Positions 1-64,000 of a stretch of 64,000 nt of DNA are shown one piece after another. The position numbers were made by a program, and so were the translations under genes. Position 1 is the first letter of the stretch; each line of letters starts with the position of its first letter. The stretch is from NCBI RefSeq assembly GCF_009914755.1, contig NC_060933.1. The stretch is one strand, 5' to 3'. The notes beneath the pieces are model-generated. The model ran no database searches and was not told the origin of the DNA. It was given only the letters and a program-made list of their open reading frames with translations. The stretch comes from the human T2T-CHM13v2.0 reference genome, Homo sapiens.

Positions 1-45
1 TGCCTTGGCCTTCCAAAGTGCTGGGATTGCAGGAATGTTGGTCTT

Positions 46-341
46 ATTATTTTGTTTGTTTGTTTGAGACAAGGTCTTGCTCTGTTGCCCAGGCTGGGGT
101 ACAGGCATGACCATGGCTCGCTGCAGCCTTAACCTCCCAGGCTCAGGCGATCCTCTCACCTCAGCCTCCCAAGTAGCTAGAACCACAGGCACATGCCATC
201 ATACCTGGCTAATTTTTTTTAATTAAATGTTTGTAGAGATGGGGTCTCCCCAGGCTGGTCTCAAACTCCTGGGCTCAAGCGATCCTCCTGTCTTGGCATC
301 CCAAAGTGCTGGCACTGTAGGCATGAGCCACTGTGCCTGTC
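46..341 (-). mobile_element. Alu (AluJ-like)
   Basis: Diverged Alu reverse complement with T-rich tail. Confidence 0.9.
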
Positions 342-1012
342 TGGTCTGATTCTTGAAGGAGGAATTGGAAATGAATAGTAGAGAGGTGGGGGCAGAGTTT
401 AACACTGGAATCTAGGAGAATCTGCAGAGAGGCAAGAGAGTGTGGTAGGATCTCCACACCAGAAACGAAACAGTAATCCAGCCTGGGGAGTGATGCGGTG
501 GGGCGCAGGGCCTACGAGAGGTCTTGTGGCAAAGCGGGGAAGAGTTTGTTTCATGATGTCAGGTGATTAGACTTGACCTTTGGGAAACAGCCATGGAAAG
601 GTTTTAAGTAAGAGCATGTTTAGGGTCCTGGAAGACAAACTCGCAGAGGCACCTCCTTCTTCTTGGAGCCCACACCCTTTTTACAGGCCACGCACCTCTC
701 TTCGGGGTCACACCCTCTTTTCCTTGGGGGCCACAACCTCTTTCCTGGTTCCTTGTTCAGTACATTCATTGCAACAGACTTTCTCCTCAGTCCCTGACAG
801 AGAAAATTTCAACTCTCATTGTTTTCTGGAAACAAATCTTTTAGAGCCTCAGGTTTATTACAGACAGACTTGCACGGGGAAAACTAAGACACATGCTCTT
901 CAGGTTCTCTAACACATGAAGCCATGGCCCTTCCCTTCCAGTGAAGTTCCAGAATAAAAAGTCAGGTGACAGATAGTGAGCTACATGATTTTTGATGAGT
1001 ACATTCAATTTC

Positions 1013-1315
1013 TTTTTTTTTTTTTTCTCTTTGAGATAGAGTCCCACTCTGTCACCTACGCTGGAGTGCAGTGGTGCGACATTGGCTCACTGCAACCTCC
1101 ACCTCCCAGGTTCAAACAATTCTCCCTGCCCCAGCCTCCTGAATAGCTGGGATTACAGGCACCCGCCACTACGCCTGGCTAATTTTTGTATTTTTAGTAG
1201 AGACGGCGTTTCACCATGTTGGCCAGGCTGGTCTTGAATTCCTGACCTCAGGTGATCCACCCGCCTCGGCCTCCCAAAGTGCTGGGATTACAGGCATAAG
1301 CCACCGTGCCCGGCC
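1013..1315 (-). mobile_element. Alu (AluS-like)
   Basis: Full-length Alu; TSD TCAATTTCTT. Confidence 0.95.
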
Positions 1316-1938
1316 TCAATTTCTTACAATAGACTTATTCTAACAAATATATTTTCTTATGACAAATAGGTAGCCAATAAATGGAAATTATAGTAAGTTA
1401 TTGAAAACCATAGGAAGCATAGCCTCAAGGTGATGGGTGGTAGAACATGGAAGATAACAATAAACTTTTGTCAGAATCGCTTAAGGGAAATTCTTGCAAA
1501 CAAGCCTCCAGTACACAATTTCAAGAAGGAGCCTTCATCCCAGCCTGGTTAGTGTTTATATTCTCAGTGTTTTCAAGGTAAAAGTTTGCAAATATTCTTT
1601 AGATTTTACTTTTATCTAGCAAAGCATAATTGCTGGTCGGTGCATAGTTCTCTCAAAGTCCTTTTGTTAAGCCCTTGCATTCTTTCCAAGGTTCCTCTTT
1701 ATCTGCCTATTGGGAATGGGCACCTCTGTCTTTGGTTACAATTTCCAGCCAAGGCTGAATGACAGAGTGTAGGATTTTTACCTTCCTGTTCCCATGCATC
1801 AGAACTGCTGGATCACTGCCTGCTCTTTTGCCATGGACAGAGGAATGGGGTGCAGGCCTGAGTGAGCCCAGCTGCCTGGATTCTGCTCTGTGACCTATTT
1901 CTCAGCCATACTTACCCTGTCCTTTAAAGATGAGTTTG

Positions 1939-2238
1939 GGCCAGGTGCGGTGGCTCACGCCTGTAATCCCAGCACTTTGGGAGGCCTAGGCCGGCAGATC
2001 ACAAGTTCAGGAGTTCGAGACCAGCCTGGCCAATATGGCGAAACCCCATCTCTACTCAAAATACAAAAATTAGCTGGGCATGGTGGCATGTTCCTGTAAT
2101 CCCAGCTACTCAGGAGGCTGAGGCAGGAGAATCACTTGAACCCAGGAGGCAGAGGTTGCAGTGAGCCAAGACCCTGCCACTGTACTCCAGTCTGGACGAC
2201 AGAGTGAGGTTTCATCTAAAAAAAAAAAAGAAAAAAAA
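1939..2238 (+). mobile_element. Alu (AluS-like)
   Basis: Full-length Alu; TSD AAAGATGAGTTTG. Confidence 0.95.
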
Positions 2239-2723
2239 GATGAGTTTGGTGTAAATACGTGGAGGGTATTCTTGGCGGGGAACCCAAAGTGAGCAGCGAG
2301 GCTTGGAGGTGGGAATGGGAACAGGGATGGGAATAGCTGAAGCCAGATACTGGTAAATGCTGTTTAAGTCATACTGTAGGTTGTTCGTGGATAGTATATT
2401 CAGGGAAACAGAAAGGTGTGTCCTTGTGCCCGAGGTTAAAGGGAATCGTGCATTGGAGAGGTCATGGCTGGAAAAGTGGTGACATCAGTTTTTTAAAGCC
2501 CAGAGCAGGCCTGACCTCCAGGAGCCTTCTCAAACTCTAACCACTCCATGCCATAGAGCACCCTTCCTCCTTGAACCACCTGTTCCTTTCCATGTGGATC
2601 TCGGTCATGAGTTATTGAGAATGTGACCTTGCGGGCAGGGGGTGTCTATGAGAATGGAGAGAAAAGATATGAGAAATACTATAAAGACAGAATAAAGGAC
2701 TTGGTCACCCTTTAGATATCAGA

Positions 2724-2902
2724 GGCTGGGCGCGGTGGCTCAGGCCTGTAATCCCAGCACTTTGGGAGTCCACGGTGGGCGGATCACGAGGTCAGGAGAT
2801 GGAGACCATCTCAGGAGGCGGAGCTTGCAGTGAGCCGAGATGTCGCCACTGCACTCCAGCCTGGGCGACAGAGTGAGACTCCGTCTCAAAAAAAAAAAAA
2901 AA
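2724..2902 (+). mobile_element. AluY-like with internal deletion
   Basis: Left-arm GAGACCATC joined directly to right-arm GGAGGCGGAGCTTGC; TSD AGATATCAGA. Confidence 0.9.
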
Positions 2903-4278
2903 AGATATCAGAAAGATTAGGTGTGGAGGAGCAGGAAAGGATGATTCCTTGGATGTAGGCAGTTGTGGGCAAAAGATTTTTTTATCCTAAAGTTTAAAAA
3001 TTCACACACACACACCCACGCACACACATAAAATGTAATGTACTGCTCAAAAGGTCATCACCAAGAGGACAATCATGTAGCAACAGCCTAGGGCAAGAAA
3101 GAAAACATTACCAGCACCCCAGAAGCACTTACGTGTCTCCCAGCATTTCCTTTAATTTAAAAAAAGACATTATTAATTTTTAAAAACATAGACTAAAGCA
3201 GCTCTTCTCATCCTTTACTCTGCTTGCAAGTAATTCTGACACTCAGTTAAAAAAATGTTTTTTACTCTAAAGGAACCCCTTTCAGGTCTCAGAGAAGCTC
3301 TGCTGAACAGTTTTGATATCTAACAGCTCATGGTACATTAATGTGACACTCAATCATAGATACAGTAATCCAGTGATAACTACCAGGGCTTTTTAAAGTA
3401 GACATCTATATTCTTCTGTAGATATGTCTATTTTGGCCTTCATAGCCTACTATTTCTCTGTGGCTGGCTCTCTCCCAAAGGACATCAACTATAATGCAAG
3501 GTATTATTACATTGCATGTTATTACATGTTAAGATACATTTAACTATAAGTCAGGAGTGTAGGTAGAGGCAGCTTTAGTTTCTCTTCTTTGGAACTTCTT
3601 CCTTCTTTAGGTATAACTTTATTGAATTAAAGTACAATAAACTGCACATAATTAAAATATGTAGTTTTATTATTTTTGGACATATGTCTATGCCCATGAA
3701 ACCATTACCACAATCAAGATAATAAACATTTCCAGCATCCCTGGAAGATTCTTTGTGTCCTTTGGCAATTCATTACTCTCTTTACCCTGATTCCCAGACT
3801 ACCAATCACCTGCTTTCTATGATAAATTAATTTGCACACTACAGTATTTTGTAGGAATGGAATGATACAATGTCTACTCTTTGGTCTGGCTGCTGTCACT
3901 TAGCACCATGAGCTTGAGAGTCATCCATTTCATTGCACATTGCGGTTTCTTTTTATTGCTGAGTAGTATTCCTTTGCACAGAAATCCCACAATCTGTGTA
4001 TCTGTTCACTGTACGATAGCCCAATTTAAAAATGGAACATAGTTGGGTTATTTTCTAGATTTTAGCTATTACAGATAAAGCTAATACATACAAATTAAGC
4101 TTCATATACAAATTTTTACGTGGATATATATTTTTTCATTTCTTTTGGGTAAATACCTAGAAGTGGAATGGTTGGGTTGTATGGCAGTAGATGCTTAACT
4201 TTTTAAGAAACTGCCAGTTTTCCAAAGTGGTTGTACCATTTTATATTCCCACCTGCAGTGTATGAGAGTTCCCGTTGT

Positions 4279-4583
<305 letters not shown>

Positions 4584-5203
4584 GAGAGTTCCAGTTGTTC
4601 CACACCCTTGCCTATGCTTGGGATGGTGAATCTTTTTAGTTTTGGCCAATTATGGCTGTGTAAGGACTAATGATGTTGAGCATCTTTGCATGTGTTTATT
4701 ACCATTATAATATATTCTTGTGTAAAATATCCGTTCAAATCTTTTTCCTATTTTAAATTGGGTAACTTATCTCATTTTTAATTCAGTAGTAAGAGTTCTT
4801 TATATATTCTATATACAAATCCCTTGACTGACACGTGTGTTGCAAATATTATCTTCAAATTTGCCTTTTCTTTTTCTTAATGTCTTCTGAAGAGCAAAAG
4901 TTTTAAATTTTGATGAAATCCAATTTAACAATTTTAAAAATTGTTTCATGCTTTTTCGGTTCTGTATAATAAATCTTCGTCTACTCCAAGCAAAAGATTG
5001 TCTCCTGTATTTCCTTATAGAAATTTTATAGTTTTAGGATTTACATTTAGGTCTGTAATCCATTTTGAGTTATTTTTGTTTCATATGTGGTACATTTTAA
5101 TCTTTATTACATGGTACATAATGTATCTTTTCTTTGAGTGATTTTAAGGTTCATTTCTATCACTGGTTTGCTACAATTTGATTTTGATGTGCCTTTGTGT
5201 CAG

Positions 5204-5205
<2 letters not shown>

Positions 5206-5249
<44 letters not shown>
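5206..5249. repeat. (GT)n microsatellite, ~22 units
   Basis: Perfect dinucleotide run. Confidence 0.97.
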
Positions 5250-5251
<2 letters not shown>

Positions 5252-5954
5252 ATCCTGCCTTGGGTTTATTGAGCTCTATGGATCTGTGAATTTTTAGTCT
5301 TCATCAAACTTGGAAATTTTTCAAGTATTATGTTTTCAAAAATTTCTGTCCCACTTCCCTGTTCTTCTGAGACTCACATTATATCTGTGTTAGGCTGTTT
5401 GATATTGTTCTGCAGGCCATCAAGGTTCTGTGTAGGACTTTCTTCTGTATGATTCATTTGAAAAGACTTTGTTGCTATGTCTTTAAGCTTACTCATCCTT
5501 TTTTTTGCAATGTCTAATCTGCTATTAATCACGTTCAGTAGAATTTTTATTTCAGATTTTTTTTGCAACTATGACAGATGAAACAAATATTGTTTTAATA
5601 AAATCTCTAGGTATTTCATTTGCCCCTTTTTTTAGTATCTTCCACTCTCCCCTCATTATGTTTTCCTATAAATACTTCAATATGGTTATAATGTCTGTTT
5701 TAATCTCGTAAATTTTGATTAGATGCCTAATATTGGGAATATTATGTTGTGGACTGCTTGAATTTTGTTGTTTGTTTGTCTTCCTCTAAATTGGTGCAAG
5801 CATGGTAAGGAGTTAAGTTGTTGGTAAATCACTTTCATCTTTCAGCCTGTTTTTAAGTATTGTTGGAATGGCATTAACAAATGCTTTCAATAAGGGGATA
5901 GGTCAGCACTACTGCCAACGTGCAACTGTTCTGTGCTCTCTACTGAAAGACTGA

Positions 5955-6498
<544 letters not shown>

Positions 6499-7016
6499 TA
6501 GCTGTCTCAGCCTCCCTATATCCTGATTTCTGTCTCCTCAATTCAGAGAGTCCACTGGGGGCTATTTGGGTCCCTTGTTCCTGGGCTCCCAGTTGCCTTC
6601 AGGCAGAAACCTTATCATAAACTTATCTAATTTATTTTCTTTTCCTCCATGATTACAGCCCTAATTTGCCTGCTATTAAATGTCTTAAAACAATTGTCTC
6701 ATATATTTGTCCTGTTTTTCTGGTTGTTTATAGTGGGAGGATAAGTCATTCTATTATGGATGCAAACATAACTATTTATTATTTAATAAATAAGTAAAAA
6801 GTATATATACTTTTAACTATTTTAAAGTCCTTATATATAAATCCCATTATCTTTATCATTTCTGAGGCTGTTTTGCTGAGTATTTTTTTCTACAAGTTAT
6901 GGGTCACTTTTTTTTTTGCTCTGTCATGTCTAGTAATTTTTAACTGGACACTAGACATTATGGATGTATCTTGTTGAGTAGGATTTTTTGGTCTTCTTTA
7001 AAGAATATCAGGTATT

Positions 7017-7355
<339 letters not shown>

Positions 7356-7596
7356 TTAGGGCTTGCTTCATCATATTCCTCAGGTGTTGCCTTTCTGGGG
7401 TTTCTGCTAAATTGCCTAGGTATTCAACAAGGTTTCTTCACTCTGGCTAATGGGAACTAGATTGTCTCTAAAGTCCTGTGAGAGCTTGGTTCACTTTATA
7501 AGCTTATAGTTTGCCATAAACTGCACTTTTCTTTGATTCCTTGAGTCTTACCTTGTGCTGTGGAGCTTAGTATTCAGACAGAGACTCAAGGAACCC

Positions 7597-8352
<756 letters not shown>

Positions 8353-9717
8353 TACAAATCCCCTATGCACATTTCTGGAGCCTTTGCTCCGCATGCTGCC
8401 TTCTCTCTCACACTTCTTCCTGTATATTTCAGTCCCCTTCCCTTTCCTGGACTTGGTTTTGTTTCTCCCAAGCACAATGAAGTCACTGTGCTCTGCTCGT
8501 GTCCCCTCTTCTGCTCTGCGGTCTAGAAACTGCCTCTGGGAAGAAGGCTGGGGTGGTTGTAGGGCTCATTTCACTGGCTTACCCCTTTTCAGGGGCCACA
8601 GTCCTCTGATGGCTGTGATACAATGTCTGAACACAGTCCTTCCATATTTTGTTTCATTTTTTAAGTTGTTTATAGCAGGAGGGCTGGTCTGATAATAGTT
8701 ACTTTGTCACGGCCAGAAGTGGAATTCTATTCAATTTTTATATCTAAAAGTTCTGTTGAGTTCTTTTTGAAACTTCTTGGGAATTAAATCTCTTGTTCTT
8801 TATTGATTTTTTTGGATTCCATCTTTCATTTTTTTTAAGCTTTGACAGATAGTTATTTTGATTTCCGTATCTAAGTCCAGTATATGAAATCCCCGGGTAA
8901 CTAAATCTGCAGTCATTCTTTCTGCTGGTTCTCACTCATGGTGTGTTTGTTTTCTTCTGAGTGAAATGGTTTCTGATTGTGAACTTATACCTGATGGAAG
9001 TTAATCTGTGGGAACTTTGAGGGCCTCAACTGGGATGGCTGTTCCCCATAGATAATTTGTAGTTTGCTTATTCCAGGAGTCAAGGTGGGTGCGTCTCACC
9101 TAAGATGACCTTAGCTCTAGCTAAAGGGACCCTAGCCAATGCCAAGTCTGGAGTTCGATGCCTCAGTCTAGCAGATGGTCCTGGGCTTAGTCTGTATGTT
9201 CTAGCTCTAGAACAGGCATTTATTTGGTCCATGAAAGGTCTTCTTGATCATTGGCTTACTGGGACCATTCACACTTAGTTCCTTATACTTAGTTCCTTAC
9301 TTACTTTGTCACCAATACTTACTGACTTCCCTTACTTTTTGGTATTGCAGATGGTATTGTAGTAGCAACATGTTTGTTTACTGTAGTGGAGAGTACTTCG
9401 AAGTACCTAGTTTGTTGTACTGCTGGAAGTATAAAAGTGGTACCTTTATATTTTCTTGTAATAATTTACTCTCTTTTGATGTTTTTAAAATTCACATGGA
9501 ATTTACTTTGGGGTATGGCGTTAGGTAGGAACTAACCTTATGAAAATAGTGGATTGCCAAATGTCCCAAGTTCTCTTATTTTATGGTTCACTCATTCTCC
9601 ACAAATTTGAAACTTCCTGTATCATAGTCTAAATTTCTCTCTTTTTTCCTATATTCTATTGCTTTACTGATGTTTGCCTCTTATGTCAATAGTGCTCTGC
9701 ATTTATCTATATTTTGA

Positions 9718-10092
<375 letters not shown>

Positions 10093-10899
10093 TCAAATCC
10101 ATCCTGTAGTAGCAACCCTATATCAACTATTGATAAATAGATGTAAAATATTACATGCTATGTATTCCACTTGCTAATAATCCTATTCTGTCTTATCTAT
10201 TGTAAATTTTGGTCTCCCCAGGCCAAGTTTACTAATGGAACTTTACTGCATGACTTTGAAACTCTAGGCTCTTCTAACTGTTGGTACAAAAAGTCTCTAT
10301 AACATAAGAGAAAATATTCCTCCTTCCCTTATTGTTGTAGAGAAAGGCAGATGGAATCCTGCATGATAAAACTGTTTCTGTATATGTTCTGTTTAACTAG
10401 GTAGTCTGAAAAGTCACTAGAACTTAGATACTATTGCTATATCCTGTGAAAGTGTTCCTTAACCTCTAGAAGATTTGTAAGTTCTGATTGGTTGATTTAA
10501 TTAATAGCATATTGTTCTGGCAAAAATATTTAAATGGACATTTGTGTTTTTCAAAACGTATAAATACTTGTGAATACAAAAAGGGTCATGGACACTTCTC
10601 CCTTCTCCTCCATGCGTGAAGTAAGAAAAAATAAGACTTGGGCTAGATTTCTTATTTAATCAAAGATTTACAGTCTTGCCTCACTGAAATGAACAGCTGA
10701 GGCTGTGATGTGATTTGGATAAACTGAGCTGAAAGTAGAGCACTAAGGATAGTATGAGCCAATGTATGAGGCAATGAAAGGAATTAAGTTTTACTACGAT
10801 TGATTATCAGTCAGGAGTCTCACCTGCCTCTGCCACGTGTTTCTAACCAGCAGGGAACACTGTTAAAGCTCTATCTTGCTGAGAAAAATCTAACATTAG

Positions 10900-11290
10900 G
10901 GCTTAGAGTAGGTTAAACTGCCATGATGGAGAGCTCCCAAACATGAAGTAGCTAGAACAGAAGTCAGTGAAGAACTCTACTCCACAATTCAAGAGCCCAG
11001 GTTCTTTTCATCTTGTCTTTCTTCCCCTCTAGTGTATTATACTCATCTTTTTTATTAAAACTGGGTTGTAACCAGCAGGAATGAGGAAGAGCAAATGGAG
11101 GGGACACAGTCTGGTCTTAGGGTGTTGAACTACAAGTGGCAGACATCACATCTGCTTGCATTTTACTGAAAAGACCAAGTCACGTGGCCATATCTAACTG
11201 CAAAGGATGCTGGGAAATATGGTGTAGCTGGCTAGTCATGTGACAGGCTATACTTTCAGTTGTATGGGATAAGGATAGAATGGATAGTGA
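10900..11290 (-). mobile_element. Old MaLR LTR fragment (MLT1J/K-like)
   Basis: aagtcacgtggccatatctaactgcaaaggatgctgggaaat motif. Confidence 0.5.
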
Positions 11291-11848
11291 AGGACAGATA
11301 GCAGTTTCTGTTACCCCTTTCCTTTCCATGAAAGAAGAGATTCCATATTATCTCCAACTTGCCACCAAATTTAATATTTTTTCATTGTTTGAATATATTT
11401 TTTTCTTAAGTCCAAACCCATATGAATTGAGAATTGAAATTCTAAGAGAATTCAAAGACCCTAGTAGAGACTCCAGCCTTTCTAGTAATGAATAGTATGC
11501 TTGCCAAAGTTGTTAATTCCCCCAAGGATTAGTGCTATGTATACTCCATGGATGACAAAGAAAAATAATTTCCTTCAGACAGCATCTTTGAATTGGAGGT
11601 GTTAGAAAATAAAGGTTGTAAGATATTTCAAATTAGATAGTTTCTATTTTGTTTAAATCCAAGAAATTGGTAAGTGCTTATAAAAACCTAAAATAAAAAA
11701 TATCAAAGACTGCTTTATGGGTGTAGGGAGAAGTTAAGTAAAATTAAAAACAAAACTGATAATGTTTTACATATAATGATCTTTAAGAAAGATTCTCTCT
11801 ACGCCAGGTGAAAAGGTAATAATTGTCAGAAAAAAAAAATGACGTCTT

Positions 11849-12207
<359 letters not shown>

Positions 12208-12415
12208 TCAGAAATATATTACATAGCTTAATTGAATTAGTCTTGAAGGGACAGAATCTTATGGTTTTCATGTTGAAAAAGGATATTTTTAAGTGAAAAA
12301 ATATCACTGAATTAAGTTATATGACATTTAATTAAAAGATAAATATTACGTTCTGATAAGGAAAAATGAAATCCATATAACTATGCAAAACAAATTAATA
12401 CAAATTTATTAATAA

Positions 12416-12739
<324 letters not shown>

Positions 12740-12899
12740 GCAGTATTCTTATTTTTAAAAACATTCTATCTCTCAAAAGCTTTTGGATGAGTGAAAGGAA
12801 AATTCTAATCATTTCTGCTGAATTATAAGCTAAAGAACAAACATGTGAATTTATATCATGCCAACAATTAGTGGTCATAAAAACTCTTATTTTTTAAAT

Positions 12900-13679
<780 letters not shown>

Positions 13680-14463
13680 TGTATTTTAGACTTTTAATCA
13701 AGATATAGATGAGTGTAATAGTACTCAGTAAGAGAAAAATGAGAGAAGTATATTTTAATAACTCTGTATTCCAAATCAAGGCAAACTCTCCGATTGATTA
13801 AATTTGGGGGGTACATTTTGGGTAAAAGATGGCTCTTTGTGGTGTGAAAATCTGGAGATTTTCCCCAGTGAGAAATAGAAATGCAAAATGATATTTTAGC
13901 TCATGCAAGGATATAGATTTTTTTAAACGGCAAAGTAATTGTAACTTCCTAAATTTGCTTTATAAACTGGTTCTTGTATCAGATAAAATGGAAAAATATT
14001 TGTATCTACAGAGTTAAGATAAAAAGTTTCAAGATGTCATATTTTTCTGACAAATGCTTATTTTCTCTTTTTCTTTCCTTTTTTTTTTGTTGTTGTTGTT
14101 TGTTTTTTGTATTGAGACAGTCTCACTCTGTTGCCCACACTGGAGTGCAGTGTCACAATCAGTGCTTATTTTCAATAGTGATTGTGTTCTATGGTATTAA
14201 CATAGGGCACTTTCTAAATTTCTTAATTGTTTAGGGACCATAATCTAAATCAAAATTCAGATAATTGAGTGAGTAATTTTACTGTATGCAGAGGCCACTA
14301 GTGAAATTAAAAAATCACTGAACAGAGAAAATAAAACCCATGGTCATTGTGCAACCCTCATTTGTCTTCTTGTGTAACATATTTAATTTCTTAGAAGAGC
14401 TGGTAAAACTCATTTAAAAGAACTGCTGCTTCTCATATCGATATGTTTCTCAATCCTGGTGAG

Positions 14464-14801
14464 CAGCGGTCCCCAGCCCCCAGGCACCCCTGGTTGATGG
14501 CCTGTTAGGAAGCAGGCAGCACAGCAGAAGTTGAGCGCTGGTGAAGCAGCTTTACTGCCTGAGCTCCACCTCCGTCAGGTCAGCAGCGACATTAGAGTCT
14601 CATAGGAGCACAAACCCTATTGCAAACTATGCATGGGAGGGATCTATGTTGCGTGTTCCTTATGAAAATCTAACTTATTGCCTGATGATCTGAGGTGGAA
14701 AAATTTCACCCTGAAACCAGCCTCCTCATCCCCTCCCCATCCATGGAAAAACTGTCTTCCATGAAAACTCTCCCAGGTGCCAAAAAGATTGGGGACCACT
14801 C
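14464..14801 (+). mobile_element. MER1B-like hAT-Charlie DNA transposon
   Basis: Terminal inverted repeats cagcggtcccca...ttggggaccact and recalled internal MER1 consensus (gagctccacctc...cataggagc...tgatgatctgaggtggaa). Confidence 0.85.
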
Positions 14802-14899
14802 CTGGTGCAGGCTGAATCTTCCCAGTACTCTTAAGGGACACAGGGTGTGGATGGGGCATACGTGATGCACAGTCCAGCATTCTTATGTTTCCAAGTCTG

Positions 14900-15250
14900 T
14901 GCAAGATGTCAAGAGATTTATGGCATCTAAACTTCTTTTGCATCATCTAAAACTCTATTGGGTAATTTATTGTCCAATTTAGTAAACTAGTAGAATCACA
15001 TCCAGATGTACAAAACAATACTCTGAATGCATAATCTCTGTTAAATCTACCCATGTGGAGAAATTCAGCCTAAGGTAAAATAATGTTCCTCCCACCTGGT
15101 GGATCACCCTCAAAATCCACTTTCCAAAAGAGTCCTCGGAATTGTGTTGACGTTAATAAACAAATATCTCAAATGCTGTCAATATGCAAACTTCCACTTT
15201 CAGAATCTGATTTTACATTTTACCCCATGAATGTTGAAATCCCATTCTGA
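14900..15250 (-). mobile_element. ERVL-type internal gag relic
   Basis: Minus strand with frameshifts reads KWILRVIHQ-GGRNIILP*AEFLHMG..RDYAFRV, resembling recalled ERVL gag WEWILRVWDNGGRNIKLDQAEFIDMG..RDSAFNV. Confidence 0.6.
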
Positions 15251-15594
15251 TTATTGCCTCATGGTAAGGAGGAGGATTGGAGGGAAGTTATTCCTTCTTT
15301 TTCTTGTATAGGGTCTCCCTCTAGAGAAGCAGTAACAGTTTGTCCAAGCCATGGAGAAGAGACTTTTCAGGAAAGGAGAGGGAGAGGCTCATCTCTGTTT
15401 GGGCATCAGGAGCAGGACTCTTCTTTGGCAAGCCCACTTGCCTGTGGGATTGCACCTAATGGGGAAAGTCAGAAGATAACGTTCCTGTCAACTTTATCTC
15501 CAGGCAGCAACCCTGGAGTGACAAAACATGTCACTCCTCATTCCCCTTTGTCTGTACCCCTTTCCCCTTCTTCCTCTTGCTCACTCATCTCTAG

Positions 15595-16900
<1,306 letters not shown>

Positions 16901-17631
16901 TTTGTCAGTTGTCTGAGATCTCCTGTGTGCAGGGTCCTGTGTGGCCCTGGTGCAGCAATGATATTCTACCTGGTGTCTTGCTAATGGAAGCTGCTGGGTT
17001 GCAGATGAAGGAAGCCCCAACCAAGCCCCAACCAGGCTGGTTGGTTGAAGGAAGCCCACTAAGCAAGAGTGGCAGTGGCACCCCCTCAGTGAGGGTGGCA
17101 GAGGGACCTGGACCTGACCCACCACACAGTGTGGGGAACCTGGAAGTTTTTCTGGGCCCCAATTCCCTCTTGGATGGAACTTGAGCTTGTGCTAGATGAA
17201 TGTGGAGGGCAGGATCCTTGAGGTCTTCCAGGCCCAAGACGTAGCACATAGCAAGATCCAGTGGTCCAGTGTGCTGTCACCACCATCACCCTCCACTGGG
17301 CCCTTGGCCAGGCCTGTGGTCTCCCTAAGGTGCAGGAGCAATGGCAGCAGCCCCTCGAAGAGCTACTGTAGGGCTGATGCCAGCATGCACGCCAGACTCT
17401 TGGGAGAGGGTTGGAGCATGGAGTTCACACAGCACAGGGAACTGTGGTGGGGACCTTCACTCTGGCCAGTACCTGAATGTGAACATCAGAGCATCCTCCA
17501 GGACAAGGAGGGGTGAGGTCCATGTTGTCCCCAGGGTCAAAGAGGGGGTAGTTGTGGAGATCCACACTGGGTTAGGGTAGTGTTGGGCTGCAGAGGTGGA
17601 GCAGAGAGCTGGAGGATGTTGGGATCAGCTG

Positions 17632-18607
<976 letters not shown>

Positions 18608-20329
18608 TTAAACAGCATATTCCCAGAACATTGACAGGCGGATGCTGCCCTTACCATCATTCTGCCATAGGCCTATACACAGACCAGCAGCTGTGGGCAG
18701 GCAGCCTGCCTCAGCCGGGTGGAAACACTGTGTGTTTCCCTGTGTTTAGTTCCCGTGGGTTTGCACAGCTGGTAATGATAGGATTGGGGATCTGGGATGC
18801 ATCATCCCGGAGTGCTGGAGCCTTGGGTGGAGCTGGAAAGTGGAGCTGCAGGGACAGAGTAGGGAGGCAGTGAGGCCCTGACAGGGAGGGCCCTGGTGGC
18901 AAGGAGACATCATTTCATCATTTTGCAAGTGAGGTCCCCCCGAGGGAGTTTCTGGAGCAGCGCAGGTGTCAGTAAAGCATCTTTCCCACATTCTGGATGC
19001 CTGGCAGGTCTACCCTCCCTGGTGTCCCTTACCTGGCTGTGGCGGCCACCAGCACTCTGACCTGCCAGCATCTTCAGGTCTCAGTGCTGTATTCCAAGAG
19101 CCATCGCCACTGAAAATTAAAACTGCCATCCCCTCCAGATGCAGTCCAGAGGGCAGGAGGGGCAAACTGGACTAGGTAGCGGGGTGCTTCTTGAGGCCAC
19201 CTGGGGAAGAGCATTCTCTTTCAGGGACCCTGGTGTCCCCAGGGGCTGACAGGGCTCCACCGATTCAGCTCCAGAGCCTACCAGGGCTGGCACTGAGGTC
19301 AGAGAGCCCAGGAGTCCAGGAAGGAGAATCTTGGAGCTCCCATGTCCAGGGACACTCACTGCCCACCCTCACCCAGAACTGCTGCTCCCGAAGGATTTTA
19401 CACATCGCTGACGGAGATGAGCCAAGTGGGACAAGCAGTCTCCATGACTGGAATAGAAGGGCTGCTGTGGGGCGCCCCTGATGGCCAGCTGTGGGGCCTT
19501 GTCTGAGCCACACCCTCCTCTGAGTCTCAGTTTCCTCTTCTGTGGAACAGAATTAATGATGGACCACCCAGGAGCAAATGATATCCTTGTGTGAGGGCCT
19601 GGCACGTACAAAGTATTTAGAACTATGTATTCATCATATATTCCATGTACAGATGGATATGCAGTTATTTCATAAAGAGTTCTTATTTAATTCCAATTTA
19701 ATATGTAATACTTTACTCCTTCCTTTTGACCAGTTGCTACAGAAAGCAAATTCTGTTTTGTGGTGGGCTTTCACCTCAGGCCACTGATTGGTGTGTTATA
19801 TGTTATATAACATATAACACAGCACAGTGTGTTATATGTCTATGTAGGCTCTCAGAGGGAGGCTGCCATTCCTAGGCTGCTGGGCCCTGGCAGGTCAAAC
19901 ACAGCCAGTGCCCTGTGGCCACGTGCCCAGATGCTGAAGCTTGTTCCTGGCTCAGCAGTTTGGAAACAGTTGGTGCCACCACCTGTTCCTTCTCCTCCAG
20001 AATCAGACCGGAGGGTGGAGGCTAGCAGGAGCGGGTGTGAGACCATCCGCTGGAGTGACAGGAAGCTGCAATTGATGCTTCTCCTGTGAAATGTCACAAG
20101 CTCATGGCTGAAAGTTGCAAAGAATGGAGAGCATGTCCAGCCCTCTGGGATGAGGCACTCACACCTTTGTGCTCCTAGGTAGCAAAGGAGGACTATCTTA
20201 TTGGTGTGGGCAGCCGCTTGGATATTTAAAAACCCAACAAATAAAGCTTGGAATTGAAGTGTTTCTTCATTTTTCTGGGGGAAATCCACATTGCTCAAAC
20301 CTCAAGTGAAGACACCTTTTCTTTGGTGA

Positions 20330-20632
<303 letters not shown>

Positions 20633-20883
20633 TGAGGCTTTTGAACACAAAAGTTGCCATGGGCTCAGGCCATTTAGGGCTGAGTTCCATGGTAACACGT
20701 GGCCAACACTTTCCGGGCAGGCCAGGGACCACGTTGTGGGGCAGGACTTGGGGCTGACCCTGGACATATTGCAGCTGTCACTCTCCTTAGTGTTTTAGGA
20801 GTCATGAAACAGCTGTTCTCTGAGAGGTGTGTGAGTTTTGGGTGAGAAGACCCAGATTTGGATAATTAAATGACACTGCCTAG

Positions 20884-21266
<383 letters not shown>

Positions 21267-21668
21267 TATTATACATTTCTCATCACAACAAAAGAAAACA
21301 AGAAGAATATTTGCACAGAGTCCCACCATGTACTCTGTCCCCTCCACATGTGCAGAAATAGTTTTGACCAGGTGGTAATTGCAGCTTTCATGATTCTGTT
21401 TTCATTGTTTGCAGTGTTTTCCCATGTTGCCACATAACACTCCTGATTATTTTAACAGCCACATGGTATTTTGTGCATCAGCTCTTCAGGAGCAAAAAAC
21501 CATTTAGTGAGACAACAGCATTTTTCCTAGACCACGAGTCTATGTTTTTATTTGTGGGATTTTTCCCGGCATAGCGAAGGCCAGATCAGGACAGCTAGAG
21601 TGTGGAACCCAGAGCTGTCTCCACAGGAAGGGATGAGAAGCACAGGATTACCTGGGTCCCGAGAGCTA

Positions 21669-22199
<531 letters not shown>

Positions 22200-22771
22200 T
22201 CATGGTGCCTTGAGACTATCTGGGCAGAGTAGGGTCTGTGGCTCAGGGCTTGGTGAGAGAGAGGCCCCCATCGGAGAAGGGAAAAAGCGCTCGATTGCTG
22301 ATTTCCACCCATGTCTACCTCCTGTCAGGGACCGCAAGGGCAAAGAGTAGAGAAGCACCAGCAAAGAACTGGCTGGGACCCAGGAAGGACAGGGTGGGAA
22401 GAATCCCATGGCCATAGGAGAACATTTATTAAAAGCAAAAATGTTGCAATATGTTTCAGGGTGAGAAAAACACACCTAAAATAACAGGCCTGGTAGAGTC
22501 TGATTAAAAAATAAAAAGCACATGTAAATACTGGAGTAGTAGAATGGTACCAGCTGGCATGAACAGAGCAATGAGCGGGAGCTGGGCCGTGTGTGCATTT
22601 GTGTCCCATGGAATTCTCTGGCAATGCTGAAGGAGGCCCGGCTAGATGTAGATGTCCACTTTACAGCTGAGGGTAACAAGGCCCCTCGCTTGAGGTGTGG
22701 GCCGAGGCTCGGACCTCGGTTTTGGCACTTAGGGACATCCTTTTCCTTCAAAATGTTTTCTCTTCATTGCT

Positions 22772-22882
22772 TTTTTTTTTTTTTTTTTTTTTGAGGCAGA
22801 GTCTCTCTGTCACCCAGGCTGGATGGAGTGCGGTGGTACAATCTCGGCTCACTCCAACCTCTGCCTCCTGGGTTCAAGCGAT
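22772..22882 (-). mobile_element. 5'-truncated Alu
   Basis: Poly-T followed by ~90 nt of Alu right arm. Confidence 0.9.
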
Positions 22883-22901
22883 TTGAACATCATACACATA
22901 C

Positions 22902-23387
22902 TGCTGAGACCAGCTCTGTCCGGGAGACCCTAACCCAGCGGCACTGGAGGAATTAAAGACACACACACAGAAATATAGAGTGTGGAGTGGGAAATCAGGG
23001 GGTCTCACAGCCTTCAGAGCTGAAAGCCTCGAACAGAGATTTACCCACATATTTATTGACAGCAAGCCAGTGATAAGCATTGTTTCCATAGATTATAGAT
23101 TAACTAAAAGTATTCCTTATGGGAAATAAAGGAATGGATAGTTATCTGCAGCAGCAGCATGTCCTTAAGGCACAGATCGCTCATGCTATTGTTTGTGGTT
23201 TAAGAACGCCTTTAAGCGGTTTTCTGCCCTGGGTGGGCCAGGTGTTACTTGCCCTCATTCTGGTAAACCCACAACCTTCAGCATGGGCGTCGTGGCCATC
23301 ATGAACATGTCACAGTGCTGCAGAGATTTTGTTTATGGCTAGTCTTGGGGCCAGTTTATGGCCCAATTTGGGGGCCTAGTCCCAATA
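22902..23387 (-). mobile_element. MER9a-type solo LTR (HERV-K HML-3)
   Basis: Close match to recalled MER9 consensus (ATAAACAAAATCTCTGCAGCACTGTGACATG...GCTGGGTTAGGGTCTCCC on minus); flanking direct repeat CATAC. Confidence 0.9.
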
Positions 23388-23757
23388 CATACCACAACAC
23401 AACATGCACACATAAACCATACACGCACCATGCATACAACACACACTACACATTGCACACACACCCCCATATCACACACACAACACACAACATACCACAT
23501 ATACAACACAACACATACCACACCACACAAAAACCACAAAACATACCATACACACATCACATCCCACATACAACACATACACACAACACACATACACCAC
23601 AAAGCGCATTACACACACCATACATCAGATACACTATACACAGCCTACCACACATACACACACCACATATACATGCCACACGCTGCACACACACCGCACA
23701 CACAAGCATGCACAGCACACACACACACACGGCACACACACGCACATGCACGCACAG
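23388..23757. repeat. Degenerate CA/CATA-rich simple repeat
   Basis: Seen directly; source of the His/Thr- and Cys/Val-rich ORFs. Confidence 0.95.
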
Positions 23758-23959
23758 CCTCTGCACCAACACCTCTTTAAGCAAGTGCCTATTTTCCACT
23801 CCACCCTCTCTAAGCCTGGAGGAAAGTGCACACACCTAAAAAGGGGTTTCCTTGTGGTGAAGGAGCAAAGAAAGTTACTGCTGCCCCAGGACCCTCTAGA
23901 AAGTCTGGCAGAGGTAATGGCTCCGGGCAGAGGTGTCAGGAAAAATAAACAGCATTTCC

Positions 23960-24560
23960 CCCTTGGCCTAAGGGACCCGCTCCGCCCTCAGCCCCCAGCC
24001 CTTGTTGTCATGGAGAGCGGCCTGTGCACCCGAGCCGGCGCCCCTAGCCCTCCCACTGGCTCTCCGCAGGCGGCTTTGTCAGGGCTCAGCGTCCCTGCAG
24101 CTGCCGGGAGAGGAGGAGACAGGGCGGCTGCCTGTGGGTGCCGCGGACCTTCGGGGCGGGCCAGGGAGGCGGGACCGCTCCTCAGAACCCCAGGGGCTTC
24201 AGTCCTGGGCTGATTGGCGCGGGAAGCACAGCCCGGCCCTCCAGGTCCCCAAGGAGACCCCAGCCTCCTGCTGCCCACTGTGAGCGACCTCCCCGGGGCT
24301 CCTCTGGAAGCGGCTCCGGCAAGTATCGAGTTTGCCTGTGCGGAGCTGGGGGAGCCTCCGGCTTTCCTGTTTGCTTTGTTAATTATTTTCGTCCCCAGAG
24401 GAAGGCGGTGAGTAGGTTACATTGGAAAAGGTGGCAATTTTCGCTTGTTTCAGGTGGCTTTGAGATCCTGTGTGGGCTCATTTTTCTGGGTGTCTGCGGC
24501 TGAGCAGGGCTTCTCCAGGGGGCGGGCTGGTGAGACCCTTCTGCAGAAGGAGGAGGTGAC
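23960..24560 (+). promoter_or_regulatory. FGD3: CpG-island-type promoter of FGD3 exon 1a
   Basis: Local CpG enrichment; GC boxes GGGGCGGGCC (24153-24162) and GGGAGGCGGGA (24164-24174); inverted CCAAT box CTGATTGGC (24210-24218). Confidence 0.8.
24200..24407 (+). other. FGD3: FGD3 distal first exon 1a (non-coding; start approximate)
   Basis: Lies in the CpG-rich island; strong donor GCG|GTGAGT at 24407/24408; contains no ATG. Confidence 0.75.
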
Positions 24561-24865
24561 TGCCTGGTGTATACTTTGAAGAGGGGTTTTAATCAGCTTT
24601 CTGCCCCCTCCTGAGCACAGCCCAGTGGAGACTGAGCTGAAGAAAACCACCTTGGCAGTCCTCGCGGTGGGTCCTGGGACCCCCGGCTCGGGAACAGGAT
24701 TCTCCAGGATACCTACTGAATGATTAAGTGCTGGGCTGGACTGTGATGAGACCTGTTTTATTTCTGGACTTCTCCACCCTTCCCCATTCTTCCCATTTCT
24801 TTTCAAATGGATGGGAAAGGAAAATAGTCTGCTTGAAAAAAAGAACACATATCATTGCCTGGGCG

Positions 24866-24879
24866 ATTGCCATGGCAAC
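24866..24879. promoter_or_regulatory. RFX X-box
   Basis: ATTGCCATGGCAAC, 13/14 match to palindromic GTTGCCATGGCAAC. Confidence 0.5.
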
Positions 24880-26571
24880 GGGGACCCCATGTCGGATGCT
24901 GAGATTGTCTTTTCTTTTTGTTACCTTATTCTTGCCACTCGGCATTTCCCCTAAGTGTCACTTCTCATAAGGGAGAATATAAAACCAGGGCGAAAGCGGG
25001 TGCTTTGGAGCTGCTAGGCAGAAGTTTGAGGTTCATTAAGACCTCCAGTTCTTCGGATAGACATGGGCCGAAAGAGGCCGCAAGGCTGGCCGTGTCCCTT
25101 TTTGTAGTTCGTGCCTCTGGTCCTTGGGGATCCATGTTGTCCCGGCTCTTTGACTGCATGTTTCCTATGCTCTGTGTCTGTGAATTAGGGCAGTTAGAAT
25201 GTTGTCATTTTCTGGGATGGCTGGGAAATACAGGTATCATTGCCTAAAATCAGTTTGAAGTGTAAACAATGAGTGCGTGTGTGTGTGTTACATCTATGTA
25301 TGTGTGTGCACAGGATTTAATGTTGTGAACTATTAGGATGACAGCAAACTCCAGCCCCAGTGAGGTTGACCCTCTTTTTCATATTGTGCAGAAAGGTTAA
25401 ACATTTCTCAACAGCAGGGAAACCTGGCTGCTTTCTGGCCACTGTCCATAGCTCTTCTTCCCAGGCCCTTGTGTTGGGGCAGGGGTGGTCAGCTGAAGGC
25501 CAGCTGGCTTTGGACACAACGCCTTCTCTGTGTTGTGCCCAGGGTCCCAGCTCATTCACTGAGAGTTAGCAGCTCACACCATCTGTTCTGGGATTGGGCT
25601 GTGTCCCAAGTATCCCTCCTCATCCTCAAACCTCAGGACTCACTGGGCAGAGGTTGGGCTGGGACTGGAGGCCTCAGTTTCCTTATCCGCAAAATGAGGG
25701 TTATGACAGTTCATCCCTTGGGCCTTTAGTTGGGCTCCTAGGGGACTGCAGGCTTCTCCAAGCCCATCGTGGTACTGGCTTTTCTCTGGACACCCCAGAG
25801 AGGGGGTCACACATGATCTGGGGGAGGTCAGAGCAGGATGCATCCTCCTGTCACCATGAAGCACATGTGCTGAGGGACTGGTGCCTGGAAAGGGGAGCAG
25901 TGTGGAAGGAAATCTGGCCTCATCCCGTGGACCAGTGCCTCAGTTTCTCCATTTGTAAATGGGGCTATGTGTCACCCACTGGTGGCTTGCTGTTGGGTGA
26001 AAGAGCTGAGGACTGCATTTTTGCTGTGTGTGACCTATACGGAAGCCTGTCATCCATGACAGTGTCTGACAAGCGCCTGCCAGTCTGCAGCGGGGCGTCC
26101 GTCCACTCTGGCTATGGGGACATGTGGGCCCATTTCCTCATCATCCCTGCGTGTCCCTTCCCAAGCTCATGAGCAACAGTGCTGACTCAGTCCTGCAGCA
26201 TCAGTTCAGTCTTGGGGTGTCGTCATTCTCCAGGACATCCCAACGAGGGATATCCAGCAGCCTTCCTTGAGGGTCCCACCCTCAGGGACAGGATGGGTTT
26301 GGGTGGTAGCCATAGCTCCACAGTCTCAGGTTGCCCAGGGCCACCAGGCAGCGGCTCTTGGCCCTGAGTGTATCTGTGTGGTCCAAGAAGAGGCGAGGTG
26401 CTTGTGTGTGCAGAAATGTGCCAGGAAGGACAGGGGAGACTCAGGCTTCCTCCACAACACCCCTGTTCGAGTGTGCCAGTGAGGGGTGGGGCTCCCTTCT
26501 CCCACCACAACCCTCTGAGGAGCTCTCCCTGTCCTGCTGGCCAAGGAGCCCTGTGCCTACCGGCAGAGGCT

Positions 26572-26740
26572 CAACTAACCAACCAACTAACCAACAGCTG
26601 ACCAACTAACCAACCAGCTAATTCATCAACTCCCTTTCTCTTCTCTGTTTTCTCCTTTTCCTCCTACTCCCTCCTTTTCCTCCCTTCCTTCCCCCCTCCC
26701 TTCTTTCCTTCCTCTTTTTTTTTTCTTTTTCTCCTCCCTT
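26572..26740. repeat. (AACC)n followed by a CT-rich tract
   Basis: Seen directly. Confidence 0.85.
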
Positions 26741-26812
26741 CATCTGTTCACCTGTTATTCCAGGAAGGATCTGGTTCAGCATAGAGTGCAAAGGATAAAA
26801 AGAAGCAGGTGG

Positions 26813-27167
<355 letters not shown>

Positions 27168-28071
27168 TCATGGGGATGACGAAGTCTGAGGACACTGGGG
27201 AGGCTCCAGCCCCACGCAGCTTGGCAGTCCTTGCTCACAGAGGCCAGGACTGTTCCGTGCGGATTCTGGACTTGGACCAAAACTCCTGGGTCCCTGACTG
27301 ATGGTGGGGAAAGAAGGGGGCAGGAGGGGTTCATTCAAGGCTGGCAAATGTAGCCCGAGTCCCTTCTGACCCCTGGTAGGGCCCTCATGAACTGTGGAGG
27401 CTGTGGTAGTCTGTGGCTAGGGTGCCTGGTGACATTTGGTCTAAAGAATTAAATCCAGTGCAGATGAGTCCACCCAGGAGGAATCTGTGGACGACAGCCC
27501 CTAAGTGACCTGGGGACGGCTCAGGGACAGTGCTGCCCTTTCTGCCTAGGCAGATGGAAATGGAGCCAGGGTCCTTGTTGTGCCACGTCCCCTGCGTCCA
27601 GCACTGGAGATTGGCTTCTCCCCAAGATCTGGCTGCCCCTGGCCTGCTTGGGCCCTGAAGAGAATGAGGAGAGGCAAGGGTGCCTAGGAGAAAGGTGGTA
27701 GAGGTGGTGGGAGCCCTGCAGGCTGAGGGTTGTGGCCAGGGGCTGCTGAGACACCAGGTTGCTCTGGGGGTCCCGCTCTAGGTCTAGTGTGTTCATGAGG
27801 GAATTCCAACCGGCCTTTAAGGAATGTGGGGCTTTTAGAAGGAAAATGGTATATAGCATACTAATATGTGCTTGTTGAATGAATACATGAAGAAGGCCTT
27901 TTATTTTTCTAGTTACTGATATCCAGTAATTCTAAGTATTCCTAGCTTGTCTTCTCTGGGTAAATTACTTTGCTTCTCAGAATATGCCAGCTAGACACAA
28001 CCCATAAGGTAGAATTTTTCATTGAAATGTGTCTTACGTGGAACTTGTAACTTCCTAAAATAAAGTTGTGT

Positions 28072-28370
<299 letters not shown>

Positions 28371-28909
28371 TGAAAGTTGTGTAGATTTTGCCAGATGTAG
28401 GGTTGTGTCTGAGCACACTCATGTTCTTGGTCCTTGAAACACTGGTGCCTGAAGGATTCATGTAGCTGCGGAGGTGGTAAACTGAATGAATAAAACTGCT
28501 GGTCTTTGACCATGCAAAATAGGTGTAAAGTAGGCTTGGGGGGATCTCAGTCAGAAGACCCTGACTTTACGGCTGCAGAGAGGATGCCTCTGTCCCCCAG
28601 CTCCAGGGCAGACAAAATCTGAGGGTCTAAGATCTTCAGTGGCAAAAGGGGCATCTGGTTTTTTGACCCTCTCCCTGATCTTGCTTTTAAACAAGTTCCA
28701 AAATATTTTGTCTGCAAAACAAACTATGCTGCATAAGGAATAATTCGTGGCCCTAATTCATCCATTAGAGACCACACTTGACTCCCCAAGGGCTTCTTAA
28801 TATCCCTGGTTTCCAACTCATGTGAGTCAATGCAGGGGGTGACCAGAGCACATCTCTGTTTATTTTCAAGTATGCAAAGGATATATACACATATCATTGT
28901 TGAAAGTCA

Positions 28910-29214
<305 letters not shown>

Positions 29215-29319
29215 CGAAAATCAAACTGTTTTAAAGCTGAAGGCCCCCCCATCCCATCCTCTACCCTCCAATCCTAAGGCCCTCCTTAACATTATGAAGG
29301 TTGAGCAAGTGTGGCTCAA

Positions 29320-29467
29320 ATCTCTCCCTCCTTCCCCCTCTTTCTCCTTCTCTTCCTTCCTCACTCCCTCCCTTCTTTCTCTCTTTCCTTCTTTCTCTCC
29401 TTCCTTCCTTTTCTCTTTCCTTCCCTTTTTTCCTCCTTCCTTCATTCTTTCCCTTTTTTCTTCTTTA
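29320..29467. repeat. CT-rich low-complexity tract
   Basis: Seen directly. Confidence 0.9.
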
Positions 29468-31917
29468 GAATAGTGCTGCTGTGATCACCCTTAGGTGCCT
29501 CCAGTTCTAAGCTTTCTGATTACTTCTTCCCCCGAGGTCCCCCAGCTCAGCATCTGCCCTTAAAGGAAACCTAAATAAACATGTGTTGTTGCATTCTGAA
29601 TAGCCTCTGGTTGATCAGGAGCTTAGACTAAGGATTGAATAGTAAACGGTGGATCCAAGTGATTGTGAGAATACCACTTGGCAGAATGTGATGTCTGGAT
29701 TGGACATGGAGTGCATAGGAAAGGACCCGCACCTCCCTGGGCATATGAGTGTTTCTGGTTGACGCTGTGCAGCTGCCGCATAACAATGCTGGAATTATCC
29801 TTTATTCAGGGCCTGATTGAGTGGGGGCGTGGCCACCCCTTTATTGCCTTATTTTTTAATGTATATCATTCTCTATTTACACATTGATAATTTTTTCCTA
29901 CAGGGTAAAAAAAAAATGCACCAGATGCAGCACTTTTGTGTAAGTATAGACACATCAGGGCTCTTTGTTAAGGATAAGAAACAATCGCTTCCACTTCAGG
30001 CTCTAATGTTATCATAGCCAACTGCCAGAGCCGCTCTGTAATTACGTCTCCTGAGTGGAAAGCTCTCAAAATGCCACTTGGTCTAAGAGTTTGAAGCTGG
30101 GCTTGCCTCTCCCCTTTGGCCAAGATGACTAAAGCATCACATATTTTTAAAGCAACTTTTAAGAAATGAGGTATAGTGAGTGATGACTAGCCAGCTTCTC
30201 GCTGCTCACACTGTAGCATTTTACACACATTTTCCCAGGGAGCCCCCAGGAACTTGGTGTCCAGGGATATTTTCCCCATGTTGGGGTGAAGGGGCTCACA
30301 CAATGTCACCTGCACACGGGCCTCACAGTTCCAGATCTGGGCTTGTCCACTCTCCCAGCTGCCTGCCTGGGAGGAAGGCAGGTAAAGTTAAGGGCAGTGC
30401 CAAGGTTTAGGAAATATTGTCTGCCTTTGGACCAAATGTAATTTCAACTTAAAGTAACCTAGAAAATGTTTTGCAAAAAATGTGTTTTCAGAAAGCAGAA
30501 TTACACTCAGTATCCCTTCTTTTTTTGGTTTCTCAACCACATCTTTCATTAGAGAGATTTAGGACAGCTAAGTAGAAATTAAATTTTCCATATGTAAACA
30601 GACATGGAGACAGCTGGCTTTCACTGGGCAATAGTTCCCGGCTGGGAATCTCCAATGAACAACTTCGATTCTTGTATTTTTAAACAGGTTGGCTTTCCTC
30701 CCAAATGCAAATATAATGTTCTACGTAGAAATTTATATGTTACTGAGAAGCATCAAGAAGCAAATGAAAATTCCCGGAAGCTCACCACCCAGAGACGGTC
30801 ACTCTCAGGGTTTCACACAGCCTCTCTGCCAGGAGCTTTCATTTCCTTGGGTCTTGTCTATTGTTAGGTCACATGTTGAGTAGGATTTGTCTTGGAGCCT
30901 GAACGCTGACAAAGGTGCACCACCCTTGGACCCCATCCAAAGCCACACAGGAATGACTACTCTGGTCCCACCCACTTCCTGCCCTAGCTAGTGTGGTATT
31001 TTTGTGGCTTTCCCCTGTCTTGTCAGAAGAATGAGAGTAACTCAACATGGGCACTTTGTCCAATCCTTGGGTCTCAAGGGTTCTGGGAAGGATCCAAGAG
31101 CTGTGGTTCTCGGTTCCCAAAAGCAGGCAGGTGATTGGAGAAGCAGCCGGGCTCTGAGTCCTGTGCCCGTGTGGCCCAAGTGACTGGCTGTGACCCTAAT
31201 AAGTGAGCAGAAGGGCAGGGGCCGGGGTCACCTTGCACAGGAAGTGGCAGCCATGAGGGTCTCTGCAGGCCAGAGCTGCTCCTTCCTCAGGGGCCATCTC
31301 CCAAGGATTCTTGTGTCCTAGGAGCCGCTCAGCAAATGGTTGTTGACTGACTGAGTGACGGCACTTTGGCCTCTCTGAACCTCAGTGTCCTGGTCATTGA
31401 ATGGGACTCTTACTTCCAAGCTCTTTACTCCCCTGAGCCCTGGCCTCCTGGTTCCCCTTTGTCCTGCACCTTGGGCTGTGTCCTAGAGACCAGCCACCTC
31501 AGCTGCATCTTGCTAGGCTCTGAGTATCGTGGCCTTGACATTTCCTCCACCTCTCTGAACCACAGCTTTGTCTTCTGGAAAAGGAGAAATTAGAGGATGC
31601 TTGGAGCATCGTTGCCTGCATTCATGGAACTCACGGTCTGCCTGGAGAGTGATGGCGATATGGTGTCTATGTGTCCGAGAGCCAGCTGCACCCAGAGGGA
31701 AGCTCTAAAGCTGGTGTGGTCAGGTGGCCAAGGAGCAGAGGGAACAGACGTGAGAGGCAAGGCCCGTGAGGGTAGGGAGAGGTGCTCCCAATCATTGTAG
31801 AGGCCAGGAATGAGGCTGGGAGGCTGCAAGGGCCAGGTTCCAGCCGGGCCAACTCTGAGATGACGCTGAGGATTCCAGCTTTACTGTGAGTCACTTGTAG
31901 GCTCACTGCTTCTCTTA

Positions 31918-32172
<255 letters not shown>

Positions 32173-32204
32173 AGAGCCAAGGGATGCCACTAGCTAGTTG
32201 TTTA

Positions 32205-35956
<3,752 letters not shown>

Positions 35957-36104
35957 TAGTAATTATTTTATTAATGAAAATAATTACTATAATAAAATTA
36001 TTTTAGTTAATAAAATATAATTACTATAGTAAGTCTTGAAATAGGGTAATTGGTTGAACTAGTTCTCTGTTGTTGGACCTTCAGCACATCTCTGACATTG
36101 GGCA

Positions 36105-36411
36105 AGGCTCGGTGGGTGGCTCATGCCTGTAAATCCCAGCACTTTGCAGGGCTGAGGTAGAAGGATCGCTTGAGCCTGGGAGTTCAAGGTCAGCCTGGGA
36201 AACATAGCCAGAGTCCGTCTCTGCAAATAATAAAAACTTAGCCAGGCATAGTGCCACACACCTGTGGTCCCAGATACTCAGGAGGCTGAGATGGGAGGAT
36301 CCCTCGAGCACAGGAGGTCGAGGCTACAGTGAGTCATGATCGGTCCAGTGCATTTCAGCCTGGGCAACAGAGGGAAACTCAGTCTCAAAAAAAAAAAAAA
36401 AAAAAAAAAAA
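36105..36411 (+). mobile_element. AluJ
   Basis: Diverged Alu with long A tail. Confidence 0.9.
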
Positions 36412-36487
36412 TCAGCCCTAATAAGACTGTATAAAATGTCCTTGCTCATTTGTGTGGGTGTTTTGGAAGGTCGATGGCTGAAGCGAG

Positions 36488-37068
36488 TGTCCCTTATGTC
36501 TGCATGTCCCATGTCCTTGTGTCCCCATGCCCCCATGTTTCCAAGACCACACGTCCCCACGTCCCCTGTACCCCCATGCCCTCATTTCTCTATGTCCCTG
36601 TGGCTCCACATTCCTCATGTCTGCGTGTTCTCATTCCTCATGTCCCCATAACCTCCACATCTCCATATTCTTCATGTCCCCGTATCCCTCACGTCCCCGA
36701 GTCCCTGTGTTCCCATGTCTCCATATCCCCATGTCTCCATGTCCTCATGCCCCATATCTCCATATTCTTCATGTTTCCATGTCCTCTTTCCCCATTTTCT
36801 CATGTCATGTCCCCGTGTCTTCATGTCTTCATGTCCCTATGTCTTCAGGTTCCCATGTCCACTTATCCTCACATCCCCATGTCTCCATGACCTCCACTTC
36901 CCATGCTCTCATGTCCCAAAATGCCCATATCCTCATGTCCTCTACGTCCTGTTGTCATGTCTGCATGTCTGCATGTCTCCATATCCCTCGTGTCCCCAAG
37001 TCCCCCATCCCCATGTCCTCATTCCCCCATGAGGACCCCTCCTATCCCCACGTCCTCATGTCACCCAT
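36488..37068. repeat. Degenerate ~8-bp tandem repeat, (CCCATGTC)n-like
   Basis: Repeated catgtccc/catgtctc/catatcc units over ~580 bp. Confidence 0.9.
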
Positions 37069-37383
37069 AAACCAGCCCAGAGCAGAGTTTGCCTTATGCT
37101 GTGTGCTTGGTAAATATGAGCTGCCTTCCTCCTTAAACCTTCCATTCAAAGGCTGCAGAATAACCATGGGTAAGATGGCTTCCCTGAAAAAATGCACCCC
37201 AGGTGTCACTACTAGACGTCAGATGGACACTTTCCCCCACAGCGGATAAACTGGTAGCAACCCTGGGAAGGAATGGGGTGTAACAGCCAGGGCCAGCTGG
37301 GTGCCGTAACAGTCCCAGGCTTAGTCATAGTGCAGTGCTGGCAATGGGAGAGTTGTGGGGGCTCTGTTCCTTGTAGTCAGATG

Positions 37384-37724
37384 GGGAGCACTCACCCACC
37401 AGGACAGAGGCCCAGGGAGAGCACTCATCCACCAGGGAAGAGCCCCTAGGCCAGCTGAGAGAAATTAGGCCAGGGGCTGCTGAACAGGGTAGAGCCCCTG
37501 GGCTTCCCTCCTGGTAAGTGGGTGTTCCCCCTTGGCCTCTCTCCCAGTGGGTGATCCCCCCGGGCCTCTCTCCTGGTGGGTGGGCCCTCCACCCAGGCCT
37601 CTCTCCTGGTGATTGGGTGCTCCCCCTGGGGCTCTCTCCTGGTGAGTGGGTGCTCTTCCAGGCCTCTCTCCTAGTGGGGTGCTCCCCCTGGGCCTCTCTC
37701 CTGGTGGGCGGGCACTCCCCCTGG
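37384..37724. repeat. ~33-bp GC-rich minisatellite: 2 inverted copies, then ~7 direct copies
   Basis: Unit CCTGGGCCTCTCTCCTGGTG(A)GTGGGTGCTCCC; reverse-complement copies at 37384-37450. Confidence 0.9.
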
Positions 37725-38304
37725 CTGACAGTTCTCTGCCCATAGGCTCTCTCCATCCTGGCCTCTGTGGTCCCACACAGGCCCCTCTGGGTCCTGGACT
37801 TCAGAGCTCCTCTCCCTGGCCATGGCCAGCTTTCCTGGAAGACAGGACTGGGGGTCCCTGGGACAAAGCAGGAGTCCTGGGGAAACCCCCTTTCTCATCA
37901 GAGGCACCCACCCCTCATGAAGTGAGCCACCTGGGGGAGGATGAGCAGCACCCTTGAGGGACAGGCTAAGGGACACTGGAGGCACAGGGCCTTCTCTGCA
38001 GAGCCTCTGACTCCACAAAGTTATTCAAGGGCTTTGAGATTGAATAGCACCAATGGATTGTCACTGTGGTCCCCAGGAGCCCTCCATGGTCACCAGGAGT
38101 CCTCCGGGGTAGAGGACTCATTTGAGCCATTGGAACATGAGTGAAATAATTGGTCAGAGAAATTGGAATATGTGTTGATACTTCCTGGTGGTTGCTTCTC
38201 CACTGTGGGCTGATCCCACCATTCCCCAACTTCAGGTCACCCTTGCCCTTTTTCATGATGAAAATACTACATCACTTTAAAACAATAGGAAACACTTAAC
38301 TCTT

Positions 38305-38690
38305 TAGTTTTGATGGGTCAGTATTGGGGTGTGGCTTGGCTATGGCTTGGGGACCTCTCATGAGGCTACAGATGGTGGCTGGGGCTGCAGTGTCATCTGA
38401 AGGCCTGACTGAAACTGAGGATCATTTTCAAGGTGACTCATTCACACATCACAAGTTGTTGCTGGCTGTTGGCCTGGGGCCTTAGTTCCTCTCCGCATGG
38501 GCCTCTCTGCAGGGCTGCTTGAGCATCCTCATAACATGGCAGCCAGCTCCCCCACAGTGAGTGATTCAGCAAGGAAAGGCAAAAGCTGCAGTGTTATGTA
38601 TGGCCTGGCCTTGGAAGTCACCTTCATCATTTCTGTAATGTCCTATTGTACAGTAGTGTCCACAGGTCAGCTCTATTCACAGTGGGAGAG
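38305..38690 (-). mobile_element. MLT1-type LTR
   Basis: ggctggggctgcag..catctgaaggcctgactg...gggctgcttgagcatcctcataacatggcagc. Confidence 0.7.
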
Positions 38691-39341
38691 GCAGATAACC
38701 AGCATTTGATGATCACTGGGCCATTGGGGGGCAGGCTGCCAAAAACATGTTTCTTTTTGAATGATGTCACTCCCAGGTGGAGGCACCACTTCCTCCCACT
38801 CACCCCAACCAGGGACGACAGGACACTTGGCCTCAGTTCTACTTTCAAGCCACAAACCCCTCCCCATCCTCTTTTTGTTCCTTACCTACCACAACCCCTC
38901 ACCTTTCAGGTCACCACAGCCAGCCTGCTGCTGTGCTGCCAGAATTTATCTTGACCCTCTTAGGACGACAGTTGTGTATTCCTAGTGTACCTGGGTTTGT
39001 GTCCCTGGTCCTAATGGGACCCCACTGCTGGCCTTCTGGCACAGGGGACCTCTGTAGAGGAGAAGGCTGAACCAGGTGGTGGTGGCAGGCACTGCTGTCC
39101 TTCCTGGCCTGGGCTGGAAGCATCTGGATGGTCCAGGGCTGCCTCCTCAGGGGGCAGGAGCCAAGACTCCAGGGCCCCGGCATTGACAGCACAGCAACGG
39201 TGATTCAGATGTTGGTGGCTGGGATCCCTTGAGTACCTACCATAGGCAAAGCCCTCATTTCTCACAAAAACTCCACCACATGCATCCCACATTTTCTCCA
39301 TTTCATGGAGGAAGAATGGAGTCTTCAAGAAGTTCATCAGT

Positions 39342-39650
39342 GTCCGGGCATGGTGGCTCATGCCTGTAATCCCAGCACTTTAGGAGGCCGAGGCAGACAG
39401 ATCACCTGAGGTCAGGAGTTGAGACCAGCCTGGCTAACATGGTGAAACCCAGTCTCTATTAAAAATACAAAAAATTAGCTGGGCATTGTGGTGGGCACCT
39501 ATAATCCCAGCTACTTGGAAGGATGAGGCAGGAGAATCTTTGAAACCAGAAGGTGGAGGTTGAAGTGAGCTGACTTTGCGCCACTGCACTCCAGCCTGGG
39601 CAACAGAGTGAGGCTCCGTCTCAAAAAAAAAAAAAAAAAGAAAAGAAAAG
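39342..39650 (+). mobile_element. Alu (AluS-like)
   Basis: Full-length Alu. Confidence 0.95.
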
Positions 39651-39904
39651 ATTAAGTTCAGCAATATGGCTGAGGCCACAGCACCCATGCGTCCGAGCTC
39701 AGGTGACACTGTCCACCCCATCCTTGTCACGGCTGGGTGTAGCTCTGCATCCTCACACAGGCAGGGAACTTAGGGACAAACTCCACATCACCTCAGCCTT
39801 TAGCTTTTGGGAGGGAGGGGCACACCACTGTGTCCTGAGCCTCAGTTTCCCTGTTGTCAGACGGGGATAACCATACTTCACAGGGGCATGAAGGGGCCCA
39901 ATGA

Positions 39905-40358
<454 letters not shown>

Positions 40359-40789
40359 TAAGCCCTTCAGGACCTGGTGTTATTATTTATTGATTCTCTC
40401 CCTAAAACAATGAGGGTGCCCTCCTGGTGGGGCTGCTCAGCGGGGCAGGTGCTGGGCCTGCTGGAGCAGCCCTCGTGGGTCAGGTCTCCCAGGAAGCATC
40501 TTGAAATATCTGTTTGCAGGGGGCCTCTTCACCTTCTAACTTGTGGCCATTTCATTGTTCCCAACCAAGAGGGTCTGAGGAAGCCTCTGATGGTGTGTTT
40601 CTGGGCTCACTCTGGGCTTGTCTGGTCTAGGGCCGGCCCCCTCATTCCCTGCTGGGCCCCTCCTCCCTGAAGATCTACACAGCAGATCTACTCACAAAAG
40701 TCCACCCAGCAGAAGCAGGAGGATGGTGGTTGTGGGTCCTCTGTGAGCAGCCCTGTTAACCTTTAAACCAGCACGGCCGCCGCAGCTGT

Positions 40790-41036
40790 GAGCCTAGCAC
40801 CTGATCAGTGGAGAGCTGTGGATTGCATGTTTGTTTGCCATTGCCCCCGCCACCCTGCAAGTTGCACCTTCTAGAATCAGCAAGCCAAGCTCCTCTCACC
40901 CAGCGTAATGATGCGGAAATGCAAATGCACCATCATGTTGTGACCCATATTGCGAAAATTAGAAAAAAGGAAGTTGTGTTTCGCTATTGCACGAAGTTCA
41001 GCCCAGAGGAGAAACTCGCTCGCCTTCAGAAGACAG
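40790..41036 (+). other. FGD3: FGD3 alternative first exon 1b (start approximate)
   Basis: Consensus donor ACAG|GTGAGT at 41036/41037 in unique, CpG-retaining sequence next to a cluster of promoter motifs. Confidence 0.7.
40905..40995 (+). promoter_or_regulatory. Haematopoietic-type motif cluster (ETS, octamer, C/EBP-like, PU.1-like)
   Basis: GCGGAAAT overlapping ATGCAAAT (40919-40926), ATTGCGAAA (~40949), AAAAAAGGAAGT (~40963), ATTGCACGA (~40986). Confidence 0.55.
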
Positions 41037-43584
41037 GTGAGTGGGCTTGGTCCTGAGGTGTTGGCCGAGCCCTGAGATCCTAACTGCTTTTGTGGAACTT
41101 TGGGGTGGTAGGAACATTCAGGGCAGGAGCCATTTGAGGGAGACGGATGTTTTCAAGGCAGGAAGTGGCTGTGGTGGCACGGAATGGTGTCTTGTTTTTG
41201 TTCTGTTGTCTTTCTCTGGGTTCCTGTAGCATGATGTGTAAAAATTCAGAGTTATTGTGGGCCTCGAATGGCAAGTGTGAAAAGCCTTTGTAAACTGCTG
41301 AGTGCTGGGACAGTGTTGCCTATCGTCTGGGGGTGGCTTAGGCTCTCACAAGATGAACGGTGCCTGCCCGTGTCCCCATCGAAGGCTGGCAGGGGCCTGG
41401 GTCCGAGGCTGACCAGATGCAGGGAGCCTTTTTCCATCGGCTGGCAGCGCACCAGCCAGGGCATCGAGACCACGGCCAGCCCCTCTCATGTCACCCAGGC
41501 CTGGGGGGCGGGGGGTAGCGCGAGCCTTCCTCTGCCTGAACAGAGGAGGGTGGTCCCAGACGTGTCCTGGGGGCTAGGCTTTCCCACACAGTGTGTCTCC
41601 AGAAGCTTCCTCTGCACTCTGCAGGTTAGATATTAGCAGATGCGGGCCTGTGTAGCATGGGGCTGTGAGGAAGGAGTGCTGCGCCCACCAAAGCCTCCTC
41701 AGCACCCCGTGCTGTGCCTGGCAGTGTGGGACAGTGGCGGGGCCACCTCAAGAGGTGCATGGACTGATGGCAGGGTCCCAGCGGCAGTGGCGGCACAACC
41801 CGATGCCACCGTGATTGTGCCCACTGTGCAGAGGGGGCCCGAGGGGCAGAGGCATGTTCGGGTCACACAGCATGGCCACACTCATCTGTAAAGTGGTGAC
41901 TGAGTCGTGCCAGGCTCACTGTAGTTCGGGGCTGGACGTGCTTAGCAGGTGCCACTGCCATTCAGATCGGTGCTTGCCAACACCCAGGGCGGATGCTGGT
42001 CAGCCATTCTTGCAGGGGAGGAAACCAAGGCACACAGCTGACTTGCCCTGGGCCCCCCAGCCTGCAAAGTGTCTGACTGAGCCCCAGTACAAATCTTCAC
42101 AACTTGCTCAGTGGCCCCAGAGCCGGGTGGGGCTGACCAGCTGGGTGTGAAAGGGAGGAAGTGGTTTGTCCCCAGCTGGGCTGTTACAGGAGGCCAGAGG
42201 AGGCCCCGGTTCCACTCCTCAGGGGGCGGAGGTCCACGTCTACACAAAAACCAGCACCATGCAGTGTGCAAGACCCCTTGGAATGACACGAGGCCGAGTG
42301 CCCTGCACACAGAGGCCTGCAGCCGTGTTGTACAGAGGTTAGAGCTGAAATGACCTTTTCCTGAGAAGCCTCACCACTGTCCGAGGATGGGCCTGACCTT
42401 CCTGGCCTGTGCCCCTTGAGGACTCCCAGGTTAGTCCCTGGGCTAGAAGAGTGACCTGGGAGTCACTGGTGCATGTGCTGGGAGCTCCCAAAGCATCCTC
42501 CCCACCTGCCCCGATAGGTCTATCAGGAGCCTGGTTTACAGATAAGGAAACTGAGGCCCCTCAGTAAGGGCAGTGCTGGGCAGGTGTGAAACCTAGACAA
42601 GGATGAGACTGGGCTTGTGGAACAAGGAGGCTCGGAGGCAAGCATGTGCCGAAAACAATGAACAAGGACAGGAGGAAGAGCAGAGCCGGGCACTGTGGTG
42701 CCTGCCTGTCCCTAGGCGGGACGACCGTCAGCTGTCGGGGCTGAGCCGGTCGGGAAGGAAACAGGATATGAGGACCTTCATTCATCCCTTACATTTCTCC
42801 CCGTGTCCTGCCTTCTTCTCTGCAGATATTGTGGGTCCTTGTAGGTGACAAGGGGCCCATTGTCTGAGGAGGGAGACAGGGACATGAGCCTGCCACGGTT
42901 TCATCTGGCTAGCTGCAAGGACAGTGCAGGGCAGGCCCTGTGTGAAATGGGGGCAGCCACATCTGGGTCTGGGGACAAGCTGCCTGCTGCCTAGTGACAC
43001 GAACCTGTGCCCGTGGTGCCTCCGTCCCCACACGTGAGCTTCCCCACTCCCTCCTTCTGAGCTTGCTGCCTGCCGGTGAGTGTCCCTGGTCTCAGGAAAG
43101 TAACCCACAGGCAAATGGTTGCTGCATTTTCCCAAAAGCAAGTATTGAACCCCTAACAATAATCTCAGCCCTCCAGGACCCCCTGCTCTGTGCCACAAGG
43201 TGTGCTGTCCCCCAGCCCCACCCTCCAGGTGGGGGCACCGCAGACTCAGGCCTGGAGGCTGCACCTGTGGGCCCTGCCCGGGGCCCACCCCACCTGGGAG
43301 TCTGTATGAGGCCTCTGCCCAGGGTGCCAGTCTTCTGAGGAGCAGCGGTGGCTGTGCATGTGGACCAAGGAAGGAGGGCAAGAGTGTGTGAATGAGGGCT
43401 GAGCTCCGCAGCCTCAGAAAGGGACACTAAGGATCCCGCCTCCCCTGGACACCCCCAGCTGGGCAGGGAGGTTGACAAGGAGGCTGGCCTGGTACAGGGC
43501 CTTGCCCTTCGCACCTTGTCATTTTGGTGCAAATTCAAAAAACTTCTCATGAGAATCTTCTGCATATGTTTAAAAAAAGTTTTC

Positions 43585-44735
<1,151 letters not shown>

Positions 44736-45259
44736 ACATTCTTGACTAGATGGACTCACATGGGAAACTGGTGTTGGTTTAAATGTGGCTGCCCTAAGAA
44801 AAGCTGCCGCATCCTTGGGAGAGGTAGATACCCCCCGCCCACCAGCCCCCGATTCCAGGCTGTCCAGCCTCTTCTCCCAGTCCACAGTCACAGCGTCATG
44901 CCAGGGCTATGGGTCATGAAGACTCATACAGTCTTAAACAGTAGAAGTAACTTGTTAAGGTGGCGGTGTGAGCCATATTTGTGAGTGTCTGCTCATGGCA
45001 TGACTACAAACGGGGAGGTGCTGCGTTGATCTGCCTCCTCTTCTCCCTGCTCAGCTTGCCCTCACTTCCTGCCCTCTCCGAGGCCCCTCTGACCCCCATC
45101 CCAATTCAGGAGCATGTAGCACCTCACTGAGTTCTCAGCAGAGATGATGGAGACCCCTCCTCCATCCACTCCCACAGCAGACAGGGCATTTCCCAGGCTG
45201 AGACCCCAAGGTAATTACTCTGGGCTTCCAGGCACCGCTAGGTCACAAGGTGGCTTTAA

Positions 45260-45593
45260 TTTTTGTTTTCTTTTCTTTTTTCTTTTTTTCTTTTTTTTTT
45301 TTTTTTGACACGGAGTCTCACTCTGTGGCCCAGGCTGGAGTGCAGTGGTGTGATCTCCTCACTGCAACCTCCGCCTCATGGGTACAAGCAATTCTCCTGT
45401 CTCAGCCTCCAGAATAGCTGGGACTACAGATGCAAGCCATCACGCCTGGCTAATTTTTGTATTTTTAGTAGAGATGGGGTTTCACCATATTCATCAGGCT
45501 GGTCTCGAACTCCTGACCTCAGGTGGAGGTCTGCCAAAGTGCCTTAGCCTCCCAAAGTGCTGGGATTGCAGGTGTAAGCCACTGCGCCCAGCC
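45260..45593 (-). mobile_element. Alu
   Basis: Full-length Alu; TSD GGTGGCTTTAATT. Confidence 0.93.
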
Positions 45594-46994
45594 TGGTGGC
45601 TTTAATTGACTGCCATTGGGCATTACATCTGGGCATGGCCAGGGTGCCCTGGGCCTTGCTCACTGTGGGTGGCCTCAGTGGGTTTGGGACCTCAAGGCAC
45701 CAAAGTTAAGCCAGTGAGAAGCCATATGGGGACCAGCGGATATAGGCAGTTCACATGGTTTATTGTATCACCTAGAGGCACTTACAGTATTGCCTGGATT
45801 CTCTATCACAGGGTAACCCACAAGGGAGATCTTGTCGTCATCATCCCTCATGATTCTGGGCCACCCGGGTGCAGCGGGCGGCTCTTGCCCACAGGGCTGG
45901 GACCCATTGCATAAGGCTTCCCCCAAAGGCTTCAGGCCTGGCTGCCACCTGCTGTCGGCGGGGATGCCCCCGCATGCCTCTCTGAGTGGCTAAGCCTCCC
46001 TCACAGTGAGGTGCTGGCTTCCAAGTGTGAGAGCCCAGAGCTGTCTTCCCTCCTGACCTGGCCTCCCACATGCTGCCCTCTCTAGTTACAGCGAGTCTCT
46101 TAGGGGCTCTGTATTTAGGGGAGGGATGTCAGAGTCCGCTTTTAGATTGAAGTGGCATCAAAGAATATACGGGCAGTTTAAAAACCACCACTAACGCGTT
46201 TGTTGCTCCCCCTACATAACATGCCATTGTTATGGAGCCTCCTGTGTGCCGGGGGCCACTGGGCCACTCCAGCGACAGGACAAGGGAGGTCCCTGCCTAC
46301 TAGGTTCCAGGCAGCACAGTGGACAGGTGCCGTGGTGGGTTTCTTTCAGATGGGGGGGGACTCCCGCACGGCCTCCCGGGAAGGGACATCTGGTGGCAGA
46401 TAGAGCTGGGTGGTAGGCAGACTGGTGGCCCATCTGTGGGACCAGCCCTGCCTATCTGGGGGACCGCTGCACTGTGGAGGGACACGGGGCGGGGGCCAGA
46501 GCACTTCATCCCCCTGCTCACTGGCTGCTGTGATGGAGACACATGAACAGTTCTAGGACACCCTGGATTCTGGGGCATTCTAAATTTCTTCAGGTTTGTG
46601 GATTTCCTCGTGCTACAAGGTGGCAGCCCTGAGTGTCTGGGACCTGTTCCCTGGCTGAGTCCACAGTGGGCACGGCTCATCTGGGTCAGCAGCTCCAGCC
46701 TTGCTCACCTCAGGCGGCTCAGGGCTTCTTAAAGGGAAAGCTGAGGTGGCTGCATACAGAGAACTGACCTCGGCTTCCTCAATGCCCCTGTGGAAACATA
46801 GGCATAGCCCTGGGCGGACCAGAGTGACCCAAGCCCGGGGGCTTCCAGCACCTGTGTCCCAGGGCCAGCCTCTCTGAGCCTCGGCGTCCTCATATGAAGG
46901 ACAGAAACGTCCCCTGCGAATGTGAGAAAGGGCTCAGCACTGACCCTGCGCATGGGTGTGCATGGGTGTACTTGCCTTATATGTGTGTATGCAT

Positions 46995-47437
46995 TGTCAA
47001 CCTAAAATAATCAAGAGAATCAGAATATAGTCTAAAGAGAGTTTATTCAAGCACAAGGTTGAGGACTGCAGCCAGGGAGACACTTCCAAGTTGCCTCAAG
47101 GAATGTCTGGAGAACAAAAGAGAGGCTCAAGTGTTTAAAGAAAAGAAAGGATGAATCAGGAGAGGGGGTGGTGACCATTGTTCATCAGGAACTCTCATTG
47201 GTTCACAGAAATAACACTGGCTAGTGATTGGCCAGCCACTGTTGAACTACAGGGAATGTGGCATTTTAGGGCTACTTGGCATCTGTTAGTCTCAAGCCTG
47301 CATAGCAAGTGGTTTCAGGAGGGACCTATTTTGCTCGATGGGGAGTGACACATGACTGTGTTGCATTCCAGTGCCTCTCAATGCCTGATTATATAAAGGG
47401 GCTGGCATTCCTCAGACACAGGCCTTTTTATTTTTCA
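46995..47437 (-). mobile_element. ERV1 solo LTR (MER65-like)
   Basis: TG...CA termini with 4-bp TSD GCAT (46991-46994 and 47438-47441); tttatt (minus-strand poly(A) signal) near 47042. Confidence 0.75.
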
Positions 47438-48183
47438 GCATACGTGTGCACACATGTGTATGTATGTGCACATGTGCGTTTGTTTATGCATGTGTGCATG
47501 CACCTGTGCCTTGAAGGCCAGGCAGTGGCCACACCAGCCCAGGAGGGTTGCTGCTGGCAAAAGCCTTTGGCCGCAGAGGGGCTCTGCCCGGCTACACTTC
47601 CCAAAGTAGCTCATCCCTCTCCTGCCCCTCTATCCAGCTCTCTTTGTTTTCTGTTCTCATTACCTTTTTTATTTTAAAACAACGCATACTCTGTAAAAAG
47701 TCCTTGCAACAGAATAGAAGGAAGTGAAGTGACAATTAGGGGCTCCTCAACCCAGGTTGCCCCCACCAAGGGCACCCTAAAAACCTCACTTTTAATTTGA
47801 TTGCCTTTGTAAAGACCCTGTCTCCAAACATGCCTTCATTTTGAGGTACTGGGGGCTAGGACTTCAGTGTGTGAATTGGGGGGTACCGACAGGATCCATA
47901 ACACAGGTGTTTGCAATACAGAGTTGCAAACGCAAAGCTGGAGGTGAGTGTCCTTCATTTGTTTTGGTTCATCTGCTCTTGGACAAAAGCCCTTCCAAGA
48001 TGGGAGTGATTTGAGGGCCTCCGATGAGCACAGTGCATCCCTCTCCTCTGGACAGGATGTCTGGGGACCCGGGCTGCTTGGGCCTCCTAGGCTGCAACCA
48101 CACACCTCCTCACCTCTCCTCATGATCCATCATGATCCATCCTCCCTTCTGTGGTAAGGAAAATGATGCTTAGGAATGTCTGA

Positions 48184-50835
<2,652 letters not shown>

Positions 50836-51907
50836 TCCCCCGAGATGGGGTTGAACCAGGCTCTGTCTTGCCAGACAGCTACCTTTGAACACACCGAGGC
50901 TGAGCACAGCTCACATTCCATCTGGTGTATTTTTATTGCTCTGCCATGTTTGACCTCTGGAAACCTGAGTTTATCTCTTGTGCTATGAGAAGAATGCAGC
51001 AAAACATGTATTTTCTGTTTAGAAATCTTAATATTGCCCCCCATTGAACTCGTTAGGAATGCGGCAGTAGCCAATCATAAATGCCCACCTGAGCGATTCT
51101 GGAGTCATTTAAAGAAACGTCCACTCAAAAGGGGTTTTGCCCCAAGACAGTGAGCACTCAGGAGACTGTGTGTGGTGGGGGTGCTCCACCATAGAGCTGG
51201 TCGGCATCCACAGCCACCAGGACGCTGCCAGAGCCCAGGCCTGCGCCACGCCCTGCCCAGAGGCACACCTGCCTGCTCAAGGCAACCAGGGCAGGCTCAA
51301 GGCAGCCAGGGCCAGCTCACTGTGTGCCTGTCACTGTGTGAAGCCTGCTTCTTCTTTATTTCGCTTAGCAAGTGAGGCAGGAGCATGTAAAGCTGCTGGC
51401 AGAGGAATATCTAATTGTGAGTGTGAGTGCGTGTGTGACTGTGAGTGTGAGCCAGCCCGTCAGTGTGAATGTTTGAGAGAGCCTCTCTGTATGTGCCTGG
51501 GGGAGGGTGTGAGGTGTGGGCTAGGGAGGGGCCTGGCGATGCCCACCGGCTCACCTCACACTGGACAGTGCCTGCATGTTCAAGATGACCCTTCCCCTGG
51601 GCCGCAGGATGCTGCATGGCAAGGGACAAGCTCAGCCCTGGCCCCAGAGTTTCCAGCCGAGCAAGACACTGCTCACCCTACAGTGCATGGCTGCTGGTGC
51701 AGGCCCCACCCTTTTGGAGGCATTGTGTGCCAGCCTGGGGGCTGAGGATATGACTGTGCAGATGGCCATGCCCCAATCCTGGAGTCCACCATGCTGGGTG
51801 GTGGCATGGAGCTTCCCTCCTCCGCACCCCCGCAGAGCCGGGGCCTCTGGCTGCTCCAAATGCCAGTTGGAGAAGGTGGTTTTCTTTCTCTACTAATGTC
51901 TTTTCAG

Positions 51908-52075
51908 TACCTCCTAAATGGCTCTACTTTGAACCTGCTGGGCAAGGAAGAGATTTTCAAGGAAACCATCTACCGTGTGCAAGCTCCTGCCGGCCAACCC
52001 CAGACCCCAGCACGGAGCCAGGCGCCTGTGCCCGCCAACCCTCAGCATCCTCCTCAGAAAGGCTGGTGGCATCAG
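51908..52075 (+). other. FGD3: FGD3 exon 2 (168 nt, 5'UTR)
   Basis: Branch point TACTAAT (51891-51897), acceptor gtcttttcag|TAC, donor CAG|gtatgg; unique sequence 800 nt upstream of the coding exon. Confidence 0.85.
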
Positions 52076-52926
52076 GTATGGGGATAAGTGACCGCCACTT
52101 GCAGCCCCTAGGCTCCTCGGCAGCTGCGTCTTGGGTTCAAGAGGATGATTTTGAGGGATGACAGTCTCCCTCTAGGCCCGTCTCACCTTTGCTCCTCCTC
52201 AGAGGCGCCCGGTGAATTTTCTGTGCACTTATAATTGACACTTGAATTTGGTCCATGAGAGGCGTGGTGGGCCAGTGTGAGGTGGCTCCAGTGCACAGGA
52301 GGGAGGAGGAGTTTTGGGGCAAAGACCTTGGTCCACATCCTCTGGCAAGACGCACCTCCTGCCCCAGCCCTCCCCTGAGGGAGATAGTAGAGACAGCTGG
52401 GACCCTGGACCCCTGGGGGCTGTTTTCTGACCTGTCCAGCAGGCAGTGGTGAGGAGGAGGAGGAGGAGGACACCGGCCTCATGTCCTGGGAGTATCAGAG
52501 GATTGAAAAAGCACCACGGATGCGCTATAAACAGAAGCCACTGTGTTCCTTTTGGTTATGGTCACTACCTTGAGCATCTATTTTGAATTTATTGAACAGC
52601 AGATAGCTTCACACCACAGGGTTAATTTTTTTTATGCGGAACAAACAATTTTAAAACAAAACATTTTCCATTTTCTGTTCTTTAAAAGCCTGTCTGTACA
52701 AGACCCAGCTGAAGCTGACCAGGGCATTCACACTTCACACACAACCCCCAGCCCACCTGCTCCAGGCTTTGGGTGGGGGGCGGAGGGTACTGCCTGGGAG
52801 CTGCATTTGGGGGTTGCACCTGAGGGTGCTGGTCCATGCCTGGCTAGCACTGACTCTGGCTTGTTTCTCCCCTACAGGAAGCCCCTGGCCAGCCTCCACC
52901 TGAGCCCAGTGAGCTCAGCTTTAAGG

Positions 52927-53379
52927 ATGGAGTCAGGCAGGGGGTCCTCAACCCCTCCAGGACCCATTGCTGCCCTAGGGATGCCAGACACTGGGCCTGG
53001 CAGTTCCTCCCTAGGGAAGCTTCAGGCGCTCCCTGTTGGGCCCAGAGCCCACTGTGGGGACCCTGTCAGCCTGGCTGCAGCAGGGGACGGCTCTCCAGAC
53101 ATAGGCCCCACGGGAGAGCTGAGTGGTAGCTTAAAGATCCCCAACCGGGACAGCGGGATCGACAGTCCATCCTCCAGTGTGGCTGGAGAGAACTTTCCCT
53201 GCGAGGAGGGCTTGGAGGCTGGCCCAAGCCCCACTGTACTGGGGGCGCACGCAGAGATGGCCCTGGACAGCCAGGTCCCGAAGGTCACCCCCCAGGAGGA
53301 GGCGGACAGCGACGTGGGTGAGGAACCTGACTCTGAGAACACCCCCCAGAAGGCTGACAAGGATGCCGGCCTGGCCCAG
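52927..53379 (+). CDS. FGD3: FGD3 first coding exon, residues 1-151 (CDS continues beyond the window)
   Basis: Translation MESGRGSSTPPGPIAALGMPDTGPG...KIPNRDSGIDSPSSS...DKDAGLAQ recognised as the FGD3 N-terminus. ATG context aggATGg; phase-0 donor CAG|GTAGGC at 53379/53380. Confidence 0.96.
53149..53166 (+). other. FGD3: DSGIDS phosphodegron (residues 75-80), SCF-beta-TrCP motif
   Basis: gac agc ggg atc gac agt in frame; matches the DSGxxS consensus known in FGD1 and FGD3. Confidence 0.9.
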
Positions 53380-53599
53380 GTAGGCTTCCCCTTCTCTGTC
53401 CCCGCTGCGGGCTGCAGGCCTTTCCTTAGGAGGGGTTTGAGATTTTCAGTGGGCGTCATCCCACACCTTGTTTCCAGGAATGTGGCACACAGGCTCGTGC
53501 TGTGTGCAAGGGGAGGTCCTGGGATGCAGTCTGCCCTAGAAAAGCCTGAGGGAAAAATCCATGCAGGCCAGGCCAAGCCCACCTGACACCTTGAGCAGT

Positions 53600-53800
53600 G
53601 ACCTCAGTCCTGAGTCTCAGTTTCCACAACTGCACAGTGGGCACCTCCCGACCCTGGGAAGGTATGATGGTCAGTCCTACTGGTGGTGCTGCCAAAGCTG
53701 CCCTTTGCACAGTGCTCACTGCTGACTTTATGAAACTCCTGGGAGGAGACGATGTGAGTGGGGAAACTGTTTTCCTCAATGGGAAACTGAGGCACAGAGG
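53600..53800. mobile_element. MIR fragments
   Basis: ctgagtctcagtttcc and gggaaactgaggcacagag core motifs; similar cores near 19520, 25670, 39835, 42545, 46870. Confidence 0.65.
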
Positions 53801-54458
53801 GCATGGTACCTGGCCAGCGTCACCTATGGGGTGTGGCACAGGCTGGGTGCCCTGTGCTCTTCAGGACATGGTGGGGCAGGACCTGTGAGGCCCGCAGTGC
53901 AGTGTGGAGACCAGAGCAGACAGTTCCCACAACACGATGGGGCTGCATGGAGGGAGTTTGTTTGCGTTCTCATTAGCGTTTATGGGGCTCTTGGCTCGGT
54001 GCTGGGATCTTGGGGAGATGGAGAGGCAGCAGATGGCCTCAGGCTCAGAGAAACTGTGGGTATGGGGGGCACAGCTTGGGTAAGTTGCCAAGTGACCAGG
54101 TCCTGGGAGCGCTTTGCGGGTCAGGCTTGCTGGCTCCTAGGTGGGGACGTTGCTGGCTGACACGGGGACCATCGGGAGACGGGCTGGGCAGGTGAAGGGC
54201 AGTCCGGTGCCTGGACCACTGTGAGCTGGCTTGGCGGAGACGAGGCCAGGGCTGTGTTCAATGGAGGCTTTATTATCACTCAGGTGTAGGAAGGATCAGA
54301 CCACTGCCATTGACAAGATGGTTTGTCATCCTCAGTTTCCAAGAGAAAGGGGCATGTCACACCACACCGTGAGGCCACAGGGAAGCCCAGGGTCAGTCAG
54401 AAGGCAGAGGGTTCGAGGGGGAACTGTGGGCCTGAGACGGTAATGTGGTTTCTGCGGG

Positions 54459-59200
<4,742 letters not shown>

Positions 59201-59304
59201 TTTTCTTTTTAAAAAGAATGTATTCATTCATTTTTTTTTTTTTGGAGACAGAGTCTTGCTCTGTCACCCAGGCTAGAGTGCAACGGCAAGATCACTGTTC
59301 ATGC

Positions 59305-63812
<4,508 letters not shown>

Positions 63813-64000
63813 AGGCTGTGTGCAGTGGCTCACGCCTGTAATGCCAGCACTTTGGGAGGCTGAGGTGGGCAGATCATGAGGTCAGGAGATCGAGACCATC
63901 CTGGCTAACACGGTAAAACCCCATCTCTACTAAAAATACAAAAAAATAGCTAAGTGTGGTGGTGGGTGCCTGTAATCCCAGCTACTTTGGAGGCTGAGGC
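63813..64000 (+). mobile_element. Alu (cut by the window end)
   Basis: Left arm and start of right arm. Confidence 0.93.

What the first reader, a model, noticed from the sequence alone, without database searches (positions are those of the whole stretch)
51908..52075. FGD3 'non-coding' exon 2 looks like a frameshifted fossil of the FGD1/FGD4 proline-rich and actin-binding exon
Seen: entered in phase 1, the exon reads (G)TA CCT CCT AAA = VPPKWLYFEP...SSCRPTPDPS. Its 3' end, read in the frame of the FGD3 CDS, gives ...LSILLRKAGGI-R|KPLAS..., a phase-2 junction that is open from 51933 to the ATG. Recalled knowledge: in FGD1 the exon before the DSGIDS exon begins within KPQ-VPPKPSYLQ (an SH3-binding motif), contains PPSRPLPADP and ends near VSSLIEKFER. 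In FGD4 the equivalent runs from VPPKPLHLQ to VSDLISRFEGGS (F-actin-binding region). FGD3 is described as lacking this N-terminal domain. Inference: the exon is the remnant of that domain. A phase 1 to phase 2 coding exon needs length 3n+1, but this one is 168 (3n), so one net frameshift would have turned it into 5'UTR while its splice sites were kept.
Basis: partly seen in the sequence, partly recalled or inferred. Interest (0 to 1): 0.85.

Follow-up and report, generated by a model that had tools for sequence, protein, structure and literature searches.

The report
Fossil coding exon in FGD3 leader
The second, non-coding exon of human FGD3 is the decayed remnant of a protein-coding exon that still encodes part of a longer FGD3 protein in marsupials, birds, reptiles, amphibians and fishes, and that is shared with the sister genes FGD1 and FGD4.

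Summary
Exon 51908-52075 (168 nt) reads PPKWLYFEP... when entered in phase 1. In the CDS frame it is stop-free from 51933 to the ATG at 52927. FGD1 (178 nt) and FGD4 (184 nt) have an exon with the same phase-1 acceptor inside the Val codon of VPPK and the same phase-2 donor in an AG|N codon. The stronger evidence is orthology. In 82 of 129 retrieved FGD3 proteins, from sharks to marsupials, this exon is coding, and the human start Met is an internal Met. A tree places these proteins with human FGD3, not FGD1. A frameshift-aware alignment of the human leader to glider FGD3 scores 78, against -20 +/- 14 for shuffles (0 of 150 reach it). The PLPADP-like motif sits in the CDS frame, not in the phase-1 frame. 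No remnant of the upstream coding exon was found. Whether the frameshift caused the loss, and how far it is shared among placentals, could not be tested. This is an ordinary kind of event, a coding exon turned into UTR, in a new and well-documented case.

The parts
51908..52075 (+). FGD3 exon 2: a constitutive 5'UTR exon (168 nt) and a fossil of an ancestral coding exon.
   Evidence: It is present in 5 of 5 RefSeq mRNAs. Splice sites are shown. It aligns to the coding exon of non-placental FGD3.
51908..51960 (+). The 5' part, which keeps the ancestral frame when entered in phase 1: (V)PPKWLYFEPAGQGRDFQ. It matches VPPKPVHFKPLGQERDLQ of marsupial FGD3.
   Evidence: (glider residues 77-108 against window 51907-52008, 51% identity).
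51954..51966 (+). The zone where the reading frame switches by one missing nucleotide. The best switch point is after 51960.
   Evidence: The switch-point scan gives scores of 90-95 for 16-18 phase-1 codons. The frameshift-aware alignments place it at 51955 (opossum) and 51964 (glider).
51961..52075 (+). The 3' part, which carries the ancestral sequence in the present CDS frame. LLPANPRP corresponds to PLPADPRP, and LSILLRKAGGI plus the split Arg corresponds to SSLIEKFESI plus R/W.
52878..52926 (+). The untranslated start of exon 3. It is in frame and has the same length (16 codons between the split Arg and the Met) as the coding sequence IRQP...LK/R-ME of other vertebrates.
   Evidence: (alligator residues 126-254 against 52864-53178, E = 2e-8).
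52927..52929 (+). The human start codon. It corresponds to a conserved internal Met (residue 154 of the 910-aa opossum protein) and to the start of the short isoforms annotated in other vertebrates.
51918..51932 (+). A four-codon upstream ORF (ATG...TGA) in the CDS frame. Its stop is the last in-frame stop before the ATG.
40919..41036 (+). The start of a 103-codon upstream ORF in the two transcripts that use first exon 40690/40976-41036. It runs through all of exon 2 in the phase-1 frame and stops at 52901-52903.

Best explanation
Exon 2 of human FGD3 descends from a protein-coding exon of the ancestral vertebrate FGD3 gene. In marsupials, birds, crocodilians, turtles, squamates, amphibians, gar and sharks, the orthologous exon still encodes 57-64 residues (VPPKP..., IPPAPSRPLPADP..., SLIEKFES-I-R). 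These residues belong to an N-terminal extension of about 150 residues that precedes the methionine used as start codon in human. FGD1 and FGD4 carry the paralogous exon with the same intron phases, so the module predates the split of the three genes. On the lineage to human, only the short form survived. The exon now has one nucleotide too few (168 instead of 3n+1), and the frame switches near 51954-51966. About five codons are deleted, and key residues have changed (for example K-P to K-W in the VPPKP motif). No upstream coding exon or start codon can be recognised. Translation starts at the conserved internal Met at 52927. Because both splice sites stayed intact, the fossil is still spliced into every annotated mRNA, where it is 5'UTR. 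Shown here: the homology, the phases, the coding status elsewhere, and the orthology. Inferred: a single net frameshift, loss in the placental stem, and neutral retention.
For: Exon 2 is present in 5 of 5 transcripts. The phase-1 acceptor in the Val codon and the phase-2 donor in an AG|N codon are identical in FGD1 (178 nt) and FGD4 (184 nt). The FGD3 junction at the Arg codon is supported by alternative isoforms that diverge exactly there (P0117 against P0124; P0026, P0051 and P0084). Of the 129 retrieved proteins, 82 carry VPPKP at least 150 residues before the NRDSGI motif, and 70 distinct segments align well from shark to opossum. Orthology is supported by a tree in which human and mouse FGD3 nest with echidna and marsupials inside an 18-row FGD3 clade (support 100/100) that excludes human FGD1, FGD4 and FGD2. 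In the significance test, the leader (exon 2 plus 52878-52926) scored 78 against glider FGD3. Shuffles gave -19.7 +/- 14.4 (maximum 20, 0 of 150 reaching) and random window segments gave -44 +/- 17 (0 of 150 reaching). The opossum comparison was similar. For exon 2 alone the z-score falls with distance: 6.1, 5.3, 4.3, 3.1 and 3.3. The two-frame reading scores 95, against 34 and 6 for either single frame. Identity is 29 of 73 aligned residues to glider and 21 of 71 to chicken, while glider and chicken share 46 of 73. This fits relaxed constraint on the human side. A profile of the FGD3 extension hits the FGD1 exon at E = 6e-15 and the FGD4 exon at E = 4.3e-5. A shark FGD3 N-terminus finds the FGD1 exon genome-wide at E = 8.4e-9. 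Published passages state that FGD3 lacks the N-terminal domain of FGD1 (PMC7446538).
Against: Taken frame by frame and unspliced, the human pieces are not significant against the profile. The phase-1 ORF scores E = 1.5 and the CDS-frame ORF E = 29, among 13,663 ORF pieces. Genome-wide six-frame searches with either human peptide find only themselves, although the true coding exon does no better. The alignment to chicken needed three frame shifts rather than one, and the shift position varies with the comparator from 51931 to 51966. No remnant of the upstream coding exon was found in the window. There was no row at E <= 100 in any first exon, and only one weak, inconsistent signal (first exon 40690-41036 against turtle z = 2.8, against glider z = 0.7). 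The non-placental proteins are mostly automatic gene models. I had no DNA from any other vertebrate, so synteny, exon lengths and the indel itself could not be read in other species. Absence of the long form in placentals rests on the human annotation, on short or partial entries, and on a search that found 0 placental FGD3 among 56 hits but also missed sauropsid FGD3 entries known to carry the segment.
Confidence: 0.9

Rival explanations
1. The match is a chance resemblance. Exon 2 is proline-rich, low-complexity UTR sequence that happens to look like the proline-rich exons of FGD1 and FGD4.
For: Proline-rich translations elsewhere in the window match the same queries as well or better in plain tblastn. 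One example is the (CCCTC)n repeat at 55330-55471, with E down to 1.9e-4. Per-frame profile E-values for exon 2 are 1.5 and 29.
Against: Both exon boundaries fall in the same codons and phases as in FGD1 and FGD4. Zero of 150 shuffles and zero of 150 genomic segments reach the real score. Similarity rises with relatedness and is highest to marsupial FGD3. The matches include non-proline stretches such as F.P.GQ.RD.Q. No masked repeat overlaps the exon.
Confidence: 0.02
2. The exon is still partly coding in human. Initiation at a non-AUG codon in the stop-free 64-codon leader (51933 to 52926, spliced) would give an N-terminally extended FGD3. Alternatively, the 103-codon upstream ORF of the transcripts that use first exon 40690-41036 would yield a peptide.
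For: The leader is open in the CDS frame from 51933. It contains in-frame CTG codons at 51987, 52026, 52885 and 52900 and GTG codons at 51975 and 52909. The 103-codon ORF starts with ATG. A 2024 study reports 192 translated upstream regions in human, most of them N-terminal extensions (PMC11317171; I saw only the start of the abstract in the search listing).
Against: An open frame of this length arises in 863 of 5000 shuffles of the same bases, so it is no sign of constraint. The sequence has diverged much more than marsupial from chicken. I examined no ribosome-profiling or peptide data.
Confidence: 0.07
3. The exon is a fossil in origin but is kept because it now serves translation control. 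Candidate elements are the four-codon upstream ORF present in all transcripts, the long upstream ORF in some, and any structure in the leader. On this view its retention is not neutral.
For: The exon is included in 5 of 5 annotated transcripts from three promoters. An ATG-initiated mini-ORF sits in it.
Against: No test of constraint was possible without other mammalian sequences. Intact splice sites alone can keep an exon. Nothing measured here points to regulation.
Confidence: 0.2

Closest known systems
Coding exon of the long FGD3 isoform in non-placental vertebrates (for example opossum P0079 residues 76-137, glider P0085, chicken P0043, Xenopus P0099, white shark P0128)
   Same: It has the same position, directly before the exon with the conserved Met and the DSGIDS motif. 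It starts at the Val of VPPK and ends in the split codon after ...KFES-I. Twenty-nine of 73 aligned residues are identical to glider once one frame switch is allowed.
   Different: It is coding and strongly conserved there (glider and chicken share 46 of 73 residues). The human copy has one nucleotide too few, has lost about five codons, and has lost the K-P of VPPKP and most of the LIEKFE motif.
FGD1 exon at chrX:53761438-53761615 (-), 178 nt, in the proline-rich N-terminal domain
   Same: It has a phase-1 acceptor in the Val codon of VPPKP and a phase-2 donor in an Arg codon (AG|A), followed by the exon with DSGIDS. The profile of the FGD3 extension matches it end to end at E = 6e-15.
   Different: It is coding in human. 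It is two codons shorter before the split Arg (KFE-R against KFES-I-R). Its direct similarity to human exon 2 is weak (z = 3.1). That this segment binds the SH3 domains of cortactin and mAbp1 is known to me only from a review passage (PMC3865658), a table entry (PMC9101201) and recall of Hou et al. 2003.
FGD4 (frabin) exon at chr12:32452524-32452707 (+), 184 nt
   Same: It has the same acceptor (G|TG CCT CCA AAG) and a phase-2 donor (GGC AG|gt). The profile match is E = 4.3e-5 over the whole exon. BLASTP against the FGD1 exon gives 34% identity, E = 0.012.
   Different: It is the most diverged of the three. It holds an in-frame ATG in mid-exon. From recall, not from any call, the common 766-aa frabin starts there, so only the 3' half would lie in the F-actin-binding region of that isoform. 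I could not check FGD4 isoforms, because chr12 transcripts are not in the annotation file.
General class: lineage-specific N-terminal truncation in which a former coding exon persists as a 5'UTR exon
   Same: An intact gene has a start codon moved to a conserved internal Met, and the upstream coding exon is kept in the mRNA only through its splice sites. This is established knowledge of gene-structure evolution and is not tied to a call.
   Different: In this case the relic keeps both ancestral splice phases, is constitutive, and can be aligned codon by codon to living orthologs and to two human paralogs.

Membership tests
Homologous N-terminal exon of FGD1, FGD3 and FGD4 (VPPKP ... LIEKFE module) | The acceptor lies in phase 1, splitting the Val codon of VPPK after its first base. 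| tested here: met
   FGD3 has cag|TA CCT CCT AAA. FGD1 has cag|TG CCC CCA AAG. FGD4 has cag|TG CCT CCA AAG.
Homologous N-terminal exon of FGD1, FGD3 and FGD4 (VPPKP ... LIEKFE module) | The donor lies in phase 2, in an AG|N codon shortly after the ...FE motif. | tested here: met
   FGD3 has ATC AG|gt. FGD1 has GAA AG|gt. FGD4 has GGC AG|gt. FGD3 isoforms diverge at this Arg.
Homologous N-terminal exon of FGD1, FGD3 and FGD4 (VPPKP ... LIEKFE module) | The exon lies directly upstream of the exon that carries the conserved Met and/or the DSGIDS motif. | tested here: met
   This holds for FGD3 and FGD1. In FGD4 no DSG motif was found in the 40 kb examined.
Homologous N-terminal exon of FGD1, FGD3 and FGD4 (VPPKP ... 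LIEKFE module) | Sequence similarity is above chance. | tested here: met
   Zero of 150 shuffles reach the real score for each of five comparators, with z from 6.1 down to 3.1. The per-frame profile E-values are not significant on their own.
Homologous N-terminal exon of FGD1, FGD3 and FGD4 (VPPKP ... LIEKFE module) | The exon has length 3n+1 and one open frame running from the upstream coding exon into the CDS, meaning it is a functional coding member. | tested here: not met
   The exon is 168 nt. The phase-1 frame ends at the TGA at 52901-52903, and the CDS frame has stops at 51915 and 51930. No upstream coding exon was found. It is therefore a relic, not a working member.
SH3-binding proline motif of the kind bound by cortactin (consensus quoted as xPPxPxKPx in PMC3434810, passage) | The P-x-K-P core is intact and has its upstream prolines. 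| tested here: not met
   Human reads VPPKW instead of VPPKP. The KPQ that precedes the motif in FGD1 and FGD3 orthologs is absent from the three human first exons. Binding itself was not tested.
Translated 5' leader (upstream ORF or non-AUG N-terminal extension) | There is evidence of ribosome initiation or of peptides from the leader. | not testable with these tools
   Only the sequence prerequisites were listed.

The most novel reading that the evidence does not exclude
The fossil may not be inert. The leader kept an uninterrupted frame of 64 codons into the start codon. That frame still spells recognisable remains of the ancestral module: LPANPRP and a degraded LIEKFE helix. If some ribosomes start at one of its in-frame CTG or GTG codons, human cells would make a minor, longer FGD3. 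More broadly, the work suggests that FGD1, FGD3 and FGD4 share an ancient N-terminal targeting module. Reviews describe the N-terminus as unique to each gene. Placental FGD3 lost the module together with a burst of sequence change, which could explain why FGD3 and FGD1 act differently on cell shape.
Probability: 0.1. Interest if true: 0.65.

Novelty: new member of a known kind. Interest (0 to 1): 0.55.

Why it matters
Passages in PMC7446538, PMC3865658 and PMC3349753 describe FGD3 as the family member that lacks the N-terminal domain. [quoted passage not shown]

The data here change that picture in three ways:
- The lack of the domain is not a property of FGD3 as such, because long forms carrying it are annotated from sharks to marsupials.
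- A segment of about 60 residues, encoded by one exon with conserved phases, is common to FGD1, FGD4 and ancestral FGD3.
- The human gene still carries the remains of that exon in its leader.

This gives a concrete natural experiment. The long (opossum or chicken) and short (human-like) FGD3 forms can be compared for cortactin or actin targeting and for effects on cell shape. The case also warns that conserved 5'UTR exons can be former coding exons. This matters when interpreting variants, upstream ORFs and conservation scores in the FGD3 leader.

Tried and rejected
Genome-wide six-frame searches of the human reference were run with the phase-1 peptide, with the CDS-frame peptide and with the FGD1 exon peptide. 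They found only the queries themselves. The true first coding exon of FGD3 did no better. I therefore treated these blanks as uninformative and compared the paralog loci directly.

Plain tblastn of 14 ortholog N-termini against the window was swamped by proline-rich low-complexity hits, above all the (CCCTC)n repeat at 55330-55471. I replaced it with profile searches and shuffle-controlled global alignments.

I looked for a relic of the upstream coding exon (...QIKCHIDS...KPQ). A profile of 66 distinct segments gave no row at E <= 100 in any of the three first exons, among 133 rows. Frameshift-aware alignment of the 3' ends of the three first exons gave z between -0.3 and 1.0. The exception was exon 40690-41036 against turtle (z = 2.8, 1 of 100 shuffles reaching), which was not reproduced with glider (z = 0.7). 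I rejected it as unproven.

A weak caecilian match just upstream of exon 2 (51793-51849, E = 0.3) was taken as chance.

FGD2 showed no counterpart of the exon. The best piece in its 24.5 kb scored E = 2.7.

The openness of the leader was considered as a sign of constraint and rejected, because 863 of 5000 shuffles are also open.

The AlphaFold2 model of opossum FGD3 (40-row alignment) was poor, with mean pLDDT 48.8 and pTM 0.31. It shows residues 1-334 as unstructured except for a helix at 126-136 (ISSLIEKFESI) with pLDDT only around 50. I use it only as a hint that the module is a set of linear motifs.

Pfam has no family for the extension, with nothing matching in residues 1-345.

In five literature searches I found no paper that describes exon 2 as a relic or describes the long non-placental FGD3. 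Supplements are closed, and two of them might bear on these claims: Table S2 of PMC5499878 and the tables of PMC11317171.

What I saw of each paper:
- Passages only: PMC7446538, PMC3865658, PMC5499878, PMC3434810, PMC3349753, PMC2133087 (nothing relevant) and PMC9101201.
- Search listing only: PMC11317171.
- Reference-list entries or recall only: Hayakawa 2008, Hou 2003, Obaishi 1998 and Pasteris 2000.
Full report
What is there. The window holds the 5' part of FGD3. All five RefSeq mRNAs splice one of three first exons (24201-24407, 40690/40976-41036, 51139-51416) to exon 2 (51908-52075) and then to exon 3 (52878-53379). The CDS starts in exon 3 at 52927. Exon 2 is 168 nt, with acceptor ttttcag|TACCTCCTAAA and donor CATCAG|gtatgg. 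The frame starting at 51910 is open across the exon and reads PPKWLYFEPAGQGRDFQGNHLPCASSCRPTPDPS.... The frame starting at 51909 is the CDS frame. It has stops at 51915 and 51930 and then runs ...LLPANPRPQHG...PPTLSILLRKAGGI to the exon end. Across the junction, AG|G gives Arg, followed by KPLASLHLSPVSSALR and the ATG, with no stop.

Paralogs. I fetched the FGD1 locus and part of the FGD4 locus from the same genome. The FGD1 exon before the DSGIDS exon is chrX:53761438-53761615 (-). It is 178 nt, starts cag|TG CCC CCA AAG, and ends GAA AG|gtgagt. It encodes VPPKPSYLQ...PPSRPLPADP...VSSLIEKFE plus a split Arg. The FGD4 counterpart is chr12:32452524-32452707 (+). It is 184 nt, starts cag|TG CCT CCA AAG, and ends GGC AG|gtaaga. 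It encodes VPPKPLHLQ...VSDLISRFEGG. Both lengths are 3n+1. Both acceptors split the Val codon after its first base, and both donors split an AG|N codon after its second base, exactly as in FGD3 exon 2. The two paralog peptides share 34% identity over their full length (E = 0.012 for the single comparison).

Orthologs. This is the decisive evidence. Protein searches returned FGD3 entries from non-placental vertebrates that are about 880-930 aa long, against 725 aa in human. Examples are opossum 910, sugar glider 911, chicken 909, alligator 908, a turtle 898, anole 913, garter snake 882, a caecilian 915, Xenopus 901, a newt 932, gar 900 and white shark 901. Of the 129 proteins held at that stage, 82 carry VPPKP at least 150 residues before the NRDSGI motif. 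The 70 distinct versions of this segment align well. The shared pattern is VPPKPVHL..GQE...IPPAPSRPLPADPK...(I/V)(S/N).LIEKFES-IRQP....QRNQ.NL..K-ME.G.DSS. The human start Met is the Met of K-ME in this pattern, which is residue 154 of the opossum protein. At least 16 of the 119 entries P0011-P0129 start at that same Met. These include opossum P0068 and echidna P0065, so a short, human-like isoform is annotated widely. Isoforms with alternative first exons join at (R)QP (P0026, P0051, P0084). Two gar isoforms diverge after ...EKFENSR. This places the FGD3 exon junction in the same Arg codon as the human AG|G.

Are these proteins really FGD3? A maximum-likelihood tree was built from the region after the N-terminus. 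It had 21 rows: 17 selected database proteins, human FGD3 from the annotation, and concatenated tblastn pieces for human FGD1, FGD2 and FGD4. Human and mouse FGD3 fall with echidna and the marsupials inside an 18-row FGD3 clade with 100/100 support. Human FGD1 is sister to this clade (95/88), and FGD4 and FGD2 lie outside. The clade follows the species tree. Entries labelled 'faciogenital dysplasia' (gar, sawfish) or 'FGD1' (a sea turtle) fall inside it. The stem leading to human and mouse is long: 0.46 changes per column, against 0.10 for the marsupial stem.

Is the human exon homologous to the coding exon? Plain searches are weak. A profile of the extension gives E = 1.5 for the phase-1 ORF of exon 2 (rank 9) and E = 29 for the CDS-frame ORF, among 13,663 ORF pieces from 288 kb. 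The same profile gives E = 6e-15 for the FGD1 exon and E = 4.3e-5 for the FGD4 exon. Because the hypothesis names one exon in advance, I tested it directly. I ran a global protein-to-DNA alignment that allows frame shifts. The spliced leader (exon 2 plus 52878-52926) scores 78 against the 78-residue glider segment. Dinucleotide shuffles give -19.7 +/- 14.4 (maximum 20, 0 of 150 reaching). Random window segments of the same length give -44.2 +/- 17.3 (maximum 15, 0 of 150 reaching). The opossum comparison gives 71, with shuffle and genomic maxima of 5 and 3. Exon 2 alone gives z = 6.1 (glider), 5.3 (chicken), 4.3 (white shark), 3.1 (human FGD1) and 3.3 (human FGD4), each with 0 of 150 shuffles reaching. 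Similarity therefore falls with evolutionary distance, as homology predicts, and it is highest to the orthologs, not the paralogs.

Where the frame breaks. Against the marsupials, the alignment needs a single shift equivalent to one missing nucleotide, at 51955 (opossum) or 51964 (glider). A scan of all possible switch points peaks after 18 phase-1 codons, with the last base at 51960. The score there is 95, and 90 at 16-17 codons. The phase-1 frame alone scores 34, the CDS frame alone scores 6, and switches after codon 29 or later score 62-71. The exon therefore reads in the old frame up to ...GQGRDFQ, which matches marsupial ...GQERDLQ. From there on it reads in the present CDS frame: KLLPANPRP matches RPLPADPRP, LSILLRKAGGI-R matches SSLIEKFESI-R/W, and the 16 following codons in exon 3 align without gaps to IRQP...LK before the Met. 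With one switch, 29 of 73 aligned residues are identical to glider, 28 of 73 to opossum, 21 of 71 to chicken, 23 of 72 to Xenopus and 21 of 72 to shark. Glider and chicken share 46 of 73. The human copy also lacks about five codons present in marsupials. Two caveats apply. The chicken alignment preferred three shifts, and more distant comparators place the shift as early as 51931. Without DNA from other species, the indel itself cannot be seen.

What was lost and when. No trace of the exon that encodes ...QIKCHIDS...QKPQ in other vertebrates was found in the window. The phase-1 frame ends at TGA 52901-52903. In the two transcripts that use first exon 40690-41036, this frame forms a 103-codon upstream ORF starting at the ATG at 40919. 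Placental entries retrieved start at or next to the human Met. They come from four rodents, three bats, a meerkat and an elephant shrew. However, that search could only return proteins of 193-614 aa. A search with the opossum extension (length window 500-1592 aa) returned 56 hits at E <= 1. They were 6 marsupial FGD3 clusters, a newt, 9 shark or ray FGD3 entries and 40 other entries, nearly all labelled FGD1, four of them placental. No placental FGD3 was returned. The search also missed sauropsid FGD3 entries known to carry the segment, so it is not exhaustive. The simplest reading is that the long isoform was lost after the marsupial-placental split and before the placental radiation. This is an inference. 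Whether the frameshift, the loss of the upstream exon or a promoter change came first is unknown.

How the ancestral module may work. This part rests on inference and literature. The segment is predicted to be unstructured except for a short helix over ISSLIEKFESI. The model is poor, with mean pLDDT 48.8, and Pfam has no family for the segment. [quoted passage not shown] The cortactin SH3 consensus is quoted as xPPxPxKPx (PMC3434810). Frabin's N-terminus binds F-actin (PMC3865658). The shared exon therefore probably carries linear targeting motifs. In human FGD3 the motif reads VPPKW and the preceding KPQ is gone, so no such function is expected from the relic.

Comparison with what is in print. 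[quoted passage not shown] A survey of RhoGEF repertoires states that amphibians lack FGD3 (PMC5499878). Current databases hold FGD3 entries from many frogs, salamanders and caecilians, and these fall in the FGD3 clade. In five searches I found no paper that describes the long non-placental FGD3, the shared exon or the relic in the human leader.

Verdict. The kind of event is ordinary: a coding exon demoted to 5'UTR when the N-terminus was truncated. The case is unusually clear. It revises the textbook description of FGD3 and of the FGD N-termini, and it offers simple experiments.

Noticed in passing
window 40919-41036, then 51908-52075 and 52878-52903 (spliced): Transcripts that use first exon 40690/40976-41036 carry an ATG-initiated upstream ORF of 103 codons. 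It reads the whole of exon 2 in the old phase-1 frame and stops 24 nt before the FGD3 start codon.
   Followed up: partly
window 51918-51932: A four-codon upstream ORF (M-A-L-L-stop) lies inside exon 2, in the CDS frame, and is present in all five transcripts.
   Followed up: partly
window 55330-55471: A (CCCTC)n-like simple repeat in intron 3 translates to proline-rich strings. In plain tblastn it gave better E-values against the proline-rich queries than the true relic did.
   Followed up: yes
L041:7524-7707 (chr12:32452524-32452707), ATG at L041:7616-7618: The FGD4 counterpart exon has an in-frame ATG in mid-exon (MEEIKP...). FGD4 may therefore also make forms with and without the VPPKP half of the exon. 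Isoforms could not be checked here.
   Followed up: no
tree (human FGD3 CDS from window 52927 onward plus loci L023-L027): The branch leading to human and mouse FGD3 is long (0.46, against 0.10 for the marsupial stem), even in the conserved DH-PH-FYVE-PH part. This suggests faster change in placental FGD3 at about the time the N-terminus was lost.
   Followed up: partly
proteins P0081, P0116, P0122, P0124: Database names are inconsistent. A sea-turtle entry is labelled FGD1, and gar and shark entries are labelled 'faciogenital dysplasia'. The three of them that were included in the tree (P0081, P0116, P0124) group with FGD3. The published statement that amphibians lack FGD3 (PMC5499878) is contradicted by many current amphibian entries.
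   Followed up: partly
window 51793-51849: A weak match lies in the intron just upstream of exon 2, in the same frame: caecilian FGD3 residues 16-34, 53% identity over 19 residues, E = 0.3. It is most likely chance.
   Followed up: no
opossum P0079 residues 126-136 (model m391e321bb4b3): The only secondary-structure element predicted in the first 334 residues of long FGD3 is a helix over the ISSLIEKFESI motif, which is shared with FGD1 and FGD4. Confidence is low.
   Followed up: partly
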